A stretch of 64,000 nucleotides of DNA from a virus (Duplodnaviria > Caudoviricetes), in IMG/VR virus record IMGVR_UViG_2974703250_000001, positions 1 through 64,000 of that record. One strand, written 5' to 3'. Position numbers and translations under genes: made by a program. Numbering within the stretch: position 1 is the stretch's first letter; each line of letters begins with the position of its first letter. Positions 1 through 64,000 of this stretch are shown here, piece after piece. The notes under the pieces were generated by a model. It did no database searches, was not told the origin of the DNA, and saw nothing but the letters and a program-made list of their open reading frames with translations.

Positions 1-121
1 AGCGTCACCTCTCTCTCCGGAAAATTAGAGCCTTACTAAGGGGTATTACCGGACTTATTACCGCAGATCAGCGGGTCTGCGACGGAAATTTTACGGTCAC
101 GATGCGAAATCGTGGGAAGGG

Positions 122-517
122 GTGACTATGCCGCCACGTAAACGGGAGTTGGTGAAGAATCCGGTTCCACCTGGCCTTTCTCTGGCCGGTATCGACCTGT
201 GGATCAACGTTTCAGGCGAAAGGGAACTTGACGCTGCTTCACGGGTGCTTCTACTCAATGCTTGCCGGATCGCGGACAGGCTGGATCAGCTCGATAAAGA
301 GATTGATGGTCGGCTGCTTTCGTACAACCAGCGGGGCGACGAGGTTATCAACCCGCTCATCTCTGAGCATCGGCAGCAGTACACGGTTCTAGCCAACATT
401 CTTTCAAAGATGGGCCTTGGCGAGCTGCCGAAGCCGAAGCAGGGCGAGTCCAAGTGGGATGAGCTTGCAAAGAAGCGTGCGGAGCGGGCCGCTAAGGCTG
501 CCGGGAAGGCGAGCTAG
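122..517 (+). CDS. Terminase small subunit (probable)
   Basis: First gene upstream of TerL; 131 aa; INPLISEHRQQ helix typical of actinophage P27-like small subunits. Confidence 0.65.
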   Translation: MTMPPRKRELVKNPVPPGLSLAGIDLWINVSGERELDAASRVLLLNACRIADRLDQLDKEIDGRLLSYNQRGDEVINPLISEHRQQYTVLANILSKMGLGELPKPKQGESKWDELAKKRAERAAKAAGKAS

Positions 518-703
518 ATGTGCCCGATTGTTCTGCCGGATCGTGACGCTGAGTGGCGTACCGCCATTGACGAGTGCATAGCGATGTATGGCGAAGGAAA
601 TTTCTGCGCTCTCGATGTGCAGAAGTGGATTGACACAAAGGCCCGGATCGCTGAACAGATTGAGCGGTGGGCGGGTGTCTTGGAATACCTAAAGGACCGG
701 TGA
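518..703 (+). CDS. Hypothetical protein
   Basis: 61 aa ORF abutting the previous stop codon. Confidence 0.5.
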   Translation: MCPIVLPDRDAEWRTAIDECIAMYGEGNFCALDVQKWIDTKARIAEQIERWAGVLEYLKDR

Positions 704-802
704 GCTTATGCGCGCGCTAGTCGTGAGTTTATGGCTGTGGTTTACAGCTCCGTTTGAGCCTGTGTGGAAGCGCGGCGCTGATTGGAGCATTGATTGCCCG
801 GA

Positions 803-958
803 ATGATGTTCAAGCCGGGTGGCTGGTACTCGTGCGGGTGCTGCCATTCGGCGCAGAACCGCCATGAAGGCCGGGCTTTCGAGAAGCGCGAATGGCGTAA
901 AGAGCTTCCCGACGAGATTGCTTATTGGACCGAGCGAGAGGACTCCGGTGATGTTTAG
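803..958 (+). CDS. Small Cys-containing hypothetical protein (not in ORF track)
   Basis: ATG803..TAG958, 51 aa MMFKPGGWYSCGCCH...; overlaps the TerL GTG by 1 nt; a 32-aa ORF at 708..806 precedes it with ATGA overlap. Confidence 0.4.
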   Translation: MMFKPGGWYSCGCCHSAQNRHEGRAFEKREWRKELPDEIAYWTEREDSGDV

Positions 959-2520
959 TGGCAATGACCGCCGTCCTAACGGACGAAGAGGTTGACCAGG
1001 CTCGACTAGAGGCGCGTGTTTTCGCCGATGTAGCCGACCCTAAGGAAAAGTGGCCGGAGCTTATCGGCAGTCAAAAGCCTCGACTAAGTAACTACCCGAC
1101 GTTCTTTACGTCGATGGCCGATGACGGCGTTGATTTCGTCGAAACGTTCGGTTACAACCTTCTGCCCTGGCAAGAGGCTTTGTTCAGGCACTCGCTCGGT
1201 CAAACGGACATGGGCCTATGGTCTGCCCGCCGGGTGGGCCTGATCGTGGTGAGGCAGCAAGGCAAGACCGAGCTGCTTGAGGCGCGGGAATTGTTCGGCC
1301 TGTTCGAGCTGAACGAGAAGATTTTCCACACGGCGCAGCAGGCTAAGACGGCAACCCTGTCTTGGCAGACGCTCCGTAACAAGATTGAGAACTACCCGGA
1401 CCTGGCCGAGCTGTGTATGCGGCCTAAGAACGGTGGCGAGGAAACGTCAATCCGTCTCCGGGCCGGTCGGGGTTACCTCGACGGCGAGCGATTCGTTCGT
1501 TACATCGCACGGTCTCCTGACTCCGGTCGTGGCTTCCGTGACATTGACCTAGTTGTCTGCGACGAGGCTTACGCCCTGTCTAATGCGGAGTGGGGCTCGT
1601 TGGGTCCGACGCAGCGTGCTAACCGCAATCCGCAGACGTGGTTTACCAGTTCGGCGGGCACCGAAGACTCCGAGATGCTGACGAAGATTCGTGACGTTGG
1701 TATCGCTAAGGCTGACCCAAACCTGCTCTTTGCAGAGTGGTCGCTAGCTGAGGGTGCCGACCCTACTAACCGCGAGCTGTGGCCTATTGCTCAGGCGTCG
1801 TTGGGCGCTCCGTTCTGTACGGTGCGCAACCTTGAGGCCGAGTTCATGGGAATGGACTTTGTTGAGTTCGCCCGCGAGCACATGGGCATGTGGGATGACC
1901 CCCGCGTTAACTCCGTTATCCCGATGGATAAGTGGGAAGACTGCAAAATCGAGGACTTGCCGAATGGTGAACAGCCTTCAGTGGAGGTCGAGTGGACTGT
2001 TGCTTGTGTCGACGTGGCACCGGATCGCGCTTGGGCTTCTATTGCTCTAGCGGGTAAGCGTCCGGATGGCCGGTCTCATGTGGAAGTCCTGTGGGCCGAT
2101 GAGGGCACGAGCTGGATTATCCCGAAGATGCAGCAGTTGATCAGTTCGAGGATGCCTCCTAGGGCTGTCGCTTTGCAGGCTGGTGCGCAAGCTGGCGCGT
2201 TTTACGCCGAGCTTGAACAGATTGGCTACAAGGTCCACATGCTGACGCCTCAAGAGGTTGCAGCGGCCACGGCGAAGTTCCATGACGACATTGTTAGCGA
2301 GAAGCTGACCCACCTTGACGACGACACCCTTGTTAAGGGTTTGTCCGGGGCTACCAAGTACCCAATCGGAAAGGTCGAGCATGGCGGCTGGGGATGGCTT
2401 CGTAAAGGTACGAGCGTCGATATTACTGGCATTGTCGCGTGCTCTTACGCGAACCGAATTTTGACTTTGGAATCGGCTGAGGAAACTTTGACGAAGAAGA
2501 AGCGGTACAGGATGGTTTAA
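958..2520 (+). CDS. Terminase large subunit
   Basis: Walker A-like VVRQQGKT, Walker B VVCDEA, TSSAG coupling motif, C-terminal nuclease with VDVAPD and DIT. Confidence 0.92.
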   Translation: MAMTAVLTDEEVDQARLEARVFADVADPKEKWPELIGSQKPRLSNYPTFFTSMADDGVDFVETFGYNLLPWQEALFRHSLGQTDMGLWSARRVGLIVVRQQGKTELLEARELFGLFELNEKIFHTAQQAKTATLSWQTLRNKIENYPDLAELCMRPKNGGEETSIRLRAGRGYLDGERFVRYIARSPDSGRGFRDIDLVVCDEAYALSNAEWGSLGPTQRANRNPQTWFTSSAGTEDSEMLTKIRDVGIAKADPNLLFAEWSLAEGADPTNRELWPIAQASLGAPFCTVRNLEAEFMGMDFVEFAREHMGMWDDPRVNSVIPMDKWEDCKIEDLPNGEQPSVEVEWTVACVDVAPDRAWASIALAGKRPDGRSHVEVLWADEGTSWIIPKMQQLISSRMPPRAVALQAGAQAGAFYAELEQIGYKVHMLTPQEVAAATAKFHDDIVSEKLTHLDDDTLVKGLSGATKYPIGKVEHGGWGWLRKGTSVDITGIVACSYANRILTLESAEETLTKKKRYRMV

Positions 2521-4158
2521 ATGATCGAACTTCCCGACGCTATCTCTGATGGCGACGTTAAGAAGCTCGTTGAGAATGAGTTCTGGCCGGAGTTTGTGCG
2601 TAGGCGCGAGAAGCTGGACAGGATTGCGCAGTGGGCGCGGGGCGAGCAGCCTGATTACCTGATTCAGAACGCTAACCGCGAGAAGCGGGCACTTCTTAAG
2701 CTTGCTAAGACTCCCTGGCTGGGGCTGGTGGTTACTCACTTCACTCAGGCGCTCTTTGTGGATGGCTACCGGGCGGAAGGCTCTAAGGAAAACACCAAGG
2801 GGCCTTGGCAGACGTGGAATGCGAATAACATGCAGTCCCGGCAGATTGCCATTCACCGCGCGGCGCTGACCTACGGCTATTCGTATGCGCGGGTGTTGCC
2901 TGGTGAGGCGCTGGACGGCGCTAATCAGGCCGAGATTCGCGGTGTGTCTCCGCGTCGGCTGCTGGCTCTCTATGAAGACCAGATCAACGACGAGTATCCG
3001 AAGTATGCGCTAGAGCTTGCTAACAACGGTAAGACGGTGCGCCTGTACACGGATGAACACTATTACGAGCTTAAGATGCCGTCTCCGGGTAACTTCCCGA
3101 ACGAGCAGGTGATTAAGAAGGTTTACCACGGCGTGGGTGTGTGCCCATTCGTCCGGTACGTGAACATGATGGACCTAGACGGCTTCACTATGGGTGAGGT
3201 CGAGTATCTGGTTCCTGTCGCGTCGAAGATCGACAAGACGGATTACGACCGGCTGTTGGCGCAGCATTACAACTCGTGGAAGGTCAAGGTCGCTACTGGC
3301 ATTGATGACCTGTCTGAGGACGCTACGCCGGAGGAACAAGCCCGCGCGAAGCTGATCTTGGCGCAGGACGACATTCTGATGCACGGCAACCATGAGGCGA
3401 AGTTCTACACGCTGCCGGAGACGAGTCTTGATGGCTTTATCGCGGCGCACACGCAGGACGTTGAAATCCTCGCCAACAACGCTCAGGTGCCGGTGTGGAT
3501 TCTTAATGGGCAGCTTGCCAATCTTTCGGCAGACGCGCTTACAGCGGCTACTAAGGGCACGATTCAGAAGCTCTATGAGCGTCAGGTGACGTTTGGGGCG
3601 GCTCACAATCAGGTGCTCCGGCTGGCCGCGCATGTCGAGGGTGACAAAGAGGGCGCGCGTGACTTCACGGCGTCGGTGTCGTGGCAGGACACGTCGGTTC
3701 GCTCGTTGGCTCAGGCTGTCGATGCGTACGGCAAGGCCGCGACGATGTTGGGGATGCCCAAGGAGTTCCTGTGGGGTCTGATTCCGGGCATTACGAAGAC
3801 GGACGTTGAGGCGATGCGTCAGCACTTCAACGACGACGACGAGATGACTCAGATGCTCTTGTGGTGGACGCCTAACGGTCCTGGTGGCGAGTTCGCGGCT
3901 GAGATTGAGGTCGATTCGCAGAAGCAGGTCATTGAGGCCCAGGGCGACGTGCAGAAGGACTTGCAGGACGCCCAGGCGAAGGCCCAGGCCGACCTAGCGA
4001 AGCAGAACGCAGCGGCGCAGCAGAGGCAGGCGGTCGCGGTGGCTAAGGCCACCCCGGCTGCGGCCAAGGCTCCGTCGACGAGCAAGGCCGCGTCTAAGCG
4101 GACGCCTAAGAAGCAGGGCGGTGTCTCTGGCAACGACCCGGCGAGTAGGGCGGCATAA
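2521..4158 (+). CDS. Portal protein (SPP1 gp6-like)
   Basis: Position after TerL; 545 aa; actinophage portal-like sequence with low-complexity C-terminal tail. Confidence 0.88.
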   Translation: MIELPDAISDGDVKKLVENEFWPEFVRRREKLDRIAQWARGEQPDYLIQNANREKRALLKLAKTPWLGLVVTHFTQALFVDGYRAEGSKENTKGPWQTWNANNMQSRQIAIHRAALTYGYSYARVLPGEALDGANQAEIRGVSPRRLLALYEDQINDEYPKYALELANNGKTVRLYTDEHYYELKMPSPGNFPNEQVIKKVYHGVGVCPFVRYVNMMDLDGFTMGEVEYLVPVASKIDKTDYDRLLAQHYNSWKVKVATGIDDLSEDATPEEQARAKLILAQDDILMHGNHEAKFYTLPETSLDGFIAAHTQDVEILANNAQVPVWILNGQLANLSADALTAATKGTIQKLYERQVTFGAAHNQVLRLAAHVEGDKEGARDFTASVSWQDTSVRSLAQAVDAYGKAATMLGMPKEFLWGLIPGITKTDVEAMRQHFNDDDEMTQMLLWWTPNGPGGEFAAEIEVDSQKQVIEAQGDVQKDLQDAQAKAQADLAKQNAAAQQRQAVAVAKATPAAAKAPSTSKAASKRTPKKQGGVSGNDPASRAA

Positions 4159-4169
4159 CTGAATAAGGG

Positions 4170-5231
4170 GTGATAGTGGCTGAGGACGACCAGAAGGATA
4201 GGGACGACAAGGCCACTCTCCCGCTAATCGCGGTTCCGGCTCTGGCTGCTTGGTATGCGACTCAGCATGTCGAGCAGCTAGAGCGGATCGCGGATTCAAC
4301 CACGGTGGGCTTAAGTCTGCTGTGGCCGATCATTAACTTTGGCGATCTGGACGGGTCAACCCCGGCCTGGCTGCACGCCACCACGCTACAGATTGAACGA
4401 GGCTGGAATGAGTCAGCCGACGCGGCGTTTGAGTACGTGCAGCAGGCTTTGTTTGCGAATGAGCCAGACGCTACGCCTCCTAAGAAGGCGGAAGTAACGT
4501 TCCCGGCGCAGGAAATCCAAACTGCGATGCGGGTTCGCGGACCGGTTGAGGTTAAGCGGCAAGTTGCGCGCGCTGTGCCTGAATCGGAAGCGATGGAAGC
4601 CGGTAATGCGGCCTCACAGGGTGTGGGTGCCACAAAGGCGACTGACGGCGGTCGCGCAGAGGTCTTGGAGTTCGTACGCCGCGAGGCACCTAAGCGTTTG
4701 AAGCAGGGTAAGCCCATCGGGTACGCGCGTAAGACCGACAATAATCCGTGCTACTTCTGCGCCATTTTGGCGTCACAAGGTGCGGTGTTCTACAAAGAGG
4801 ACGCTTTTGCCGTCTCGAACAGCAAGATTCGAGAGGTTAAGTGGTCCAGCAATAGAGACAAGGGCACGAGGCGCGCGTTCATCGGTGACGGCCCGGCCAA
4901 GGTGCATGACCATTGTAAATGCACCATGCGACCGGTTTTCAGTGAAAAAGACAAATGGGATGAGCGCGCTAAGTATTTCCTTGAACAGTGGAAACAGCAC
5001 GGTCACGGCGTTTCTGTTGACGGCAAGTTTAGGACTGCCGAGCAGAACTTTCGTCGTAACTATGTGCCGCCCCCACCTTACAGCGCAGATGTGCTGGATT
5101 TAAGCGAGCGCCGGAAGATTGTTGCCGACGTTCAGAAAAACCGTGAGCGGTTGCTTGCTCGCGGGTTTGAGGCGGATTCGCCAAACGTCAAGTTTATTGA
5201 CGACTCAATTAGAAAACTAAGCATCGCTTAG
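4170..5231 (+). CDS. MuF-like minor capsid protein (often annotated capsid maturation protease)
   Basis: Between portal and scaffold; YARK..CYFCAILAS..HDHCKC motifs. Confidence 0.65.
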   Translation: MIVAEDDQKDRDDKATLPLIAVPALAAWYATQHVEQLERIADSTTVGLSLLWPIINFGDLDGSTPAWLHATTLQIERGWNESADAAFEYVQQALFANEPDATPPKKAEVTFPAQEIQTAMRVRGPVEVKRQVARAVPESEAMEAGNAASQGVGATKATDGGRAEVLEFVRREAPKRLKQGKPIGYARKTDNNPCYFCAILASQGAVFYKEDAFAVSNSKIREVKWSSNRDKGTRRAFIGDGPAKVHDHCKCTMRPVFSEKDKWDERAKYFLEQWKQHGHGVSVDGKFRTAEQNFRRNYVPPPPYSADVLDLSERRKIVADVQKNRERLLARGFEADSPNVKFIDDSIRKLSIA

Positions 5232-5281
5232 GACGCGGGACAGTCACGCGTTTTTATTGACTGGTTTTAGAAGGATTTTCT

Positions 5282-5893
5282 ATGTCTGAAATTGATACCA
5301 ACGATATCGACGACCCTACCGACAACGAAGGTACGGGTGGTGAGCCGAAGGTTACGGAGACGACCTTTAAGGCTATTACCTCGCAAGAGGACTTCGATAA
5401 GGCCGTTGCGCGCCGGGTTGCGCGTGAACGCAAGAAGTACGAGGGCTTTGACGACTTCAAGGCCAAGGCTGAGCAGTTCGACAAGCTGGACGCCGAGAGG
5501 GGTACCGAGCTTGAGAAGGCCATCCGGCGTGCCGAGAAGGCAGAGCAGGAACTTACGGGTCTAAAGGACAAGCTGACCAAGGCTGAACGTAATGAGCTAG
5601 TCCGGGATATCGCGGACGAAATGGGTCTGCCTAAGAAGCTCGCTAAGCGAGTTCAGGGCGATTCCGAGGAAGATATTCGCGCTGACATTGAAGACCTTCT
5701 AGAGGGTCTGCCTAAGACTGAGAAGACCATCGAGGCTAAGGAAGATAAGGACAAGGACGGCAAGAAGCCGCCTTCGCAGGCTCCTAAGCAGCGTATGACT
5801 TTCACGGCTACGGGCGATGAGTCGGATTCGGGGCTGGAAATGAGCGCCGACGACATTCTGAAAGACCTTCCGCGTGGCGGTGGTGTGGGCTAG
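5282..5893 (+). CDS. Scaffolding protein
   Basis: Acidic coiled-coil protein (SQEDFDKAVARRVARER..Y..FDDFKAKA) immediately upstream of the capsid gene. Confidence 0.8.
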   Translation: MSEIDTNDIDDPTDNEGTGGEPKVTETTFKAITSQEDFDKAVARRVARERKKYEGFDDFKAKAEQFDKLDAERGTELEKAIRRAEKAEQELTGLKDKLTKAERNELVRDIADEMGLPKKLAKRVQGDSEEDIRADIEDLLEGLPKTEKTIEAKEDKDKDGKKPPSQAPKQRMTFTATGDESDSGLEMSADDILKDLPRGGGVG

Positions 5894-5950
5894 GCCCGCA
5901 TTCCCCGCTTTCTAACAATCGAATAATAACTAAATAGGGAGAGACTATAT

Positions 5951-7108
5951 ATGGCTACTCCAGCTCATATTTTTGTCAAGCCGGAACTCGTCGCCGAGAT
6001 TGGCGTTAAGCAGCTACAGCGCGAAATCGTGCTTCCGGGTCTTGTGTGGACCAACCCGCTAACCAACTTCGGTGGTTCTAAGAACGACACGATTACGGTT
6101 CGTGTGCCAGCTATCACCACGGCTAACCGGCGTGATCTGCGTGACGACGACCGTACGGTGGTCGCGTCTGAGCTGATCGAGCACTCATTCGGCGTGACGC
6201 TTGATAAGCACATTTACCAGGCGCTCAAGTTCACGGATGAACAGCGCACGTTGGATATCCGGGACTACACGCAGCAGGTTCTTATGCCTCAGGTTTCCGC
6301 CGTGGCTTACGAGCTTGAGGATTACATTGCAGAGCTGATCGAGGGTGCTCCTTACGAGGAAACCATTCTGATTGACCCTGCCGATACGGTGCCTGCATTT
6401 ATCACGGCTGATCAGCGTATGGGCGAGGCCAACGTGCCTACCGACTCGCGGACTCTGGTTGTGGGTTCTGCTGTCGCCGCTTCGCTGGCTAAGGATAAGC
6501 AGTTCCGGCATGCCGATTGGTCCGGTGATCAGGCGAACTCGGCTCTGCGTGAGGCTCATGTTGGGCGTCTGGCTGGTATGAACGTGATCCGTTCTAACGC
6601 CATTGCGCCGGATAAGGCTTATCTGTGGCACCGTACGGCGTTCATCCTGGCTTACCGGACCCCGGTTGTGCCTGAGGGTGCTAAGGCTGGTGCTTCGTTC
6701 TCGGCTAACGGCATCGCTCTGCGTTGGCTGGCCGACTACGACTACAGCCAGCTTGGCGACCGGACCCTGCTTGACGTATTCACGGGCCGCAAGGTTGTGA
6801 CCGAGGTCGACGGTTCGTTCGTCCGCGCGGTTGAGCTACAGCTCACGGCTTCGTCTATCACGATTGTGGGTGGGGCTTTCGCTCTGGCTACGACGACCGG
6901 GACGCGGAAGATCAAGGTCCGCGACGACAACGGTACGGACGTGACGGCTCGCTGCACGTTCGCATCGAGCGCTACGACCAAGGCCACGGTTTCTGCCGCT
7001 GGCGTTGTGACGGGTGTCGCGGCTGGTACGGCTGACATCACGGCCTCTTACGTGCCGCCTCAGGGTGGGACCGCTAAGACGGCCACGGTGACGGTCACCG
7101 TTCCGTAA
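5951..7108 (+). CDS. Major capsid protein with C-terminal Ig-like (Big_2) domain
   Basis: Position, strong RBS; C-terminus SSATTKATVSAAGVVTGVAAGTADIT..TVTVTVP is an Ig-like signature. Confidence 0.9.
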   Translation: MATPAHIFVKPELVAEIGVKQLQREIVLPGLVWTNPLTNFGGSKNDTITVRVPAITTANRRDLRDDDRTVVASELIEHSFGVTLDKHIYQALKFTDEQRTLDIRDYTQQVLMPQVSAVAYELEDYIAELIEGAPYEETILIDPADTVPAFITADQRMGEANVPTDSRTLVVGSAVAASLAKDKQFRHADWSGDQANSALREAHVGRLAGMNVIRSNAIAPDKAYLWHRTAFILAYRTPVVPEGAKAGASFSANGIALRWLADYDYSQLGDRTLLDVFTGRKVVTEVDGSFVRAVELQLTASSITIVGGAFALATTTGTRKIKVRDDNGTDVTARCTFASSATTKATVSAAGVVTGVAAGTADITASYVPPQGGTAKTATVTVTVP

Positions 7109-7120
7109 GCGGGGCTCCAC

Positions 7121-7585
7121 ATGGCGGGTCTAGCGACTATCGACGAGCTACAGACCCTCATGTCGACGACGTTTGAGGACGATGCTCTAGAGCAGGCCCA
7201 GCTTGTTCTAGACATCGTTTCCAGTTGGGCGCGGGTGCTGTCGGGTCAGATGTGGCCCGACGCTCCGGCCAACGTTCCTGACGACGTGCGGGCTGTGGTG
7301 TTGCAGGCGTCCCGCCGGGAGCTTAAGAACCCTGACCGCGTTATCTCGCGGCAGATGGGTCCGTTCAACGTCCAGTATTCCCAGCCACCGGACGGGTTCT
7401 TTTACCCGGCTGAGCTGGCGATCCTCAAGCGTTTTAAGCGCAGTGGGGGACTGATGACGGTGAGCACTTCTCGCGGCGAAGAAGGACGGCCTTGGGCCGG
7501 TAAGACGGCCTATATCCGCTACGGAGACGGTTTGTTCCCGTTCTGTAGCGAGGATGAGGGATACGGAGACGTGGTGCCCTGGTGA
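7121..7585 (+). CDS. Head-to-tail adaptor
   Basis: LATIDEL..AQLVLDIVSSWAR..NPD..RQMGPF pattern; follows the capsid gene. Confidence 0.75.
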   Translation: MAGLATIDELQTLMSTTFEDDALEQAQLVLDIVSSWARVLSGQMWPDAPANVPDDVRAVVLQASRRELKNPDRVISRQMGPFNVQYSQPPDGFFYPAELAILKRFKRSGGLMTVSTSRGEEGRPWAGKTAYIRYGDGLFPFCSEDEGYGDVVPW

Positions 7586-7920
7586 ACGACGAGACTTTAA
7601 CCGTCTACCGGGGCGCTACCGATAACCGAGGTAACCCGAATAAAACGGTCCACGGCACCATTAAGGGCGTTTTCGCCTGGGGGCCGGGGACGAGCACTAA
7701 CAAGTTTGGACGCGACCGCAATTTCAAGGGCGAGAGTTCGAGCCTGACTGCGGAGCTGTACGTGAAGCGGGGCGCGGACCTTAAGGCTAGGGACCGTATC
7801 GAGCGGGCCAACGGTGAGCAGTATTCCGTTGTTGGTCACGCCTCGTGGGACCAGGGCCACCCTTTCGACGGGTTCGACTTCGGGTACATGGTGTTTCAGG
7901 TGGAGGCGGTGAACGCGTAA
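7582..7920 (+). CDS. Head-to-tail stopper
   Basis: Synteny; DL..RDRIERANGEQYSVVG beta-rich pattern. Confidence 0.65.
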   Translation: MNDETLTVYRGATDNRGNPNKTVHGTIKGVFAWGPGTSTNKFGRDRNFKGESSSLTAELYVKRGADLKARDRIERANGEQYSVVGHASWDQGHPFDGFDFGYMVFQVEAVNA

Positions 7921-8339
7921 TGCCCGCTGCGGGTCAAAAGATCGGGCACCGGCTCACTGACATTCAGGTTCCTAAGCCAAACAAAGGCTTAGCTGAGCTG
8001 CTTCTAAGTGACAACATGGAATTGCTCATGGGCATTATCGGCCAAGAGGTTGTGCTTAGGTATCGGGCTAAGGTCGCTAAGCGGTCCGGAAAGCTGATGC
8101 AAACGGCTGATTCTAAGCCGATTATTGGCGGCAAGAAGCATGACCGCTGGGTTGCTCATGTGACGGTCGGCGGCGAGGGCGCGGTGTCCTTTTGGGACAG
8201 TCCGCGTAACCCTAATCCGGGCGATCTGTTCTATTACGGTGTGCTCCATGAGTTCGGTGACGGTGGCAATCCGCCTTCGGGTTGGGATTTCCCTGCTGCT
8301 AAGGACTTGGCTGCCGTAATGGGCGAGCTATTCAATTAA
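7920..8339 (+). CDS. Neck/tail completion protein (HK97 gp10-like position)
   Basis: In-frame ATG at 7920 overlapping the previous TAA; YYGVLHEFG motif. Confidence 0.55.
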   Translation: MPAAGQKIGHRLTDIQVPKPNKGLAELLLSDNMELLMGIIGQEVVLRYRAKVAKRSGKLMQTADSKPIIGGKKHDRWVAHVTVGGEGAVSFWDSPRNPNPGDLFYYGVLHEFGDGGNPPSGWDFPAAKDLAAVMGELFN

Positions 8340-8350
8340 GGGGGCTTCAT

Positions 8351-8854
8351 ATGACGGTAGTTCTCCCTGATTGGTACGAAGAGGCGTTCGTAAATGTTGA
8401 GAACCTGTTCATTGACATTTTCACGGACCTTCTACCTGATTATGAGTCTGGCTGCTGGGCACCTGACGATTGGTTGGCTGACGAGATTGAGGTTAAGCCG
8501 ACGATCTGGTTTTTCCGGCTGCCGGGCGGGCGTGTGGACTGGGATGGCCGGAAGGACGAGTGCCAGCTACAGGTCATGGTGGTCACGGGTAGCCGTGACG
8601 ATTCATGGCGGCTTATGGATTTTGTACGCGCAATGCTGCTGCCAATGCAGGGTGACAAGTACAAAATGGCGGACGGTTACACCGCGCAAATTCGTTGCGC
8701 TGGGGAAGTGGCCGGGCCGCAATTGCTGACCCCTGGGCAGCGTATTGATACGCGAGTGGTTACGGCCACTTTCAAGGTTTCCGTATCAATGAAATCCGCT
8801 AAGAACTACAAGCAAAAGCTGTATGAGCTTTGGCAGGCGCTTCGCGGTTCTTAG
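8351..8854 (+). CDS. Tail terminator protein
   Basis: Directly upstream of the major tail gene; RLPGGRVDW..RDDSW pattern. Confidence 0.7.
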   Translation: MTVVLPDWYEEAFVNVENLFIDIFTDLLPDYESGCWAPDDWLADEIEVKPTIWFFRLPGGRVDWDGRKDECQLQVMVVTGSRDDSWRLMDFVRAMLLPMQGDKYKMADGYTAQIRCAGEVAGPQLLTPGQRIDTRVVTATFKVSVSMKSAKNYKQKLYELWQALRGS

Positions 8855-8882
8855 TGCATAACTGAATAAGGAACAACTGAAT

Positions 8883-9785
8883 ATGACGGATTTTTACACG
8901 ATTAAGGACGCGCAGGCTGATCTAGCTATTGCGCCTCTGAACCTTACCGTGCTTCTGGCTCCGTACAGCACGACTCCGGCTCTGACGCTTGAGTCACCTA
9001 CTGACGGGTCGCTGTCGATTCCACCTGGCTATAAGTCGGTTGGTCATTTCGAGAAGCAGGCGGGTCTTACGCTCGGTAACGAGTTCGACTCGAAGGATAT
9101 TGAGGCGTACGGGGAGCCTGAGCCGATCCGCACGATTATCAACAAGCGGACCACCACGTTCGACTTTGCGATGTACCAGAACCAGCGCAACGTGCTTGAG
9201 CTGATCTGGACGCAGGACTTCTCGAACGTTCAGCCTTCGGAGTTCGGTGGAATCGTTCTGGAAGCGCCTAAGGTGCCGAAGAACATCTACTACCGGGCAA
9301 TTCTGGTCGGTATGGACGACCGTAACGACCGTCCTATCTGGCTGTACTGGCTGATGCCAAAGGTGAAGCTGGACAAGCTGGATAACCAGACGCTCAACGA
9401 CGACAACGTTATTGAGTACAAGCCTACTCTTAAGGCTTTCCGTGACGACACGGTTGGTTACTCGGTGGCGCAGGGCTTCGCTGGTCCGGGATGGCGCGAC
9501 ATTGTGGCTACGGCTGGCTTCGGCGAGGCGCTAACCGCTCTGTCGATTACGCCGGGTGCGCCTTCGGTCACTGTTGCTTCGGGTGCTTCGCACACGGCGC
9601 AGCTCCTAGTTGAGGGCGATAACGGTATCAACTACACGCCTGACGTGGTGTTCACGTCGAGCGCGCCGGATAAGGCGTCGGTTTCGGCGTCGGGTCTGGT
9701 GACCGGTGTTGCGGCGGGTTCCGCGACGATCACCGCTACCAAGGGTGCTTTGACGGCTACGGCCACGGTCACTGTCACCGCTTAA
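8883..9785 (+). CDS. Major tail protein with C-terminal Ig-like domain
   Basis: GYKSVGHFEKQAGLT..EAYGEPEPIRT; C-terminal SSAPDKASVSASGLVTGVAAGSATIT. Confidence 0.9.
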   Translation: MTDFYTIKDAQADLAIAPLNLTVLLAPYSTTPALTLESPTDGSLSIPPGYKSVGHFEKQAGLTLGNEFDSKDIEAYGEPEPIRTIINKRTTTFDFAMYQNQRNVLELIWTQDFSNVQPSEFGGIVLEAPKVPKNIYYRAILVGMDDRNDRPIWLYWLMPKVKLDKLDNQTLNDDNVIEYKPTLKAFRDDTVGYSVAQGFAGPGWRDIVATAGFGEALTALSITPGAPSVTVASGASHTAQLLVEGDNGINYTPDVVFTSSAPDKASVSASGLVTGVAAGSATITATKGALTATATVTVTA

Positions 9786-9802
9786 GCGGCTTTAGGGGGA
9801 AT

Positions 9803-9840
9803 GAGGGGAGCGGGATTAGTCTCGCTCCCCTCTCCCTTTC
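9803..9840 (+). terminator. Intrinsic terminator-like hairpin after the major tail gene
   Basis: GAGGGGAGCGGGA-TTAG-TCTCGCTCCCCTC stem followed by a pyrimidine run. Confidence 0.6.
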
Positions 9841-9876
9841 GTGTCACAAATTAATTCCTAAGGGGGAAATGAACTT

Positions 9877-10158
9877 ATGGGTGAAGCTGAACTTAACGAG
9901 CTGGTTGGTTCGCTGTTTAAGGATCTGATTGATTCGGTGCGCGTGCCTGAGCCTCTTGTGGTTGCGCCGGGTCTGGTGGTCCAGAACCCGACTAAGAAGA
10001 CCGCTAACGCGCTTATGAATGCGCGGTCGGAGGAAGAGGCTCAGAAGCTTATCTTCGGCGACGACTACGAGAAGGCTATGGAGCTGTTCGATCCTCAGCC
10101 TGTCCAGGTGTGGAACGCATTCATGGACAAGTACAACGAGCACTTTTTTCGGAAGTAA
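9877..10158 (+). CDS. Tail assembly chaperone (gpG-like)
   Basis: Between the major tail and tape measure genes; ends CAC TTT TTT CGG AAG TAA. Confidence 0.78.
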   Translation: MGEAELNELVGSLFKDLIDSVRVPEPLVVAPGLVVQNPTKKTANALMNARSEEEAQKLIFGDDYEKAMELFDPQPVQVWNAFMDKYNEHFFRK

Positions 10159-10696
10159 GTCTCAGCAACAGATTGCGTATGTCGCGGATGTGATCAAGCG
10201 CTATTGGAAGGCTCTTACCTGGGACTTTCAGCACATTTTGGGTGTGAACGTGCTTGATTACTTCTCGGCTCCGTGTCGTTGCGGGCAGTGCCGGGAGCGG
10301 CATGGGGACTTCGCCGCGCGGTATGCGACCCATCGCACGTGGGACCAGTTCGTCATCTTCTATGAGGCGCTACTGAGCTGGCGGGGGTCGTATACGCAAG
10401 CCTTGTTCCTTAACGATCCTGAGGTTATAGACGCTCAGGCGAAAGCCTCTGACGCTGACTGGAAGCCACAAAAGCCCGGTCTGTGGCAGTGGACTAAGGA
10501 AATGGACGCGATGTATTTCATTGCGGACCAGGTTCAGGCTAGTCGTATCCGCAATCCGGATGACTTCAAGCCTTTTCCGAGGCCGGTTGTCCCCGCTGAG
10601 GCAGAGCGTAAGAAGCGTAAGGAACGAAAGGTCAACTCGGGGATTGAGGAAGCTTTGGCGCGTGGCGCTGAGGCTGCCAAGTGGAATTACCTATAA
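10142..10696 (+). CDS. Tail assembly chaperone frameshift extension (gpT-like)
   Basis: Open reading frame overlapping the end of gpG in the +1 frame; no clear RBS or start of its own. Confidence 0.72.
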   Translation, partial: TFFGSKSQQQIAYVADVIKRYWKALTWDFQHILGVNVLDYFSAPCRCGQCRERHGDFAARYATHRTWDQFVIFYEALLSWRGSYTQALFLNDPEVIDAQAKASDADWKPQKPGLWQWTKEMDAMYFIADQVQASRIRNPDDFKPFPRPVVPAEAERKKRKERKVNSGIEEALARGAEAAKWNYL

Positions 10697-10724
10697 CTGA
10701 ATAACAACTTAATAAGGGGGCACT

Positions 10725-13700
10725 GTGGCTGAATTTGTTGCCGCCCAGGCGTCGGTGCTTATCGTGCCGACGCTTGGGAAGGGTGCCAATAGCTTTCATC
10801 AGAAGCTAAAGGAACAACTACAGACTGTCCGTGAATCGGTCGACGTAAAGATCAAGGCCGATACGGCGGCGATGGTTGCCGAGGTTCAGGCCACCAAGGA
10901 AATGCTTGAGCGCGACCCAATCAATATCCGGGTCGAGACGGACAACAACGGAATCAAGGAACTCGTTAAGAACGTCACCGAGGTTCGGCATAAGTACGAG
11001 GACTTGAAGGGTGACTTTCGTCGGGGCCTGACGCTGAACCTTAAGGTCGTTGGGCTTAGCGCGCTAACGCAGCTCGGGCCTATGTTGGCTTCACTTAACA
11101 CGTCGATTGTGCAGTTGTCGCAGTCGTCGCTATTGCTGCCCGGCATCATGTCGGGCGTCGCGTCGTCTGTGGGCGCGGCGGTGGTGGGTTCTCGCGGCCT
11201 TACGGATGCGTTTAAGGCCCAGTCAGACGCGTCAAAGAACGTTGCAGAGGCTGGTAAGCAGCAGCGTGACGCAAACCGGGCTATCCGGGATTCAACGCGC
11301 GATCTGAATAACGCGATCCGTGACACCAAGCGGAACATTGAAGATTTGAACGCCCAGCTCCGGGACGCGCCGCTGGACGAAGCGGAAGCCATGCTCAATC
11401 TGCAAGAGGCTCAGTATGAGGCTTCGCAGAAGTGGGGCAAGACGGCTTTCCAGCAGCAGCGTGACGCGCTAGGGCTGGCTAAGGCTGAATCGCAGCTTGC
11501 AGAGACTCGACGACGGAACGTCCGGCTCGGCCAGGACGTAGCCGAGGCGAACGCCAAGGGTGTCAACGGCAGTGACGCGGTTGTTGCTGCGCAGGAGCGG
11601 CTAACTAAGGCGCTTGAGGACTTGGCGATGCAGACGGGTCCGATTCGGGCTCTGAACGACGCTATGGCGAAGCTGTCGCCGAATGCGCGCGACTTTGTTG
11701 ATCGGGTGAGTTCCCTCAAGGGTGTTTGGGACGGACTGCGGTCGACGGTGCAGGACCGTCTATTCGACGGTCTAGGCGCTTCTGTGCAGACTTTGGCAGG
11801 GCAGGACTTGCCGATCCTCGAACGTGGCTTGACGGGCATTGCAGGGGCCATTAACGGCAACCTCAAGACGGCGATGAGTCAGCTAGCGACTGACGAGAAC
11901 AAGGGATTCCTTGGGCGCATCTTCGGTAACACAGAAGAGGCTCAGAACCGGTTCTCTACTGCGCTCAAGCCGCTACTGGATTCGTTCATTCAGCTTAGCG
12001 CTGCCGGGTCGGACTATCTGCCGCGACTATCTAACGCTTTCGGCGATGTGCTTAACCGGTTCGACGGGTTCATTGAGCGCGCGGACGCGGACGGCTCACT
12101 GGACAAGTGGATCAACAATGGACTCGACTCGCTGACGCAGCTTGGTAACTCGCTGATCAACGTCGGGTCGATTATGAACACGATTTCCGAGGCTTTCACT
12201 GGTACGGGCGGTAAGGGTCTGCTGGAACTGTTGGAGACGGGTACTAAGCGTCTCGCAGATTTCCTCAAGGGTGCCGAGGGTCAGCAGAAGCTTAAGCAGT
12301 TCTTTTTGGATGCGCGTACGGAGCTTAATAACTGGAAGCCTCTGCTTTCACAGCTTCCGGGGCTGATTAAGAACGTGGCGACGGCGGGTCAGCAGTGGGC
12401 GAACATGGTTATGCCGTTCCTCACGACTGCGGCCAGCCTACTTAAGGAACACCCCGGTCTGGTTATGGCGATCTTCTCCGCGTACATGACGTGGCGAACG
12501 ATTAGCCCGATTATCGGGACGATCAACCTTCTGTTGAGCTCTGAGTCGGGCATGGTCGGTGCGGCTAAGAAGGCCGGGCGGGCTGTCGGTAAGGGCGAGG
12601 GCCTAACGGGCAAGCTAGGTGTCCTAGCAAGCATGGTCGGTTCCGGCGGTGTCGTGATGACTGGCCTATCGCTGGTGGCCGGGTTCCTGTTGAACGAGTG
12701 GGTCACGGCGCAGAATGAAGCGGCTGAGGCCGTGTCGTATCACGCGTCCATGATCAGCCGCCTTAAGGGCGAGATGGACGGGCTCACGGGCTCACTGACG
12801 ACGCAGGGCTTGCAGAACAAGCTTGACGCTGCTCGGCAGTGGCAGGACATTCACCAGACGGACGGCAAGCCTAAGGACTTGGTTGCTGCCGCCAACTCGT
12901 TTGGTGTGGACCTGCCTACGTTCATGGGGGCTTTGACTCCGACGAACCAGGCCGCGCGTAACGCGGTGACCGGCAAGGCTCGTCAGACGGTGTTGGACGA
13001 CCTGAATAAGCAGGGCTTGGAGACGGTTCTAGGCAAGGACGCCTTGAACGCGTTGAACCTGTACAACCAGAATGCCGCGCCGGATAAGAAGATCACCAAT
13101 GATGTTCTGGCGGATATCGCTACCGGTGTTAACCCTGAGTCTAAGAAGCTGTTTGAGGACGCTAAGAAGTCGAACCTAATTCACTTCAATGAGTCTGATC
13201 TGTTGTACGGCTATAACAAGCCGTGGGGCTTCATTCCGGGTACCGATCCTTCCGGTAAGGGTCTGTCTCCGGTGGCGCGTGATGCCGCGAATGTTAGTGG
13301 GTTCGTCCTAAACGACACGGGTAACGCGTTGCAGGTCGGTTCGGATATCCGGTCGACGAATGAGGCGCTTTACGGGAAGGCCACGCTTACTCCGGCTGGT
13401 CAGCAGATGTTCGGTCCGTTCGGGTCGCCTCAGGCGTCCTTTGAGAATGGGTCGCACGACGCGGCGGTTCGGGTGGACACGACGCTACAGAACTTGCCTC
13501 CGCAGTTCGTTAAGGACGTTGAGTCCAACGGTGGGCATTTCGAGGAATTGCCTGACGGCGTGATTATCCACATGCGCAAGGACCGCGCGTCTCAGTATGT
13601 GACGCCGGGTGCGTATGCGGGTGGCGGTCTGCTCAGCGGGCCGGGCACGGGTCGTAGCGATTCGATGTTGGCGCGGGTGTCGAACGGTGAGTTCATCATT

Positions 13701-15818
13701 CGGGCTGATTCGGTGGCTAAGTACGGTCGTGACTTCTTCTCGTTGCTGAACGAAGGTCAGCTACCGAGGTTCGATGGTGGCGGTTTGGTGGACTTGATTC
13801 TGCCGCCGGGTGGTTCGAGTGTGCCGCCTCCTGCGCCTTCGCAGAGCCTTAACCCTGTTGACCTTGCACGTGGTTTTCCGCGTTTCCCTGCCCAGAGTTC
13901 AGCTCCGGCCAATCGTTTCGATTCCCCGACGCCTCTGGACATGCTGCCTAAGCCGGTTATTCCGATGCCGGACCTTGCTAATCCGGGTCTCTACGATCCG
14001 GCGTCAGGCAAGTACGGTGCTGCGCCAGCGTCAGCGGTTCAGCAGCCGCTTAGGCCTGGTGTTGATGGAGACAAGGGTGAGGCGAGCGGGCCTAATGTGC
14101 CGCCGACCGATCCTCGTAGCCCTGGCTACAAGCAGCCAAATCACGGTTTGGGTGGGTCTCCTGGTCCAGGTAATGGCACTCCGCATCTGACGGGTCCGGG
14201 TGGGACTCCGGTCAGCCCTGGGGTTGCTTCGGCGCTGCCATCTAACGGTGGTATTCCGGGGTTGACGCCTAGCGCTACTGATCCTTTGGGCCTAAGCGGT
14301 TTGCCTAAGGAAATTCAGCCGGTGACCATCTTGGAGCAGATCGGGGAGATTCTGCTTAGTGCGGTGCTCGGGTTCTTCGGGCTTGATCCGACGTATTTCA
14401 ATATCGGTAAGCGCATCTTTACTGGCCTTAAGGGTGATAAGCCTAATGAGGCTAATCCGGGTGTGCAGTCGATTTTGGATGGATACAAGAATCCGCTGGC
14501 TGATGGGCAGAACCCCTATGTCGGTACGTCGATCTATGACACGCAGTTTGATCCGGCTTCGCAGCGGGCGTCGAACATGGCTGAGCTTATGCGCGGCAAG
14601 CCGTACACGTGGGGCGGTTCGACGCTAGACGGGACTGACTGTTCCGGCCTGGTGATGTACGTCGTCGATGCTTACGAGGGTAAGGAGTTCTCTGGCCGTA
14701 CCGGCGGAACTGGCGGCTTCGCGTCGTCGCTTCCAGCCAAGGGCGGTGTGATCATTTCTGATCCGTCACAAGCGCCTCCGGGCACGTTGCGGGTGGGTTG
14801 GAATGCTTCACATACGGCAGGAACGCTGCCAGATGGCCGTAACTTTGAGTCAAGCACGTTTGGTAAGCCGATTGCGGTCGGCGGCGGCGCGTCGGGTTAC
14901 AACGATCCACAGTTCACGAACTGGGCCTACTTCCCAGCTCCGGGGTACGCCAATGGCGGGTTCCTGAGCGGGGCCGGTACGGGCCGGTCGGATTCGATGC
15001 TGGCTCGGGTCAGTAACGGTGAGTTCATCACGCGGGCGTCGAGTGTCGCTAAGTACGGGCGCTCGCTGTTCGATGCGTTGAACGCCGGGACGATTGATCC
15101 GGGCATGTTGCCGGGGTTCGCGGACGGTACGCCTCCGATTCCGGGGCTGCCGGTGCCGGTTCCTCAGACGCCGCAGCAGGCCGGGCCGCTGCCTGATCCG
15201 AACGGACAGGACGCGCAGGCCGCGCAGCAGGTCACGGACACGGCAGCCAATGCGCTTGATGGCGTAGCTGGCGCGCTGAACGGCGTGAACATGGGCTCTA
15301 GTGGGGCCATTCCTGGCGCTGACGCTCCGGATGGTGCGCAGCAGGGTAAAGACCCACGGTCGATCCTTGGTGCGGCTCCGACGAATACCGACCACAACAA
15401 CCCTGCTTTGTCTAAGGGCATTCAGGGCGCGTTTAGCACGGTTGGCTCTCTGGCGTCTATGGCGGCTTCGGCGGCGATGACGGCGGGGACGATGGGTGCT
15501 GGCGCGGCGGCTGGCCCGGCTGGCGGTGCTGCGGGTGCAGGCATTCAGGCTGGCGCGCAGATCGCGGGGCAGGTGGCAACGGGTGCGTTGAACATTCTGT
15601 CCAGCTTGCTTGTGGGTTCAGCTCCGGGTTCAACGGGGACGACGCAGAGCGCTTACGGCGCTCCGGTGTTGCCTCAGGGGCCTCCGCAGTCAAGCGGTGG
15701 TGGACCGGCTGTGGTTAACAACTACGGCGATATCCACACGGCTAACTACGACGAGTTCTACAAGGGACAGCAGCGTAGGGAAGCGCAGCAGCAGGCACCA
15801 ATCCTGCCGCAGCGATAG
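10725..15818 (+). CDS. Tape measure protein with C-terminal NlpC/P60-like domain
   Basis: 1697 aa, Ala/Gly-rich and helical; GKPYTWGG..DCSGLV..HTAG near 14590-14940. Confidence 0.95.
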   Translation: MAEFVAAQASVLIVPTLGKGANSFHQKLKEQLQTVRESVDVKIKADTAAMVAEVQATKEMLERDPINIRVETDNNGIKELVKNVTEVRHKYEDLKGDFRRGLTLNLKVVGLSALTQLGPMLASLNTSIVQLSQSSLLLPGIMSGVASSVGAAVVGSRGLTDAFKAQSDASKNVAEAGKQQRDANRAIRDSTRDLNNAIRDTKRNIEDLNAQLRDAPLDEAEAMLNLQEAQYEASQKWGKTAFQQQRDALGLAKAESQLAETRRRNVRLGQDVAEANAKGVNGSDAVVAAQERLTKALEDLAMQTGPIRALNDAMAKLSPNARDFVDRVSSLKGVWDGLRSTVQDRLFDGLGASVQTLAGQDLPILERGLTGIAGAINGNLKTAMSQLATDENKGFLGRIFGNTEEAQNRFSTALKPLLDSFIQLSAAGSDYLPRLSNAFGDVLNRFDGFIERADADGSLDKWINNGLDSLTQLGNSLINVGSIMNTISEAFTGTGGKGLLELLETGTKRLADFLKGAEGQQKLKQFFLDARTELNNWKPLLSQLPGLIKNVATAGQQWANMVMPFLTTAASLLKEHPGLVMAIFSAYMTWRTISPIIGTINLLLSSESGMVGAAKKAGRAVGKGEGLTGKLGVLASMVGSGGVVMTGLSLVAGFLLNEWVTAQNEAAEAVSYHASMISRLKGEMDGLTGSLTTQGLQNKLDAARQWQDIHQTDGKPKDLVAAANSFGVDLPTFMGALTPTNQAARNAVTGKARQTVLDDLNKQGLETVLGKDALNALNLYNQNAAPDKKITNDVLADIATGVNPESKKLFEDAKKSNLIHFNESDLLYGYNKPWGFIPGTDPSGKGLSPVARDAANVSGFVLNDTGNALQVGSDIRSTNEALYGKATLTPAGQQMFGPFGSPQASFENGSHDAAVRVDTTLQNLPPQFVKDVESNGGHFEELPDGVIIHMRKDRASQYVTPGAYAGGGLLSGPGTGRSDSMLARVSNGEFIIRADSVAKYGRDFFSLLNEGQLPRFDGGGLVDLILPPGGSSVPPPAPSQSLNPVDLARGFPRFPAQSSAPANRFDSPTPLDMLPKPVIPMPDLANPGLYDPASGKYGAAPASAVQQPLRPGVDGDKGEASGPNVPPTDPRSPGYKQPNHGLGGSPGPGNGTPHLTGPGGTPVSPGVASALPSNGGIPGLTPSATDPLGLSGLPKEIQPVTILEQIGEILLSAVLGFFGLDPTYFNIGKRIFTGLKGDKPNEANPGVQSILDGYKNPLADGQNPYVGTSIYDTQFDPASQRASNMAELMRGKPYTWGGSTLDGTDCSGLVMYVVDAYEGKEFSGRTGGTGGFASSLPAKGGVIISDPSQAPPGTLRVGWNASHTAGTLPDGRNFESSTFGKPIAVGGGASGYNDPQFTNWAYFPAPGYANGGFLSGAGTGRSDSMLARVSNGEFITRASSVAKYGRSLFDALNAGTIDPGMLPGFADGTPPIPGLPVPVPQTPQQAGPLPDPNGQDAQAAQQVTDTAANALDGVAGALNGVNMGSSGAIPGADAPDGAQQGKDPRSILGAAPTNTDHNNPALSKGIQGAFSTVGSLASMAASAAMTAGTMGAGAAAGPAGGAAGAGIQAGAQIAGQVATGALNILSSLLVGSAPGSTGTTQSAYGAPVLPQGPPQSSGGGPAVVNNYGDIHTANYDEFYKGQQRREAQQQAPILPQR

Positions 15819-15908
15819 CTAAATACGGATAACGAGGTAAGGCCCGTGCGGGGGTGGTGTTAATCCACCTACCGGCGGGCCTTATCCCGTTGGAAAGACA
15901 ACTGAATA

Positions 15909-16796
15909 GTGACCGATTTTCTCAAGATCGAATTGATTGGTCGGGACGGTTCACACTGGGTGTTGTCCGGACCGGGCATGGGTCAGCAGGGCGTAACCCT
16001 GAATCCCAATTTGCAGCAGTTCTACGACGCACCGGTTAAGACGCTTTACGTTCCGGGGCCGTTTGGCGAGGAATACGCGGGTAAGCGCGTTCAGCGCCGC
16101 GAGATTGTGTTCTCAGTTCAGGCGTATGACGAAGACCCGGACACATGGAGCACCGTCGATTCCCTTTGGCGTTGGGCCTGGGATTACGACGAGGAGTCAG
16201 AGCTAAGGGTTACCACGAGTGACGGCACCCGCTTTCTAAAGGTGCGCCTCATGGAGGAACCCAAGCCGTATTACGAGAAAGACCCGCATATCACTGCGGA
16301 TAACCCAATCGTGATGACGGTTACGGCGACGTTCCCGTATTGGCAGGACGAGCCGGAAGAACTTATTTGGACGACGCTTAGCACCGAGGACATGACGCGC
16401 TTTCCAGTGCGGAATGACGGCGATGTTCCGGTGTGGCTTAAGTGGACGCTCACCGCGCCGGGTCTGTGGATTCTGCCGGACTTCTCGTGGGCGAACGACA
16501 TGTACTCGCGCGGGCGTGAGGACTTGGGCCGGACTGTTGCGCTCCCGGAGCTGGTCTCTGGTGAACACGTCTCGGTCGATTCAGACCCGCGCGTTCAGAC
16601 GCTTATCGCGGTCAACGGGATGCCGACGCAGAACCGGTGGAAGGGCAATGACCTGCTCTATCCGCTGATGCCGGGTAAGGGCGCGGAAATCCCTGTGCAG
16701 CTTAAGAAAGCGCCGGAGGGCGGGGCTTGCAAGTTGACGCGTCCGCGCTGGTATTCGCGTCCGTGGTCTCGGCCAGGGGTGCGTCTCAATGGCTAA
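15909..16796 (+). CDS. Minor tail protein (distal tail, Dit-like)
   Basis: First gene after tape measure; IELIGRDGSHWVLSG and NDGDVPVWLKW motifs. Confidence 0.8.
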   Translation: MTDFLKIELIGRDGSHWVLSGPGMGQQGVTLNPNLQQFYDAPVKTLYVPGPFGEEYAGKRVQRREIVFSVQAYDEDPDTWSTVDSLWRWAWDYDEESELRVTTSDGTRFLKVRLMEEPKPYYEKDPHITADNPIVMTVTATFPYWQDEPEELIWTTLSTEDMTRFPVRNDGDVPVWLKWTLTAPGLWILPDFSWANDMYSRGREDLGRTVALPELVSGEHVSVDSDPRVQTLIAVNGMPTQNRWKGNDLLYPLMPGKGAEIPVQLKKAPEGGACKLTRPRWYSRPWSRPGVRLNG

Positions 16797-18552
16797 CAAC
16801 TGGACCGACATTCTCGCGGCTTCGGATGGCGATGAGTGGGCGGCATTCAAGACGATTGAGGCGCAGGCTGACGAGGTTCGGGCGGGGCACCAGGCGCTAA
16901 GGCGCGCTAAGCCGCTAATCCGACTTTGGATGAACAACCCGGACGGCTCGGAAGGGCTGGTGTACGTCGGACGTGTTGATTACGACGATACGATTCGCGG
17001 CTCATTCCCGTTTAAGAACAACACTCCGTCTCAGGGCGTGTTGGAACTGCGGGATGACAACTATCTAGCGGTCTGGCTTAAGCAGCTACCTAACAACCCT
17101 GAGCTTAAAAAGAACGTCGTTATCACGGTCGACTTCTACGGCGGTAAGAAGCGGTGGAGTGGACTTCTCGATAAGTGGACGATTAAGTCAAAGGAGCACG
17201 TTAAGTACCTAGAGGTCACTTTTAACGATGACCTCACTATGTTGCAGTATCTTTTGTGCCCGCCGAATCCGGCATTGCCAATTCCGGTCCTACAATTTCC
17301 ACGCATTTTCGGAATTGCTGGACCTGCAAAATGGGCCATTTCTACCCTAATTTTTATCAACCTATTTCGAGTTCAGGGTAACTTGTGGACTCTGCCGGAT
17401 GACCCATTCAACTTGGAGTCTTGGGACGACATTCTGGATTGGTCGGATTGGCAGTGTTTCGTTAAGTCTGATTCGTTCCTGCTGGACGATTCTTCTGTTT
17501 GGACGTTCCTGTCCTCGCGGATGAATCCGGTGGACTCGATTATCGCTGACGCGTTGGATGATGCGCAGTTGACGATCACTTACCGGCGTGTGCTGACTGA
17601 TGACGGTGAGACCGCAGAGGGATTCCCTGGCGCTCATGGCATTAAGAATGGCGCGCTTGTCTTTGAGATTGTCGATAACAGCAACGCTACGGCTCTTGAG
17701 GGCACGTTCTTCTCGGGCACGATTGTTGACGGTTTCGCGCGGTCGGTGCTGCTTTACGGCGGCGGGTTCGTCGAGGACACGCTAAGCGTCGTTAGCGACG
17801 ACCAGACGTTGCAGCCTGACGAGTATTACCAGTCCGGGTGGCTGGCGACTATGGCGAAGATGCCGTGGCTCGTGGTCCGCGACAACGAATGGACGCCTAT
17901 TGAGTCGTCTGATCTGTCGTGGGGACCGGCTAAGAACGTCAGCGTCATTGTGGGTGGCGATAACCCGGCTGCCGATGCCATTGCGAAGCTCATCATTGAG
18001 ACGACCGGAAACCTGCTGGGGTATTTCCTGCTAGGTGGCTTTAGCTCTGCGGGCACGATTGCCGCAGACATCATTATGCCGTTCTTGGTCGGCACTATCG
18101 CGGCGTGGTTGCAGTGGAAGAACACGGGCCGGGCGACGGAGCTTGGTTGGGTTCATTACTGGGAGCTGTACCAGCAGGGCGCGGAAAGCAATAGCTGGTC
18201 GCTAGCTGCTTTGGCCGCTTTGCGTGGCGGGTTCCTGGTGGGACGCAGCGAGACGGTTCACCTAATGGCGCTGCATGACTCTTGGATTATTCCGGGTCTG
18301 CATATCGACATTGGTCAGCGTATGGGTTCGACGGTCAATTCTAAGGGCGTCGAGAACATCGTTTGGGTTAACCAGCTAGAGGAAATGACCGCTGCCTGGG
18401 ATAACACGGCGGGTCAGCCGATGCCTCTTTCTTGGGTGCTTAAGGCCGGTAAGTCGGAACGTGCCATGTCTATTGGTGAACGGGTCGCGCGCTTGGCAAA
18501 GAAGATGAGCGAGGCGCTGAACAACGTGGGTGTCCACATTGTTCAGAGTTAA
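16789..18552 (+). CDS. Minor tail protein (baseplate hub/Tal-like)
   Basis: 587 aa, second minor tail; RWSGLL..DDLTMLQYLLCPPNP pattern. Confidence 0.8.
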   Translation: MANNWTDILAASDGDEWAAFKTIEAQADEVRAGHQALRRAKPLIRLWMNNPDGSEGLVYVGRVDYDDTIRGSFPFKNNTPSQGVLELRDDNYLAVWLKQLPNNPELKKNVVITVDFYGGKKRWSGLLDKWTIKSKEHVKYLEVTFNDDLTMLQYLLCPPNPALPIPVLQFPRIFGIAGPAKWAISTLIFINLFRVQGNLWTLPDDPFNLESWDDILDWSDWQCFVKSDSFLLDDSSVWTFLSSRMNPVDSIIADALDDAQLTITYRRVLTDDGETAEGFPGAHGIKNGALVFEIVDNSNATALEGTFFSGTIVDGFARSVLLYGGGFVEDTLSVVSDDQTLQPDEYYQSGWLATMAKMPWLVVRDNEWTPIESSDLSWGPAKNVSVIVGGDNPAADAIAKLIIETTGNLLGYFLLGGFSSAGTIAADIIMPFLVGTIAAWLQWKNTGRATELGWVHYWELYQQGAESNSWSLAALAALRGGFLVGRSETVHLMALHDSWIIPGLHIDIGQRMGSTVNSKGVENIVWVNQLEEMTAAWDNTAGQPMPLSWVLKAGKSERAMSIGERVARLAKKMSEALNNVGVHIVQS

Positions 18553-18575
18553 GAAGTTTAGGGGGTTTAGCCGAA

Positions 18576-19028
18576 ATGGCTAAAACGCAAGCAGAGTCCA
18601 ATTTGGACGATCCAAAGGAAATGTTCGCGTGGATGTTCGCGGCGGGTGTTCCTGATCCTAGGAGCAATGAGAAGGTTCAGTATCCGAATCAGCCGCTAAT
18701 TCCGCCGCAGTGCTATCCGGCGCTTAGCGAGATGCTCTACAAGATGGGTGCTCGCTTTCACCCGGATAAGCAAGAGCTGTGGGTTCAGGGCGCTACGGGC
18801 ATTGAGCGCAACTTTGTTGTTGCGACGACGACGGACATTAAGCCGGAGGATATCGCGCCTGATGTGGCGGCGATGGTCGCTGATCAGTTCCCGGAGGTTG
18901 CCGCTCAGGTGGGGGCGGTTACTCCGGCCACTCACCAGGAGGCGCTACAGGCTCAGGCCGACAAGCTACTAGACAACCTTGCCCGCCTTAAGGCTGCGCG
19001 TGCGCAGATGGAGGGGGGTAAGAGCTAG
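18576..19028 (+). CDS. Minor tail-associated protein (DUF2744-like)
   Basis: LDDPKEMFAWMF..LYKMGARFHP motif and synteny. Confidence 0.6.
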   Translation: MAKTQAESNLDDPKEMFAWMFAAGVPDPRSNEKVQYPNQPLIPPQCYPALSEMLYKMGARFHPDKQELWVQGATGIERNFVVATTTDIKPEDIAPDVAAMVADQFPEVAAQVGAVTPATHQEALQAQADKLLDNLARLKAARAQMEGGKS

Positions 19029-21665
19029 ATGACGATGCCGAATGGCTCCGGGGGATTGGACCCCGGAGCCTGGCTCGCCCATTGGGTTAATCAGGCTGAC
19101 CTTTCGTCGCTCGCTGGCCGTACCGAGACTGAGGTACGGGCGTACTTCGAGAACCTGGTTCAGGCCGACTCGGGTTGGGGCGATGCCTCTAACACGTTCT
19201 TCAACATGATCCTTGGCGGATTTCAGAACCTAAGCGAGTTCGTCACCCTCATTGTCCATGCGATCACCGGTACGCCGGGCGGGCTTACCGACTTGCAGGC
19301 GTTCCTAACTGAACGCTGGGGCGATCTAGCAGACGCGTTTGAGTCCGTGGCTAACCTTATCGACGCTATCGCGGGTGAGGTTGGGTCAAGCCTGGCGGAT
19401 GCTATCGCCAAGCTGGCTACGTTCCTTACGGAGCTGTCTCCGCTGAATGCCGGGATGCTGTTTGGCCTGATTGGCACGAACCACCTGCCGCTGTTGTCAG
19501 TCTCGCACATTGCGAATATCAACCCTGAGCTGCTTGTTAACGCCGGGTTCGACACGGACGTTTCGGTGGTCGATAACCCGTATTGGGATTGGGACGGCAC
19601 GGTGGGCCGGACGGCTCCGCTGGGGTCGGTGAAGGTGGTCGCTGACGGCACGATTAAGGACTTGCTGTCTGGGCCTGACGCTATCCCGGTTGTTGAGGGC
19701 CAGAAGCTCAATGTGTCGGCGTGGTTTAAGTACGCGGGACTAGTCGCGGGCGCGGGTAGTGGTGCTATCCGGTTGTCTGGCACTGCATATTCGGCTGACG
19801 GCGAGGTTGTGGCTTACCCGGACTTCGGGGGCGTTCCGGACGGGACAACGGGCACAGGCGATTGGGCGCAGATCACGGGTCAGTACGTGGTGCCAGCGGG
19901 TGTGACGCAGTTCAGGCTGCGGCTATCTGTGCGGGACAACGCGACCGCCGGAACGGTTTGGTTTGACGACTGTTCGGTTAAGAAGGCTGGCCTGCTTCCG
20001 CAGGGGCTCGTGGATGGTCTGACGCAGGCGCTTAATGACCTGCTTACGTGGTTGGAATCGCTAGTAGACAACGTTCTGGCGGCGCTCGGTCTCGATCCCA
20101 TCGGGACGATTGTGGACAAGATTCTGGACCTGGCCGACGAGTTCGGAGATTGGCTTGGGTCCACTGAGGACACGGCAGCGCACCTGACGAACCTTCTGTC
20201 CAACCTGCTGACCAATCCGGCTTCGGTGATTGGCCCGCTGGCGCAGTCGATGATTACGGGCCTTACGGGCGCGCTAGGGAACCTAAACACTGCTATCAAC
20301 CAGATCGGTGACGTTCTGGTCGGCACGGTGGTGACTCCGATTAACTCGGCAATCTCTAACGTGATCGACTGGTTTAACAGTCTGTTGAACTTTCAGGACA
20401 CCACGGCGGCTAACCAGGTCAACCAGCAGAACTTTCAGATTGCCACCTTGGCAAGTGGCATTAAGAAGCAGCAGTGGGAGTGTCGTTATAGCACTGCTTT
20501 CGTCACGTTCCCTGAGATGTTTTGCGACTGGGGTTTCGCGCTAGGTGGTGTTACCGGCGCACAGTCGACGGGCACCGCACATACGCACATGCTGAACACT
20601 GACGGTCTTGCTGCGCTGCAACTTTCGATTTTGCCTGCGGGCTACGCGGTTGGTGGGTACATCGGCATTTCGGACACGACCATCGTGGACACGCTTGCCA
20701 TGAAGATGTACAAGGAGACCAGCTCGGCAATCAACAATGTTTACCTTGAGGTTTTCCGTGAAGATCCGACTGGGGCTCTAACGGTGGTTGGTTCCGTTGA
20801 TGTATCGGGGCAGTTGACCACTACCAGTGACTATGTAGAAGCGGCTTTGCCTGCTGGCGTAATTGTTAATGCGGGTGAGCGGTATGTGGTTCGCATGCGG
20901 AACGCGTCGACTGTCGGTAACCGTGTCGGCATCTCGGTGATGAAGGAACTGGTTGGCGGGCGCGAACTTAGCATTCGCACGGAAACCGCTGCCGACTCAA
21001 ACAAGACCACTTATACGCCTTCGGAGGTTCTGGCCGCGCAGGGATTGTCGGTCATTATGCCGTGGGCGATGATGGCCGCTAAGAATCTCGCTACTACTGA
21101 CCAGTCGTTTTCGGATGACTTTAACCGCTCTGCGATGGGTGGTTTGTGGTTCCTTAAGTCGGATACCGGGACTAACCAAGTTGGTGTCTCTGGTGGTCGC
21201 GCGGCGTTTTCGGGCCTTACGGATGGAAACCAGAATGCGCTTTATATCCGGCCTACGGCGGGGGATAAGCAATGGGTTGAAGCCAATCTCTATGAGACTG
21301 GTATTGCGGCTAGTGGCGCACGCGAAGGTCTGCTCATGCACGCTAATCGTGACCTTAGTCAGGTTGTGTACCTAGGCGTCAATCTGAATAGCGCGAAAAT
21401 TTACACCGGTCCGTGGAACTCGTTGACTGAGCGTGCGTCTGTTAGCACTGCCGGTAATGACGTGCTGTGGCAGATGTATTTCGATCCTGCGACTGCGGCG
21501 TACACGGTGCTTAAGAACGGTCAGGCCAGCGGTCTTACGTGGACGGATAGCGGGTCAGTTGTTGCGCATGGACCGAACTACCGGTTCGGGGGTCTCCGTA
21601 TTTCGCGTAGCACGTTCTTTAACGCGGGTCGGGTTGACAACTGGACGTTGAAGGACTGGACATAA
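19029..21665 (+). CDS. Minor tail protein with carbohydrate-binding and lectin-like domains
   Basis: 878 aa; LLVNAGFD..GTVWFDDCSVKK CBM-like region; C-terminal FSDDFNRS..DNW. Confidence 0.78.
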   Translation: MTMPNGSGGLDPGAWLAHWVNQADLSSLAGRTETEVRAYFENLVQADSGWGDASNTFFNMILGGFQNLSEFVTLIVHAITGTPGGLTDLQAFLTERWGDLADAFESVANLIDAIAGEVGSSLADAIAKLATFLTELSPLNAGMLFGLIGTNHLPLLSVSHIANINPELLVNAGFDTDVSVVDNPYWDWDGTVGRTAPLGSVKVVADGTIKDLLSGPDAIPVVEGQKLNVSAWFKYAGLVAGAGSGAIRLSGTAYSADGEVVAYPDFGGVPDGTTGTGDWAQITGQYVVPAGVTQFRLRLSVRDNATAGTVWFDDCSVKKAGLLPQGLVDGLTQALNDLLTWLESLVDNVLAALGLDPIGTIVDKILDLADEFGDWLGSTEDTAAHLTNLLSNLLTNPASVIGPLAQSMITGLTGALGNLNTAINQIGDVLVGTVVTPINSAISNVIDWFNSLLNFQDTTAANQVNQQNFQIATLASGIKKQQWECRYSTAFVTFPEMFCDWGFALGGVTGAQSTGTAHTHMLNTDGLAALQLSILPAGYAVGGYIGISDTTIVDTLAMKMYKETSSAINNVYLEVFREDPTGALTVVGSVDVSGQLTTTSDYVEAALPAGVIVNAGERYVVRMRNASTVGNRVGISVMKELVGGRELSIRTETAADSNKTTYTPSEVLAAQGLSVIMPWAMMAAKNLATTDQSFSDDFNRSAMGGLWFLKSDTGTNQVGVSGGRAAFSGLTDGNQNALYIRPTAGDKQWVEANLYETGIAASGAREGLLMHANRDLSQVVYLGVNLNSAKIYTGPWNSLTERASVSTAGNDVLWQMYFDPATAAYTVLKNGQASGLTWTDSGSVVAHGPNYRFGGLRISRSTFFNAGRVDNWTLKDWT

Positions 21666-21678
21666 AAGAGGGGGTTGT

Positions 21679-22761
21679 ATGTCATGGGGAGTATCCCCGC
21701 CAACCCTTATCGTCGCTCCCGTTAAAGGGTGGCTTACTGATCCTGTTAACACTCCGGCGGCTCCGGTTGCCGGTTGGTGGATTCAGTACAGCGCGTTAGC
21801 TGCCGCGATCATTACGATTATCGGCACGGCGGAAGCTACTGCCGTTGCGCAGGCTATCGCCACGCTTGGAATCACGAGCAGTGGCGACACCGAGCAGTTC
21901 CATTTTGTTGAGGCTAGCGCGCTTATCAACTTGGTTGCTTCGGCTTCCACGGTCGCTGTCGTTGATGGCGTGCCGGGCTTGGTGGGCCTTACGGCTAGTG
22001 CCGGTGCGGTGCCGTCGTTGGCGGCGGATATTTCGTTCGCGTTGTCGACGGCAGCGGCCCAAGCGGTCGCTGTTGTCGACGCCTACGCGGCGCTGGTGGT
22101 GAATCCAAGCGGTACGGCGCTGGCGATTGCTGATGCAGTTGCCACGCTGAATGTGCTCGCGTCTGGAACGGCAGAGTTCCCGGCTAACGGGCCTACGTCT
22201 ACGACGTACTCGGCTGTCGGCGCGTTCGCTTACCCGATTCCGTGGTGGAGCCGGTATGTCGACGAGGTTCTGTTGAGCGCTGGCGGCGGCGGGTCCGGTG
22301 GCGGCGTGGTGATTGGTGGCGCTGGCGGGCAGGGCGGCGAATGGCGCTGGCGGACTCTAGAGCGGGGTGTGGATATCCCGTGGGCGCAGACAGTCATTAA
22401 CGGCTCCGTGGGCACTGGTGGTGTGCGTGGGGCTGGTGGCCCGTCTCCTGGCAATGGTTCGGCTGGCGGCGACACGGTAGGTACTCAGACCGCGCCGGGC
22501 GGGGCCGGAGGCGGTAGCTGGGGTGCTGGCGGCATGAATGGTGGGCCAGCTCGTAACGGCAACGCTACTTCTGGCCGTGACGTGACGTTAAACGGCATCA
22601 CCTACGTCGGTGGTGCGCAGGCATCGGTCAACGCTTCTGGCGTCGGACCGAACGGTAACCCTCCGGGTGGTGGCGCGTCGGGCGGTGGCGTCTTTTTTGG
22701 TATCGGGCAGAACGGTGGTACTGGCGCTAACGGTCAAGCGTGGTATCGGGCTTATCAATAA
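21679..22761 (+). CDS. Glycine-rich minor tail protein
   Basis: Ala-rich N-terminal half, GGGGSGGG-rich C-terminal domain. Confidence 0.72.
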   Translation: MSWGVSPPTLIVAPVKGWLTDPVNTPAAPVAGWWIQYSALAAAIITIIGTAEATAVAQAIATLGITSSGDTEQFHFVEASALINLVASASTVAVVDGVPGLVGLTASAGAVPSLAADISFALSTAAAQAVAVVDAYAALVVNPSGTALAIADAVATLNVLASGTAEFPANGPTSTTYSAVGAFAYPIPWWSRYVDEVLLSAGGGGSGGGVVIGGAGGQGGEWRWRTLERGVDIPWAQTVINGSVGTGGVRGAGGPSPGNGSAGGDTVGTQTAPGGAGGGSWGAGGMNGGPARNGNATSGRDVTLNGITYVGGAQASVNASGVGPNGNPPGGGASGGGVFFGIGQNGGTGANGQAWYRAYQ

Positions 22762-22781
22762 TCGAATAGGGAAAACTGAAT

Positions 22782-23123
22782 ATGGCTTTTACTACAGGCG
22801 CGAAGAACGACGCCGTTAATGCCACGGTCACTGGTTATACCTGGATCAGCCTGCATACGGGTGATCCAGGTACAACCGGCGCTAACGAGGCCAGTGGTGG
22901 CTCTTATGCGCGAAAGCAAACGACGTGGCCTACGTCTACGGTTGGCGTTTCGCTGGGCTCTAAGGTGTCATTTACCAACCTGATCGCCGCTGGTTACACA
23001 CATTACGGCGTGTGGTCTGCGGCTAGCGGTGGAACGTTCCGGTTTGGGAACCCGCTGTCTCCCGGCGTGACGCTTAACGGTCCGGGTGGTATCGACGTGA
23101 CTCCGAAGTGTGAGTTTCCGTAA
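22782..23123 (+). CDS. Minor tail protein
   Basis: WISLHTGDPGTTGANEASGGSYAR motif common in actinophage tail proteins. Confidence 0.7.
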   Translation: MAFTTGAKNDAVNATVTGYTWISLHTGDPGTTGANEASGGSYARKQTTWPTSTVGVSLGSKVSFTNLIAAGYTHYGVWSAASGGTFRFGNPLSPGVTLNGPGGIDVTPKCEFP

Positions 23124-24058
23124 TGCTTAGCGTCGGACCGATTATGGAGACGCTGACCCTAACGGTGGGCAGCGCATTTGAGATTCCGGGGTGGAAGCTC
23201 CGGGGTGAGTATCCGGCGGGAACTACGTCGCATCTGGTATTTACTGATGCGGCGGGCGGGACGCTGGGCGAGTTTGAGGGCACGGTCAGCGCTAAGGAAA
23301 TTCACTACCTGCAAGCGCCGGACGATGTTAAGGACATTCCGCATGGGGCGAACTTTCAACTGTTCGTGACCTATCCGTCTATGCAGCCTCAGTGCTTGTA
23401 TTACGGGACGGCGATCCGTAAGGAACCTAGGTATCCGCTTAGCACGGTGGTTAGTCCTGAGGACTCGGCTGTGCAGTACAAGGCGAACTTTATTGGTGAG
23501 TACATCGGGCCTATGTGGAAGCCGATGGGTAACGGCTGGGGCTCGCTTGGTATTCACACGCACGCGTTGATTTCGGAAGTCCCGTCTATGGGTCCGAATT
23601 ACTCGCTGTTCTCGTCTGCGGCTGCGCGTTGGCTTTGGTCAATGAACATGGATTCGGTAACCATCGTGGTCCGGGTTCTTAACGTCGGCGCGGGCAAGTT
23701 CAACGTGATCGTTTGCGCCGATTATCAGATGCAAACCTATCTCGGCATTCAGTTCGAGACGGGCATTAGTAACAACAAGGTTCATGTCATCACTGGTGAT
23801 GGCCCGCTGGACTGGGATTACCAGGGCGCAGCGGTAGATAACACCACGGCTAACGGCGACGTTTACACGATCAAGTACAACGATCTGCTGGACACGATTT
23901 CGTGTTACAAGGGCACTTCGTTGACGCCACTCATTGAGGCTTCGGGGCTAGATGTTCCGCACGGTGAGGGCTTCCGCTATACGGGCTTGGCATGGAATAC
24001 CGCGCTGCTTTCTCCGGGTGTTGAACCTACGGCTTGGGAAGCTAAGGACGGTGTTTAG
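23123..24058 (+). CDS. Minor tail protein
   Basis: Synteny; beta-rich 311 aa protein at the end of the tail module. Confidence 0.6.
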   Translation: MLSVGPIMETLTLTVGSAFEIPGWKLRGEYPAGTTSHLVFTDAAGGTLGEFEGTVSAKEIHYLQAPDDVKDIPHGANFQLFVTYPSMQPQCLYYGTAIRKEPRYPLSTVVSPEDSAVQYKANFIGEYIGPMWKPMGNGWGSLGIHTHALISEVPSMGPNYSLFSSAAARWLWSMNMDSVTIVVRVLNVGAGKFNVIVCADYQMQTYLGIQFETGISNNKVHVITGDGPLDWDYQGAAVDNTTANGDVYTIKYNDLLDTISCYKGTSLTPLIEASGLDVPHGEGFRYTGLAWNTALLSPGVEPTAWEAKDGV

Positions 24059-24294
24059 TGGGATTCATTGAGTCTCTAATTGAGAAGATCGCGGTTGAGG
24101 TTGCTAAGCAAGTGGCCGCTAAGTTGGCGGATGAACTTGGCGACCTAGCGGGGGATATCTCTAAGCAAGTTGTCGATGAGGTCGGCGAAGTAGCAGGCGA
24201 GATTTCTAAGTCGGTTATCTCGGAGATTTCCGATTCGGTGCAGGGCATTGCGGGTCAACTGATTAAGGCCGTCACTGGCGGCTTCTTTAAGTAG
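24058..24294 (+). CDS. Small amphipathic helical protein preceding lysin A
   Basis: 78 aa with ~11-residue imperfect repeats. Confidence 0.55.
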   Translation: MGFIESLIEKIAVEVAKQVAAKLADELGDLAGDISKQVVDEVGEVAGEISKSVISEISDSVQGIAGQLIKAVTGGFFK

Positions 24295-24299
24295 GCCGC

Positions 24300-25472
24300 A
24301 TGGCTCCATTGGGACAGTTAACGGTTAATTCCAGTCCTGATGACGTAGCGGAAGCGATTATCAAGGAAACGATTGCGCGCGGGTACACGCGCGATGAGTC
24401 GATTGCTTGCGATTCGACGCTTAGGCAGGAATCCGGGCTGCGAATGGTCTGGGACTCAAGTAAGCGCTGGTTCGGCTACGCACAGCAGGACGCTAGTTAT
24501 TCAGACCGGATGGACCCGAATGGGAACCTCCGGGGGTTCTTGAATCGGTTGGACGTTAAGCGCAAGAGCGCGGGGGCGTCACCGGATATCTGGAAGAACA
24601 TCTTTTGGCTACAGCAGCGTCCGGGAGAACCGACTGCTGACATCGCTTACGCGAATGGACGCAAGGCGTATTTGACGGAGATTAAGCAGCACGTTGCGCA
24701 AGCGACTGCTGACTATGAGAAGTATTCGGGGGGTGGTGTTGTCGTGCCAGATAATCGGCCCGACTTCAACGAGTATTCGATTTGGAGTCCGAACTATTCA
24801 TCGCGCGGTGGTGTTAAGCCGACGATGTTCCTTTTGCATACGCAGGAGGGTGATGGTAACGCGGACTCGCTGGCGAAGTATTTCACTTCCGCTAGTCAGG
24901 TTAGTTATCACTACACGATCAGTAAGGGCGCTAACGACGACGGCGTGACGGTCGTGGATTGCGTGGACACGGATTACGGGTCGTGGTCGGTTGGTAACGC
25001 CAACTCGGTTTCGATCAATCTGTGCTTCGCGGGCTCTAAGGCGAGCTGGTCGCGTGAGCAGTGGCTTGTTAAGGCTGGCCGCGCTATCGACGTGGCCGCG
25101 TATCTGGCGGTCCAGGACGCTAAGAAGTACGGCTTCTCGACGCTGGTTGTGCCGCCGCCGTACACGAACGGCAAGCCGGGAATCAGCGACCACCAGTGGG
25201 TCACGAAGGTGTTCGGCTGGGGGACGCACACGGACGTGGGTCCGAACTTCCCTTGGGACGCCCTGACGGCCTCTGTGGCGAAGTATTTGGGCGCTGCGGT
25301 ACCGGAGACCCCGGCGGGCTTCACGTACCCGTCTACGGACGTGATGATCCGCGAGATTTGGGAGCAGCTACGCGGGCCGCAGGGCAAGGGCTGGCCTCAG
25401 CTCGGGCAGAACGCCAACGGGCAGAACCTATCGCTGGTCGACGCTATCGCGGAGCTTAAGGCGGCGGCCTAA
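24300..25472 (+). CDS. lysA: Lysin A (transglycosylase-like N-domain, Ami_2 amidase, WPQLG cell-binding domain)
   Basis: RQESG..GYAQQ; LLHTQEG..SYHY..HTDVGPNFPW amidase residues; C-terminal GWPQLGQN. Confidence 0.9.
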   Translation: MAPLGQLTVNSSPDDVAEAIIKETIARGYTRDESIACDSTLRQESGLRMVWDSSKRWFGYAQQDASYSDRMDPNGNLRGFLNRLDVKRKSAGASPDIWKNIFWLQQRPGEPTADIAYANGRKAYLTEIKQHVAQATADYEKYSGGGVVVPDNRPDFNEYSIWSPNYSSRGGVKPTMFLLHTQEGDGNADSLAKYFTSASQVSYHYTISKGANDDGVTVVDCVDTDYGSWSVGNANSVSINLCFAGSKASWSREQWLVKAGRAIDVAAYLAVQDAKKYGFSTLVVPPPYTNGKPGISDHQWVTKVFGWGTHTDVGPNFPWDALTASVAKYLGAAVPETPAGFTYPSTDVMIREIWEQLRGPQGKGWPQLGQNANGQNLSLVDAIAELKAAA

Positions 25473-26494
25473 TGGCTGCCGGGCCGGACGGCAAGTGGAT
25501 TGGCTACGGGCTGGGGGACTCTGGTCTCCCAGTCCTTAACGCCATCCAGAAGCTAAAGGCGAAGTTCTCTTACGCGAAGCAGTTGGTGGAGACCACGCTC
25601 TACACCGACGAGCTAGTGCCGGTGCTCGTGGAGTATCAGCTCCGGAAGAACGTTGAGTTCTGGGCTGCCGGTAAGAAGCTGTTGCGGACGGACGGGATTC
25701 TCGACTACGCCACGCAGGTAGCGCTAGGGGTGGTCGCTCCGGCTCCGTTGGTCAAGCCGCTGTTGTTCACGGTTCACGGCACGGGGCAGCCGGTGTCAGA
25801 TGGGCCGGGCCTGCCTGCTGACACTGCACGCGCGGTGCTCGACAAGTGGGACTGGCAGCCTATCGGTAACTATCCGGCGAATCCGTTCCCCATGTGGCCG
25901 TCGATTCAGGATGGGGTTGAGGAACTTAGGGTCCAGATTCGTAAGGCGCTGGCCGCTAACCCGAACCGCAAGCTCGGTCTGGCGGGGTACTCGCAGGGTG
26001 CCATCGTGGTCTGCCTGGTGTTTAAGTACGACTTCCAGGCTGAGGACGGCGAGTTCCACCAGGCGTATAAGAACGGGCAGCTTATCGCGGGCGTTACGTG
26101 GGGTAACCCGATGCGTGAGCGCGGCGTTCAGCACGCGGATAACTGGAAGGAAATTGCGCCCGCTGACACGTGCGGAATCCTTGACGACCTTATGGTCGAT
26201 ACCCCGTCGTTCTGGCGTGAGTATGCCCATAAGAAGGACATGTACGCGGCGTGCGAGTTGAACCAGAACGGCGATAACAAGCGCGCTATCTGCAAGATCG
26301 TTATGTGGCATGACGTGCTTAAGGGGCAGAACAGCATTATTGCGCAGATCGCGGAGCTTCTACAGAAGCCGGTCCTGTATGTCATTCCGTTGTTCCAGTC
26401 GCTTATCGACGCGGGCATGTTCTTCGCGGCTGGGCTTAACTCGCCTCACGCTTACGCGATTGGCCCGGCCATTGATTATCTAAGGAGTATTTAG
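25472..26494 (+). CDS. lysB: Lysin B (cutinase-like mycolylarabinogalactan esterase)
   Basis: FTVHGTG, GYSQG nucleophile elbow, WGNPMR, DMYA. Confidence 0.9.
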   Translation: MAAGPDGKWIGYGLGDSGLPVLNAIQKLKAKFSYAKQLVETTLYTDELVPVLVEYQLRKNVEFWAAGKKLLRTDGILDYATQVALGVVAPAPLVKPLLFTVHGTGQPVSDGPGLPADTARAVLDKWDWQPIGNYPANPFPMWPSIQDGVEELRVQIRKALAANPNRKLGLAGYSQGAIVVCLVFKYDFQAEDGEFHQAYKNGQLIAGVTWGNPMRERGVQHADNWKEIAPADTCGILDDLMVDTPSFWREYAHKKDMYAACELNQNGDNKRAICKIVMWHDVLKGQNSIIAQIAELLQKPVLYVIPLFQSLIDAGMFFAAGLNSPHAYAIGPAIDYLRSI

Positions 26495-26944
26495 TTGTTG
26501 GTATATGACGAACAGTTGCCAGTTCTGGACGACTCATTCGAGGGGTCCGAGGTAGCTATTTTGGCGGTGCGCGGCGGCAAGGTCGATAAGAACTTCCGCC
26601 GCAATTACGCATGGGCGAAGCACGCGGTTGACCGGGGCGCGGTCCGCAAGGTTGTTGTCGTCGTGGGGCTGGGCCGGGAATCTTGGGTGCATACCGTTGG
26701 CGCGGTCACTTCGGCACTTTCCGGCGGCAAGCTGCACCAGGGCGCGCGGTTCAAGGTTGATTCGGAGATTAGCGATATCGGCGGGGAGAAGCTGACTCAG
26801 GTTCTCGCTGCACTGAAAGAGCTTGAGGGGCCTAAGAACGTATTTGTGCTTAGTGATCCGAAGGCGCTTGCAACGGTGCAGCAGAAAGCAGCCGCTCCGG
26901 CCAAGGCCAGTGCTCCCGCTAAGGATGTTAAGGACGGTGAGTAA
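26495..26944 (+). CDS. Truncated GH25 muramidase-like protein
   Basis: DKNFRRNYAWAKHAVDRG and GGKLHQGARFKVDSE resemble mycobacterial GH25 domains (recalled, not searched). Confidence 0.45.
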   Translation: MLVYDEQLPVLDDSFEGSEVAILAVRGGKVDKNFRRNYAWAKHAVDRGAVRKVVVVVGLGRESWVHTVGAVTSALSGGKLHQGARFKVDSEISDIGGEKLTQVLAALKELEGPKNVFVLSDPKALATVQQKAAAPAKASAPAKDVKDGE

Positions 26945-27258
26945 TGAAGATTTTCGGGCACAAGCCCAGCGAGATTCGCAAGGCCCTGATGGGGTTTGCG
27001 TCGGCGCTACTGGTGCTGCTCATCGCGCTGCCGGTGGCCGGGCTGCCGGTGGCCGTATCTGCTGCGGTGGCAGGCGTGGTGTCGTTTCTTGTGGGCGTGA
27101 GTGTGTACCTGTCAAAGCCGAACGTAGCTGCCGTTATTGATGCTGCGGACAATCTGCCGGGGGACTACCCCGACGATCTGGAAGCGCAGTTCGCGCCGCT
27201 TGTGGGCTGGCTAAAGAGCCTTCTGGGTCGCGTCGTCGGCCTAGTTAAGAAGCAGTAA
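26944..27258 (+). CDS. Holin
   Basis: Two transmembrane helices, in the lysis cassette. Confidence 0.72.
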   Translation: MKIFGHKPSEIRKALMGFASALLVLLIALPVAGLPVAVSAAVAGVVSFLVGVSVYLSKPNVAAVIDAADNLPGDYPDDLEAQFAPLVGWLKSLLGRVVGLVKKQ

Positions 27259-27264
27259 GCGCGT

Positions 27265-27684
27265 ATGGAAGCGGAGATTGTGAAGCTGATGACCGAGCAG
27301 TGGCCCGGTTGGGTAATGCTAGTCATCGCTGGTCTGTGCGCGCTTTATCTGGCGGTCCGCTTCCTGTCGTTAACTTTTGAGTCGGTGAGTAGGGCGCTGG
27401 GGCCGATTGGTAATTACTTTCGGCGTCGGCGCGCTATTACACATGCTGAGGCAGACGACATGCGGGAACGTATCGAATACCTGAATGGTCGGGTGGAACA
27501 GATGCTTTACCGCGATCAGTGTTATTTCGCGTACGTGTTAGCGGATACGGAGTGGCATCGTAGGCATGAGCTAAAGGCAGCGGCGTTGGGTTGGGCGTTT
27601 GAACCGCACGTCTCATTCCTTGAGTTCCGCGACCGGTGGATGCGCGAGCGTGGACTAGATAAGGATTTGGACATTTGGAAGTAA
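27265..27684 (+). CDS. Membrane protein of the lysis cassette
   Basis: N-terminal TM helix followed by a coiled segment. Confidence 0.55.
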
Positions 27685-27938
27685 CGGTTTACTCACCTTC
27701 GGCACCTTGTACCGGTTGCATGGCTACTAAGCTAGCGCTAAAGAAAGCGGGCATTCCGTTTCAGCCGGTAATCGCCAGCGAAGAACAGATCGAAAGGTTT
27801 AAGGCGGATGGTCATTCCGCGTTCCCGGTTGTTGTGGTCGATTGCGGCGACGGCGCTACATGGACGTGGAGTGGTTATCGACACGACGACATTAATCGAC
27901 TAAAGGAACTGCGGCAGGATAAGCCACTTGCGGCTTAA
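27675..27938 (+). CDS. nrdH: NrdH-like glutaredoxin
   Basis: VTVYS..CTGC..TKLAL..FPVVVV..WSGYR. Confidence 0.8.
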
Positions 27939-27945
27939 ATAGACT

Positions 27946-28001
27946 ACGGGCACTCGCGCTCCCCTCTTTCCCCTGGGGTTGAGCGCGGGTGCCCGTTTTT
28001 T
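27946..28001 (+). terminator. Intrinsic terminator at the end of the late operon (convergent junction)
   Basis: 16-bp stem ACGGGCACTCGCGCTC / GAGCGCGGGTGCCCGT followed by TTTTTT. Confidence 0.8.
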
Positions 28002-28125
28002 GACGTTTAGGTTAGTTTGCCGATGCTAGGGGAGAGGACCGCTTAGTGTCGGCCAACCGATCCCCTCCTAAGGATACGGTACCGACGATTCGCTAAGTGT
28101 CAAACCGCCATCGCATGTACCCTGG

Positions 28126-28446
28126 CTACGCGGGGACGGGTTTACGGCCTCTAACGACTGCTGCGCCGATGATGGTCAGCACCCCGACGCCCACAAGCCC
28201 GTAGAACACGAACCGGTACGGCGCTAGCTTCTCGATGCACTGCCCGGCCAGGCTCTCGCTGTAGGCCCCGTACCGCATCCGGTTCTGAATGTCGCGGTTA
28301 GCGACTTCATCGCTCACCGGGTGGACATAGTTGCCGCACTGGACGCTGCCGTAGTTGGTCGACACGGACGGGCTGTACTGGCTCACGTACAGGCCCGCCG
28401 CGACGAGGATCACACCGACGATGCCGACGAACCATCTAGGACTCAT
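28126..28446 (-). CDS. Membrane protein with a two-Cys extracytoplasmic loop
   Basis: ATG28446 with ATGA overlap to the upstream gene; two TM helices flanking VQCG...GQC. Confidence 0.6.
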   Translation of the reverse strand: MSPRWFVGIVGVILVAAGLYVSQYSPSVSTNYGSVQCGNYVHPVSDEVANRDIQNRMRYGAYSESLAGQCIEKLAPYRFVFYGLVGVGVLTIIGAAVVRGRKPVPA

Positions 28447-29180
28447 GCGGCGCATCCTAACTTCCGCCAAGCCTCCTGGTGGGTCTGAATTAGCCAGCGG
28501 TTGATCTTGGCGTAGTCCGGGTGGTCCGGCAGGCACGTGGTGGCCTCTGCCGCTTGGATCAACCCGCGCCAGTCCGCGATGTCCTCTAGAGCCTGTTCCT
28601 TGGGCACCTGGCCGTTGCGGACGCTCAGCAGGTAGTCGCGGCGCAGCTCGTGCATGGGCATCTCCATGTACCCGGTGGTCAGCATTTCGTGGCCCTGCAT
28701 GAGCAGCCGGATAGCGTGGAACGCTGCCTTGGTGTCGTAGCCATGCTTGGCGATTAGCTCGGGCCGGTTGGTCCGGGGAGCCTTCTGGCCGGTGAGCCGG
28801 GCTGACATGTTGTCGGCGTAACCGATATGCCGGGCGACCAGCCGCTTAGATAGGAACATGTACCGGTTAGCTTGCAAACCGATGTGATCCGGCACGGTGA
28901 GGTTTGGCGTGTACAGCAACGTCAAAACGGTGGGGTTGCCCTGCGCGGCCAGCTTTGCGTATTTACGCAACCCGTAATAAGTGGTCTCGCTGTCGCCCGC
29001 CTCAGACTTGACACCTTCGGGCTTGTCCCGGTCGCGCACCGCGCCTGTCTCAGCCGCGAGGCCGATTAGCGATTCTGGCGGGTCGAGGTAGATGCCGATG
29101 TAGTCGTGGTCTGAGTCTTCGTTGTGCAAGCCGTGGGCAACCGATCCGATTTCACCCACTATCACTGGATTAATCTCCAT
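28443..29180 (-). CDS. Pol-beta superfamily nucleotidyltransferase (RlaP/PF10127-like)
   Basis: GSVAHGL..DSDHDYIG (GS..DxD), YGLRKY..GNPT, YDTKAAFHAIRL. Confidence 0.8.
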   Translation of the reverse strand: MEINPVIVGEIGSVAHGLHNEDSDHDYIGIYLDPPESLIGLAAETGAVRDRDKPEGVKSEAGDSETTYYGLRKYAKLAAQGNPTVLTLLYTPNLTVPDHIGLQANRYMFLSKRLVARHIGYADNMSARLTGQKAPRTNRPELIAKHGYDTKAAFHAIRLLMQGHEMLTTGYMEMPMHELRRDYLLSVRNGQVPKEQALEDIADWRGLIQAAEATTCLPDHPDYAKINRWLIQTHQEAWRKLGCAA

Positions 29181-29258
29181 GTGCTTCCCCCTTAACGTAA
29201 GCTAGCCCTGGCGCGCCCCCTCCCAAGAGCGCCACCAGGGCCAGCATTCGGTTGGTCC

Positions 29259-29729
29259 TTAGGACGGACCGGCGGATGAAAACGCCGGTTCGTCTTTTTT
29301 GACGGTCGGTGCCTTCTTGGCCGGGGCCTTTTTCGGTTCCGGCTTTGAGGGTGTCTCGTCGATTTCGTCTCCCACGGGCGAGCCTGCCGCCTTCCAGGCC
29401 CGGACAATCTCTGCGGAGACGCGGCCCTTCGTGCTCACGTCGGGGAATCCGTTGCCCTTAGCCCACTTACGGATATCCGCGAGAGGCAGGCCCGGTTCGC
29501 CACCGGAGGCCGTTGTGCCGCGTGCAGTGCGGCGACGTGCGCTACCCGCTTTGCCGACGCGCTCTGCAATCTCGATCCACTTGGACATGTCCTTGTCGAA
29601 CTCGGCAGCGTTTTTGCTTGACAGGTCCATGCGGTAAGCCACGCCATCGACGGAAAATTCCTTCTCGGTGTCGGCTTCCAGGTCGGGGTCCAGGTCGTCA
29701 AAAACGGTGACGGTTACTCGCTTACCCAT
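29259..29729 (-). CDS. lsr2: Lsr2-like nucleoid-associated protein
   Basis: VTVFDDLD..FSVDGVAYRMDLS dimerisation domain; IRKWAKGNG..KGRV AT-hook. Confidence 0.92.
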   Translation of the reverse strand: MGKRVTVTVFDDLDPDLEADTEKEFSVDGVAYRMDLSSKNAAEFDKDMSKWIEIAERVGKAGSARRRTARGTTASGGEPGLPLADIRKWAKGNGFPDVSTKGRVSAEIVRAWKAAGSPVGDEIDETPSKPEPKKAPAKKAPTVKKDEPAFSSAGPS

Positions 29730-29733
29730 GTCG

Positions 29734-29964
29734 CTAATCCTTTCGTATCGGGTACGTGCTGTGTACGGACATTAATTCACGTAATTGCTTAATGTCAACA
29801 GGGATACCGTCTGCGGTCATTTTGCCGCGATACCTCATGCACTCGCATCGTTCCCCTTTGCGCTTACGCCCGTGGTAGTGGCATCGCCAGCCGCCGCCGC
29901 GCTCGGGTGCGTGTGATGCGCGCCCGTGACCACAGCTTTCGCACAGCGGCCAGCGGATTCTCAC
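29734..29964 (-). CDS. Small Cys/His-rich protein
   Basis: CESCGH..H..C..C..C putative zinc ligands. Confidence 0.5.
   Translation of the reverse strand: MRIRWPLCESCGHGRASHAPERGGGWRCHYHGRKRKGERCECMRYRGKMTADGIPVDIKQLRELMSVHSTYPIRKD
29768..29798 (-). promoter_or_regulatory. SigA-like promoter for lsr2 overlapping an inverted repeat
   Basis: Minus strand TTGACA-N18-TAATGT; plus strand GACATTAA-N13-TTAATGTC palindrome. Confidence 0.6.
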
Positions 29965-30089
29965 GTGCGTGCGTCCCGGTTAGGCGCGCAGTAAAGGTGC
30001 CATATTTTCGCCCAGCCGCGCCCGTATTCCTTGTAGAAGTGGCGCGCTGGCACTTCGTGTCCGCACTTGACGCAGGTCGTGTCGCTCAT
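29961..30089 (-). CDS. Small Cys-containing protein (not in ORF track)
   Basis: 42 aa MSDTTCVKCGH..HLYC; AGGAGA RBS; GTGA overlap with the next gene. Confidence 0.5.
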   Translation of the reverse strand: MSDTTCVKCGHEVPARHFYKEYGRGWAKIWHLYCAPNRDART

Positions 30090-30204
30090 GCGCGCGTGTC
30101 TCCTACCGCACTTAGGTAACCACTAGTTCTCTGATCTGTTCGCTTACTCAACGTGAGTTGCGTTAGGGAGAGGATTAGGTTTTCGTTTCACAACCACATC
30201 TCAA

Positions 30205-30609
30205 GGTGACACTAGGTGGGTTGTTGTCGTCGCCTTAGTCGGGAACGGTACTAGCGACTCTCCTTGAAGAATCTTCTGCGGTTTTGCGATCTTCTGGAAA
30301 TCTTAAGAAATTTCCTCATGGGAACCTCAGGCCCGGAAGTGGCCCCCGACATGTCCGCAGGTACACGCCCTGTACAGCCCTGACCTGCGCCGACAGCGTT
30401 CTTAGTTGACACTTTTGGTGACACCTGACGAGAAAAAGCCTCTGACCTGCATGTTCTTAGCGGCATCAGGGGATTAAAAGTCCGTAGAGGCAGGTGCTAT
30501 CGTGCCAGGTGCGACATGTCAAACACGCAGCTAAGCGGGGTTTAGCACGCCTGTGCAGGCTTATGCAGGCACCGCGTAGTTGACACCTGTTGTTGACACT
30601 AGTTGACAC
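30205..30609. mobile_element. attP region: core 30471-30487 plus arm-type repeats
   Basis: Minus strand CTACGGACTTTTAATCC resembles a tRNA-Lys(TTT) anticodon arm; GTTGACAC/GGTGACAC repeats near 30205, 30405, 30417, 30579, 30592 and 30602 flank it, next to int. Confidence 0.72.
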
Positions 30610-30623
30610 CTGGGAGGGTTCAG

Positions 30624-31931
30624 ATGGCCGAGACCGAGGAAAAAAATAAGAGGCGCAAGAGGGGTGACGGAGGTCTCACTTACGACCCAAAGCGCGGCCT
30701 GTACATCGGCACCGTATGGGATAAGTGGCCGGACGGGAGGCCGCGCCAGCGCCGCGTCTCGTCAAAGAAAGAATCGGTGGCCGTAACGAAGCTGAACACG
30801 CTTCGCGCGGACGTTCTCAGCGGCAAGGCCGCGACGACGAACAAGACCATGACGGTTAGTGAGTGGCTGGACAAGTGGCTGGTGATCAAAAAGGCTGAGG
30901 TCCGGCCCAAGTCCTACGACAGCTACGAACTCGCGGTCCGGCTCTATATCAAGCCGCACATCGGGGACAAGCGGTTGTCCAAGTTGACGGCGGCTGACGT
31001 GCGCGCCATGCAGACGGCGGTACAGAAAGGCACCAAGGGCATTAAGGGGTCTACCCGGAGCGCTCAGAAGGCCCACCAGACCCTCAACATGGCCCTCACG
31101 CAGGCCGTCCACGACGAGCACCTACACCGCAACCCATGCGTAGCCGTGAAGTTCCCCAAGCATGCAAAGAAGCAGCGTGGCGTGTTCGAGACGAGCGCGG
31201 CGGTTCACATTCTGCGGACGGCGGCGAAACGTGACGACGAGGACGACGCTAAGCGGCCTAAGCTCGCGTCCCGGTGGGTGGCCGCGTTTATGACCGGCGC
31301 GCGGCAAGCCGAGTGCATCGGTTTGGAGCTGGACCGTATCGACTTCAAGAACGACGTTATGGATATCTCGTGGCAGTTGCAGCGGCTTTCGTATGACCAC
31401 GGCTGCGGAGAGCCCGACGCTGACGGTAAGTACCCGTGCGGGCGGGTGCGAGTGGGGTACTGCCCGACCCGCAAGTTCAACCCGCCACCCGGATTCGAGT
31501 ACCGGCCCTGTCATCACTCGCTGTTCTGGACCCGGCCTAAGAGCTACGCCGGAGAACGGGTGGTTCCAATGGCACCGCTACTGAAAGAGTCGCTTAAGGT
31601 CCATATCCAGATGGATAAAGACCCGAACCCTTACGGGCTGGTGTGGCATCACCGAGACGGTAGGCCGATAAGCCAAGAGGACGATAACGAACAGTGGAAC
31701 ATGCTGATGGCTGCTGCTGGCGTCGATAAGAAGGCCGGAGAGGCTGTATTGCACGAGGCCCGGAATACGTCAGCGACGATGCTTCTAGAGTCGGGCGTTG
31801 ACGTTAAGGTCATTCAGCAGATATTGGGGCACGCGTCGATCTTGCAGACGCGGGAATACCAGCGGGTGAGTTTGGAGCTGAGCAAGAGCGCCGTTAGTAA
31901 TGCTTTCGACGCTCTGCTCCCGAACCTCTAG
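30624..31931 (+). CDS. int: Tyrosine integrase
   Basis: TGARQAE (R), LHEARNT (HxxR), LGHAS, EY catalytic Tyr; GGGAGG RBS before ATG30624. Confidence 0.93.
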   Translation: MAETEEKNKRRKRGDGGLTYDPKRGLYIGTVWDKWPDGRPRQRRVSSKKESVAVTKLNTLRADVLSGKAATTNKTMTVSEWLDKWLVIKKAEVRPKSYDSYELAVRLYIKPHIGDKRLSKLTAADVRAMQTAVQKGTKGIKGSTRSAQKAHQTLNMALTQAVHDEHLHRNPCVAVKFPKHAKKQRGVFETSAAVHILRTAAKRDDEDDAKRPKLASRWVAAFMTGARQAECIGLELDRIDFKNDVMDISWQLQRLSYDHGCGEPDADGKYPCGRVRVGYCPTRKFNPPPGFEYRPCHHSLFWTRPKSYAGERVVPMAPLLKESLKVHIQMDKDPNPYGLVWHHRDGRPISQEDDNEQWNMLMAAAGVDKKAGEAVLHEARNTSATMLLESGVDVKVIQQILGHASILQTREYQRVSLELSKSAVSNAFDALLPNL

Positions 31932-32716
31932 ACTGCGCCGTCGAGCTGCTTAGGCGCAGTGGCCTTAGCGTTGCGCTTAAGCGGCTTCTGGCGGCGTACC
32001 GCCCGCCACATGTGAGCTTTCATGTAGCGCAGCTTCCGACGCCACGAAAGCGTTGAACCGACCATTAGCAGGATTGCGCCGACTGTGGCGAGCCGCCAAC
32101 CCCAGTTCGTCGTGATGCTTAGCGAAACGATGTACCGGGATGACCAAGCGAGCCCACAGAGCGCGAAGGCAACCATGTACACATCAATGACCAGGTGTGA
32201 GCGTCGGTCGCTGGTGCGGATGCACCACAGGAGCCAGCAGATATGGCTTAGGAGCCACACGTAGCCGATCAGGACCATTGGGAAGACCAACCAGTGGCTA
32301 CCGGTGATCCACGCGCCCACGGCGGTTGGCAGGGCGATAGTGGTAGGTAGGGAGATTCGTCGGGTGATGTATCGGTGCTTCTGTGACTCGTCCCAGTCCA
32401 TACGCCCGGCTAGATCGTAAAGAAACGTGCCGTAGGCGAGCATGAGCACGAGATATCCGGCCATGACTTGCGGATAGACGCGGCCACTCTCAAGCGCGTC
32501 CGGAAGGAACGGGTTGAACGCAACGAGGTTCGGCGATAACAAGATCAGTGCGGCACACATGAGCGCGCCGGTAAGGGTGGTTCCCGTTTCCCATCGCACG
32601 TGCCACGTTCGTCGTCGGATCGCTTGGGTAATGACCGTCGTGACGACGAGTAGAAACATGAGTGCCCGATCTTCTACGGGTACGACGGCAGCGACATGCG
32701 CGAGCTGATGGATCAT
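31928..32716 (-). CDS. Polytopic (about 7 TM) membrane protein
   Basis: Multiple hydrophobic helices; downstream of the repressor gene, convergent with int. Confidence 0.7.
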   Translation of the reverse strand: MIHQLAHVAAVVPVEDRALMFLLVVTTVITQAIRRRTWHVRWETGTTLTGALMCAALILLSPNLVAFNPFLPDALESGRVYPQVMAGYLVLMLAYGTFLYDLAGRMDWDESQKHRYITRRISLPTTIALPTAVGAWITGSHWLVFPMVLIGYVWLLSHICWLLWCIRTSDRRSHLVIDVYMVAFALCGLAWSSRYIVSLSITTNWGWRLATVGAILLMVGSTLSWRRKLRYMKAHMWRAVRRQKPLKRNAKATAPKQLDGAV

Positions 32717-32810
32717 GCGGCGGGGAGCCTTTACAAGAGTGGGCTTTTGTTCAGCCCGAAGGGAGGGAGGTAACGAGTTGATCGCGGTTGCGACTCAGCG
32801 CGTTACACGC

Positions 32811-32840
32811 AATGTACGCACACGCGAGCGCGTGCGTCAA
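32811..32840 (-). promoter_or_regulatory. SigA-like promoter for the membrane protein gene
   Basis: Minus strand TTGACG-N18-TACATT; the spacer is an imperfect palindrome. Confidence 0.55.
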
Positions 32841-32889
32841 TATGCATTCGCAAGGATCTAGCAAACTGGCCCGAAAGCCCGAAGGCGCG

Positions 32890-33270
32890 TCACAGAGGGG
32901 GTATGTCTGTGCGCGCCTTCGGCTTACTCATCCGGGGTTTCGGTCTTCGGACCACCCTCAAGATCGTTGCTTGTGGAGGGTTTGCCAGTTCTTCGTCAGC
33001 AATTACCTCTCCCTCGCGTTCTAGGTACGTGAGCAGGTCCGTTTTATCTAAGTGACCGAATCGGACTAATAGGTCAACTTTGTCTAGGCCGAAGTGGTCG
33101 GCCAGCGCCATGAGGTTGGGGATGCTATTGAGCACCCCTTTGTCCCGCTGTTCGTAGTAGGTGGAGCGGGACATGCCCAGTGCGCCCAGCGCCTCCTGCA
33201 TGCGTACCTGCCTCTTGAGTAGGTACGAGATGACCACTATCAGGTCGTTGTCTTCATCTTTGGCCGACAT
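32890..33270 (-). CDS. Putative immunity repressor (HTH)
   Basis: ALGALGMSRSTYYEQR HTH; divergent from the Cro-like gene; ATG33270. Confidence 0.65.
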   Translation of the reverse strand: MSAKDEDNDLIVVISYLLKRQVRMQEALGALGMSRSTYYEQRDKGVLNSIPNLMALADHFGLDKVDLLVRFGHLDKTDLLTYLEREGEVIADEELANPPQATILRVVRRPKPRMSKPKARTDIPPL

Positions 33271-33306
33271 GCGGACAAGTATGTCCCGTTTTCCGGACCG
33301 GCACAA
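33271..33306 (-). promoter_or_regulatory. Leaderless repressor promoter with an operator-like motif in the spacer
   Basis: Minus strand TTGTGC-N17-CATACT-N7-ATG; spacer contains GTCCGGAAAA. Confidence 0.55.
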
Positions 33307-33395
33307 CTACCCGCTACCTGCGAAAACAGAATGACATTCGTGTAATTTTGTCCGGAAAATCGGACAACTTGAGACGACACCGGATTGTGATGTGT

Positions 33396-33707
33396 ATGTT
33401 TCATCTCGTGCCGATCACAACCGCCTCACAGCCCAGCTACAAGATCGAGTGGATTCCCGAAGCCGTCGAGAACCTGCTCCACAACCACGACATTCTGAAC
33501 CGCAACGAGCTAGCTAAAGAACTCAAAGTATCCAGGTCACGCGTCTACGAGACGTTTTCTGAGAACTGGTCGGGCCGCGCCAGCATGAGGGTTCTGGAAG
33601 CCATGTGCGGACACTTCCGCGTACCGATCAGCCGCATCGTTACCGAGCCGGGTCGAGCGTCTGCCCAAGCTCGTGCCCGCCGACAGACTGTCCGGAAAAC
33701 CGTATGA
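33396..33707 (+). CDS. Cro-like HTH protein
   Basis: RNELAKELKVSRSRVYETF..SMRVLEAMC Cro/C1-type HTH; exact start uncertain (33348, 33390 or 33396). Confidence 0.7.
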   Translation: MFHLVPITTASQPSYKIEWIPEAVENLLHNHDILNRNELAKELKVSRSRVYETFSENWSGRASMRVLEAMCGHFRVPISRIVTEPGRASAQARARRQTVRKTV

Positions 33708-33919
33708 GCACGAACACAGTCGGACTGTCCGATGAACCGGACCGAGTTCTGGTGACCAGGCCCGAGGCCGCGCGCATCCTCTCCCTAAGCCTTCGGGAGG
33801 TGGACAACCTGCGCCGGAGCGGACGGCTGATGGCCAAGAAGCACGGAGCCAAGGTGCTGTTCCCGGTCGAAGAACTCGAACGCTTCGCCAACGACCTCCC
33901 GTGGGAGGTCGACCAGTGA
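33704..33919 (+). CDS. Excisionase (Xis, HTH_17-like)
   Basis: VTRPEAARILSLSLREVDNLRRSGRL..GAKVLFP. Confidence 0.78.
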   Translation: MSTNTVGLSDEPDRVLVTRPEAARILSLSLREVDNLRRSGRLMAKKHGAKVLFPVEELERFANDLPWEVDQ

Positions 33920-34275
33920 CCGAACTGCTTAAACCGGACGCTGAGGCAGTTAACGAACTTAAGGCCGCGCTAGAGCGGCTACGAAAGGACGGATGGAACC
34001 GTGGAAAGTTTCACGATGTCATCACAGGCGAGTGCTGTGCTCTTGGGGCATTCGGCTACGCATTCCCCACAGACTCGCCCGGAGTCGCTTACCTCGCGTA
34101 TGCAATCCGAAACCGCAAGGGTGGGCACCCATACCCACCGGACATGCCGGATATGTCCGTCGTCATTCGTTTCAACGATGCACACGGACGTAAGTGGGCC
34201 GAAGTGGAAGCCGTCTTTCTCGCTGCAATCCGTTACGCAGAGGGTAAAGGCGTGCATGTCCGATCAAGCGCTTAG
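33916..34275 (+). CDS. Hypothetical protein (DUF6197-like)
   Basis: GWNRG..CCALGA..FNDAHGRKWAEVEAVF pattern; GTGA overlap. Confidence 0.5.
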   Translation: MTELLKPDAEAVNELKAALERLRKDGWNRGKFHDVITGECCALGAFGYAFPTDSPGVAYLAYAIRNRKGGHPYPPDMPDMSVVIRFNDAHGRKWAEVEAVFLAAIRYAEGKGVHVRSSA

Positions 34276-34360
34276 GGACAACGTTCTGGCGGTGCTGTCC
34301 CTGCTGGTCCTCATCGCGTTCATGGCCGTCATCTTGAATGCGTGGTTCACGGGATGGTGA
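34256..34360 (+). CDS. Small membrane protein
   Basis: 34 aa, single TM helix. Confidence 0.45.
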   Translation: MSDQALRDNVLAVLSLLVLIAFMAVILNAWFTGW

Positions 34361-34446
34361 CCTTAGATGCAGCCGATGTACTCGTTTCTTGTTTAACTTC
34401 CGAAACGCCAGCCTCAGCCCTAAGCTGGTTTACAGAGGGGGAGGGG

Positions 34447-34776
34447 ATGAGAAAGTTTCGAGGCGTGATCAACGAAACGCGAAGGGTAGCGATGACTAAC
34501 CCGCTTGGCCGGAATGAAGCTCCGGAATACAGGCGGAACGGAAAGCCTTGCTGCATCTTTGGTCACGTCTTGGAACGGCTCGGAATCCCAGTCGCCAAAT
34601 GGGAGCTTGAGCTTCTTCTCAACAACCACACACTTGCAGACTTGCCCTGGGAAGACTGGGGCTTTGAGAAGCCTAACGAATACCAACTGCTCTGGATCAC
34701 TAAGGTTCAGGCTAACGCAGATAACCGGGATGCGTGGATCATAGCTATTGCTATGGCTGACGCAACCCTGATCTAA
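34447..34776 (+). CDS. Hypothetical protein
   Basis: GAGGGG RBS before ATG34447; PCCIFGHVL..QANAD..W. Confidence 0.55.
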   Translation: MRKFRGVINETRRVAMTNPLGRNEAPEYRRNGKPCCIFGHVLERLGIPVAKWELELLLNNHTLADLPWEDWGFEKPNEYQLLWITKVQANADNRDAWIIAIAMADATLI

Positions 34777-34961
34777 CGCTTAAAAATCTTATAGCTGTCA
34801 CTTACGAAGTAACTCCGTAGTCGGAGGGTCCGTGTTTAGCGTCCGGGCCGCAGAGTGGTTCGCCTGCAAGTAAGCCAGCATTGAATACGTGTGTATTTCC
34901 GCACTACGAACTGGTCCCTGATGGGTTTATGTCCTATCGGCAGCCGGAGACGTGCGGGGTA

Positions 34962-35071
34962 GCGATACGCGGTTGGTACCTGAGGGTGACCGCATGAAAA
35001 CGCTCTGGCGGGGTCCGTGGCCGAATCTACGGGTCAGAGCATCCCCGGTTCGATTCCGGGGTATCGCACCA
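34962..35071 (+). ncRNA. tRNA-like RNA with acceptor stem, T arm and encoded CCA but no anticodon arm
   Basis: GCGATAC/GTATCGC 7-bp acceptor stem, A73, CCA; CCCGG-TTCGATT-CCGGG T arm; two non-canonical internal hairpins. Confidence 0.8.
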
Positions 35072-35218
35072 AGCCGGAGCGGTTGAGACGCACAGCGCTA
35101 ACGGGCATTAGCGCTTATAGGTGCGCGACGTAAGGGTGTGGCGTCCGCTGCCACCTGTTGCGCTCCCGCTCCGGCCTTTCACTTTCCACCTTCACCACAA
35201 CCACGAAAGGGCAGTCAG

Positions 35219-35635
35219 ATGACGGTTATTTACTTGGGTGAACCAACCGGCCCACGACTCCGCGACCTCAGCCGGTCGCAGGAGAAAGCCCTTAACGACT
35301 GGCTCACGATGGCACTGGTTGTGCCACCGACGAGGCGCGAAGAAATCCCCGTCGACTTTACGCGAGCGCTTAGTGCCCTGGCTAAGCGTAGGGGTATCCG
35401 GTTCCACTTCAACAGTGACCGGATGCGGGTACGCGGCGAAGCTGTGCTCGGTAAGAACATGCCCGGCTGCGTTGGCGGCACCAAACGAAAGGTCACGGTT
35501 ACCGATGAAAGGCAAGTGGCTACGAAAGCTCAATCCTCTATCCGGGTCAAAGCCCGGTCCGGAGGTTTCGTCTCCGGCGGTGGAGAAGGTATCGCCCCTT
35601 ACCACGACCGGGACTGGCGCGACGACTACCTATAG
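35219..35635 (+). CDS. Hypothetical protein
   Basis: AAAGGG RBS before ATG35219. Confidence 0.55.
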   Translation: MTVIYLGEPTGPRLRDLSRSQEKALNDWLTMALVVPPTRREEIPVDFTRALSALAKRRGIRFHFNSDRMRVRGEAVLGKNMPGCVGGTKRKVTVTDERQVATKAQSSIRVKARSGGFVSGGGEGIAPYHDRDWRDDYL

Positions 35636-35876
35636 CTATAGGCGGTGTGCGCGCTGCAACGCCCTATTGACGTTCAAGTACAGGAGATGTACGGTATGCA
35701 ACATGGAACCGGAACTGGCCGCGTGGAAGAAGGAACTGCTGTGGCGTGCGACCTGGGATGCGGAGCGGTTTACCCCGCCGGGCGTGCATGGCAGCGCGAC
35801 CTTCACCACTACGCCTCCGAAAAGGGCATCCTTCCCACCTGCGGGCGGGGTGCAGAGCGAAAGGCGCGAGCCGCTA

Positions 35877-36674
35877 ATGCTGAGGCAGCCTGAAAAGTTG
35901 ATGCTGGCCGGTGACTGGCACGGTAACTTGCCGTGGGCATTCAAGGCCATTAACTACGCCAAGTTCAACCGTGCAGACACGATTCTGCACGTTGGCGACT
36001 TCGGCTGGTGGAAGGCTGGTCCAGCCACCTACCAGTTCCTCGAAGAGGTCAACAAAGAGTGCGAGCACCACGGCATCGACTTGCTGTGGGTTGACGGTAA
36101 CCACGAGGACCACGCGTTCTTAGGTTCGTTCAACGTCCCCGGCGCTCAGCCGCTCACTACTAAGTCCTATCCGCGCATTACGCACCTACCGCGCGGGTAC
36201 CGGTGGGTGTGGTGGGGCGATACGTGGATGGCGCTTGGCGGCGCTCATTCGGTCGACCGCTCATTCGCTGTTGAGGGTGAGTCCTGGTGGCCGGGCGAGT
36301 GGCTGGATGACAAGCAGATGGATTACGCGATGCGACCTGGCAAGGTCGACATCATCGTGGCCCATGACGCGCCTACCAACGTCGAGATTCCCGGCATTGA
36401 GCCTGGTAAGGACATTTGGCTTCGTATCGACGGTAAGCCGCGCAAGGTTCCTCAGGTCGACAAGCTTAAGGCCGAGGAACACCGCGCCCGTATCCAGCAA
36501 GTGTGCGATGCGGTTAAGCCGGTCGAGTTCTATCACGGCCACTATCACCGCGACTACAACGCGTTGTGCCGGATTGAGGGCGGCGGCTACATGAACGTCC
36601 GGGGCCTCGATAAGGACGAAACCACGATTGCCAAAAACACGTATTTCATCACGGAAGGGCTAGACGAGGAATGA
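35877..36674 (+). CDS. Calcineurin-like metallophosphoesterase
   Basis: GDWHG, GDFG, DGNHE, AHDAP, GHYH motifs; true start ATG35877 inside the long ORF. Confidence 0.88.
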   Translation: MLRQPEKLMLAGDWHGNLPWAFKAINYAKFNRADTILHVGDFGWWKAGPATYQFLEEVNKECEHHGIDLLWVDGNHEDHAFLGSFNVPGAQPLTTKSYPRITHLPRGYRWVWWGDTWMALGGAHSVDRSFAVEGESWWPGEWLDDKQMDYAMRPGKVDIIVAHDAPTNVEIPGIEPGKDIWLRIDGKPRKVPQVDKLKAEEHRARIQQVCDAVKPVEFYHGHYHRDYNALCRIEGGGYMNVRGLDKDETTIAKNTYFITEGLDEE

Positions 36675-36744
36675 ACGTCGAGCTGATGGCGGCGGCGCGC
36701 TCTGATCGGCGCGTGCATGGGTCTATGTGGTGGAGGTCGCGGCG

Positions 36745-37062
36745 ATGAAGGCTAGTGAGCGTTTAGCGGAGCGTAACGAGCTGCTGGAAGTGATCGCAGA
36801 AATCGACTCCGACCTAAGCGGCCTTATTGAGGATAAGAGTTTCCGGGCTGCCCAACAGTGCCGGGAAATGTTGGACGCGCGGCGTGAGACGGCGCGCGAG
36901 CTGAACGCGCTTGGGTTTAGCGCACCTGAGCTTGACGAAAGGTTGAGGCGGCGTGAAAGTGTTCCTGCTGCTGGTAGTGGTGATCGCGCTGGTGTTCGTG
37001 ATAGCGGCGGTGATTGTGTCGTTGCAAAGCGCCGTATCGGCCCGTCGCAAGAGGCGGGCTAA
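36745..37062 (+). CDS. Hypothetical coiled-coil protein
   Basis: GGAGG RBS before ATG; its 3' end overlaps the next gene by about 110 nt, so the C-terminus is doubtful. Confidence 0.4.
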   Translation: MKASERLAERNELLEVIAEIDSDLSGLIEDKSFRAAQQCREMLDARRETARELNALGFSAPELDERLRRRESVPAAGSGDRAGVRDSGGDCVVAKRRIGPSQEAG

Positions 37063-37186
37063 CGATCCACTGTTCTACCTCACGCGTCGTGAACGGCGCG
37101 AGTATTCACGAGCTATCGCTAAGCGAAAGCTATCCGAAGCTGATGAGGCTTACTATCAGCGGCTTAACGACATGCTCACCCGGTAG
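36953..37186 (+). CDS. Membrane protein
   Basis: N-terminal TM helix followed by a basic segment. Confidence 0.55.
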   Translation: MKVFLLLVVVIALVFVIAAVIVSLQSAVSARRKRRANDPLFYLTRRERREYSRAIAKRKLSEADEAYYQRLNDMLTR

Positions 37187-37211
37187 TACCCACAACTAAA
37201 TACCCACACAC

Positions 37212-37245
37212 AAAACCCCTGTTAGCTGCGGCTAGCGGGGGTTTT
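37212..37245 (+). terminator. Intrinsic terminator (possibly bidirectional)
   Basis: AAAACCCCTGTTAGC-TGCG-GCTAGCGGGGGTTTT. Confidence 0.7.
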
Positions 37246-37264
37246 CCTATGGAAGGAAACTTCT

Positions 37265-38224
37265 TTGAACCGTAAGAAGATCGCGGCGTTGGTGTTGGCG
37301 GCTGCGGCCACCCTGCCGATTGTCGCGTGTTCGACTTCGGTCCCGGCTGGCATTACCGCCGTCAAGGTGGACGACTACGCGTTCGTCCCCACTGACCCGA
37401 CCGTGGAGGGCTGCATTAAGCCTGAGACGAATGAGTTCAACCCAATTGGCGGGTTCAAGGCGTACATGTACCCGGCCCGGCAGATCAGCTACGACGCGCT
37501 GGACCAGCAGGGCGCGGAGGCTCCGGCCACCGTCGTCGTGTCGAACCGCGAGGCTCCGGCTGAGCTTAAGGTGCCGGTGACGGTCACGTTCGACCTCACG
37601 CAGGATTGCGAGCTGCTTAAGCAGTTCCATCGGGACTTCGGCACGAAGTACCAGGGCTGGCTTAACGATGACGGCACGGTGTCTCAGGGCTGGAAAGACC
37701 TGCTGAACTACGTGGTCGGCCAGCCGTTGCAGAACACGTTGGTGTCGATCGCGCAGAAGTACGAGTGGCGCAAGATTTGGAACGACGAGGCCGTGCGCGT
37801 CGAGTTCCAGAACGCGCTGCGTGAGACGCTGCCTAAGGTGTCGCGGGACCGTACTAACGGTGTCGACTACTTCACCAACTTTCAGGTGACGGTGATGAAG
37901 CCGGACCCGGTAGACGCGACTCTCAAGCAGGCGATCATTGCGGAGCAGCAGGCCATCGCTCAGGCTAACGCCACTAAGGCGAAGGGTGTTGCCGATGCAG
38001 AGGCGGCGCAGGCGAAGGCTGACGCGGACGTTAAGGCTGCGGAGGCTCAGACCAAGGTGGCTGAGCAGGAGGCGCTTAAGCGTCAGGCTGAGGTGCGCGG
38101 TTATCCGAGCATTGAGGCTTACCTTGACGCGCAGGAAATCGCCGCCAAGCGTGAGGCTATCTCGCGGGGTATCAATCCGTACCCGTCGCCCATCGTCGCT
38201 GGCGTTGGTGCCACCGGGCGCTAA
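37265..38224 (+). CDS. SPFH/band-7-like lipoprotein
   Basis: Signal peptide with lipobox IVAC; VPVTVTFDL SPFH core; C-terminal AQAKADA coiled coil. Confidence 0.72.
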   Translation: MNRKKIAALVLAAAATLPIVACSTSVPAGITAVKVDDYAFVPTDPTVEGCIKPETNEFNPIGGFKAYMYPARQISYDALDQQGAEAPATVVVSNREAPAELKVPVTVTFDLTQDCELLKQFHRDFGTKYQGWLNDDGTVSQGWKDLLNYVVGQPLQNTLVSIAQKYEWRKIWNDEAVRVEFQNALRETLPKVSRDRTNGVDYFTNFQVTVMKPDPVDATLKQAIIAEQQAIAQANATKAKGVADAEAAQAKADADVKAAEAQTKVAEQEALKRQAEVRGYPSIEAYLDAQEIAAKREAISRGINPYPSPIVAGVGATGR

Positions 38225-38403
38225 TGCTTAGCCGCATCACGCCGGGTGACATTCGCTTTCTGGCCGTGTGCGTCACCGTGATAGCGGTGTGCGTTATCGG
38301 CCTGGCGATCTTCGCCTAACTAACTCTCCCTAGATGGGGCGCGCATATCTAGGGGTGATTAGCGCACGCGCACCCTAAACCCTCTTTAGTAAAGGAAATA
38401 CCC

Positions 38404-38832
38404 ATGTCGAAAAAGAGCCTGTTCAAGCAACCAGGTGTCGAGCAACTGATTCCCGGCCACGAGCTGCCGGTAGGCGTCAAGGTGACCGGGCGAAACATGC
38501 ACGCGGTTACCCTGCTGGTCTCAGTGTCCGGGGAGGCGAACGGTAGTCGCTCTACCGCTACCGCCTTCTTTGAGAGCGACGGTTCGCTGTCGCACGTCAA
38601 GCTGGCCGACAACACCGGCAACGTTGACGTTAAGGCCGGTGAGTACCTGATCCTTAGCGACGACCTCAAGACCGTGGTAGTTGCGTCGGCTGAGGACTAC
38701 GAGTTCTTCAAGACCCTGTTCCCGCTGCTGAGCGCGGTGGGTGACGCGTTCGACTCGCTGGCCGCGAGCTTGGCGAGTAGCGATGTGGACTTGGCCGGTC
38801 TGCTCGGGGGCCTGCTGGTTGGGGACTTGTGA
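38404..38832 (+). CDS. Hypothetical protein
   Basis: AAGGA RBS; phage-like codon usage. Confidence 0.55.
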   Translation: MSKKSLFKQPGVEQLIPGHELPVGVKVTGRNMHAVTLLVSVSGEANGSRSTATAFFESDGSLSHVKLADNTGNVDVKAGEYLILSDDLKTVVVASAEDYEFFKTLFPLLSAVGDAFDSLAASLASSDVDLAGLLGGLLVGDL

Positions 38833-39068
38833 TGAGTCTCTTCAAAAAGAGCGCGCCCGTCTTCGCTCCTAAGTCCGTCGCGTCTATTACGGCGGGGCTG
38901 AGCGACACTCTCGCGGAGCTTGAGGCTCACGCCGAGGACCAGACCTCGCAGGCCGCTTTCCAGAAAGCGATGGCCGACCAGGCGTTGACCGCTGCCGCTG
39001 AGCACGCGGCAGAGTCCGAGTTGGCGCTAAAGGTCGCGGGGAATGTTAGGGCGCTGCTCGGCGCGTGA
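38829..39068 (+). CDS. Hypothetical helical protein
   Basis: GTGA overlap; Ala-rich coiled coil. Confidence 0.5.
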   Translation: MMSLFKKSAPVFAPKSVASITAGLSDTLAELEAHAEDQTSQAAFQKAMADQALTAAAEHAAESELALKVAGNVRALLGA

Positions 39069-39181
39069 TCAATTACGTATGGCGGCACCTGTCCGCGCTC
39101 TACTACTTCGGTAGGGAGCGCGGCAGGTTGCCCACCCTTAAAGAGCTACGCGATGACACTAAGACTTAAGAGGCTGAACGC

Positions 39182-39406
39182 ATGAGCGTTAAGAAGCGCA
39201 CACCCGAACAAGGGCGCATCGTGATCACACTCGAATACACGATGCCCCGTACGTACTGGTCTGAGTACGCCGACGACGGAAAGCGAATCATTACGGATGC
39301 TGTCGATTGCCTTCGGCAGAACGTCCAAGACTGGAAAGACGGTGCTCTTTCCCTAGGAGACCTAATTCAAGGTGCCGACGAAATCCACGTCGAAGCCACT
39401 AAGTAA
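39182..39406 (+). CDS. Hypothetical protein directly upstream of Ro
   Basis: GAGG RBS; 74 aa. Confidence 0.55.
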   Translation: MSVKKRTPEQGRIVITLEYTMPRTYWSEYADDGKRIITDAVDCLRQNVQDWKDGALSLGDLIQGADEIHVEATK

Positions 39407-39420
39407 AGAGAGGGTAAGCA

Positions 39421-40839
39421 ATGGCTACCTTTTTGCAGAGCTTGCAGTCCCAGTTCAACACCACTCGCACGGAGAACGGCGATAAGGCGCACAAGTCGTC
39501 GCTTGATCCGGTGGTGGATTACTTCGGCCTAGCGGGCGCTATGCGTGACCGCGCCGAGGCGTCGGCTGACCTGTTCGAGAAGGCGTTCCGATTCGACCCA
39601 CAGGCGGCGGTCCGGACCCTGTTCTATCTGCGTGACGTGCGCGGGGGCCAGGGCGAGCGTGACGTGTTCCGTGCGGGCCTCAAGCGGCTTCTGGCGAAGT
39701 GGCCGGGCGCTGACTACTCGGTGCTCAAGCATGTGCCGTTCTACGGGCGCTGGGACGACCTGTTCTACGACGGCGCGAACGTCACGCCCGCCGTGGCCCG
39801 GATTCTCCACTATCAGTGGGCCTCCGACGTTGCGGCGTACGAGCGTGGCGATCAGGTGTCGCTCATGGCTAAGTGGCTGCCGTCCGACAAGGCCGCTAAC
39901 AAGGAGCTGGCTATCGCGGTGCGTCAGGCGCTCGGTCTGACTCAGCGTGAGTACCGGCAGACCCTTACGGCTCTTAGGGGCCGGATTGGTCTCGTCGAGC
40001 ACGATATGTCGGAGCGCACTTACGAGCACATCGACTACTCGCGGCTCCCGGCTCAGGCGCACCGTAAGCACGTTAAGGCGTTCCGGCGCAACGACGGTGA
40101 GCGGTACCAGGCGTTCCTTGACGCGGTGCAGCGTGGCGAGGCGAAGGTGAACACGTCGACCCTGTATCCGTACGAACTGTTCGACCTGTGCCGGTCGGAC
40201 CCTTCGGCGGCTGACGCGTTGTGGAAGAACCTGCCGGACTACACGCAGCCGGGCCAGGATGCGCTAGTCCTGCCGGACGTTTCCGGTTCGATGGCGGGGC
40301 GTCCTATCTCGGTGTCGGTGTCGCTGGCGCTGTACTTCGCTGAGCGCAACACGGGTCCGTACAAGGGCTATTTCCTGTCGTTCGACACCACGCCCAAGCT
40401 GGTTCAGGTGCCGGAGTCGGGAGACTTGCAGAGCAAGTTACGGGCGATCAGTAGCCATACCAACAACTGGGGTTCGACCAACTTGCGGGCCGCGTTTACC
40501 GCGATCCTCAGGGCGGGGTTGCAGTCGGGCACCGTCCCGGCCACGCTCTACGTCGTGTCGGACATGCAGTTCGATCAGGCGCTTAACAACGCCGATCTGA
40601 GCGTGTTCGAGTCGGCCAAGCTCTCGTTCCAGCAGGCGGGCCTTGAGCTGCCGCACGTCGTGTTCTGGAACGTGAACGCGCGGCATGATCAGTTGCCCGC
40701 GACGGCTATGGACGGAAACGTGACTCTCGTTTCCGGGCTGGCTGCTACGACGTTTGCGCTGGCTGTGCAGGGTAAGTCCCCGCGTGAGCTGGTGGACGAC
40801 GTAATCAATTCGGAGCGATACGAGAAAATCGTTCTGTAA
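39421..40839 (+). CDS. Ro60/Rsr-like RNA-binding protein (TROVE plus vWA)
   Basis: RTENG, LFYLRDVRGGQGER, YGRWDDL, AKWLPS, DVSGSM MIDAS, VSDMQFD, FWNV. Confidence 0.9.
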   Translation: MATFLQSLQSQFNTTRTENGDKAHKSSLDPVVDYFGLAGAMRDRAEASADLFEKAFRFDPQAAVRTLFYLRDVRGGQGERDVFRAGLKRLLAKWPGADYSVLKHVPFYGRWDDLFYDGANVTPAVARILHYQWASDVAAYERGDQVSLMAKWLPSDKAANKELAIAVRQALGLTQREYRQTLTALRGRIGLVEHDMSERTYEHIDYSRLPAQAHRKHVKAFRRNDGERYQAFLDAVQRGEAKVNTSTLYPYELFDLCRSDPSAADALWKNLPDYTQPGQDALVLPDVSGSMAGRPISVSVSLALYFAERNTGPYKGYFLSFDTTPKLVQVPESGDLQSKLRAISSHTNNWGSTNLRAAFTAILRAGLQSGTVPATLYVVSDMQFDQALNNADLSVFESAKLSFQQAGLELPHVVFWNVNARHDQLPATAMDGNVTLVSGLAATTFALAVQGKSPRELVDDVINSERYEKIVL

Positions 40840-40882
40840 AACTTCCATCTTGCCGGGATGGCTCGGTAAGGTTGGAAACAGG

Positions 40883-40936
40883 TGGACGCGAACAGCAATC
40901 AAAACTTCTTCTGCTAAAAGAAACCAAGTGCGTCCA
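40883..40936 (+). ncRNA. Minimal Y-RNA-like unit 1 carrying a tRNA-Ser(GCT) anticodon stem-loop
   Basis: TGGACGC/GCGTCCA terminal stem, ACAGCAA motif, TTCTT-CTGCTAA-AAGAA hairpin. Confidence 0.7.
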
Positions 40937-40948
40937 GTTTAAAACCTG

Positions 40949-41078
40949 TGGACCCCCACAGCAATAAAACTACTTCCATGATAAGGACGAGGCGCGGGTT
41001 CAAATCCCGCAGCTCTTACGGTTTTCACCGTAAGGGTTTAGCTCAGGGGCAGAGCGCGTAAGTAAAAACAGGGGTCCA
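40949..41078 (+). ncRNA. YrlA-like Y RNA (circularly permuted tRNA mimic)
   Basis: TGGACCCC/GGGGTCCA stem, ACAGCAA, T arm GCGGG-TTCAAAT-CCCGC, loop-closed acceptor 41011-41038, D arm GCTC-AGGGGCA-GAGC; adjacent to the Ro gene. Confidence 0.88.
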
Positions 41079-41092
41079 GTACATAGCGGCTG

Positions 41093-41146
41093 TGGACACT
41101 AACAGCGATTCTAACTCTTTCAAATGGTGAAAATAGAATGTGTCCA
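41093..41146 (+). ncRNA. Minimal Y-RNA-like unit 3
   Basis: TGGACAC/GTGTCCA stem, ACAGCGA motif, inner TTCTA/TAGAA stem. Confidence 0.65.
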
Positions 41147-41161
41147 GTTCCACCGCGTTTG

Positions 41162-41201
41162 ATCCGCCCCGCGCCTAAATGACTGCGGGGCGGATTTTTT
41201 T
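41162..41201 (+). terminator. Intrinsic terminator closing the Ro-Y RNA transcript
   Basis: ATCCGCCCCGCG / TGCGGGGCGGAT stem followed by a T run. Confidence 0.85.
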
Positions 41202-41341
41202 ATGCCTAACGGAGGAAACATGCCAGGACCGATGTCCGCACCTAACGGAAACAAGCTGATCACGGTGAGCGCAGAGGCCCGTAAGAAAGCCGGTCGGACC
41301 GGCAAGACGGAGCTGGTGCGCGAGCGGAAAGGTAACAAGCA

Positions 41342-41689
41342 ATGAAGGCTCTGGTTATCGCGGCTGCGGTCGCGGTTGGCCTGTCTATGTCTGCGTGCGC
41401 TACGCAGGACCAGCACTGGGAGACCGGCTGCAAGGTCACGGATAAGCAAATCCTGACCGACGTGAGCGGGTCCAACGGCAGCACGAGCACTACCCGCACT
41501 AAGCGTCTGAGCACGTCGTGCGGCGCTTTCAACGTCGAGGACGCATGGGAAGCGGGTTCGTTCAACTCGTATGACCTGTGGTCAAAGCTAGAGGTTGGTA
41601 AGACCTACGACCTCAAGGTGGGCGGCATTCGGAACGGGTTCTTTTCGATGTTCCAGACCGTCTTGGAGGTAAAGGAATCGAATGGCTAG
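41342..41689 (+). CDS. Lipoprotein
   Basis: Signal peptide with lipobox MSAC; beta-rich mature part. Confidence 0.65.
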   Translation: MKALVIAAAVAVGLSMSACATQDQHWETGCKVTDKQILTDVSGSNGSTSTTRTKRLSTSCGAFNVEDAWEAGSFNSYDLWSKLEVGKTYDLKVGGIRNGFFSMFQTVLEVKESNG

Positions 41690-42002
41690 CAAGCTGGTCG
41701 CAGAGGCCATCGCCAAGTACCTAGAAGGCAGGGGCGACGCGTCGAACGCGGACCGGTTCTATCCGGTGCCTAACCGGGTGATGCGCCGCGCTATGCGCTT
41801 CGGCGGTTCCCGCCAGTTGATTCCCGGCGCGAACGGTAAGCCTGCCACTTTCTATCAGCCTCAGCGGTCGCGGATTCAGAGGGGTATTTCGCGGCCCGGC
41901 GTGCGCGGCAAGGTGCTTACCGAGGGCCTTACGCCGATCTTCGTTAGTGAGGATGGCGACCGCATGGATATGCGCGAGTTCTACGACAAGGCGGCTGCCT
42001 GA
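41682..42002 (+). CDS. Hypothetical protein
   Basis: Tight operon packing. Confidence 0.55.
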   Translation: MASKLVAEAIAKYLEGRGDASNADRFYPVPNRVMRRAMRFGGSRQLIPGANGKPATFYQPQRSRIQRGISRPGVRGKVLTEGLTPIFVSEDGDRMDMREFYDKAAA

Positions 42003-42187
42003 TGTACATGGTGGATATCCGCCTAGCTACAGGCGAGGTTAAGCACGCGCGCACCAATGAGCTACCGGTGCATGACGATCACAACAACCTGGCTATTGCC
42101 TTGGCGGTTGGCGGCGCTCTTGTCTACGCGGCTGGGCATTACGCCGGATACGCGGTTAGGGAAATTAAGGAGAGCAACGATGGCTAA
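42002..42187 (+). CDS. Hypothetical protein
   Basis: 1-nt overlap with the upstream stop. Confidence 0.45.
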   Translation: MYMVDIRLATGEVKHARTNELPVHDDHNNLAIALAVGGALVYAAGHYAGYAVREIKESNDG

Positions 42188-42377
42188 GCCTGTTGGCACC
42201 GTGCTGCACAAGACATACCCGAACGGAAAGTTTGACGTTGCCGTTCACACCCTAAAGGGCTGGGTGATTGTCGATCAGCACGGCTCTTACAGCATTCCAG
42301 GCGAGCCCGCGACCGCTAACGGCAGTTCATGGATCGAGCTTGAGCCTGCCCCTTTGAAGGTTAGCGGGGCGGCATAA
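42180..42377 (+). CDS. Hypothetical protein
   Basis: GGAGAG RBS before ATG42180. Confidence 0.5.
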   Translation: MAKPVGTVLHKTYPNGKFDVAVHTLKGWVIVDQHGSYSIPGEPATANGSSWIELEPAPLKVSGAA

Positions 42378-43351
42378 CTGACTATCAGGTAAAGCGCGAC
42401 TACTGGGACCGCCCAATCGTGTATCCGGATGGCTACACGGCAGGCGACCCTAACGGCGTATGGCGCGAAGGTAGGGGGCGCGATGGAAAGCAAAAGCGCT
42501 GGTGGTACACCAAAGACGGCAAAGGCTACAGCCGCGCGTCCGGTGCTGGCAAAGGGCTCGACACTAAAGACGGGCTCATTGACTGGGCGGCGTGTCAGGC
42601 AGCCGTTGGAATCCTCTTGGACGCCTCCGCGCGCTCAGAGGTCGCAACGCTTATCAATGAGTACGACGCCGATCCTTGGTACAAAGGCGACGACGGCGGA
42701 ACCCGCTCAGGCAAAGAGCGGCTTAAAGCTGCTGTTGAGAAAGCGCGTAACGTTGCCGGTCAGCACACTGCTGCTTCTGCTGGCACTGAGTTCCATAAGC
42801 TCGGCGAACTTCGCAATAAAGGCGAGAGCCCGCGCATCGTCCAGGACCACCTAAAGGAACCGCTGGCGCAGTATGACCGCGCCGTGGAACCTATCGAGTT
42901 CCTAGAGCAGGAAATGTTAGTGGTCAATGACCATCTGGAACTCTGCGGGTCGGTCGATTACCTAATGGGCTTGCCGCCGGGCATTACCACGCCGGACGGC
43001 GAATACCACGAAGATTCTCTAGTCGTGGTGGGCGACCTTAAGACGGGTCGCTGGGACGCTAAGCGTCCAATGAGCGTGACCTGCCAGTTGACCGCTTACG
43101 GGACTGGCGTCCGCTACGACCAGGAGACGAATACACGTACTCCGCTGCATCCCCGCATTAACAACAAATGGGGCGTCATGGTCCATTTCCCGATTATGAC
43201 TAAGAACCCTAAGGTCCGCTTCTATTGGGTGGATTTGACGCTGGGGTTGAAGGCTTCGCTTCTCGCTAAAGAGGTTGAGGCTATGCGGCGAGTTTTCAGT
43301 TCTAAGGATTCTGAGCTAAAGGAGTTGAACCTTGACCATTACCAGTGGTGA
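42374..43351 (+). CDS. PD-(D/E)XK (RecE/Cas4-like) exonuclease
   Basis: GTEFH, CGSVDYL, GDLKTG, QLTAYG; start probably ATA42374 (otherwise GTG42419). Confidence 0.78.
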   Translation: MTDYQVKRDYWDRPIVYPDGYTAGDPNGVWREGRGRDGKQKRWWYTKDGKGYSRASGAGKGLDTKDGLIDWAACQAAVGILLDASARSEVATLINEYDADPWYKGDDGGTRSGKERLKAAVEKARNVAGQHTAASAGTEFHKLGELRNKGESPRIVQDHLKEPLAQYDRAVEPIEFLEQEMLVVNDHLELCGSVDYLMGLPPGITTPDGEYHEDSLVVVGDLKTGRWDAKRPMSVTCQLTAYGTGVRYDQETNTRTPLHPRINNKWGVMVHFPIMTKNPKVRFYWVDLTLGLKASLLAKEVEAMRRVFSSKDSELKELNLDHYQW

Positions 43352-43640
43352 TACGAGCTTGGCTGCATGGCAGTCGTTGGATAAGGACTATCTGCGCGAG
43401 TCGCAGCGGGCGGTCCTTAAGGCGCTCGGGCGTCTCCGCAAGGGTGGCACCGATACGGATATCGCTCGGGTCTACAACCGGTCGAAGTGGGGCGCGGTGC
43501 TGCCGCAGTCACCTTCGGGTCTGCGTACGCGTCGGGCTGAGCTGGTGAAGCAAGGCTTTGTGGTCGATTCCGGCGCGCGTAAGCGTCTGCCGTCTGGCCG
43601 CTTGTCGGTCGTGTGGACCAAGGCAAAGAGCGGGGCCTAG
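43332..43640 (+). CDS. Winged-helix DNA-binding protein (probable)
   Basis: GTDTDIAR..SPSGLRTRRAELVKQGFVVDSG pattern. Confidence 0.55.
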   Translation: MTITSGDTSLAAWQSLDKDYLRESQRAVLKALGRLRKGGTDTDIARVYNRSKWGAVLPQSPSGLRTRRAELVKQGFVVDSGARKRLPSGRLSVVWTKAKSGA

Positions 43641-44399
43641 TTGACGGCAACTAAGGCTGATCTAGAGGCGGCGTTGGCTGAGGCTGACGCCAAGATTGAG
43701 CATCTTGAGGAAGAACTCAAGAATGCTCCGCAGTGGGACAAGTCGGAGACGCCCACGGTTTACGAGGCGTGGAACCGCGTTATGCGCGATGTGCAGTTCA
43801 TTAGTAAGAACTCGCGCAACGAACAGCAGAAGTTCAACTTCCGTGGCATTGACGCGGTGATGAACGCGGTTGGTCCGGTGCTGCGCCAGCACGGCGTAAT
43901 CGTCGTGCCGACCGGGGCGGCTCACGAGGCAGAGCGGTACCTGTCAAAGAACGGCGGGCAGATGTGCAACCGCACCGCCGAGATGAGCTACCGCGTCTAT
44001 GGCCCGGCTGGCGACTTCTTTGACGGGGTAGCGGTCGGTGAGGCCGCAGACTCCGGCGACAAGTCGATGACTAAGGCCGAGTCCGTGGCGCTGCGTACGT
44101 TCCTGCTGCAATCCCTGATGCTGCCGACCGACGATCCAGACCCGGATGCCAGCTCACATGAGCGCGCGGTTCCGGTCCGTACTCAGGCTCAGCAGATGCC
44201 AGCCGCTCCGGACGATAACCCGGAGTCCCGCGAGGCGCGGGGAAAGCTCCGCTCTATGGCGGATGAAAAGGGCTGGAACCTGGGCGCTATTGCCGACAAG
44301 TTCTCTAAGGACAACAAGGGTAAGGCGCTTAAGGATGCCACGGCTGCCGAAGTCGAGGCTTATACGAACCTTCTAGCGACAGGGGCGGTTACCGTCTGA
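43641..44399 (+). CDS. ERF-family single-strand annealing protein
   Basis: FNFRGIDAVMNAV, GEAADSGDKS..KA.S.A.RTFL..LPTDDPDPD. Confidence 0.82.
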   Translation: MTATKADLEAALAEADAKIEHLEEELKNAPQWDKSETPTVYEAWNRVMRDVQFISKNSRNEQQKFNFRGIDAVMNAVGPVLRQHGVIVVPTGAAHEAERYLSKNGGQMCNRTAEMSYRVYGPAGDFFDGVAVGEAADSGDKSMTKAESVALRTFLLQSLMLPTDDPDPDASSHERAVPVRTQAQQMPAAPDDNPESREARGKLRSMADEKGWNLGAIADKFSKDNKGKALKDATAAEVEAYTNLLATGAVTV

Positions 44400-44599
44400 T
44401 GTTCAACAACACGATTGCGGGTATCCCCGTGGAGCTGGTCGACGCTCCACGGGGCATTATGGTTCCGTGCGAATTGTGCTTCGTTAAAGAAGCTGAGTTC
44501 GCGGTCGGCTCGCACGATCACAAGCTGGTCTGCGAAGGCTGCCTTGATTACGGGGATAGCCGCCGGTTCTGGAACCTGGAACCGAGGCAGGCGCTTTGA
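44399..44599 (+). CDS. Small zinc-finger protein
   Basis: CELC..VCEGC. Confidence 0.5.
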   Translation: MFNNTIAGIPVELVDAPRGIMVPCELCFVKEAEFAVGSHDHKLVCEGCLDYGDSRRFWNLEPRQAL

Positions 44600-44826
44600 T
44601 CGAGTTCTTTACCGTCGTTGACACGACGCCTGGTGATCAGTCCGCGCGGGGCCGGTTAGCCCGGCAGTGGAAGCCTTCACGCGTCCATTCCTTGGCAGAT
44701 GTCGGCCAAGCGCGCGCCCGTCGCACTCGCCTAACGAATGAGAACAAGGGGCGGCGCTACGACATTCTGCACACTGTGGTGCATGAGGGCGGCATTCCGC
44801 AGACGACATGGCTGGGTGACGAGTGA
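44596..44826 (+). CDS. Hypothetical protein
   Basis: 4-nt overlaps on both sides. Confidence 0.45.
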   Translation: MIEFFTVVDTTPGDQSARGRLARQWKPSRVHSLADVGQARARRTRLTNENKGRRYDILHTVVHEGGIPQTTWLGDE

Positions 44827-45095
44827 GCGATGTCAAATCTCAAGTGTTCGATGCGGACACATTCATTAGCATTTTCCAGCCCGGAGACAGCGATAACGGC
44901 TGGCCTAACGAGCTGCAATACCTCTGGACTTCGGACCAGGCTCGTACCTTGGCGTTGCTCGACGAGGTTGTCTCGGCGGGCGGTATCAATAAGCCGGTTT
45001 GGGTCGGCCCGGATAAGCGGGTTTGGGATGGGCATCACCGCGTAGCCATCGCACTGGCGTTGCGGATTCCTTTGCCTGTCGAGTTTCGCAAGTAA
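44823..45095 (+). CDS. ParB/Srx-like domain protein
   Basis: GINKPVWV..VWDGHHRVAIA. Confidence 0.7.
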   Translation: MSDVKSQVFDADTFISIFQPGDSDNGWPNELQYLWTSDQARTLALLDEVVSAGGINKPVWVGPDKRVWDGHHRVAIALALRIPLPVEFRK

Positions 45096-45105
45096 AGGGG
45101 GAACT

Positions 45106-45465
45106 TTGAGTGAATACAATCCGGTCTCCATAGAGCAGGATATCTTAGCGACTGTTAACGAAATCTCGCAGGGTGTTATCACTGCGCGAGATGCCCACGA
45201 GAAGCAGTTAGAGTCCGAACGCGAGTACAAGCGCGCTTATGCGCGTGCGTTCATGGCCCATAAGGGTCCGCAGACTGAGAAGAAAGTCGCCGCGAACATT
45301 GTCCCAGAGGTCATGGAAGCCGAGGACATGCGGGACGCGTGGGACGTGGCTTACACGTACGCGAAGGAAAACAACAAGGCGCTTAGCTCAAAGCTAGACG
45401 CTATTCGTTCGGTGGGCGCTTCGGTGCGCCAGGCATACGCGAACGCGGGTAGGGGTGAGTGGTGA
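45106..45465 (+). CDS. Hypothetical coiled-coil protein
   Basis: Helical; LDAIRSVGASVRQAY C-terminus. Confidence 0.6.
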   Translation: MSEYNPVSIEQDILATVNEISQGVITARDAHEKQLESEREYKRAYARAFMAHKGPQTEKKVAANIVPEVMEAEDMRDAWDVAYTYAKENNKALSSKLDAIRSVGASVRQAYANAGRGEW

Positions 45466-45528
45466 TGGACGACGCTCAAGTGTGGGCCGTGGTGTGGGTC
45501 GTCGTGTTCATCCTGTTCGCCCTGGCCC

Positions 45529-45909
45529 TTGTCTGAGGCGAAATGCCGCCGTCTGATCAAGCCGCGCTCTGAGGGCTTCTGTGAAAGGTGTACCCGCTGG
45601 GGCGGGCTAACACTCCATCACCGACAGAAACGCTCTCAGGGCGGCTTGTGGACGGCTGAAAACTGCGTCCTGGTGTGCGGCCACGGTACGACCGGCTGCC
45701 ACGGGTGGATTGAGCATCACCCCGACGCGGCAGAGGTCCAGGGCTGGCATATCCGGCCTTGGCTAAACCCGGCTGACGTTCCGCTGCTTTGGCGCGGCTC
45801 GGACTGGGTTCTGTTAACGAGTGACGGAGGAATGAAGCATGTCGAGAAACCTCAAGGCGCTCCTAGTAGCTGGCGGGATAGTGTTGGCGCTGACCGCCTG
45901 CCAACCTAG
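45529..45909 (+). CDS. HNH endonuclease
   Basis: CERC..HHRQKRSQGG..NCVLVC..CHGWIE. Confidence 0.78.
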   Translation: MSEAKCRRLIKPRSEGFCERCTRWGGLTLHHRQKRSQGGLWTAENCVLVCGHGTTGCHGWIEHHPDAAEVQGWHIRPWLNPADVPLLWRGSDWVLLTSDGGMKHVEKPQGAPSSWRDSVGADRLPT

Positions 45910-46069
45910 CGCGGCTAACGGGGTTAGCACTGACCCTGGCACGGACGATTCGGGCGGCTCCGGCTTCGTGATCACCCCGAAGGGTGGGGTGGGTATTGAC
46001 CTTGGCGGCGGTATCCACATTGACCCGTCGACCGGTGGCATCGGCTTCGGGGGCCTCCCGCTGGGATGA
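45839..46069 (+). CDS. Small lipoprotein
   Basis: Lipobox LTAC; Gly-rich C-terminus. Confidence 0.55.
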   Translation: MSRNLKALLVAGGIVLALTACQPSAANGVSTDPGTDDSGGSGFVITPKGGVGIDLGGGIHIDPSTGGIGFGGLPLG

Positions 46070-46746
46070 ACGACTTTGGGAAAATCCATCGCAAGTTCCA
46101 CGAGCACCGGAAAGTCAAGCAGTGCAGTAACGGCGCTATCGGACTATGGGCCAAAGCTAACGCTTGGTGCCGCGATACTCGCTCAGCCGGATATATCCCG
46201 CGAGATATCGCGGAGACTTTCGGAACTCAGGGCGAAATCGGAGAGCTTATCGCGGCCCGGCTCTGGCTCAAAGATATGTCGGGTAGTGCGTGTGTGGGAT
46301 TCCGGTTTAACGACTATCAGCACTGGAACGATGACGTTGAACCTGACACCGAGGCGGGGAACCTTGTTCGGAAGGTGGTTCCGGAAGCGCATCCTGCGGC
46401 GATCCGTAAGCAACTCGCTGCACAGTCTGCAAAGCTCCTGGCAGAGGGAATCGACTCCGAGATTGTTGAGCGAGCGCTTAATTTGTGGCTATCCAAAAGC
46501 TTGCCCGTCTCATTCCTTCCGAACCTTACTTCGGAGGCAATGAAAGAGGCGCAGCGCGCGGCCACGCTTAGGAACACTATTGGTGAGTGCCTTAAGTCGG
46601 GTCAGGTGTCACCGCTTAAGGCATATGGGTTCATCTTCACGCCTCCTAATCCGCCTGATGGGCTGAACGTCGAGCAGCGGCGGCAGTTCATGGACTTAGA
46701 GAAGCGGAAGTGGCTCAGGGAACTTTGGGGAAGGGTTGCCGCGTGA
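46066..46746 (+). CDS. Replication initiator-like protein (probable)
   Basis: N-terminal FHEHRKV..AIGLW..W..GYIP..FNDY pattern; upstream of DnaB. Confidence 0.55.
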   Translation: MNDFGKIHRKFHEHRKVKQCSNGAIGLWAKANAWCRDTRSAGYIPRDIAETFGTQGEIGELIAARLWLKDMSGSACVGFRFNDYQHWNDDVEPDTEAGNLVRKVVPEAHPAAIRKQLAAQSAKLLAEGIDSEIVERALNLWLSKSLPVSFLPNLTSEAMKEAQRAATLRNTIGECLKSGQVSPLKAYGFIFTPPNPPDGLNVEQRRQFMDLEKRKWLRELWGRVAA

Positions 46747-47033
46747 CCAGTGGCATTGCTTATCCACGCCGTGATGACGCGGTGCGGTACGAGAAGTTCG
46801 ATGGGACTCTTGAGTCGGCGCAAAGGATTGCGAATCTCACTGGATTAGTCCTGCATATCAAGGTTGCTCCTAATCGGAGCTTTCTACCCGGCGATGTGTT
46901 GAGCCTGGCCGAAATCAACGTAAATGCCGACCGGCTGAGGTTGGGTGATTACGTCGTTAAGAGTCGGACCGGGCAAGGCGTGATTGTTCCTGCGGATGAC
47001 TTTCACGACAAGTACAGCAAGGACGGTAATTGA
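46743..47033 (+). CDS. Hypothetical protein
   Basis: GTGA overlap; LGDYVVK..IVPADDFHDKY motif. Confidence 0.5.
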   Translation: MTSGIAYPRRDDAVRYEKFDGTLESAQRIANLTGLVLHIKVAPNRSFLPGDVLSLAEINVNADRLRLGDYVVKSRTGQGVIVPADDFHDKYSKDGN

Positions 47034-48331
47034 CAGGGGTTGACGAGCACTGGCCTGACGAGGAATCGTACGGCGCACAGCCGCCAAGCGACCTGGGCGC
47101 GGAGCAGTGCGTTATTGGATCGGCCCTTCTGTCAAAGAAGGCCCTTAACACGCTAACGACGCTAATCACGCCAGCCGACTTTTACCGGCCAATCCACGGC
47201 GACATTTTCTCAGCCGCTACAGCCCTAGCGTCAGCCGGTGAGCCGGTCGACGCGATGACGGTTGCCCGCGAGCTTGAGACGCGCGGCCAGCTCAAAAAGA
47301 TCGGCGGGGCACCGTACCTGCTGACCTGTATGGAGAACACGCCGACCGCTACTAACGCTGAGGCGTACGCGCGGATGGTCCTCGACAAGGCGAAGCTCCG
47401 GCGGCTCGACGAGCTGGGCACCCGCCTTAAAGCCCTGGCGTATTCCGAGGCCACGACGAGTGACGACGTTAACGCCCTGATGGGCCAGGGTGAGAAGTTC
47501 TTCCGGTCTCAGCATGAGCCTGACGACACAGCGGTGTCGTTCGACGGCATGGTTGCCTCGTGGGAGGAATGGCAGGCCACCGACGTTGGTTCGATTCAGA
47601 CGCCTTGGGAGGCTCTGAACGCACGTCTGAACGGCGGGCTACAGCGCGGGCGGCTCTACACCATAGCGGCCAGGCCGGGTGTCGGTAAGAGTGTCGCAGC
47701 ATTGCAAATGGCGGCGTTTGCGGCCCACTGGGGTTTCCCGGCGGCGTATTTCACCTTGGAGATGTCCAAGGATGAGGTTACGTCGCGGCTTATCTCTGCC
47801 GGGTCGAACACTGACTTTAGCAAGATCATGCAAAAGCGGCTGGACCTACAAGACCGCGAGAAGATCGACCGGTACCTAAAGGACAGTCGCAATCAGCCTT
47901 TGCAGACTGTCGACCGGTCAAGGGTCACGGTTGAGCAGATCGTGGCGCACTGCCGGTCACTCGGAAAGCTCGACGTGCTCGTGGTCGATTACTTGCAGCT
48001 CATGTCAGCGAGCGACACTAAGGCGTCTCGTGAGCAGCAGGTAGCTCACATGTCGCGTTCGTTGAAGATTGCCGCTAAGGAACTGGACGTAGCGGTTATC
48101 GCGTGTTCGCAGTTGAACCGTGGCCCCGTTAAGGACGGTAAGCCGCGCGCTCCGACGATTGGCGATCTGCGCGAGTCGGGAGCGATTGAACAGGATAGCG
48201 ATGTGGTCCTGTTGCTGCATACCGACGAGGACGATCCAGGGATTATCCAGATGATTATCGGTAAGAACCGAAATGGCCGGATGGGGGACTTGATGTTCAA
48301 CTTTGAGGGCCACTATCAGCGGATCACATGA
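47030..48331 (+). CDS. dnaB: DnaB-like replicative helicase
   Basis: AEQCVIGS N-domain, AARPGVGKS, VVDYLQL, SQLNR, DLRESGAIEQDSD, KNRNG. Confidence 0.95.
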   Translation: MTGVDEHWPDEESYGAQPPSDLGAEQCVIGSALLSKKALNTLTTLITPADFYRPIHGDIFSAATALASAGEPVDAMTVARELETRGQLKKIGGAPYLLTCMENTPTATNAEAYARMVLDKAKLRRLDELGTRLKALAYSEATTSDDVNALMGQGEKFFRSQHEPDDTAVSFDGMVASWEEWQATDVGSIQTPWEALNARLNGGLQRGRLYTIAARPGVGKSVAALQMAAFAAHWGFPAAYFTLEMSKDEVTSRLISAGSNTDFSKIMQKRLDLQDREKIDRYLKDSRNQPLQTVDRSRVTVEQIVAHCRSLGKLDVLVVDYLQLMSASDTKASREQQVAHMSRSLKIAAKELDVAVIACSQLNRGPVKDGKPRAPTIGDLRESGAIEQDSDVVLLLHTDEDDPGIIQMIIGKNRNGRMGDLMFNFEGHYQRIT

Positions 48332-48582
48332 GCGCTGAGATTAAGGCGCTTATGTCGCCTAAGCCCTTGCATTGGACCGAAGAGGCGGTGTGTCACGACG
48401 ACCGGCGCTTTACCGGTCGCTACTCCGATCTAAGCACGGCTGACATTTCCCAGATGATTAGCAAGTGCTCTCGCTGCCCGGTTTACGAGCAGTGCGGAGA
48501 CTGGGCCGTCCGTGAGCAAGTAATTGAAGTATTCGCAGCAGGCTATTGGAGGTCTGATGGACGCGTTACTGAACCGGATTAA
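48328..48582 (+). CDS. WhiB-like protein (divergent)
   Basis: W..EAVC..CSRCPVYEQC..VFAAG. Confidence 0.6.
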   Translation: MSAEIKALMSPKPLHWTEEAVCHDDRRFTGRYSDLSTADISQMISKCSRCPVYEQCGDWAVREQVIEVFAAGYWRSDGRVTEPD

Positions 48583-48805
48583 TCGGCACGGTTGTGCTGG
48601 CTGCGGCCAGTCCGTGTATTTCACCCGTCACGGCGCTTGCGAGCGATGCGAGGGCGGCTACGACGACGAGGAATACCCCCGTGACTGAACCAGACGAGGA
48701 CTACGAGAACCCGGTAGGGGAAGTGCTGGACGACGAGACCGTGGACGAACTTGCTAAGTCGCACCTGGTCTACAGCATTTCCAAGTTCTTAGGGGTGGGG
48801 AACAA

Positions 48806-49666
48806 ATGGCCGTTCATCTGAGGGCTTACAACGAGGAACTGGGCACCGTCCGTGATGTGGCGGTGCCCTTTCAGTTTCCGGGTGGCGAATGGGACTTGAA
48901 GCAGGTCCATGAGTTCGACCAACGGGTGACATGGGTTGCGGACGTTCGCGGTGCTGACCTTAACGACCTAATGGCGGCAGCTCTGCTGTCTAACGTCGCT
49001 GTGCAGCGTGGCGAGGACTTCGTTCTGATGATTCCGTACTTGCCAGCGGCCCGTGCGGACCGGGGCCACCCGACCGGGTGTGTCCCGTACGGCAACTTCA
49101 TCTCGTCAATGGGCGCGTCGGGGATCATTACCGTTGATCCACACTCGCGCCGCATGCCGGACTACCTGGGATTCCAGGCTTCTACCGTCACGGCGCTGGA
49201 CCCACTGCCGCTGCTGGACAGGGCTTTGGAGAGCCAGGGCCACTGGCGGTACGACGCAATCATTGCGCCAGATAAGGGCGCTGTGGATCGCGCTGGGGTC
49301 ATCGCTAAGCATTACGGGCTAGACCTGGTTGTTTGCGACAAGGAACGCGATTTCGACACGGGCAGGATCACCAAGTACAAGGTGCCGATCCTGCCTCGTA
49401 GCGGTAAGTACCTGGTGGTCGATGACATCTGCGACGGAGGCGGGACTTTCGCGCTGCTGGCTAGTGAGGCGCTTATCTCTAAGCCCAACCTAGACCTTTG
49501 GGTTACGCACGGCATTTTCTCCGGTAAAGCAACCATGCTGCCGAGTTACTACGGGCGCATTATGACGAGTGATTCACACCCCGGCCATAACCGGGTCGGT
49601 GTCGCTACGTCGATTGTTCCCACTTTCACCTATATGCACGAAACGATGGTTAAGGGGCTTAAGTGA
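48806..49666 (+). CDS. Ribose-phosphate pyrophosphokinase-like enzyme (Adps-like, NARP1)
   Basis: [42 protein letters not shown]. Confidence 0.85.
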
Positions 49667-50079
49667 GCACGAACTATTCGCCTATCCAGTGGCCGGTGGC
49701 CGAGACGCTGCTAGAGCGGCAGGCGATCTTCATTTATGAGGGTGCCCGGTTGCAGGCGGCAGCCGTTAACGCGCCGATCATTCCTGAGCCGTGGGACAAG
49801 CGCGATGAAGCTTTCAAGACGCAGTTCCTTGGTATCACGCAGAAGATGATGGGTCCGGACCGCTTCACTGATCCGGAAGCCGCCCACGATTCGTGGTGGC
49901 GCGCATACGAAGCCTTGGGGTGGAGCTATGGCCCCGTTCGGGATACGGAAGCTAAGACGCACCCGGACATGGTTCCTTTCGCTGACCTGGGCTGGGAGGA
50001 ACGCATGAAAGACGCGGTGTGGATAGCGCTGTGTGAAATCGCCCGGCAGTGGATCGTGGAGGAAAATCCTTATGAGTAA
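49663..50079 (+). CDS. RyR-domain protein
   Basis: [36 protein letters not shown] matches the RyR repeat consensus. Confidence 0.72.
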
Positions 50080-51556
50080 GTTTGCACCCGTTGCGGCGCT
50101 CTTTCAGACAGACGCGTACAAGCTGGGCCATATCGACCAGTACGCGCTTAGCGGGGAAGTGACCCGCGTCTATTCCAACTGGACTAACCGGAAGTCGCGC
50201 CTGCCCGGCGTGGATAAGGTGGTCCACTTCGGATTGCAGGCGTATATCCAGGCCCACTTGGTGGACGCGTTCGAGCCGTTCTTTAAGACGCTCGACGAGG
50301 ACCAGGTAGCGGAGCTTTACGAGGAACGGGTAGCGCAGATTCTCGGGCCGGACGCGGCTAAGAGTATCGGCAGCGACCACATTCGGAAGCTGCACCGTCT
50401 GGGGTATCTGCCGCTGCGGTTTAACGCGGTGCCGGAGGGTACGGCGGTGCCTATCGGGGTGCCGTCGTTCACGGTGGAGAACACGCACCCGGACTTCTAC
50501 TGGCTGACGAACTACGTGGAGACCGGCCTGAGTGCCGGGGTGTGGCAGGCCAGCACGTCCGCGACCATTGCCCGCGAGTACCGCAAGGTGCTTGACGCGG
50601 CTGCCAAGCGGACTGGCGCTGATCCGGCGGGCGTCGACTGGCAGTGCCACGACTTCTCTTACCGGGGCATGTCGTCGCACGAGTCGGCGGCGTCGTCGGG
50701 GGCCGCGCACCTGTTGAGCTTCACGGGTACGGATTCGCTGGTGGCGCTCGACTGGATTGACCGCTACTACGGCGGCGAGTTCGTCGCGGGCTCGGTCCCG
50801 GCTACGGAGCACTCGGTGATGTGTACCGGCATTGAGACGGTCGGGGAGCTTGAGACGTTCAAGCGGCTGCTGGACCTGTACCCGACCGGCATCGTTAGCG
50901 TCGTCAGCGACACGTTCGACCTTTGGGCCGTGCTGACTCGGTATTTGCCGACGCTCTACGGCCAGATCGTGGGCCGGGACGGCAAGCTGGTTATCCGGCC
51001 CGACTCGGGCGATCCGGAGAAGATCATTTGCGGTGATCCCAACGCGCCCAAGGGTTCTAACGAGTGGTGGGGCGCTCTTAACCTGCTTTACGACACGTTC
51101 GGCGGGGTTAAGAACGACGCGGGCTACATCGAACTGGACTCGCATGTCGGCCTGATCTATGGCGACTCGATCACGTTGGATCGCGCTAAGAGCATCACTG
51201 ATCGCATGGAGAAGCTGGGCTTCGCGTCGTCAAACGTGGTGTTCGGCGTCGGGTCGTTCACGTATCAGCACAACACGCGTGACACGTTCGGGTCCGCGAT
51301 GAAGGCGACGTGGGCCGAGGTCGACGGCAGGGGCTACAACCTGCTCAAGAACCCGGTGACCGACGACGGCACCAAGAAGTCCGCGACCGGGCGTCTGGCA
51401 GTGCTGCGCGACCTGCAAGGGGAGCTGGTGCTTGTCCAGAACGCAGACCAGTACGACGAGTTCGCATCGGAACTGCGTCCGGTTTGGGAGAACGGAAAGT
51501 TCGTCCTGAGGCAGTCATTCGCCGGGGTCAGGGGCACTTTAGCCCAGCAGAGCTAG
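50072..51556 (+). CDS. Nicotinamide phosphoribosyltransferase-like enzyme (Namat-like, NARP1)
   Basis: [57 protein letters not shown]. Confidence 0.9.
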
Positions 51557-51656
51557 ACGGTTAAGTCCGGGTTTCCGGACGTTTTCGTGGGCATTGGGTA
51601 CATGCGACGTACTGTTGTGTGTACCCAACAGCCCGACGAAAGAAAGGGGGTTGAAA

Positions 51657-52595
51657 ATGACTCTGACTCTTACCGCAATGCGCGGTTATCCCGGCTCGGG
51701 GAAGTCGACTACGGCGCGCACTGTTGCTAATAACACGGGCGCGGTGGTGGTTTGTCGTGACGAGCTGCGGAACATGCTGCACGGCGTGTACTTCAACGAT
51801 GGTTCTAACCATCCTAAGTCGCCTAAGGACTTTGAGGATGAGGTAACCATTGCGGAGCGTGCGCAGGTCGCAGCCTTTCTCAAGGCTGGCGTTTCGGTAG
51901 TTGTCGACGCTACGCATTTGGAGCCGTCTTACTTGCGTAAGTGGGCGAAGATGGCCTCAATGTACGGCGCTGACTTCGTGCGGGTCGATCACATCACGCC
52001 GGTTGACGAGTGTCGTAAGCGGGACCACGCCCGGATGCTCGCTGGTGGCCGGTACGTGGGTGACAAGGTTATCGAGAAGATGGCTAAGCGTCACCCGGTG
52101 AAGAACTGGCCGGATATTCAAGCGCCACCGACGTTCACGCCGGAGCCGGTTGAGTGGGAGCCGGGCCTGCCTACGGCAATCATTGTCGATATCGACGGCA
52201 CGGTGGCGCACATGACGGGGCGTTCACCTTACGACTACAGCCAGGTCCATACCGACGTGGTTGATGAGCAGATTCGATGGCTGGTCAACACGGTTGAGTC
52301 CGAAGGCGTGTTCGTCCTGTTCGTGTCGGGCCGGGATGACGAGTGCCGGGAGGCTACTGAGAAGTGGCTTGCGGAAAACGGCATCGTCTACGACGAGCTG
52401 TACATGCGGCCTACCGGCGCTAAGGACAACCACGGGAACAAGCTGCCCGACTACCTGGTGAAGTCCGACCTGTTCGATAAGCATATTCGCGGCAAGTACA
52501 ACGTGCGGTTTGTGCTCGACGACCGGGACCAGGTTGTGAACCTGTGGCGTGCGCTGGGCCTTAAGTGCCTGCAAGTTCAGCCGGGCGACTTCTGA
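51657..52595 (+). CDS. Polynucleotide 5'-kinase/3'-phosphatase (T4 PseT-like)
   Basis: GYPGSGKST P-loop; HAD DIDGT, SGR, DDR. Confidence 0.9.
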   Translation: MTLTLTAMRGYPGSGKSTTARTVANNTGAVVVCRDELRNMLHGVYFNDGSNHPKSPKDFEDEVTIAERAQVAAFLKAGVSVVVDATHLEPSYLRKWAKMASMYGADFVRVDHITPVDECRKRDHARMLAGGRYVGDKVIEKMAKRHPVKNWPDIQAPPTFTPEPVEWEPGLPTAIIVDIDGTVAHMTGRSPYDYSQVHTDVVDEQIRWLVNTVESEGVFVLFVSGRDDECREATEKWLAENGIVYDELYMRPTGAKDNHGNKLPDYLVKSDLFDKHIRGKYNVRFVLDDRDQVVNLWRALGLKCLQVQPGDF

Positions 52596-52834
52596 TGGGC
52601 GTCACGATCACGACCAGCAAGGGTGGCGTGGCTATCTCGGATAGGCGGGTGCAGATTAGCTTGCCGGATACCGACGTGGTGTTTAAGTACGACGCGGACA
52701 CGCACACAATCGTGCTTGAGGGCGCAGACGTTGCCCTGTCGCGCGAGGACAACACGGTTTATCTCCGGCAACGTGATGGGTTGAGGACAGAGCTTGTCCT
52801 CTTGCATCCGGATTGGCCCGGCTTTAAGGGTTAG
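52595..52834 (+). CDS. Hypothetical protein
   Basis: 1-nt overlap with the upstream stop; beta-rich. Confidence 0.45.
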   Translation: MGVTITTSKGGVAISDRRVQISLPDTDVVFKYDADTHTIVLEGADVALSREDNTVYLRQRDGLRTELVLLHPDWPGFKG

Positions 52835-53220
52835 TGCAGCACGTTCTAACCGTGCCTATGCCACGACCGCCAATGAGCGCTAATGATCAGCGGAGAATGC
52901 ACTGGGCGGCGCAGGCTAAGGCAAAGAAGCAAGTCGGAGAAGCAGCAAGAAAGCTGGCACAGCAGGCGGGTCTACAAGACCTAGGCCCGTCTGTTGTGTC
53001 GGTTACCTGGTACGCGCCAGATAAACGGCGGCGCGATACCGACTCACTAGGGCCGTTTCTTAAAGCAGCGCTGGACGGATTAGTTCAGGCTGGCGTGTGG
53101 CCCGACGACCATTCCGATTACGTCGTAGAGACACGCATGGCGATTAACAAATCGCAGGTACGAAACCCGCGAATCGAGATAAAGGTTATAGAGGCGAATG
53201 CAGGATCAGGCTTGGCGTGA
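52834..53220 (+). CDS. RusA-like Holliday junction resolvase
   Basis: PPMSAN, RRRDTDSL..KAALDGLV..DD. Confidence 0.8.
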   Translation: MQHVLTVPMPRPPMSANDQRRMHWAAQAKAKKQVGEAARKLAQQAGLQDLGPSVVSVTWYAPDKRRRDTDSLGPFLKAALDGLVQAGVWPDDHSDYVVETRMAINKSQVRNPRIEIKVIEANAGSGLA

Positions 53221-53488
53221 GCTGGCGGTGTGCCAGTTCATTGACCCGGAAATGTTCTTCCCGCTTAAGGGCGGTGCAACAGAGGCACCTAAGCGTGTTT
53301 GCAACACGATGTGCTCGGTGCGTGAGGACTGCTTAGAGGCCGCGATGCAAGAGGAATACGGCTTAAGCAAAGGCATGCGCTTCGGAATCCGGGGCGGGTT
53401 AGTGCCGGATAGCCGTCATCGGCTAGCCCGTGAACGCGGCGAACGCGTCATTTGGGACGACGAACTAGACCTAGGAGAGGTTGCGTGA
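53198..53488 (+). CDS. WhiB family transcription factor
   Basis: AVC..DPEMFFP..KRVC..C.VREDCL..GIRGG. Confidence 0.85.
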   Translation: MQDQAWRELAVCQFIDPEMFFPLKGGATEAPKRVCNTMCSVREDCLEAAMQEEYGLSKGMRFGIRGGLVPDSRHRLARERGERVIWDDELDLGEVA

Positions 53489-53871
53489 GGGCACGAAGCA
53501 GCGGAGCAAGCCGGGGGCCGGGGTCGTATGGATCGCGCACCCGGACGCCGCAAATCGCCGGGGTCAACGTCGGCGGGGTGCGTCACCGCGAGATTCCCGA
53601 ACTCGCCATTCCAGACCTGCCAGGGGCTCTCTGCAAGGGCATTGATGACCCGGAGATGTTCTTTCCCTCGCAACGCAAGGGAGGCCGTAAGGCTGCCGCT
53701 GAGGCCCGCAAGATGTGCCAGCGCTGCCCGATCCAAAAGCGCTGCTTGGAATGGGCGCTCGACTGGGACCGCGAGCACCCCGACTTCTACGACCGGTTGG
53801 AAGGCATCTGGGGCGGGACTAACGAAGCTGAGCGCCGGGAAATCCTTAAGGAGGAAAGCAATGCGGCTTAA
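53485..53871 (+). CDS. WhiB family transcription factor
   Basis: ALC..DPEMFFP..ARKMCQRCPIQKRCL..GIWGG; start GTG53485. Confidence 0.85.
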   Translation: MRARSSGASRGPGSYGSRTRTPQIAGVNVGGVRHREIPELAIPDLPGALCKGIDDPEMFFPSQRKGGRKAAAEARKMCQRCPIQKRCLEWALDWDREHPDFYDRLEGIWGGTNEAERREILKEESNAA

Positions 53872-54097
53872 GGCCAGTATCAAGCTCAAGTGCGGCGTGT
53901 TGGACTACGCGTTCACCTTCGCTAATGGCAGCGAGTACCACTCGGTAAGGATCGCTCAGGGCTGTTCAAACTCGGTCCGGCATTCGGTGCATGGGACGCC
54001 GGGCGAAGCAATTAACGAGCTGGTTCCTTACCGGGACGATAACCCGGAGGTCGCAGACCTGATCCGGTGGTTGTCCCGCTTTCCGCACGATGCGTAG
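53861..54097 (+). CDS. Hypothetical protein
   Basis: GGAGG RBS before ATG53861. Confidence 0.5.
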   Translation: MRLKASIKLKCGVLDYAFTFANGSEYHSVRIAQGCSNSVRHSVHGTPGEAINELVPYRDDNPEVADLIRWLSRFPHDA

Positions 54098-54172
54098 GCG
54101 GCGTAAGCGCCGGAACTGGCGGCGCTTTCTAAGCGACATGTTCGACGCGCTGCTAGAAGGGTTAATCGACGC

Positions 54173-54739
54173 ATGGGACTAGAGCCACGCTGCCGGTCGG
54201 GGAAGAAGTGCGTTTCCCGTACACCTGACGGTCCGGCGATAGTAGCGCTACGCCCGCTCTGCGACGGCTGCGTTAAGGACATTCAAAAGTGCCTTGACGA
54301 CCTGCCGACATACGCGGCCCTGCTTGAGCAGTACAAGGGCTACGTGCCCGGCTCGGTGGGGCAGTCAAAGGTCAGCTCATCGGCTGAACCTAAGTCACCG
54401 CTAAACCTGACGGTCATTGACCTTATCGGCCAGATCGGCGCGGTAATCCATCGCACGCAGGGCTACCAGGTACGTGACCTGATCACGCTAAGCGGCGGCT
54501 TGGAAGTAGCGCTAGATATCCGGTCGGTCTATTCAAAGTCAGACGGGATTATCGGCCTGCAAAGGGTGTGGGAGCGGCGGCGCGTCCCATGCCCGGAATG
54601 CAACTTGCCCACTCTCGGGGGATGGGTAGGCGAAGGCACCATTTACTGCACTAACAGTGAGTGCCGGAATGCGCTTAGCAAGGCGCAGTACGAAGAATAT
54701 TGCGAAATGAAATCAAGGGAGAAGGTTAAGCGTGCCTAA
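54173..54739 (+). CDS. Zinc-finger hypothetical protein
   Basis: C..C, LCDGC, CPEC..C..C motifs. Confidence 0.6.
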   Translation: MGLEPRCRSGKKCVSRTPDGPAIVALRPLCDGCVKDIQKCLDDLPTYAALLEQYKGYVPGSVGQSKVSSSAEPKSPLNLTVIDLIGQIGAVIHRTQGYQVRDLITLSGGLEVALDIRSVYSKSDGIIGLQRVWERRRVPCPECNLPTLGGWVGEGTIYCTNSECRNALSKAQYEEYCEMKSREKVKRA

Positions 54740-55139
54740 CGCTGAAATTCAGATTCAGGGCAACCTCACTGCTGATCCGGAGCTGCGGTTCCTTGACTCG
54801 GGCGTGGCTACAGCTCAGTTCTCCGTGGCGTCGACTCCCCGTATCAAGCGGGGCGACGAGTGGGTAGACGGCGAGACAGTGTTTCTCCGTACCACGGTAT
54901 GGCGCGAGCTGGCCGAGGGCGCGGCTGATGCGCTTAAGAAGGGCGATTCGGTCGTGGTGATTGGGAAGCTCAAGCAGCGGAGCTTTGAGGATAAGAAGAC
55001 CGGCGAGAAGCGGACGGTCTTTGAGATTGACGGCGAGTTCGTCGGTAAGAGCGTTCGTAAGCGTCGTGAGCGCAACGGCGGCGGCTATTCGGGCGGTGGC
55101 AATTCCAACAACTGGGTCGGGGATGAACCTCCGTTCTAA
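54732..55139 (+). CDS. ssb: Single-stranded DNA-binding protein
   Basis: GNLTADPELRF..FSVASTPR..WRELAE..GKLKQRSF; acidic PF tail. Confidence 0.93.
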   Translation: MPNAEIQIQGNLTADPELRFLDSGVATAQFSVASTPRIKRGDEWVDGETVFLRTTVWRELAEGAADALKKGDSVVVIGKLKQRSFEDKKTGEKRTVFEIDGEFVGKSVRKRRERNGGGYSGGGNSNNWVGDEPPF

Positions 55140-55167
55140 GGCTTACTAACCGCTACGAAAGGTTCGC

Positions 55168-55389
55168 ATGTCTCACGAAAAAACTTCCGTGGTGCTGCGG
55201 AAGATTGATAAAGCGGCTCGGGTCCGGGGGATGACTTTTGTCCTCCGGCGTCCGGGCGGCAATCACAGCATTTACGACCTCGACGGCCACATGGTGACGA
55301 TTCCTAACGGGTCCAAGGTGACGCGGGTTGAGGCGACTTATCGGCAGTTGCAGGACAAGCTTGGGAGAGGTTGGTGGCGTGACGTTTGA
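55168..55389 (+). CDS. HicA-like RNase-fold protein (no HicB seen)
   Basis: RRPGGNHSIYDLDGHMVTIP pattern. Confidence 0.55.
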   Translation: MSHEKTSVVLRKIDKAARVRGMTFVLRRPGGNHSIYDLDGHMVTIPNGSKVTRVEATYRQLQDKLGRGWWRDV

Positions 55390-55802
55390 CGCGTCGAATC
55401 TTAGTTACCGGTTCCCGCGATTGGGCTGACCGGAATCATGTTTTCTTAACGCTGTCTATCCATATGGTCGGGGTGGATTCGGCAGTGATCGTTCACGGGG
55501 ATTGCCCTACGGGTGCTGATCTGTTCGCGGACGACTTTGGTACGCGCCACCCGCGTTGCACGGTGGAACCGTACCCGGCTGATTGGTTCAAGGCTTGCAC
55601 TGACAAGTGCTATCACAAGCCGCGCCTTAAGGATGGAAAGCCGTATTGCCCGGTTCAGGGCTTTATCCGTAATCAGAAGATGGTTGACCTGGGCGCGGAC
55701 GTTTGTCTGGCATTCCCGCTTGGTAAGTCGCCGGGCACTCGTGACTGTATGCGCCGCGCTAAGAAGGCGGGCATTCACGTAATCAACTGTGGAGACGAAT
55801 AG
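55386..55802 (+). CDS. SLOG-family protein (DUF2493/cpYpsA-like)
   Basis: ILVTGSRDW, VHGDCPTGAD, RNQKMVD, PGTRDC. Confidence 0.75.
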   Translation: MTRRILVTGSRDWADRNHVFLTLSIHMVGVDSAVIVHGDCPTGADLFADDFGTRHPRCTVEPYPADWFKACTDKCYHKPRLKDGKPYCPVQGFIRNQKMVDLGADVCLAFPLGKSPGTRDCMRRAKKAGIHVINCGDE

Positions 55803-55891
55803 ATGAAGAAGTTTCTTAAGAGCATTGACCGCCGGAAAGTGCTCAAGGTCATTGACCGGATTCTGTGGGGTGTGGAAGGGCGGTGGGTTAA

Positions 55892-57169
55892 GTGAGCTTT
55901 GATACGCCGGAGAACGTTAACTACGCGGCGACAATCGTCAAGCTGCCGCAGGGCCTTCTCCTAGAAGGTCTCGACAACCTGGTGGGCGTGCCCATGTTCG
56001 GCTACCAGGCGCTCACCCAAAAAGAAGGCTACGAGCTGGGCGCTCTGCGGGTGCTGTTCATGGCCGAAACGCAGCTCGACGCGGACTACGCGCGGGAGAA
56101 CAACCTGTTCCGCGAGGCCACGTTGAACCGGGACGCCAGCGAGACCGGCTACCTAGAGCCGAACGCCCGTGTGAAGGCGATCCGGCTGCGCAAGCACCAG
56201 TCAGACGCACTGCTGATGCCGTTGTCGTCGCTGGCCTACACCGGCTACGACGTGTCCACGCTCAAGCCGGGCGACACGTTCGACAAGCTGAACGGCCACA
56301 CGATCTGCCGCAAGTACATCCCGAAGGGTAAGAAGCAGGCCACGCAGGGCCAGCCCAAGGTGCGTAAGCAGGTCGACGAGCGTCTGTTCCCGAAGCATCT
56401 GGACACGGAGCACTTCTTCCGGAACCTGCACTACTTCCGTACGGAGCGGCGCGTTGTGGTGACGCAGAAGCTCCACGGCACGAGCTGGCGGGGCGGCAAT
56501 ATCCCAGTTAACCGGACTAAGGGCTGGTTTGAGCGGTTCATTAACTGGCTGGGCTGGTTCACCCATGACACCGAGTACAAGCACGTCTACGGCTCTCGGA
56601 ACGTCGTTAAGGGCCGCTCGGAGAATAACCACTACTACGCGTCTGATCTGTGGGCCGAGTACGGAAAGAAGCTTGAGGGGAAGATTCCCGAGAACTTCAT
56701 CATTTACGGCGAGCTGATCGGATGGGTTGATAACGACACCCCGATTCAGAAGGGCTACACGTACAACCTGCCTCCGGGCCAGTGTGAGCTTTACGTGTAC
56801 CGGGTGGCGACGGTTAACAACCAGGGTGTGATTGCGGACCTGTCGTGGGAGGGCGTTAAGGACTTCTGCGCGAGCTTGGACCTTAAGACGGTGCCGGAGT
56901 TTTACCTGGGCGTCGATCATTACCCGTTCGCGGACAATGACGATGCCGTTGTCAAGATTGCCTCTGAGGCGTACCTGGACAAGCGGTATGCCGACGAGGG
57001 GTTCCCGAACGCGGTTCCGCTGAGTGACCGCAAGACGGTTGACGAGGGTGTCTGCGTCCGTGTTGAGGGCCAGATTCCGCACGTCTTTAAGGCGAAGTCT
57101 CCGAAGTTCCTTGAGCACGAGACTAAGCAGTTTGATAAGGGAGAGGTTGACCTTGAAGCGGTGGCATAA
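55892..57169 (+). CDS. ATP-dependent RNA ligase (Rnl2/DRB0094-like)
   Basis: Motif I TQKLHG, YGELIG, DEGVCVR, KAKS; N-terminal OB-like module. Confidence 0.85.
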   Translation: MSFDTPENVNYAATIVKLPQGLLLEGLDNLVGVPMFGYQALTQKEGYELGALRVLFMAETQLDADYARENNLFREATLNRDASETGYLEPNARVKAIRLRKHQSDALLMPLSSLAYTGYDVSTLKPGDTFDKLNGHTICRKYIPKGKKQATQGQPKVRKQVDERLFPKHLDTEHFFRNLHYFRTERRVVVTQKLHGTSWRGGNIPVNRTKGWFERFINWLGWFTHDTEYKHVYGSRNVVKGRSENNHYYASDLWAEYGKKLEGKIPENFIIYGELIGWVDNDTPIQKGYTYNLPPGQCELYVYRVATVNNQGVIADLSWEGVKDFCASLDLKTVPEFYLGVDHYPFADNDDAVVKIASEAYLDKRYADEGFPNAVPLSDRKTVDEGVCVRVEGQIPHVFKAKSPKFLEHETKQFDKGEVDLEAVA

Positions 57170-57365
57170 AGCCGCAGCGGTGGTGGCAGCCGGGGCAGTG
57201 ATCCTGTCCGGCTGCGCCTCCAATATCCAAGATAAGCAGACGTACGGCGGTGACACCGAGTCTGGTGCCCAGTATTGGGACGGCTACCTAAAGACGCGCA
57301 AGGGTGAGGTTTTCTGCGTGTTCTATGACCGTGGCCTGAGTTGCGATTGGAGCAGCACTAAGTGA
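57153..57365 (+). CDS. Small lipoprotein
   Basis: TTG start after GGAGAGG; lipobox LSGC. Confidence 0.55.
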   Translation: MKRWHKAAAVVAAGAVILSGCASNIQDKQTYGGDTESGAQYWDGYLKTRKGEVFCVFYDRGLSCDWSSTK

Positions 57366-58051
57366 GCGTTAGCACAGACGAGAATCTGTCGGTCAGCAAG
57401 ATTGACCCGTGGAAAGCTCAGTTCAAGGCAGAGAAGCTGCGTCAGGTTAAGGCTGAGCGCGAGCTTGCAGAGCTGCGTACCGCGCAGGCATTGCGCGAGG
57501 AACGTCATTTCAACGCGACCGACGACATGATGCGTCAGCACTATTTCATCGGCGGCGTGGATAGCGTCAACGTGAACTCTGCTGCGCAGCACTTGGCGTT
57601 CTGGCACCGGGTGGACCCGACGTGCGACATGAACATTGAGATTCACTCCGGCGGCGGTTCCGCTCTGGCGGGAATCAACCTGTTCGACACGCTTACGCGT
57701 TACTCGCTGCGTGGCGGCGGGCAGCACAAGCTCACTATCACCGTGCGTGGCTTGGCCGCGTCTATGGCGACGGTGCTTGTGCAGGCGGCAGACGAGCGGG
57801 TTATTGGCCCTGAGTCGTTCTTCATGGTTCACGAATTGTCCGGCCAGACGGCGGGCAAGATCGGCGAAATGGAAGACACGATGAAGTTCTACGCGAAGCT
57901 GAACACTCGCATTGGCGAGATTTACGCGGAGCGGTCGGGCGGTAAGTGCTCCGTTGAGCAGTTTAGGGCGCTGTGGTCGCGTCAGGACGTTTGGCTGAAT
58001 GCCCGCGAGGCATTCGAGCTTGGATTTGTGGATCGGATTGAGGGGGACTAA
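57362..58051 (+). CDS. ClpP-like protease
   Basis: HSGGGS, GLAASMA (Ser), FMVHE (His), QDVWLNAREA (Asp); N-terminal coiled-coil extension. Confidence 0.85.
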   Translation: MSVSTDENLSVSKIDPWKAQFKAEKLRQVKAERELAELRTAQALREERHFNATDDMMRQHYFIGGVDSVNVNSAAQHLAFWHRVDPTCDMNIEIHSGGGSALAGINLFDTLTRYSLRGGGQHKLTITVRGLAASMATVLVQAADERVIGPESFFMVHELSGQTAGKIGEMEDTMKFYAKLNTRIGEIYAERSGGKCSVEQFRALWSRQDVWLNAREAFELGFVDRIEGD

Positions 58052-58575
58052 TGACTGTTAACAACTTTTTCGTGGATACCGCTAAGGCTCCCACCTTGAG
58101 CGAGCCACGCGCCTATACGCGGCCCGTCAACCTCGACTCAGACCGGGTTATCCCGGCTGAGCCGGCTGGGGTCAATCGGGTTAAGGCGGTTAAGGCGCTG
58201 CGGGAGGAATTTCCCGGCATGGGCCTGAAAGAGGCTGTGGACATCGTTGATGGCAAGGCAGCGCGTCCGGCGAAGCCGGAGAACCTGGTCGAGCTGACCG
58301 ACGAAGAGGCCGAGGCGGCGGCTCGGGCGATCCGTGAGAACACGGGCCGGGTGTTCGGCTTGCAGGTCAATGCTGTCGTCGCGGCGATCAACAAGGTTCG
58401 TGCGAGCGATCCGGTCGGGACGTTGCGTAAGTCGGTGGCCGGGCAGTACGCGTTCGCGGTGGCGGCGGGTCAGTACCTCGTGATCGAGACGGGTGACCGT
58501 CCCCGGTTCCGGGCTGCGACCGAGCAGGAGGCCCGCGACATTAAGCGCGCGTGGTCGCTGGTCACTAACGCCTAG
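58051..58575 (+). CDS. Protein with a ribosomal L7/L12 C-terminal (ClpS-like fold) motif
   Basis: NRVKAVKALREEFPGMGLKEAVDIVD. Confidence 0.6.
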   Translation: MTVNNFFVDTAKAPTLSEPRAYTRPVNLDSDRVIPAEPAGVNRVKAVKALREEFPGMGLKEAVDIVDGKAARPAKPENLVELTDEEAEAAARAIRENTGRVFGLQVNAVVAAINKVRASDPVGTLRKSVAGQYAFAVAAGQYLVIETGDRPRFRAATEQEARDIKRAWSLVTNA

Positions 58576-58678
58576 TGGCTGATCGTTTTGCGTGGTGGTT
58601 CGTGGGCGCGGTCAGTGGGGCCGCGCTCACGTTCTACCTGTTTGGACGCGGATGGATTGCTGTAGCTGAGGGGGATGA

Positions 58679-58984
58679 GTGACGTACACGCTTCTAGCTG
58701 GGGCTAAGGACTTGGCCCTGATCATGCACGACAACGGCTCAGTGTTCCGTTACAACCTTGGTCGGCGGGACGGGATTGTCTTCTACCAGGACGCGGACCA
58801 TGCGGCGGCGCTGAATCCGGGCGAGAACCTGTCATGGACGTACTACGGCAAGACGTTCGAGGGTATGCCCGCGCTGCGGGCCTGGTGGGACTATGTTCGC
58901 CTGCCGGGCGATCTTGGCGAGACTGACTTCGCTAAGCGTCGGGTGGACAAGGCCCTGGCCGACCTGCTGACTAATGCCGCCTAA
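58679..58984 (+). CDS. Hypothetical protein
   Basis: Tight packing, RBS GAGGGG. Confidence 0.5.
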   Translation: MTYTLLAGAKDLALIMHDNGSVFRYNLGRRDGIVFYQDADHAAALNPGENLSWTYYGKTFEGMPALRAWWDYVRLPGDLGETDFAKRRVDKALADLLTNAA

Positions 58985-59327
58985 GTGGCCCTGGCCTGGC
59001 GACACTAAGGACGACCGATACCGCCGGATTATTGACCATTACCGGACAGCGCTGGCGGATATCGACCTTGAGGCGTGCTTAGTGGTCGATAAGAAGATGG
59101 CCGAGTATGGGCAGCCGTGGGTGTCGGATAACTCGATTATCGACGTAAACGAAATGCTGAGCGCTAAGCAATTGGCTGAGAGGTTCGGCCTTTCGGAGTG
59201 GAATGTGCGCGATTGGGCGCGGCGTCACCCGGAGCGGATTCGCAAGCATAAGGCTGCTAACGGTCGGACACTATTCCGCGTTGGGGACGTGCTCACGTAC
59301 CACGCGACTAAGGGGAGTAATGGCTAA
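58974..59327 (+). CDS. HTH DNA-binding protein
   Basis: SAKQLAERFGLSEWNVRDWARR..GRTLFRVGDV. Confidence 0.65.
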   Translation: MPPKWPWPGDTKDDRYRRIIDHYRTALADIDLEACLVVDKKMAEYGQPWVSDNSIIDVNEMLSAKQLAERFGLSEWNVRDWARRHPERIRKHKAANGRTLFRVGDVLTYHATKGSNG

Positions 59328-59481
59328 CCTAGAGCTTAAGGGGCAGAGCAAAGAGTTCCTGGCGAACACGAAGGCGATCAGTGGGCTCCGGGATGATGTA
59401 GAGAGCCAGAAGGTTTTTGCGCTGATCGAAATTAGCCGGTCGTTGGATCGCATCGCCACCTTTCTAGAGAAGCCGCTCTAA
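59320..59481 (+). CDS. Hypothetical protein
   Basis: GGGGAG RBS before ATG59320. Confidence 0.45.
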   Translation: MANLELKGQSKEFLANTKAISGLRDDVESQKVFALIEISRSLDRIATFLEKPL

Positions 59482-59530
59482 AGGGAACTCGTGAGCGTGC
59501 TTTAATAAATGAGGGGAGAATTTTACCCAA

Positions 59531-59938
59531 ATGTGGATTGATAGCCCGATTGTGCCTGGTATTCAGGTGTCCGATCAGGGCAAAGTTAGGGGTCCACGAA
59601 AGGAACTCTCCCAGTGGACTGACGACCGGGGCTGTAGGCGCGTCAAAGCGAACGGGAGGCCCTGGGCGGTACATATCCTCGTCTTGACTGCGTTCGTCGG
59701 CCCTAGGCCCGATGGGGCGGTGCCAAAGTGGCTTAATGGCGATCCAACGGATAACCGGCTGGTCAATCTCAAGTGGCAGTTGCCGGATGACCCTGAGGTT
59801 CAGACTCGGGTCAATCGTTGCCGTAACGGTCACGTGTATTCACGAGAGAACACAAAGGTATGGGGGTCGGGTCACCGGATTTGTTTGGACTGCGAGAAAG
59901 GTAGTCCTCCGGTGTATCGGCTGCCAGAAGTGATTTAG
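59531..59938 (+). mobile_element. NUMOD4-HNH homing endonuclease-like gene
   Basis: QVSDQGKVR NUMOD4; VHILVLTAFVGPRP..NGDPTDNRLVNLKW; CRNGH..CLDC. Confidence 0.8.
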
Positions 59939-60038
59939 CGCGCCCGCTTGTAAGCGGTTCTGGCTGCGCTAGGCGGATGCCGCGTAAGTCCCGTGGGGGA
60001 AACCTTAGGGGCGGCGGCGTCCGTTTTCTCGTAGGGGG

Positions 60039-60284
60039 GTGACTGTGAAGCCGTCAGACTTTGCATGGTTAGCGCTCGCTATCGGCATTATCTCGTATGA
60101 GGTTGCGGCTCCACCTGGTGAGCTTATGAGTGAGGGCTGGGACCGCTATTTGCAGAGATTTCCGGTTACGGCGCGGGTGTTCCCGCTGCTGCTGACTCTG
60201 CATGTAATTAACGCGTTGCCTGACCGCTATGACCCGGTTCATCGCCTGGCTGTGTGGTTGGGAACGCTTGGGGGAAAGAATTGA
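60039..60284 (+). CDS. Membrane protein
   Basis: Two hydrophobic segments; DRYDP motif. Confidence 0.55.
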   Translation: MTVKPSDFAWLALAIGIISYEVAAPPGELMSEGWDRYLQRFPVTARVFPLLLTLHVINALPDRYDPVHRLAVWLGTLGGKN

Positions 60285-60649
60285 CCGATCCAAAGGAAGT
60301 GCTTGAGCATCTAGCAGCCGAGAAGGCCGCTAAGGCGGTTAAGCGTGACGCTATCAACCCGCAGCATTACAAAGACGGCTGGTCAGACGGCGCAGAGCTG
60401 ATCAGCATTACAGAGAACTTGACTAGCTCAGGCGGGCAGGCTGTGCAGTACATTGCACGGTCGACGCGGCTGGATTCCAGTAAGAACAAGGGCAAGAACA
60501 CACTTGAGTGGATTCAAGACCTAGAGAAGGCTAAGTGGTTCCTTGACCGGGAGATTAAGCGTCTCCGGGGCAAGACCGCGATGCCGGTTAAGCCGTACTT
60601 GGTCAATGAGTTCGTGTACCCGATGAACGTTTACGGCGGCTTTCGTTGA
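60281..60649 (+). CDS. DUF3310/SaV-like protein
   Basis: DAINPQHY..YIAR..QDLEKAKWFLDREI. Confidence 0.75.
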   Translation: MTDPKEVLEHLAAEKAAKAVKRDAINPQHYKDGWSDGAELISITENLTSSGGQAVQYIARSTRLDSSKNKGKNTLEWIQDLEKAKWFLDREIKRLRGKTAMPVKPYLVNEFVYPMNVYGGFR

Positions 60650-61428
60650 GCGCCCGCGTCCTGATCCTCGACATTGAGACGCAGCGCGCCATTGTCGAGA
60701 CATTCGGACTGTTTAAGCAGTTCGTCGGCATTGATCAGGTGCAGGTACCTACACGGGTGCTGTGTTTCGCGGCCAAGTGGCGCAATGAAGACAAGGTGAT
60801 CTTCAAAGCTGCCTGGGCCGACAACGACGAGGACGCTTACCTGCGCATGATGCAGGCTGCGTGGGAGTTGCTTAACGAAGCCGATATCGTGGTCACTTGG
60901 AACGGTGACCGCTTCGACCTGCAATGGTTCGAGTCCGAGTTTCTACGCGTGGGCCTGAGTCGCCCCTTGCCATACAAGTCTGTTGACCTGATTAAGACGG
61001 TCCGGCGGTGGTTCAGGGGCGGGCTGATGAGCATGAAGCTCGATTGGTCGTCTCGCATGATCCTTAAGGACCGCAAGGTTCACCACGGCGGCACTGACCT
61101 TTGGTGGGATATCCGGCACGGTACGCGTGCTGAGCAGCGCGCGGCGCAGAAGCTCATGCGTGAGTACAACGAGCACGACGTTGTTTTGACGGGTCGGCTA
61201 TTTGAGAAGCATCTGCCGCATATCAACGTGAACTTGGCTTTGTACGAGGAAACGGTGGATGACGGCGAAATGCACTGCACTAAGTGCAACTCTACGGAAC
61301 TTAAGAAAGACGGCGTGAAGGCTTACGTCACTGCTGCGGGTGTCTATCAGATGTACCGCTGCAAGGACTGTGGGGCGACTTCGCGCGGTAAGCGTATTAG
61401 CGGAACTACTGAATTGAGGCCAGTGTGA
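60646..61428 (+). CDS. DnaQ/RNase H-like 3'-5' exonuclease with C-terminal zinc ribbon
   Basis: LDIET, WNGDRFD, YNEHDV, CTKC..CKDC. Confidence 0.85.
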   Translation: MSARVLILDIETQRAIVETFGLFKQFVGIDQVQVPTRVLCFAAKWRNEDKVIFKAAWADNDEDAYLRMMQAAWELLNEADIVVTWNGDRFDLQWFESEFLRVGLSRPLPYKSVDLIKTVRRWFRGGLMSMKLDWSSRMILKDRKVHHGGTDLWWDIRHGTRAEQRAAQKLMREYNEHDVVLTGRLFEKHLPHINVNLALYEETVDDGEMHCTKCNSTELKKDGVKAYVTAAGVYQMYRCKDCGATSRGKRISGTTELRPV

Positions 61429-61680
61429 GTTACCTTGCCGGGTTTTTGGCCCTGGGCTTGGTGTTGTGGTTGTCCTGGTTTGTTGTTGACCTTACCCAGA
61501 GGGGGTTGTGGTGAAGCCGGTTGCGCAGCCTAACTTGCTGCATCAGATGATCTTGGGTTCCTTGGTGGATAACAAGCAGGTGTTTGTTCCTGTCAAGGAT
61601 GGTCAGGGTTATTGGCGTGGCACGTTGGCTAACAACGTTTCGGCACAGAATGTGGACCTCGCGGCTCGTCGCTGGATCAA

Positions 61681-61965
61681 GTGATGTCCGGCCCGAAGTT
61701 TGGTGTCCTGGCTGGGACGCGGGAGCGCGCTAAGGCGATCTTCCGTCAGCTCGGCTGGGAGCAAGGCCACGACCGGACGTTCGCGCTGAGCAAGTGGGGC
61801 GAGGACGCGCGTGGCGTCCAGCTCGACGTGCTCCTGGTCGACGAGACGGCGTTGCCGATTGATCGGACCACCTGGGAGAGCTACAAGCCATGCCTGGCGA
61901 CACGTAATGGTGTCGCGTACGCGTTGCAGTCGCTCGGGCCTGAGCACATTAGGCCGTCCTGGTGA
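61681..61965 (+). CDS. Hypothetical protein
   Basis: ARGVQLDVLLVDE resembles a degenerate Walker B. Confidence 0.5.
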   Translation: MMSGPKFGVLAGTRERAKAIFRQLGWEQGHDRTFALSKWGEDARGVQLDVLLVDETALPIDRTTWESYKPCLATRNGVAYALQSLGPEHIRPSW

Positions 61966-62159
61966 GTAAGAGGGCAGCCACGGCGCGGCAGGAATTGCGC
62001 CGGTCGAACGCGGCGGTGCCACATCGCAACCGATACCGAGAGCGTAAGTCCGGTCAGGACGACGTTCGCATTCACATGATGGCCGGTTGGGGTGCTCCAA
62101 GGGAAGGGGGTTCTTATCCCTGGGAACCTTCGGAAGAAGGGCGGGACTGGGAAGACTGA
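61962..62159 (+). CDS. Small basic hypothetical protein
   Basis: ELRRSNAAVPHRNRYR motif recurrent in actinophages. Confidence 0.5.
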   Translation: MSKRAATARQELRRSNAAVPHRNRYRERKSGQDDVRIHMMAGWGAPREGGSYPWEPSEEGRDWED

Positions 62160-62535
62160 GCGGGACTACCTAAGGGCACGTAAGCGTGTTCTCAGGCAGT
62201 CGCAGATTTGCGCTCACCCGCATTGCCGAAAGGCAATCGACCTGAACCTTAAGCCGATCTGTCAGTTTGTCGACACGGCGAAGTACACGGTAGAGACGGC
62301 GCACCTGATCCCGCTTGTCTGTGGCCCTGACTGCCGCGAGTTGAAACATGCGCGCAAGGCTAACCCTTGGTCAGCTTCGGCTAACCATAAAATCCCGGTC
62401 TCGCAGTTGATGCCGGATTCAAACATGCTCGCCAGCGTTAAAAACTTGGAGCCTATGCACCTTAAGTGCAACCAGTCTCTTGGGGATGGCGACCTTAAGC
62501 CTCGAAATAAGACTTCGAGAGATTGGTTCGCATAG
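62092..62535 (+). CDS. HNH endonuclease
   Basis: CAHPHC..NHKIPVS..NLEPMHLKCNQS. Confidence 0.75.
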   Translation: MLQGKGVLIPGNLRKKGGTGKTERDYLRARKRVLRQSQICAHPHCRKAIDLNLKPICQFVDTAKYTVETAHLIPLVCGPDCRELKHARKANPWSASANHKIPVSQLMPDSNMLASVKNLEPMHLKCNQSLGDGDLKPRNKTSRDWFA

Positions 62536-62756
62536 TGTCGGAATACGATCCTGATGACGACCAGGGTAAGAACATTCTGGTTCGTGAGCTTCGCGTCATT
62601 CAGTACATCGACGAGGATGGTTCGCTTAATACGGTGGACTTCTCGCAGGGTGCTAATGGCGCTGAGCTTGACGATGATGGTTACGCGGTGCTGACGGATT
62701 GGGCACAGGCGTTTTCGTTGTCGTCTAAGGTCGCGGCGATTCTTTCTGATGAGTGA
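62535..62756 (+). CDS. Acidic hypothetical protein
   Basis: GTG overlapping the previous TAG. Confidence 0.5.
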   Translation: MSEYDPDDDQGKNILVRELRVIQYIDEDGSLNTVDFSQGANGAELDDDGYAVLTDWAQAFSLSSKVAAILSDE

Positions 62757-62851
62757 GGTTTATCGCTCGGACGTTGAGTGTCGTTGCATGGATTGTGACG
62801 ACATGATTCGGCTTGGTGACGAGGTTGTCGAGTATGCGGGGGAGATGTTTC

Positions 62852-63103
62852 ATGCCGAGTGCGTCTAAGCACTTCTTTTACCATGCCTGCTTGTCTGACA
62901 TTACGCACACCGCGATTAAGCGTTCGCTTGATGCGGTGCAAGCGGTGGCTGACGATAACGGGGTCGATATCTCGAATGAGAATCTTGAGCTGTGGGTTAA
63001 GCCTGACTGGTACCTGGTGGGTGTAGCTATCGGCTATGACGACGCTGACGAGCGTTCCCATCGTGCTCAGATGGAAGCTGATGGGTGGACGCGCCGTGTC
63101 TAA
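62852..63103 (+). CDS. Hypothetical protein
   Basis: GGGGAG RBS; start uncertain. Confidence 0.45.
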   Translation: MPSASKHFFYHACLSDITHTAIKRSLDAVQAVADDNGVDISNENLELWVKPDWYLVGVAIGYDDADERSHRAQMEADGWTRRV

Positions 63104-63350
63104 CCCGTGGGGTCCATTGCCGACCGTCCAAGAGGCTGAGCGCGCGGTGCAGTTCACCGGCTGGGCCTACGAGGGCGGCTATGACACTGCGTTGGAGATT
63201 TACCGCGAGAAGTATGGGGATGAACCGAACTTCGCGGTGGACTCGCCGGACGGCGGCTTGCTGAATGCGTTGGCGTTCCTTAAGCGCGCTCTGGCGCTGC
63301 TGCCGAACACACGTGAGGGGCAGGCAACCGTTGACGTGCTTGGCTACTGA
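63096..63350 (+). CDS. Hypothetical protein
   Basis: GTG63096; tight packing. Confidence 0.5.
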   Translation: MSNPWGPLPTVQEAERAVQFTGWAYEGGYDTALEIYREKYGDEPNFAVDSPDGGLLNALAFLKRALALLPNTREGQATVDVLGY

Positions 63351-63619
63351 CTGTGACTGTCACGAGCGGCTGAGGCCGGGTCGGCACTGTTCCTGGTGCG
63401 ATCCGGAGGACGTGTTCGATGACGGCTGCCGCGAGGCGGATTGCAGTGTGTGTGAGTGCTGTGAGGGGGAGTGATGGCGTGGGATGAAGCTAAGGCCGCG
63501 CAGTACGAGCAGGCGTTGCATGACTTCGCTGATCAGAACGGGTACCTGCCGGTGCTGACGGCAATCAATGCGATTAACGCGTTCGGTGCGCAGTGGATCG
63601 CTGACCATGTAAACGACTA

Positions 63620-63802
63620 ATGAAGTACCTAGCCGAGTGTTGTGTTCCGGAGCACGGGCTATGTGATCCGTGTTGTGTGTGTGGTGAGCCTGAGGGTTTG
63701 AATGACCGTGAGGATTGGGTTGTGACTAACCCGTTGCCGTCTCGGATTAAGAAGCCTAAGAGGGTGATCAATAACCCTTGGCCGCAGGAGAAACGCGGCT
63801 GA
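63620..63802 (+). CDS. Small Cys-rich protein
   Basis: ECC..H..CDPCCVC. Confidence 0.45.
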   Translation: MKYLAECCVPEHGLCDPCCVCGEPEGLNDREDWVVTNPLPSRIKKPKRVINNPWPQEKRG

Positions 63803-63803
63803 T

Positions 63804-63876
63804 GCCACCTTAGCTCAGTTGGTAGAGCAGCCCCTTCGTAACGGGCAGGTCAGCGGTTCGACTCCGCTAGGTGGCT
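63804..63876 (+). tRNA. tRNA-Thr(CGT)
   Basis: Full cloverleaf GCCACCT/AGGTGGC, D arm GCTC/GAGC, loop TT-CGT-AA, T arm AGCGG-TTCGACT-CCGCT; CCA not encoded. Confidence 0.93.
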
Positions 63877-64000
63877 CGTGAGTGATAGATACCAGGCGAC
63901 GGTTGGTCGCATAGTGCATTACCAGTCGTACGGCACGCCTAACGGCGAGTATTTACCCGAACCGCGCGCAGCCATTGTGACGACGGTGGGGCACGATGGA

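What the first reader, a model, noticed from the sequence alone, without database searches (positions are those of the whole stretch)
34962..35071. CCA-ended tRNA-like RNA with no anticodon arm and a novel internal architecture
Seen in the sequence: a perfect 7-bp acceptor (34962-68/35061-67), A73, encoded CCA and a canonical T arm. Between them are a D-like hairpin (GCGGTT/GACCGC, containing UUGGUA and an extra ACC-UGAG-GGU stem), an A-rich linker and a 14-bp bulged hairpin (35002-35040) in place of the anticodon and variable arms. It lacks G3:U70 and an mRNA domain, so it is not a tmRNA. The end GCGA...UCGCACCA equals that of E. coli tRNA-Leu(CAG) (recalled), and bacterial LeuRS largely ignores the anticodon. 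Inference: an aminoacylatable or uncharged decoy, for example for CCA-end-modifying toxins, Rel or synthetases.
Basis: partly seen in the sequence, partly recalled or inferred. Interest (0 to 1): 0.85.

Follow-up and report, generated by a model that had tools for sequence, protein, structure and literature searches.

The report
Phage tRNA mimic inside structured RNA
A group of mycobacterial viruses carries a conserved RNA that copies the top half of a transfer RNA but has no decoding arm, and it sits inside a larger folded RNA whose front part is exactly complementary to a site 31 kb away in the virus's own tRNA gene cluster.

Summary
Window 34962-35071 (+) folds as described: a 7-bp acceptor, A73, encoded CCA, a canonical T arm, a D-like hairpin, an A-rich linker and a 14-bp bulged arm. 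ARAGORN and Rfam do not recognise it.

The window is a Cluster L (L4-like) mycobacteriophage. The element is shared by 74 Cluster L phages and one Mycolicibacterium sphagni prophage. In 17 variants 97.7% of frame positions pair and 12 of 21 pairs show compensatory changes. The arm that replaces the anticodon arm is swapped for unrelated hairpins, or for nested tRNA-like pieces, between otherwise near-identical phages. CCA and the discriminator are not conserved.

The element is domain III of a structured RNA of about 390 nt (34794-35178) in the early rightward operon. New here: 34869-34894 is perfectly complementary to genome 65747-65772, beside tRNA-Ser(UGA) and the DUF4417 nuclease leader. 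This held in 10 of 10 genomes, in four different sequence versions.

Best reading (inferred): a non-decoding tRNA mimic that tRNA-maturation enzymes process, so punctuating and stabilising a composite antisense RNA. The decoy idea is untested. Other first readers of this scan noted the same region in other Cluster L genomes, without follow-up.

The parts
34794..34880 (+). Domain I: a closing helix plus three abutting hairpins, with two conserved AAGUAA junction strands
   Evidence: RNAalifold on 11 phages gave 27 pairs, 6 of them with compensatory changes. A stand-alone relative followed by an intrinsic terminator occurs in another Mycolicibacterium genome (L153).
34869..34894 (+). Antisense segment (3' strand of the domain I closing helix plus a single-stranded linker). 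It is perfectly complementary to G000:C1:65747-65772, the spacer between tRNA-Lys(CUU) and tRNA-Ser(UGA), which lies outside the window (L149:2248-2273).
   Evidence: A 26-nt perfect reverse-complement match, E 7e-9. The complementarity was found in 10 of 10 genomes in four sequence versions. The only mismatch seen is a U-G.
34899..34957 (+). Domain II: a long hairpin with a variable tip, closed by CGCAC/GUGCG
   Evidence: RNAalifold on 9 phages gave 18 pairs, 6 of them with compensatory changes.
34962..35071 (+). Domain III: the tRNA-like element of the finding, taken as a whole
34962..34968 (+). Acceptor 5' strand. It pairs with 35061-35067.
   Evidence: The first three pairs are invariant in all 17 variants. 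Pairs 4, 6 and 7 covary in the L3 phages and the prophage.
34969..34993 (+). D-like hairpin: a 5-bp outer stem, a UGG bulge, a 4-bp inner stem and a YGAG tetraloop
   Evidence: Compensatory changes occur in 6 of its 9 pairs. The UGG bulge is conserved in L1, L2, L4 and the prophage.
34994..35001 (+). A-rich linker (AUGAAAAC)
   Evidence: It is present only in phages that carry this type of arm.
35002..35040 (+). Variable arm: a 14-bp bulged hairpin in the place of the anticodon and variable arms
   Evidence: It is replaced by unrelated hairpins, or by a nested tRNA-like piece, in other Cluster L phages whose flanks are near-identical. Another relative has 255 nt of other sequence in place of window 34895-35044, a span that includes this arm.
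35044..35060 (+). T arm (5 bp and a UUCGAUU loop)
   Evidence: Three of its 5 pairs have compensatory changes. It is identical over 17 nt to the T arm of the phage's own tRNA-Cys.
35061..35071 (+). Acceptor 3' strand, discriminator A and encoded CCA
   Evidence: Encoded CCA is present in 6 of 17 variants, and the discriminator is G in 3.
35072..35178 (+). Domain IV: a long-range stem (35073-35082 with 35166-35175) that encloses inner hairpins and is followed by a U-rich stretch
   Evidence: RNAalifold on 11 phages gave 23 pairs, 4 of them with compensatory changes. The stem also appeared as a self-match. It does not pass the simple terminator scan.
35204..35221 (+). Ribosome-binding site (GAAAGGG) and ATG (35219) of the next gene, a 138-aa protein of unknown function. 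A metallophosphoesterase gene follows at about 35670-36671.
   Evidence: The LeBron homologue of the phosphoesterase (gp46) is reported as too toxic to clone (PMC13148394).

Best explanation
The element is a genuine, non-decoding tRNA mimic made as + strand RNA. It keeps the parts of a tRNA that maturation enzymes read: a 12-bp acceptor/T-arm stack, a T loop, a D-like hairpin whose UGG bulge can supply the elbow contact, and a discriminator with or without CCA. It has given up the anticodon arm, whose place is taken by an exchangeable hairpin.

It is domain III of a four-domain RNA of about 390 nt, embedded in the early rightward operon of Cluster L mycobacteriophages. The 5' domain of that RNA is an antisense regulator. 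It pairs over 23-28 nt with the leader of the phage's DUF4417 nuclease gene, next to tRNA-Ser(UGA), about 30 kb downstream.

The most likely mechanism is this. Host RNase P cuts at 34961/34962. The 3' end is trimmed, and CCA is added where it is not encoded. The tRNA-like domain therefore punctuates the polycistronic early transcript. This sets the 3' end of the upstream antisense RNA (domains I-II). It separates that RNA from the downstream mRNA, which encodes a highly toxic phosphoesterase. It also releases a stable tRNA-shaped RNA of about 107-110 nt.

Shown: the structure, its conservation, its strand, the absence of any decoding identity, the composite context and the long-range complementarity. 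Inferred: cleavage by RNase P, CCA addition, and what processing does to the flanking RNAs.
For: - Anatomy and fold.
- Not a tRNA, tmRNA or Rfam family.
- Covariation: the frame pairs at 97.6-97.7%, with 6 of 21 pairs (14 sequences) and 12 of 21 pairs (17 sequences) showing compensatory changes. Slid controls give 31-48% and 0-2 such pairs.
- A covariance model built without the L3 phages or the prophage finds them at 32-50 bits. The true phage tRNAs score 24 bits or less.
- The pattern of conservation fits the recognition set of RNase P and the CCA-adding enzyme. Acceptor, T arm and D-like hairpin are kept, while the anticodon-position arm is freely replaced.
- The prophage variant appears to keep 12 stacked pairs as 6+6 instead of 7+5 (reading of the sequence).
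- Encoded CCA varies in the same way among the phage's true tRNA-Cys genes.
- The flanks are themselves structured and covary. The tRNA-like domain is separated by 4 nt from domain II and is followed directly by domain IV.
- Antisense link.
- In the L2 phage Crossroads, early transcription at 30 min runs through genes 41-48, which span this gap. Another early transcript covers genes 59-118, which include the tRNA cluster (PMC6426596).
- attP lies elsewhere, upstream of int (PMC10865867).
Against: - No RNA ends were seen. No RNA-seq run could be laid on the region, so processing is inferred.
- The D-like hairpin abuts the acceptor with no nucleotides 8-9, and an 8-nt linker precedes the arm. 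The three-dimensional shape may therefore differ from a tRNA L-shape.
- The L3 variants have a non-canonical T loop (UGCAAUC).
- A bare processing signal would not need an acceptor sequence that is invariant over its first three pairs. It would not need a maintained long arm either. Both hint at an extra, sequence-specific partner.
- The repeated wholesale swapping of the arm looks like diversifying selection, which a pure punctuation role does not explain.
Confidence: 0.45

Rival explanations
1. Decoy or sponge. After processing, the CCA-ended tRNA-shaped RNA soaks up a factor that recognises the acceptor end or elbow of tRNAs. Candidates are acceptor-end-modifying toxins of mycobacteria or prophages, a synthetase, EF-Tu, or RelA-type sensors. 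The exchangeable arm would tune which factor is caught.
For: The acceptor end, T arm and elbow are the conserved parts, and the first three acceptor pairs are invariant. The arm is repeatedly replaced between near-identical phages, as expected under an arms race. The phage invests heavily in tRNA and RNA biology: 14 tRNAs, a Ro-like protein, and an RNA ligase and polynucleotide kinase in the relative LeBron (PMC13148394). From memory, not tested: some mycobacterial MenT toxins and phage-borne CapRel-type toxins act on tRNA 3' ends.
Against: No test here bears on binding or charging. The discriminator (A or G) and the encoded CCA are not conserved. No defence or counter-defence gene is adjacent. 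The element is physically embedded in a larger RNA that has a different demonstrable activity, antisense pairing.
Confidence: 0.2
2. Cis-acting leader or RNA antidote for the downstream operon. The whole structured RNA, tRNA-like domain included, stays attached. It controls transcription read-through or translation of the next genes, or directly restrains the toxic metallophosphoesterase, in the way an upstream RNA restrains the toxin in a type III toxin-antitoxin system.
For: The order structured RNA, then terminator-like domain IV, then a gene of unknown function, then the phosphoesterase is conserved in Cluster L and in the prophage. The LeBron phosphoesterase gp46 could not be cloned because of extreme toxicity (PMC13148394). 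Domain IV ends in a GC-rich stem followed by U-rich sequence.
Against: Domain IV does not meet the simple terminator criteria. Crossroads early transcription runs through genes 41-48 (PMC6426596). Nothing links the phosphoesterase to tRNA-shaped RNA. The fold of the intervening protein was uninformative.
Confidence: 0.15
3. A decaying tRNA gene. On this view a former class II tRNA (Leu-like) lost its anticodon arm and is drifting. The apparent variability of the middle would then be simple decay.
For: Some L1 records annotate a tRNA-Leu here. The element has A73 and a GCG...CGC acceptor. Other phage tRNAs are clustered elsewhere, so this would be an orphan.
Against: All four frame helices are maintained by compensatory changes across four subclusters and a prophage. 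The middle is replaced by well-folded hairpins, not eroded. The L1 call uses a different acceptor and fails in a sister L1 sequence at default settings. Relaxed ARAGORN gives different anticodons in nearly every phage. The flanks are equally conserved and structured.
Confidence: 0.05
4. A DNA-level element, such as an attP core, a replication origin or a recombination site, that only resembles a tRNA because it derives from one.
For: Phage attP sites often carry the 3' part of a tRNA gene. The 23-28-bp inverted repeat pair could in principle be a recombinase site.
Against: The Cluster L attP is a 17-bp core upstream of int that matches tRNA-Lys(UUU) (PMC10865867). The T stem changes by compensatory substitutions, which an attP core matching a host gene could not do. 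G-U pairs are strand-specific. The repeat is not dyad-symmetric, and the genomes are collinear.
Confidence: 0.02

Closest known systems
Canonical bacterial and phage tRNA (Rfam RF00005), in particular class II tRNA-Leu
   Same: A 7-bp acceptor stacked on a 5-bp T stem, a UUCGAUU T loop, discriminator A73, encoded CCA in some members, and a GG-containing element that could contact the T loop.
   Different: There is no anticodon stem with a 7-nt loop and no positions 8-9. The D region is a two-tier hairpin with a tetraloop, and an 8-nt linker follows it. There is no Rfam or default ARAGORN call. Relaxed calls give inconsistent anticodons.
The tRNA-like domain of tmRNA
   Same: An acceptor plus T arm with a CCA end, and the anticodon arm replaced by other RNA.
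   Different: It has G3:C70, not G3:U70. It has no resume codon, tag frame or pseudoknots. Only about 75 nt lie between the acceptor strands. ARAGORN's tmRNA mode finds nothing, even at relaxed settings.
YrlA-type bacterial and phage Y RNAs (tRNA mimics bound by Ro60; PMC4201824)
   Same: A tRNA-like D/T/acceptor module without decoding function. They occur in mycobacteriophages, and this same phage has a Ro-like gene at 39421-40839.
   Different: In YrlA the RNA ends lie in the Ro-binding helix and the acceptor is closed by a loop. Here the acceptor is open and the arm is closed. There is no Rfam Y RNA hit. The element lies 4.4 kb from the Ro gene, and model R1 finds no second copy in the window.
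tRNA-like processing signals such as MALAT1 mascRNA, and RNase P cuts within bacterial operon mRNAs (from established knowledge, not tested here)
   Same: A tRNA-shaped module inside a longer transcript. Cleavage of the module would define the 3' end of the upstream RNA and release a small CCA-tailed RNA.
   Different: Those cases are eukaryotic or are plain tRNAs. Here the module has its own conserved, non-tRNA architecture and a swappable arm. Processing has not been shown.
[quoted passage not shown]
   Same: Phage-encoded stable small RNAs that are linked to tRNA genes and have no known function.
   Different: No sequence or structural comparison could be made here. The T4 RNAs lie inside the tRNA cluster, whereas this element lies 30 kb from it.
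tRNA spacer and trailer sponges such as the E. coli 3'ETS of leuZ (from established knowledge)
   Same: A pre-tRNA spacer is complementary to a regulatory RNA. In this window the target is the spacer between tRNA-Lys and tRNA-Ser.
   Different: The duplex here is 23-28 nt and perfect. Both partners are phage-encoded. In most subclusters the target abuts the ribosome-binding site of a nuclease gene rather than lying between tRNAs.

Membership tests
tRNA (RF00005) | Scores as a tRNA with a covariance model or a dedicated finder | tested here: not met
   There is no Rfam hit at gathering score or at E up to 10. ARAGORN at default settings finds nothing in 16 of 17 variants.
tRNA (RF00005) | An anticodon stem with a 7-nt loop and a consistent anticodon among orthologues | tested here: not met
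   The arm has a 6-nt loop on a 14-bp bulged stem. It is replaced by unrelated hairpins in relatives. Relaxed ARAGORN assigns different anticodons in nearly every phage.
tRNA (RF00005) | An acceptor/T-arm stack of 12 bp with a T loop | tested here: met
tRNA (RF00005) | Aminoacylation | not testable with these tools
   This needs an acid-urea gel or a periodate protection assay. The discriminator is not conserved (A or G).
tmRNA | The G3:U70 alanine identity pair | tested here: not met
   G3:C70 is invariant in all 17 variants.
tmRNA | A tag reading frame with a resume codon, plus pseudoknots | tested here: not met
   ARAGORN's tmRNA mode finds nothing at default or relaxed thresholds. The interior is about 75 nt and is not conserved.
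YrlA / Y RNA | Terminal Ro-binding helix, acceptor-like stem closed by a loop, and location next to the Ro60 gene | tested here: not met
   No Rfam hit. The topology is the opposite. The Ro-like gene is 4.4 kb downstream.
RNase P-processed tRNA-like punctuation element | Acceptor/T minihelix, elbow, single-stranded 5' leader, and a discriminator with or without CCA | tested here: met
   All of these are present and conserved. The leader between domain II and G+1 is 4 nt.
RNase P-processed tRNA-like punctuation element | Actual cleavage at +1 and a discrete released RNA | not testable with these tools
   No RNA run held the region.
Trans-acting antisense sRNA (domain I and linker, not the tRNA-like part) | Conserved complementarity to a target, with compensatory changes | tested here: met
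   Found in 10 of 10 genomes in four sequence versions. The single mismatch is a U-G.
attP core derived from a tRNA gene | Identity to the host attB tRNA and position next to int | tested here: not met
   attP is a 17-bp core upstream of int (PMC10865867). The T stem covaries. No host tRNA match was found in 151 Mycolicibacterium genomes at E 0.01 or better, and the weak hits are not tRNAs.

The most novel reading that the evidence does not exclude
The element is the scaffold of a modular phage riboregulator. It is a tRNA-shaped handle that host tRNA enzymes cut, tail with CCA and stabilise. It carries a cassette-like arm that phages exchange under selection, for example to trap different tRNA-end-directed toxins or other tRNA-binding factors, or to restrain the phage's own toxic phosphoesterase. 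It is physically coupled to an antisense domain that times expression of the phage nuclease and the processing of tRNA-Ser. That would make it a new class of composite tRNA-mimic and antisense RNA.
Probability: 0.15. Interest if true: 0.85.

Novelty: new variant of a known kind. Interest (0 to 1): 0.62.

Why it matters
tRNA mimics are known from plant viruses, tmRNA, Y RNAs and mascRNA. A DNA-phage family with this architecture is not in Rfam, and none of the papers searched describes it. In the phage records examined the stretch is unannotated, annotated as a hypothetical protein, or called tRNA-Leu.

The data define a testable RNA family in genetically tractable phages of M. smegmatis. The family has a clear frame, an exchangeable arm, and a partner domain whose 23-28-nt pairing to the tRNA cluster and nuclease leader is backed by compensatory changes across about 30 kb.

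This offers a direct way to ask how phages use tRNA shape for something other than decoding, and how early phage RNAs control later genes in mycobacteria. It should also correct the genome annotations of about 75 phages.

Tried and rejected
- RNA evidence: the look-up of sequencing runs listed no RNA holder. The four runs laid were DNA-type contigs of relatives.
- A first viral-contig pattern built on the T arm and acceptor was too general. It returned mostly unrelated contigs.
- The genome-contig scan for the domain I motif gave two chance hits and the M. sphagni prophage.
- The simple promoter and terminator scan found nothing in 34300-35400.
- Neighbouring proteins were uninformative. Pfam gave nothing for the genes on either side. 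PHROGs gave only families of unknown function. The Atlas gave only sub-threshold leads. The AlphaFold model of the 138-aa protein had pLDDT 44 and was not searched further.
- No significant complement of the variable arm was found anywhere in the phage genome.
- The stand-alone domain I relative in another Mycolicibacterium genome has no detectable complementary site there.
- Weak genus-wide matches to the T-arm region are not tRNAs by ARAGORN.
- Readings considered and rejected: attP, two-piece or one-piece tmRNA, Y RNA, retron or other reverse-transcriptase-linked RNA (no reverse-transcriptase family among the nine downstream proteins scanned), and invertase sites (the repeat has no dyad symmetry and the genomes are collinear).

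Full report
**What is in the sequence.** It has:
- a perfect 7-bp acceptor (34962-68 with 35061-67), discriminator A and encoded CCA;
- a 5-bp T stem with a UUCGAUU loop (35044-60);
- a D-like hairpin (34969-93) made of a 5-bp outer stem, a UGG bulge, a 4-bp inner stem and a UGAG loop;
- an AUGAAAAC linker;
- a 14-bp bulged arm (35002-40).

Unconstrained RNAfold returns exactly this four-way junction (-50.3 kcal/mol, z -2.8). ARAGORN finds only a tRNA-Thr at 63804 in the window. Rfam 15 finds nothing here at gathering score or at E up to 10 on the local 800 nt.

**Where it comes from.** The window is a Cluster L mycobacteriophage. Its closest relatives are Chaser (94% identity over the gap) and Bromden, both subcluster L4. 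The element lies in a coding-free gap of about 445 nt (34777-35218). The gap sits in the rightward early operon, after int (30603-31931), the repressor, cro, xis and three small genes. It precedes a 138-aa protein of unknown function and a metallophosphoesterase. All 74 Cluster L records in the phage collection have the gap. The records examined leave it unannotated, put a hypothetical ORF on it, or, in some L1 phages, call a tRNA-Leu.

**Conservation of the tRNA-like frame.** I collected 17 distinct versions. On 14 of them, aligned by MAFFT, the acceptor, both tiers of the D-like hairpin and the T stem pair in 97.6% of cells. Six pairs have compensatory changes. Sliding the 3' partners by 1-3 columns drops pairing to 31-48%, with 0-1 such pairs.

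A covariance model built from these 14 finds the L3 versions (Whirlwind and a relative, 32-36 bits). It also finds the version in a Mycolicibacterium sphagni prophage (49.7 bits). None of these was in the model, and genuine phage tRNAs reach at most 24 bits. On the resulting 17-sequence alignment 12 of 21 pairs have compensatory changes, three of them in the acceptor. That alignment is fitted to the model, which favours the structure.

G-U pairs such as 16-28 and 17-27 would be C-A on the other strand, so the fold belongs to the + strand RNA. The family was not found in 150 other Mycobacteriaceae genomes. Beyond Cluster L and this one prophage it appeared in neither viral nor genome contigs.

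**What is not conserved.** The arm at the anticodon position is replaced wholesale. Phages whose flanks are near-identical carry unrelated hairpins:
- the window type;
- the Faith1 type;
- the Archie type;
- the L1 type;
- two L3 types;
- the prophage type.

Douge and MkaliMitinis3/Loadrie carry instead an 80-nt nested piece with its own D-arm-like and T-arm-like hairpins. In another relative 255 nt of other sequence replace window 34895-35044, a span that includes the arm.

Within the window type, the changes in the arm's stem are one-sided and keep pairing (A-U to G-U), and the loop varies. Encoded CCA is present in 6 of 17 versions. The discriminator is A in 14 and G in 3. Relaxed ARAGORN assigns Gln, Phe, Ala, Gly, Ser, Val or Leu, depending on the phage, and never a tmRNA. 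There is therefore no decoding identity and no uniform charging identity.

**The element is one domain of a larger structured RNA.** The rest of the gap is at least as conserved and also covaries.
- Domain I (34794-34880) is a closing helix with three abutting hairpins and two invariant AAGUAA junction strands. It has 27 pairs, 6 of them compensatory.
- Domain II (about 34899-34957) is a long hairpin with a variable tip. It has 18 pairs, 6 of them compensatory.
- Domain IV (35072-35178) is a long-range stem around inner hairpins, followed by U-rich sequence. It has 23 pairs, 4 of them compensatory.

Only 4 nt separate domain II from the first acceptor G, and domain IV starts right after the CCA. 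A relative of domain I stands alone in another Mycolicibacterium genome. There it is followed by a textbook intrinsic terminator and an excisionase-like gene, so domain I is a separable small-RNA module.

**A long-range antisense link (new here).** A search of the whole 77.6-kb genome with the gap gave one significant hit outside it. Window 34869-34894 is the 3' strand of the domain I closing helix plus the single-stranded linker. It is the perfect reverse complement of 65747-65772 (26 nt, E 7e-9). That site fills the spacer between tRNA-Lys(CUU) and tRNA-Ser(UGA) in the rightward tRNA cluster (L149).

The same relation holds in every genome checked: Bromden, Douge, Archie, CELFI, Faith1, Rumpelstiltskin, Fezzik, Whirlwind and the M. 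sphagni prophage. An inverted 28-nt match in another relative's contig is consistent with the same link. The paired sequence exists in four versions (L4 and prophage, L2, L1, L3) that differ at seven or more positions and by an indel. Each version is perfectly matched by its own distal site over 23-28 nt. The single mismatch seen, in Bromden, is a U-G.

In L1, L2, L3 and the prophage the distal site ends directly at the GGGGGUGG ribosome-binding site and GUG start of a DUF4417 nuclease gene (phrog_940). In the L4 type, tRNA-Ser(UGA) lies between the site and that gene, together with tRNA-Ala in the window. Rumpelstiltskin has lost most of its tRNA genes but keeps the site.

Both partners lie on rightward transcripts. 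In Crossroads, early transcription at 30 min covers genes 41-48, which span the gap. It also covers genes 59-118, which include the tRNA cluster (PMC6426596). Pairing in trans between two early RNAs is the simplest explanation. Concerted evolution at the DNA level is less likely for so short an inverted repeat, but it is not excluded.

**How the tRNA-like domain most likely works.** The conserved parts are the ones that RNase P, 3'-trimming enzymes and the CCA-adding enzyme read on a pre-tRNA (established knowledge). These are the 12-bp acceptor/T stack, the T loop, a partner for it (the UGG bulge), a short single-stranded leader and the discriminator. The part those enzymes ignore is the one that varies.

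I therefore favour a processing and stability module (confidence about 0.45). RNase P would cut at 34961/34962, which fixes the 3' end of the domain I-II antisense RNA. 3' maturation would then free a tRNA-shaped RNA of about 110 nt and detach the downstream message. The LeBron homologue of the phosphoesterase in that message is too toxic to clone (PMC13148394). The lack of encoded CCA in most versions is no obstacle, because the phage's true tRNA-Cys genes vary in the same way.

This account leaves three things unexplained: the sequence invariance of the first three acceptor pairs, the maintained long arm, and its repeated replacement. These keep two rivals alive. The other is a cis-regulatory or antidote role for the toxic downstream operon (0.15). 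A decaying tRNA gene (0.05) and a DNA site such as attP (0.02) are contradicted by the covariation. The published attP is also elsewhere, a 17-bp core upstream of int (PMC10865867).

**Comparison with known families.** It works like a tRNA mimic, but it fails the tests for membership.
- tRNA: no anticodon arm and no model hit.
- tmRNA: G3:C70, no tag frame and no pseudoknots.
- YrlA-type Y RNA: the topology is the opposite, there is no Rfam hit, and it is not next to the Ro-like gene at 39421-40839.

The nearest functional analogies are tRNA-like processing signals such as mascRNA and the unexplained T4 RNAC and RNAD (PMC3014915). For the antisense partner, the nearest analogies are the tRNA-spacer sponges of E. 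coli. These analogies rest on established knowledge and were not tested here.

**Verdict.** The decoy function is untested, and the context changes the picture. The element is a new family of phage tRNA mimic embedded in a composite antisense RNA, confined so far to Cluster L mycobacteriophages and one prophage. Other first-stage readers flagged the same region in other Cluster L genomes, and none of those notes had been followed up.

Noticed in passing
window 34869-34894, with G000:C1:65747-65772 (L149:2248-2273, outside the window): A perfect 26-nt complementarity between the early structured RNA and the spacer between tRNA-Lys(CUU) and tRNA-Ser(UGA). It was found in 10 of 10 related genomes in four compensated sequence versions. 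In most subclusters it abuts the ribosome-binding site of a DUF4417 nuclease gene.
   Followed up: yes
L153:1490-1700 (another Mycolicibacterium genome, G022): A stand-alone relative of domain I, followed by a further hairpin, a canonical intrinsic terminator and an excisionase-like gene. No tRNA-like domain follows it, and no complementary site was detected in that genome.
   Followed up: partly
L125:478-619 (Douge) and L130:440-579 (MkaliMitinis3; the same in Loadrie, L006): The variable arm is replaced by an 80-nt nested tRNA-like piece. The piece has a GUAGCUCAGUAGGAGAGC D arm, a short arm whose loop contains AUAA, and a T-arm-like hairpin with a UGCAAAU loop whose stem covaries between the two phages. 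Its acceptor pairs poorly. It amounts to a tRNA-like piece inside a tRNA-like frame.
   Followed up: partly
L144:6360-6455 (Faith1) and L145:6530-6625 (Fezzik): Just upstream of the distal antisense site lies an unannotated tRNA-Ser(UGA)-like sequence with an odd T loop. Archie and Douge have an annotated tRNA-Ser(UGA) beside the site.
   Followed up: no
window 35044-35060, with G000:C1:67046-67062: The T arm of the tRNA-like element is identical over 17 nt to the T arm of the phage's own tRNA-Cys(GCA), and over 20 nt in Fezzik. This does not hold in Faith1. It may reflect gene conversion between T arms.
   Followed up: partly
window 35670-36671: A metallophosphoesterase gene lies two genes downstream of the structured RNA. 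[quoted passage not shown]
   Followed up: partly
window 39421-40839: A Ro-like protein (Pfam DUF2828, DUF7788 and weak VWA matches). An earlier first-stage note places a Y RNA array just downstream, but Rfam at gathering score reports no Y RNA anywhere in the window.
   Followed up: partly
L133:1347-1506, the same as L150 (M. sphagni prophage): Two alternative 5' acceptor strands can pair with the same 3' strand. One is a perfect 7-mer about 50 nt further upstream. The other is the homologous 6-bp version, which the covariance model prefers. An extra hairpin, shared with Whirlwind, lies between them.
   Followed up: partly

What the first reader, a model, noticed from the sequence alone, without database searches (positions are those of the whole stretch)
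39421..41201. Ro60 gene followed by a three-unit Y-RNA array on one terminated transcript
After the Ro stop come a hairpin (40843-40878) and three units at 40883-40936, 40949-41078 and 41093-41146. Each reads GTGGAC-N3-4-ACAGC(A/G)A ... GTCCAGT, with compensatory terminal stems (ACGC/GCGT, ACCCC/GGGGT, ACAC/GTGT) but different cargo. A strong terminator follows. Ro60 with YrlA is established in bacteria and some phages. A modular array with one constant (presumed Ro-binding) handle and variable tRNA-derived payloads looks like a programmable RNP system; that reading is inference.
Basis: partly seen in the sequence, partly recalled or inferred. Interest (0 to 1): 0.9.

Follow-up and report, generated by a model that had tools for sequence, protein, structure and literature searches.

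The report
Phage Ro60-like protein, three handle RNAs
A Cluster L mycobacteriophage encodes a ring protein predicted to fold like the RNA-binding autoantigen Ro60, followed by three small RNAs that share one conserved "handle". The same pairing recurs in very different phages, matches no RNA catalogue or paper I could find, and probably forms a second kind of Ro/Y-RNA particle.

Summary
Three co-oriented units (40883-40936, 40949-41078, 41093-41146) share GUGGAC-N3-4-ACAGC(A/G)A...GUCCAGU (3 matches against 0.02 expected). They are conserved with compensatory changes in all Cluster L subclusters and are followed by a conserved terminator.

The interpretation needs two corrections.
- The RNAs are not canonical YrlA. 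Rfam gives 20 bits against a cut-off of 69, and there is no GNCGAA motif.

They belong to an uncatalogued family: a closing helix followed by ACAGCAA. Such units flank DUF2828 genes on the gene strand in 86 of 88 phage loci. Covariance models built only from non-actinobacterial phages find exactly these three units in the 64-kb window (E 9e-6, 5e-5, 4e-12).

The middle unit is a permuted tRNA mimic (anticodon-like hairpin, T arm, closed acceptor-like stem, D arm). The flanking units carry small hairpins. Nothing supports "programmable". Expression, processing and protein binding are inferred, not shown.

The design matches the Dictyostelium Class I RNAs. This scan has noted the same family on other DNA at least 49 times. 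This copy sits in a genetically tractable M. smegmatis phage.

The parts
39421..40839 (+). Gene for a 472-aa Ro60-fold protein (helical-repeat ring + vWA domain with a DxSxS MIDAS motif), family DUF2828/DUF7788, PHROG 850
40843..40877 (+). Stable hairpin directly after the stop codon, with no U tract. A hairpin is kept at this position in relatives, but its sequence is not. Its role is unknown (mRNA 3' end, processing site or leaky terminator).
   Evidence: -19.8 kcal/mol, z -5.3. Equivalent hairpins of -14 to -22 kcal/mol in five relatives. No covariation could be shown.
40881..40940 (+). Unit 1, short handle RNA: 5' arm UGGACGC (40883-40889), ACAGCAA (40892-40898), cargo hairpin UUCUU-CUGCUAA-AAGAA, 3' arm GCGUCCA (40930-40936), then GU
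   Evidence: Model R1, built from 40 units of non-actinobacterial phages, scores 36.8 bits, E 9.4e-6, full length. Fold. Conserved with compensatory changes.
40946..41081 (+). Unit 2, long handle RNA with a permuted tRNA-like cargo: 5' arm UGGACCCC (40949-40956), ACAGCAA (40958-40964), anticodon-arm-like hairpin UCC-AUGAUAA-GGA (40975-40987), T arm (40994-41010), closed acceptor-like stem (41011-41038), D arm (41041-41055), 3' arm GGGGUCCA (41071-41078)
   Evidence: Model R2, from 14 long units of other phages, scores 70.9 bits, E 4.2e-12, full length. Fold -49.1 kcal/mol, z -4.1. Rfam YrlA matches only the T and D arms, 20.1 bits. In 20 actinophage copies 99.3% of cells pair and 11 of 23 pairs show changes on both sides.
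41091..41149 (+). Unit 3, short handle RNA: 5' arm UGGACAC (41093-41099), ACAGCGA (41102-41108), cargo hairpin UUUCA-AAUGG-UGAAA, 3' arm GUGUCCA (41140-41146), then GUU
   Evidence: R1 33.6 bits, E 5.1e-5. R2 handle part 28.1 bits. Fold. A-U to U-A and AC/GU to GG/CC compensatory changes in relatives.
41161..41203 (+). Intrinsic-terminator-like hairpin (13-bp G+C-rich stem, 10-nt loop) followed by UUUUUUU. It closes the array, and the next ORF starts at 41202.
   Evidence: -27.9 kcal/mol, z -5.1. Kept in all six aligned Cluster L genomes.

Best explanation
The locus encodes a Ro60-shaped ring protein of the DUF2828/DUF7788 family and, directly downstream on the same strand, three small RNAs of an uncatalogued family. 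Each RNA is closed by a 7-8-bp helix formed by its two ends, followed on the 5' strand by 2-3 nt and the invariant ACAGC(A/G)A.

Most likely (inferred) the gene and RNAs are transcribed together early in infection up to the terminator at 41203 and cut apart in the 8-10-nt spacers. Each RNA is then bound through its handle by the ring protein, as Y RNAs are bound by Ro60.

The particle would then display the cargo. Unit 2 displays a complete circularly permuted tRNA mimic. Units 1 and 3 display single hairpins.

The most probable use is in RNA surveillance or repair, or in the phage-host contest over tRNA. This phage group also carries polynucleotide kinase, RNA ligase and a dozen tRNAs, and in other phages the same units sit inside tRNA gene arrays or next to RtcB.

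Shown here: the fold, the RNA family, its covariation, and its linkage to the protein family. Inferred: expression, processing, binding and function.
For: - Units beyond chance: 3 found against 0.02 expected.
- Conservation and compensatory changes across Cluster L.
- Linkage: a stem+CAGCRA scan finds 289 units on the gene strand of 88 DUF2828 loci, against 54 on the opposite strand and 38-51 in shuffles. 86 of 88 loci have at least 1 unit and 64 of 88 have at least 3, lying right next to the gene.
- Helix covariation in 40 units from unrelated phages: 95% paired, 7 of 8 pairs with changes on both sides, score 0.659 against 0.166 shuffled and 0.04-0.14 slid.
- Independent models find the window's units and nothing else: R1 gives E 9e-6 and 5e-5; R2 gives 70.9 bits, E 4e-12.
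- R1 gives 127 hits at E<=0.01 in 598 kb, all on the gene strand.
- In five jumbo phage records (1.08 Mb), 9 of 14 hits lie inside the 7.4-kb DUF2828 loci.
- Context: Pnk, RNA ligase and 13 tRNAs in the relative Chaser; tRNA arrays or RtcB next to the gene in Felix O1-like, Bacillus and Listeria phages.
- Precedent: Ro60 with several Y RNAs from one precursor, and phage Ro60 with Yrl RNAs (PMC4201824, PMC12135203).
Against:
- The scan that collected the units required a stem, so their high pairing is partly by construction. The strand bias, shuffles and independent model hits are the cleaner evidence.
- A stable hairpin between the stop codon and unit 1 could terminate part of the transcription, and no separate promoter for the RNAs was found.
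- 5 of 14 model hits in jumbo phages lie far from the gene, so the RNAs need not always act with it.
- Function is argued from neighbours and analogy only.
Confidence: 0.75

Rival explanations
1. It is an ordinary member of the known Ro60 (Rsr/TROVE)-YrlA/YrlB system: same family, merely diverged in a phage.
For: Ro60 fold. Relatives are annotated 'Ro-like RNA binding protein'. Unit 2 has the YrlA order T arm - stem - D arm. Several Y RNAs lying next to Ro and processed from one precursor is known.
Against: No TROVE match even at E<=10 and no PDB sequence match. Rfam YrlA scores 20.1 bits against a cut-off of 69. No GNCGAA motif in 40840-41201. The handle is a different conserved sequence shared with hundreds of DUF2828 phages. 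Chen et al. searched only TROVE-annotated genomes.
Confidence: 0.1
2. The RNAs are real but work without the Ro-like protein. The handle would be a processing or stability signal, or the binding site of another factor (host RNase, RNA ligase, Pnk, a tRNA enzyme), and the units would be free tRNA-part decoys. Linkage to DUF2828 would reflect shared residence in tRNA/RNA-repair islands.
For: The units are often interspersed with tRNA genes. Some enclose whole tRNA bodies. 5 of 14 hits in jumbo phages lie far from the gene.
Against: In Cluster L the array is not in the tRNA cluster, which lies about 22 kb away, yet it abuts the DUF2828 gene. The units are adjacent to and co-oriented with the gene in 86 of 88 loci spanning 37-91% protein identity.
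Confidence: 0.12
3. A programmable RNP: the variable cargo acts as a guide that base-pairs with target RNAs while the handle anchors it to the protein.
For: Constant handle with variable cargo. The cargo differs between Cluster L subclusters.
Against: The cargo is folded into conserved hairpins or a tRNA-like body with covarying stems rather than being an open spacer. Cargo types recur across distant phages. No target complementarity was sought or found.
Confidence: 0.03

Closest known systems
Ro60/Rsr with Y RNAs: bacterial and mycobacteriophage YrlA/YrlB, D. radiodurans Yrn1/Yrn2 (Chen et al. 2014, PMC4201824; Rfam RF02553) and Thermus phage phiLo Ro60 with Yrl1/Yrl2 (PMC12135203)
   Same: A ring of helical repeats plus a vWA/MIDAS domain. 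Two or more small RNAs are encoded beside the gene on the same strand. Each RNA is closed by a helix of its 5' and 3' ends with a conserved motif on the 5' strand. One RNA per system carries a T arm - stem - D arm tRNA mimic.
   Different: A different protein family by sequence (DUF2828/DUF7788, 10-17% identity to Ro60 structures, no TROVE hit). A different handle (helix + ACAGCAA rather than the bulged helix with GNCGAA). Below the Rfam threshold. Unit 2 also has an anticodon-arm-like hairpin. Nothing has been tested biochemically.
Dictyostelium Class I RNAs (Aspegren 2004; Kjellin et al. 2021, PMC7919456; search pattern GTTGRCCTTACAGCAA...GTCAACTG in PMC5054030)
   Same: About 60-nt RNAs with a short 6-bp stem joining the 5' and 3' ends. 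The 5' arm ends in GAC and the 3' arm starts with GUC. They are followed by a motif ending ACAGCAA, then a variable remainder, and exist in many copies. Window: GUGGAC-NNN-ACAGCAA...GUCCAGU.
   Different: They are eukaryotic genes with their own DUSE promoter. Only the last 7 nt of their 11-nt motif are shared. The known protein partner is an RRM protein, and no link to a DUF2828 protein is published. Kjellin et al. reported them as unique to dictyostelids. Homology was not tested here.
Salmonella rsr-yrlBA-rtcBA RNA repair operon
   Same: A Ro-type protein, two Y-like RNAs on the same transcript, and an RNA ligase in the same genetic unit or genome.
   Different: Here the RNA ligase and Pnk lie 10-15 kb away in the relative Chaser. 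There is no RtcR control, and the protein and RNA families differ.

Membership tests
Ro60/Rsr (TROVE family) | Sequence match to the TROVE domain (Pfam PF05731) | tested here: not met
   Only DUF2828, DUF7788 and weak vWA families appear, even at E<=10. phmmer against PDB finds no Ro60.
Ro60/Rsr (TROVE family) | Ring of helical repeats closed by a C-terminal vWA domain | tested here: met
Ro60/Rsr (TROVE family) | MIDAS motif in the vWA domain | tested here: met
   D286-x-S288-x-S290, T353 and D381 are invariant in 29 homologues. Assigning them to MIDAS is by pattern.
Ro60/Rsr (TROVE family) | Binds Y RNA on the outer ring surface | not testable with these tools
   No RNA-protein prediction or experiment was available.
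YrlA (Rfam RF02553) | Reaches the family's gathering score | tested here: not met
   20.1 bits against 69, local match to model positions 30-81 only. No hit at gathering threshold.
YrlA (Rfam RF02553) | GNCGAAN0-1G motif on the 5' strand of the closing helix | tested here: not met
   No GNCGAA on either strand in 40840-41201 (L089 positions 1457-1818).
YrlA (Rfam RF02553) | tRNA-like module in the order T arm, stem, D arm, encoded near and co-oriented with the Ro gene | tested here: met
   Unit 2; it starts 110 nt after the stop codon on the same strand.
Helix + ACAGCAA handle RNAs linked to DUF2828 genes (uncatalogued; defined operationally here) | Closing helix of 7 bp or more, 1-3 nt, then (A)CAGCRA on the 5' strand | tested here: met
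   All three units.
Helix + ACAGCAA handle RNAs linked to DUF2828 genes (uncatalogued; defined operationally here) | Significant match to covariance models built without any actinobacteriophage sequence | tested here: met
   R1: units 1 and 3 at E 9.4e-6 and 5.1e-5, the only hits in 64 kb on both strands. R2: unit 2 at 70.9 bits, E 4.2e-12.
Helix + ACAGCAA handle RNAs linked to DUF2828 genes (uncatalogued; defined operationally here) | Adjacent to and co-oriented with a DUF2828/DUF7788 gene | tested here: met
   The array starts 42 nt after the stop codon. The same arrangement holds in 86 of 88 loci.
Helix + ACAGCAA handle RNAs linked to DUF2828 genes (uncatalogued; defined operationally here) | Made as discrete small RNAs | not testable with these tools
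Dictyostelium Class I RNAs | 6-bp terminal stem plus the adjacent 11-nt motif (CCUUACAGCAA) and a DUSE promoter | tested here: inconclusive
   The stem ends (GAC/GUC) and the ACAGCAA part agree with the published pattern, and the conserved positions fit. The first 4 nt of the motif and the promoter do not apply. No Class I sequences were held for a model test.
Pfam DUF2828 + DUF7788 / PHROG 850 | Above the curated cut-offs, full length | tested here: met
   103.3 bits (cut-off 29) and 99.6 bits (cut-off 27.1). PHROG 850 at 2.1e-153 over 1-468.

The most novel reading that the evidence does not exclude
DUF2828 proteins with helix+ACAGCAA RNAs are a second, ancient lineage of Ro/Y-type ribonucleoproteins. 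It would be spread through phages, bacteria and eukaryotes, and the long-unexplained Class I RNAs of dictyostelid amoebae would be its eukaryotic members. In phages the particle would display tRNA parts or whole tRNA bodies, either to protect or repair tRNA or to decoy host anticodon nucleases.
Probability: 0.3. Interest if true: 0.9.

Novelty: new variant of a known kind. Interest (0 to 1): 0.75.

Why it matters
Ro60 and its Y RNAs are a classic but still poorly understood RNA surveillance particle. This locus points to a parallel system with a different protein family and a different RNA handle. tblastn finds the protein in 708 cultivated phage records, including well-studied Felix O1-like, Listeria, Staphylococcus and Vibrio phages, where the RNAs are unannotated or miscalled as small ORFs or tRNAs.

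This copy is one of the simplest: one gene, three RNAs, one terminator, and no tRNA genes around it. It also sits in a temperate M. smegmatis phage group with routine genome engineering. The LeBron orthologue is already known to be toxic when overexpressed alone (PMC13148394).

Binding, processing and phenotype can therefore be tested directly. The Class I RNA resemblance also offers a concrete hypothesis for a 20-year-old open question.

Tried and rejected
- Rfam at gathering threshold on the whole window gave only tRNA-Thr at 63804. On 20 related loci it gave only tRNAs. At E<=10 on 40700-41300 there was nothing meaningful beyond the weak YrlA, tmRNA and Tymo-tRNA-like matches to the T arm.
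- ARAGORN finds no tRNA in the array.
- The promoter scan found no sigma-70-like site in 38000-42500, and the terminator scanner missed the real terminator because of its loop size.
- phmmer against PDB gave only chance hits.
- Paper searches for DUF2828, 'Ro-like' + phage + Y RNA, Ro60 + bacteriophage + TROVE, and Cluster L + RNA-seq found no description of these RNAs. The Annual Review on bacterial Ro60 was not held, and the supplements of Chen 2014 were not held.
- The protein atlas gave only DUF2828 clusters and no taxonomic lead to amoebae.
- Covariation in the post-stop hairpin could not be shown. It is conserved in position only.
- R1 found no hit in one jumbo phage whose units have a 1-nt spacer (UCAGCAAU subtype), so the model does not cover the whole family.
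- The DNA-repeat or protein-operator reading was rejected. All 127 model hits are on the gene strand, and changes preserve pairing, including G-U.

Full report
**What the window is.** The region is 88-89% identical in DNA to Mycobacterium phages Chaser, Bromden and Douge, and 78% identical to Faith1-like phages. All of these are Cluster L (Lclasvirinae) temperate phages of M. smegmatis. The window is bases 1-64000 of a complete 77.6-kb virus record.

**Observation.**
- GTGGAC-N2-5-ACAGCRA occurs three times, all on the + strand, at 40882, 40948 and 41092. Shuffles give 0.02 expected. There is no fourth copy in the whole genome.
- Each unit folds with its two ends paired.
- A hairpin follows the stop codon at 40843-40877 (-19.8 kcal/mol, z -5.3).
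- A 13-bp G+C-rich hairpin followed by seven U closes the region at 41161-41203 (z -5.1).
- An alignment with four other Cluster L genera shows all three units and the terminator everywhere. The handle letters are invariant and the pairs change on both sides: GGAC/GUCC to GAGC/GCUC in UPIE unit 1; A-U to U-A in unit 3 of Zakai and UPIE; G-C to A-U in Samty unit 1.
- A stable hairpin sits after the stop codon in each relative, but its sequence is not conserved and I could not show covariation.

**The protein.** The 472-aa product matches Pfam DUF2828 and DUF7788 above their cut-offs and PHROG 850. It does not match TROVE even at E<=10, and it has no sequence match in the PDB.
- An AlphaFold model from 29 homologues has mean pLDDT 82.6.
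- Foldseek's first twelve matches are all Ro60 structures from Xenopus, human, Deinococcus and Thermus phage phiLo.
- D286, S288, S290, T353 and D381 are invariant, which is the MIDAS pattern.
- So 'Ro-like', as SEA-PHAGES annotators call it, is right for the fold, while family membership by sequence is not met.
- The family is large: more than 6,500 database proteins at E<=1e-5 and 708 cultivated phage records from Escherichia, Salmonella, Listeria, Staphylococcus, Vibrio, Campylobacter, Bacillus and others.

**The RNAs are not canonical YrlA.** Rfam's YrlA model matches only the T and D arms of unit 2 at 20.1 bits, against a gathering score of 69. The GNCGAAN0-1G motif that marks the Ro60 site of YrlA (PMC4201824) is absent from 40840-41201. 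Chen et al. searched only genomes annotated with a TROVE protein, so DUF2828 phages fell outside their survey.

**The RNAs belong to a wider family.** I looked beside the DUF2828 gene in unrelated phages.
- In a Felix O1-like Salmonella phage, a Listeria Pecentumvirus and Bacillus phage Tsamsa I found the same design on the gene's strand: a closing helix, 1-3 nt, then (A)CAGCAA, often among tRNA genes or near RtcB.
- I fetched 80 more loci (37-91% protein identity) and scanned all 88 for a stem of at least 7 bp, 1-5 nt, CAGCRA, and a 3' arm.
- The scan found 289 units on the gene strand, against 54 on the other strand and 38-51 in shuffles. 86 of 88 loci have at least one unit and 64 have at least three, and they lie right next to the gene.
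- In 40 short units from non-actinobacterial phages the helix is 95% paired, and 7 of 8 pairs change on both sides (score 0.659 against 0.166 shuffled and 0.04-0.14 slid). The scan demanded a stem, so pairing itself is partly built in.

**Independent model tests.**
- Model R1, built from those 40 units, finds exactly units 1 and 3 in the 64-kb window on both strands (36.8 and 33.6 bits; E 9.4e-6 and 5.1e-5) and nothing else at E<=10.
- Model R2, built from 14 long units of other phages (17 of 23 pairs with compensatory changes), finds unit 2 full length at 70.9 bits, E 4.2e-12.
- R1 gives 127 hits at E<=0.01 in the 88 loci, every one on the gene strand.
- In five jumbo phage records (1.08 Mb), 9 of 14 R1 hits fall inside the 7.4-kb DUF2828 loci.
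- Rfam at gathering threshold sees only tRNAs in 20 of these loci.

**Anatomy of the window's units.**
- Unit 2 reads: handle, an anticodon-arm-like hairpin (UCC-AUGAUAA-GGA), GAGG, a T arm, a 12-bp stem closed by a tetraloop in the place of the acceptor stem, a D arm, then the handle again. That is a tRNA opened between the D and anticodon arms and closed at the acceptor end.
- In 20 actinophage copies of unit 2, 99.3% of cells pair. 6 of 7 acceptor-like pairs and 3 of 5 T-arm pairs change on both sides.
- Unit 1 carries a hairpin with a 7-nt loop, CUGCUAA. Unit 3 carries UUUCA-AAUGG-UGAAA.
- Similar cargo types recur in distant phages. Calling them anticodon-like and D-arm-like is my reading, not a test.
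- Cargo differs between Cluster L subclusters.

**How it probably works.** By analogy with Ro60 and Y RNAs, the ring protein most likely binds the handle and the particle displays the cargo.
- The relative Chaser carries a polynucleotide kinase, an RNA ligase and 13 tRNAs.
- In LeBron the orthologue, the ligase and the kinase are each toxic when overexpressed (PMC13148394).
- This points to RNA repair or surveillance, or to the contest over tRNA.
- Co-transcription with the gene is consistent with the 8-10-nt spacers, the lack of a promoter-like site and the single terminator, and it has precedent in M. smegmatis YrlA/YrlB.

**Comparison with what is known.** The closest system is Ro60 with YrlA/YrlB/Yrn and the phiLo Ro60-Yrl particle (PMC4201824, PMC12135203). 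The architecture and logic are the same, while the protein family and the handle differ.

A second resemblance came as a lead from earlier notes of this scan, and I checked it in papers. Dictyostelium Class I RNAs are about 60 nt, have a 6-bp terminal stem, and were searched with the pattern GTTGRCCTTACAGCAA...GTCAACTG (PMC5054030; PMC7919456). Compare the window's GUGGAC-NNN-ACAGCAA...GUCCAGU. I could not test homology.

**Novelty.** I found no paper or Rfam family describing these RNAs. Earlier agents of this scan noted the same pairing on other DNA at least 49 times. Those notes are not independent evidence, but my own tests agree with them.

I class the finding as a new variant of a known kind. 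It is a Ro/Y-type particle built from a different protein family and a different RNA handle, present here in a simple and genetically tractable form.

Noticed in passing
L040:5803-5924 and L041:4566-4683: In two metagenomic phages the same handle (UAGGCAC-UC-ACAGCAA...GUGCCUAGU) encloses a whole, unpermuted tRNA body (Rfam tRNA 60-67 bits). ARAGORN reads His(AUG) in one and Gln(UUG) in the other at the same position, and each phage also has a normal tRNA-His(GUG) and tRNA-Gln(UUG).
   Followed up: partly
L081:4589-4708 and 4883-4994 (also L059, L065, L076, L085): 112-120-nt 'tRNA' matches with normal acceptor, D and T arms. The anticodon-arm region is replaced by an insert of about 45 nt that holds (A)ACAGCAA. 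This is an unpermuted counterpart of unit 2.
   Followed up: partly
L003:3034-3104 (Zakai) and L005:3083-3277 (Samty): Public records annotate a tRNA-Thr over the tRNA-like part of unit 2 and a hypothetical CDS over units 2-3. Both are probably miscalls of these RNAs. In Listeria phage WIL-1 a row of 22-40-codon 'genes' covers the unit array.
   Followed up: partly
window 63804-63877: tRNA-Thr(CGU), 61 bits. It is the start of the phage's tRNA cluster, which in Chaser holds 13 tRNAs and lies about 22 kb from the Ro-like locus.
   Followed up: no
L092 (Chaser 50764-51702, 55179-56459, 48320-50663, 54300-54518): The close relative encodes polynucleotide kinase, RNA ligase, two NAD-salvage enzymes and a HicA-like toxin in the same rightward operon as the Ro-like gene. 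I did not check these genes in the window itself.
   Followed up: no
window 41202-41345: A 47-codon ORF (PHROG 4670) starts on the last bases of the terminator's U tract, with GGAGGAAAC before its ATG. The next transcription unit therefore begins immediately after the array.
   Followed up: no
G002 (record of L068) 201529-207960 and G005 (record of L061) 90104-90546: Five handle-model hits lie far from the DUF2828 gene in two jumbo phage records. I did not look at what surrounds them.
   Followed up: no

Follow-up and report, generated by a model that had tools for sequence, protein, structure and literature searches.

A Y RNA-like unit with an anticodon-loop-like apical sequence beside a Ro60-fold gene in a cluster L mycobacteriophage

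The Ro60-like gene and the three units that follow it

The DNA analysed here (the window) is a 64,000-nt stretch (IMGVR_UViG_2974703250_000001:1-64000) of a 77.6-kb virus record from an L4-type cluster L mycobacteriophage. Over its whole 361 nt, the region after position 40840 was 91% identical to Chaser, 85% to Bromden and 82% to Douge, and it was ~70% identical to the corresponding region of Faithunavirus-type phages; Chaser and Bromden belong to subcluster L4 (PMC10865867). Sequence comparison indicates that the segment at about 40879-40940 (unit 1) is a real short phage Y RNA-like gene, the first of three tandem units. Its helix begins 44 nt past the stop codon of a Ro60-like gene on the same strand. 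The features of the locus are as follows.

39421-40839, + strand: rsr-like gene for a 472-aa Ro60-like protein that is presumed to partner the RNAs (open reading frame, fold match and annotation)
40867-40872, + strand: putative −10-like hexamer TAAGGT for the three-unit transcript, with a presumed start near 40879-40881 (from comparison only)
40883-40889, + strand: 5' strand of the unit 1 terminal helix, TGGACGC, paired with 40930-40936 in every fold
40892-40898, + strand: ACAGCAA strand, an unpaired bulge on the 5' side and the presumed Ro-binding element, invariant in homologous units
40904-40929, + strand: MFE alternative for the apical part, ACUU (40904-07) with AAGU (40926-29) and UUCU (40909-12) with AGAA (40919-22), loop GCUAAA (RNA folding, pair probabilities 0.6-0.86)
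40906-40922, + strand: apical hairpin in the register of an earlier sequence-only reading, UUCUU / CUGCUAA / AAGAA (from sequence; pair probability ~0.03)
40930-40937, + strand: 3' strand of the unit 1 terminal helix, GCGTCCA, and a following G that recurs in homologues
40949-41078, + strand: unit 2, YrlA-like, with handle, V-position hairpin UCC-AUGAUAA-GGA, T arm, closed acceptor-like stem and D arm (Rfam and folding)
41093-41146, + strand: unit 3, short, with handle TGGACAC/GTGTCCA, ACAGCGA and hairpin UUUCA-AAUGG-UGAAA (folding and homologue comparison)
41161-41203, + strand: intrinsic terminator, a 13-bp G+C-rich stem with a 10-nt loop and U7 (RNAfold, −27.6 kcal/mol)

The counterpart of the protein gene in Chaser and Douge is annotated as a 'Ro-like RNA binding protein', and the 472-aa product matched PHROG 850 ('RNA-binding protein'). 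Using Pfam, we found matches to DUF2828 and DUF7788 and weak vWA matches but none to the TROVE domain, and neither a sequence search nor a 38-member profile of the protein recovered Ro60 from the PDB. A different result came from an AlphaFold2 model built on 38 homologues (pLDDT 90.5), for which the best Foldseek match in the PDB was Ro60 (1yvr; E = 2e-7, TM = 0.60) over the full length, with the Ro60 of phage phiLo (9kop, 9l5y) and D. radiodurans Rsr among the other top matches. Because Ro60 structures were the top matches by fold and none was found by sequence, we take the partner gene to encode a Ro60 fold in a distant sequence family. On the basis of the model, the DUF2828 family may have gone unrecognised as a branch of Ro60 proteins, one with RNA partners of its own.

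Scanning the array for consensus sigma-70 promoters and terminator patterns returned neither. Mycobacterial promoters lack a −35 element, and the scan was blind both to such promoters and to loops longer than 8 nt (the limit that caused it to miss the terminator), so promoter and terminator were judged by comparison and folding instead. The TAAGGT hexamer ends 10 nt before the unit 1 helix. Among distinct first-unit flanks, 22 of 41 have a TANNNT box 5-11 nt upstream of the handle, compared to 7 of 64 internal units, and the full TTGACA-17-TATAAT arrangement occurs at one distant locus. Chaser, Douge and Bromden all retain the terminator, with compensatory substitutions. Between the stop codon of the Ro60-like gene and the −10 box is a small hairpin, CCATC-TTGCCGG-GATGG (40845-40861); at the equivalent position, Faithunavirus-type phages have a much stronger G+C-rich hairpin that overlaps the −10 box. 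This hairpin may act on the protein gene as a terminator or attenuator. Directly past the array terminator, a 41-codon open reading frame (gp52 in Chaser) is annotated in relatives, at provisional window coordinates 41221-41343.

Unit 2 matched the Rfam YrlA model in part (20.1 bits, below the gathering score of 69) as well as the T-loop, and its fold had a z-score of −4.4. A long-range stem, UACUU/AAGUA, pairs a strand upstream of the V hairpin with one downstream of the D arm, and it covaries: the pairs read UACAU/AUGUA in Bromden and CELFI and UUCU/AGAA in L005. This covariation supports the published permuted-tRNA (YrlA) layout for unit 2, in which the hairpin sits at the position of the variable arm and not that of the anticodon. 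We also considered the unit 2 hairpin as a true anticodon arm with stem CUUCC/GGACG and rejected it; the same bases are used by the covarying stem, and a C-to-A change in Bromden breaks CUUCC/GGACG while it compensates in UACUU/AAGUA. In Zakai (L080:470-540), Wilder and Gardann, GenBank gives a segment of the YrlA-like unit 2 the label tRNA-Thr or tRNA-Asn. Programs that find tRNAs combine the handle and the V hairpin, whose loop is CUGGUAA or CUGUUAA, with the T arm into a tRNA. These annotations are probably wrong.

A handle shared across a family of units

All three units in the window carry an ACAGC(A/G)A strand and share the layout GTGGAC-N3-4-ACAGC(A/G)A...GTCCAG. The Ro-binding motif published for YrlA and YrlB, GNCGAA(N)G (PMC4201824), is absent: units 2 and 3 read CACAGCAA and TAACAGCGA, and the CGCGAAC of unit 1 is an accident of its stem sequence only, the invariant element being ACAGCAA. 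Nor did the units contain GGUCCGA, the metazoan motif that we tested as a Ro-binding element. With ACAGCAA standing in place of the published motif, binding of the units by a Ro protein is proposed by analogy.

No Rfam match overlapped 40883-40936 even at E values up to 10, ARAGORN found no tRNA there, and Rfam at its gathering thresholds returned only a tRNA-Thr, which at 63804 is also the sole tRNA found in the window by ARAGORN and the Rfam tRNA model. Neither program gave any sign of a T arm, a D arm or an acceptor-like stem in unit 1, in agreement with the sequence-only reading, which had described a minimal Y RNA on a shared terminal stem with no other tRNA parts. The first half of that description is borne out as well: the handle is common to the two neighbouring units and to ~180 homologous units beside Ro-like genes, the neighbouring protein has a Ro60 fold, and ~50 stem sequences are always complementary.

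To describe this family, we searched with the protein, which gave 75 IMG/VR loci and another 9 from GTDB genomes, and defined units by a CAGCAA anchor with a flanking complementary stem. By this handle criterion there were 132 distinct short and 53 distinct long units, some of which are chance matches in coding sequence. A perfect stem of at least 7 nt accompanied CAGCAA in 54% of cases on the rsr strand, compared to 2% on the opposite strand and 7.5% for random anchors. The terminal stems of homologous units comprise ~50 different 7-nt sequences, each with its complement. Together with the strand comparison, this massive covariation argues strongly that the units are modular RNAs whose handle is conserved. 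Arrays flank the Ro-like gene, on its strand, at most of the 75 IMG/VR loci, in cluster L phages and in several MAGs; they hold from one to six or more units, most of them downstream of the gene and some upstream.

Arrays of up to six or more units were seen at L044:2946-3559, L069:3025-3989, L088:2930-3491, L037:1377-3530 and other loci, in IMG/VR contigs and in MAGs (Saccharibacteria, cyanobacterial and others), both upstream and downstream of Ro-like genes. Their contents are mixed, with short units, YrlA-like units and units that have a T-arm-like hairpin alone (GGTTCGATTCC). We also scanned IMG/VR with TGGACGCNNACAGCAA; among the matches listed, most were due to chance, and one new first-unit variant was left after filtering for the 3' strand.

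Register and recurrence of the apical loop

The sequence-only reading had placed a perfect tRNA-Ser(GCT) anticodon stem-loop at the tip of unit 1. Its letters are as it gave them, with TTCTT at 40906-40910, CTGCTAA at 40911-40917 and AAGAA at 40918-40922, all inside the terminal helix, and its tRNA numbering of the loop is correct: C32 at 40911, U33 at 40912, GCU at 40913-15, A37 at 40916 and A38 at 40917. We compared the hairpin to the tRNA-Ser(GCU) anticodon arm of Mycolicibacterium sphagni, a genome that also holds a related prophage, which reads ACUCA-CUGCUAA-UGAGU. The loops are identical at seven of seven positions and the stems (UUCUU/AAGAA versus ACUCA/UGAGU) share nothing, so that the likeness to tRNA-Ser(GCU) holds for the loop and fails for the stem.

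A 5-bp stem and a 7-nt loop with U33 and a purine at 37 can thus be drawn, but they are not the fold favoured by the energy model. The drawn structure has an energy of −8.7 kcal/mol (−10.3 kcal/mol for the best structure with the hairpin enforced) versus −12.5 kcal/mol for the MFE fold, and the probability of the pair C26-G38, which belongs to the drawn register, is 0.03 versus 0.86 for C29-G38 of the MFE fold. Relatives behave in the same way, with probabilities for the drawn and the shifted register of 8% versus 73% in Chaser and Douge and 26% versus 40% in Bromden. The two registers are mutually exclusive and the choice between them is ambiguous because UUC and AAG each occur twice. Other short units commonly have the layout of terminal helix, 5' bulge, second stem and apical hairpin. 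Thermodynamics and this common second-stem layout favour the shifted fold, whereas recurrence of the loop, described below, favours the fold first drawn.

Conservation of the loop is restricted to the closest relatives. The 17-nt hairpin is identical in the window, Chaser and Douge, in which the flanking linkers differ. We defined orthologues as first units with the same GGACGC handle. In the first unit of Bromden one A is missing, leaving a 6-nt loop in the drawn register; Faithunavirus-type first units read UGUU-UGCGGAU-AACA, or have a 6-nt GCGGAU loop; the first unit of the L005 / M. sphagni prophage type has the loop UGCAUAC; and first units of M. abscessus-type prophages read UUUCA-AUUUGG-UGAAA. 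None of the Faithunavirus-type, M. sphagni prophage-type or M. abscessus-type first units has U33 in place. Homologues that failed to keep the loop, U33 and a purine at 37 had been named beforehand as evidence against an anticodon arm; the pattern is kept in Chaser and Douge and lost in the other orthologous first units, and by that measure the anticodon reading fails for unit 1.

To ask how often such loops arise by chance, we compared 52 de-duplicated short units, from ACAGCAA to the 3' handle strand, to dinucleotide-preserving shuffles. A stem of at least 4 bp closing a 7-nt loop was found in 30 of the 52 units versus 13.2 expected, a count that none of 200 shuffles reached. More specific loop patterns, whose counts were reached in none of 300 shuffles, were also in excess in these units: 12 versus 2.7 expected for U33 with a purine at 37, 9 versus 0.6 for (C/A)U...AA, 12 versus 0.8 for ....UAA and 6 versus 0.1 for CU..UAA. 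Loops of 3-5, 8 and 10 nt were not enriched among the 52 units and those of 6 nt were weakly enriched. The 9-nt class was enriched too (25 versus 12.1 expected, 0 of 200 shuffles), an excess that probably reflects, for the most part, 7-nt hairpins whose closing pair was left out of the stem. A stem of at least 4 bp with a 7-nt loop and Y32, U33 and R37 is expected in about 3% of shuffled units (1.7 of 52), and for this reason the hairpin of unit 1 is weak evidence when taken alone and the enrichment across the family is what lifts the case above chance.

Within the 30 7-nt loops, C32 (14 of 30, P = 2e-4), R37 (26 of 30, P = 9e-5) and U36-A37-A38 (11 of 30, P = 2e-7) were enriched; U33, a hallmark of anticodon loops, was not significantly enriched on its own (13 of 30, P = 0.085), and five of the UAA loops had C or G at that position. 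The stems of these hairpins were of 5 bp (n = 14), 4 bp (n = 14) or 6 bp (n = 2). Elsewhere the loop CUGCUAA is closed by unrelated stems (AAUAGA/UCUAUU for L055, UCUUA/UAAGA for L057), and CUGUUAA, CUUCUAA, CUUUUAA, CUCUUAA, AUGGUAA and CUGAAAA were also seen, with GCU, GUU, UCU, UUU, CUU, GGU and GAU as the 'anticodons' among loops of the C-U-N-N-U-A-A type. Only about a quarter of short units have the anticodon-like motif, and a stem such as UUUCA/UGAAA carries 5-, 6- or 7-nt loops in different phages, with 8-nt loops on the same stems as well. This family of Y RNA-like units thus appears to include a class of apical loops that resemble anticodon loops, and unit 1 fits it exactly in the register first drawn. 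That exact fit is the best argument for this register. The description as an anticodon stem-loop accordingly holds at the level of sequence likeness and of the family-wide excess of 7-nt C-N-N-N-U-A-A loops, and it does not extend to the orthologous first units, in which the loop is lost.

In cluster L, the apical loops are AUGAUAA, CUGGUAA and CUGUUAA in the V hairpins of unit 2 and CUGCUAA in unit 1, which together give U-G-N-U-A-A, N being any of the four bases. TGCTAA was counted in 5 units versus 0.8 expected, and in the Faith1 and Crossroads third units UGCUAA is placed in other registers of the loop. With N free, the loops look less like a set of specific anticodons than like a shared recognition motif. 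Because the motif recurs among apical loops of the family, including the V hairpin of unit 2, the sequences suggest that the loop of unit 1 is best read as this shared motif and not as a mimic of tRNA-Ser(GCU) in particular. The shared motif is probably derived from tRNA.

Possible roles of the unit and its place among Ro-associated RNAs

The picture that we consider reasonably probable is of three co-transcribed Y RNA-like units with a handle for the Ro protein, variable apical modules, small and A/U-rich in unit 1, and a shared loop motif. A single transcript would start from the putative −10 promoter just past the Ro60-fold gene, end at the strong terminator and, judging from characterised systems (PMC4201824; phiLo, PMC12135203), be cut into separate RNAs. 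Ro60 binds Y RNAs whose genes lie beside its own, and these RNAs serve as gates or tethers (PMC4201824, PMC12135203); the Ro60 of phage phiLo binds both phage Y-like RNAs and host PNPase (PMC12135203). By analogy with these characterised Y RNAs, the phage Ro-like protein would bind each unit through the helix and the ACAGCAA strand, and the apical modules may serve as gates of that protein or link it to partners in the host. For unit 1, the candidate partners are a factor that reads the U-G-N-U-A-A loop, for example a protein that binds tRNA loops, or PNPase.

Unit 1 might instead have no sequence-specific apical role and act through its handle only, for example by occupying or gating the Ro-like protein, in which case the MFE structure would be the real fold and the loop a chance feature or decaying relic in low-complexity U/C...A/G sequence. 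Consistent with this, the MFE register is better by 2.2-3.8 kcal/mol, the apical parts of orthologues are very diverse compared to the invariant handle and ACAGCAA strand, and Bromden tolerates a deletion in the loop. We nevertheless regard this explanation as unlikely, given loop statistics that are far from random across the family and a 17-nt hairpin that stays unchanged in three phages while its linkers differ.

We are more doubtful still of a generic mimicry of anticodon loops. U36-A37-A38 are determinants of t6A, and tRNAs that decode ANN codons and have t6A at position 37 possess loops of the C-U-N-N-U-A-A type. Loops of this kind could bind, titrate or attract a factor that reads anticodon loops, for example a nuclease acting broadly on such loops or the machinery that makes t6A, and positions 34-35 would be free to vary. 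The strong excess of 7-nt loops with C32, U36, A37 and A38 on stems of 4-6 bp would fit such a role, and so would the presence of all four bases at loop position 35 in cluster L and the finding that tRNA enzymes already act on YrlA (PMC4201824). These points are set against the lack of significant enrichment of U33, with C or G in its place in five UAA loops, and against the roughly three quarters of short units that have no such loop and the 5-, 6- and 8-nt loops found on the same stems. The hairpin of unit 2, moreover, occupies the variable-arm position, and in the third units of Faith1 and Crossroads UGCUAA falls in other registers. It is just as improbable that the arrays form a variable panel of anticodon-arm look-alikes that serve as tRNA-defence decoys or as tethers for the Ro-like protein; such a panel would take in unit 1 (GCU), the V hairpin of unit 2 (GAU) and relatives with GUU, GGU, UCU, UUU and CUU.

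The sequence-only reading had gone further and proposed that unit 1 is a Ro-protected decoy, its anticodon stem-loop directed against an anticodon nuclease or tRNA-modifying toxin specific for serine tRNAs. The genome offers a setting for such an activity. Pnkp and RNA ligase form a classic tRNA-repair pair that in T4 mends damage from an anticodon nuclease, and the phage encodes both, in agreement with the annotation of Chaser: Pnkp (AAA_33 and HAD_PNKP) at 51594-52595 and an RNA ligase at 55892-57169. The phage further has 14 tRNA genes, in a battery that runs from 63804 of the window to ~67962 of the record, and none of them is a tRNA-Ser(GCU). With Pnkp and RNA ligase in the genome, tRNA damage is plausibly a relevant pressure. 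The decoy is likewise favoured by the full identity of the loop to that of Mycolicibacterium tRNA-Ser(GCU), by the possible 5-bp stem and by the invariance of the hairpin in the window, Chaser and Douge despite varying flanks. Nonetheless, the outcome for the decoy is mostly negative. Relatives do not keep the loop, which is changed in Bromden, Faithunavirus-type, L005 and M. abscessus-type first units, and this makes a serine-specific decoy unlikely; the pair probability is ~3% and the stem is unrelated to that of the tRNA. In a study of mycobacterial tRNases and mycobacteriophage tRNAs, tRNA-Ser(gct) was described as spared by the known nucleases, unlike serine tRNAs with GA in the anticodon (PMC10264068). 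The analysis gave the decoy no support and turned up no link between unit 1 and a toxin, and we judge it very unlikely.

Least credible of all, and highly improbable, is that the region holds no discrete RNA gene and is a structured 3' untranslated tail of the rsr-like mRNA. In its favour, the units follow directly on the stop codon in the orientation of the gene, and no promoter came out of the consensus scan. These points are outweighed by a modular handle that covaries across dozens of lineages, by arrays that elsewhere lie upstream of the gene, by the conserved −10 box of first units and by a hairpin resembling a terminator that parts gene from array in Faithunavirus-type phages.

Among characterised RNAs, a close parallel to unit 1 is YrlB, which Salmonella Typhimurium and M. 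smegmatis make as a second RNA bound by Rsr (Chen et al. 2014, PMC4201824). Both lie beside a YrlA and a Ro60 gene on the same strand, and both have paired ends, a conserved 5'-strand motif that is the presumed Ro site and no full tRNA-like domain. They differ in that motif (GNCGAA(N)G in YrlB versus ACAGCAA in unit 1), in the T arm that M. smegmatis YrlB has and unit 1 lacks, and in the protein partner, which by sequence is a TROVE protein for YrlB and of the DUF2828 type for unit 1. Unit 1 is in addition encoded by a phage and belongs to a putative three-unit transcript. With the tRNA-mimicking YrlA (RF02553), unit 1 has an indirect link, sharing its handle with the YrlA-like unit 2, and the loops of the two hairpins, CUGCUAA and AUGAUAA, are alike; it differs from YrlA in having no T arm, D arm, acceptor-like stem or Rfam match. 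YrlA itself is described as without an anticodon loop (bioRxiv 10.1101/312249).

Yrl1 and Yrl2 of the Thermus phage phiLo (PMC12135203) are, like unit 1, phage stem-bulge-stem RNAs that adjoin a phage Ro60 gene, and the phiLo Ro60 structures 9kop and 9l5y match the model of the Ro-like protein of the window. Yrl1 and Yrl2 differ in lying upstream of the gene and in carrying a CGAA motif, and no anticodon-like loop is described for them; for unit 1, binding is putative. The resemblance to the anticodon arm of tRNA-Ser(GCU) amounts to the identical CUGCUAA loop and a possible 5-bp stem, compared to a different stem sequence, the absence of D, T, variable and acceptor parts, a hairpin that is not the predicted optimum and a loop that is not conserved in orthologues. 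Metazoan Y RNAs, which associate with Ro60 and are contacted by Ro at GGUCCGA, and nematode stem-bulge RNAs resemble unit 1 in having a terminal helix, a conserved bulged strand and a variable apical module, but they show no sequence relation to it.

YrlA-like RNAs in mycobacteriophages were already known (PMC4201824), as were phage Y RNAs in general and loci with multiple Y RNAs. In the papers that we read, we found no mention of the ACAGCAA handle, of multi-unit arrays at DUF2828-type Ro-fold genes or of anticodon-like apical loops. The search likewise turned up no paper with expression data on cluster L arrays and no sequencing run listed for this DNA. What appears to be new is a family of short modular units with an ACAGCAA handle around DUF2828-type Ro-fold genes in phages, prophages and MAGs. 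The non-random and partly anticodon-loop-like apical loops of these units provide a testable handle on the targets of phage Ro/Y particles, and phages with such arrays also carry tRNA batteries, Pnkp and RNA ligase.
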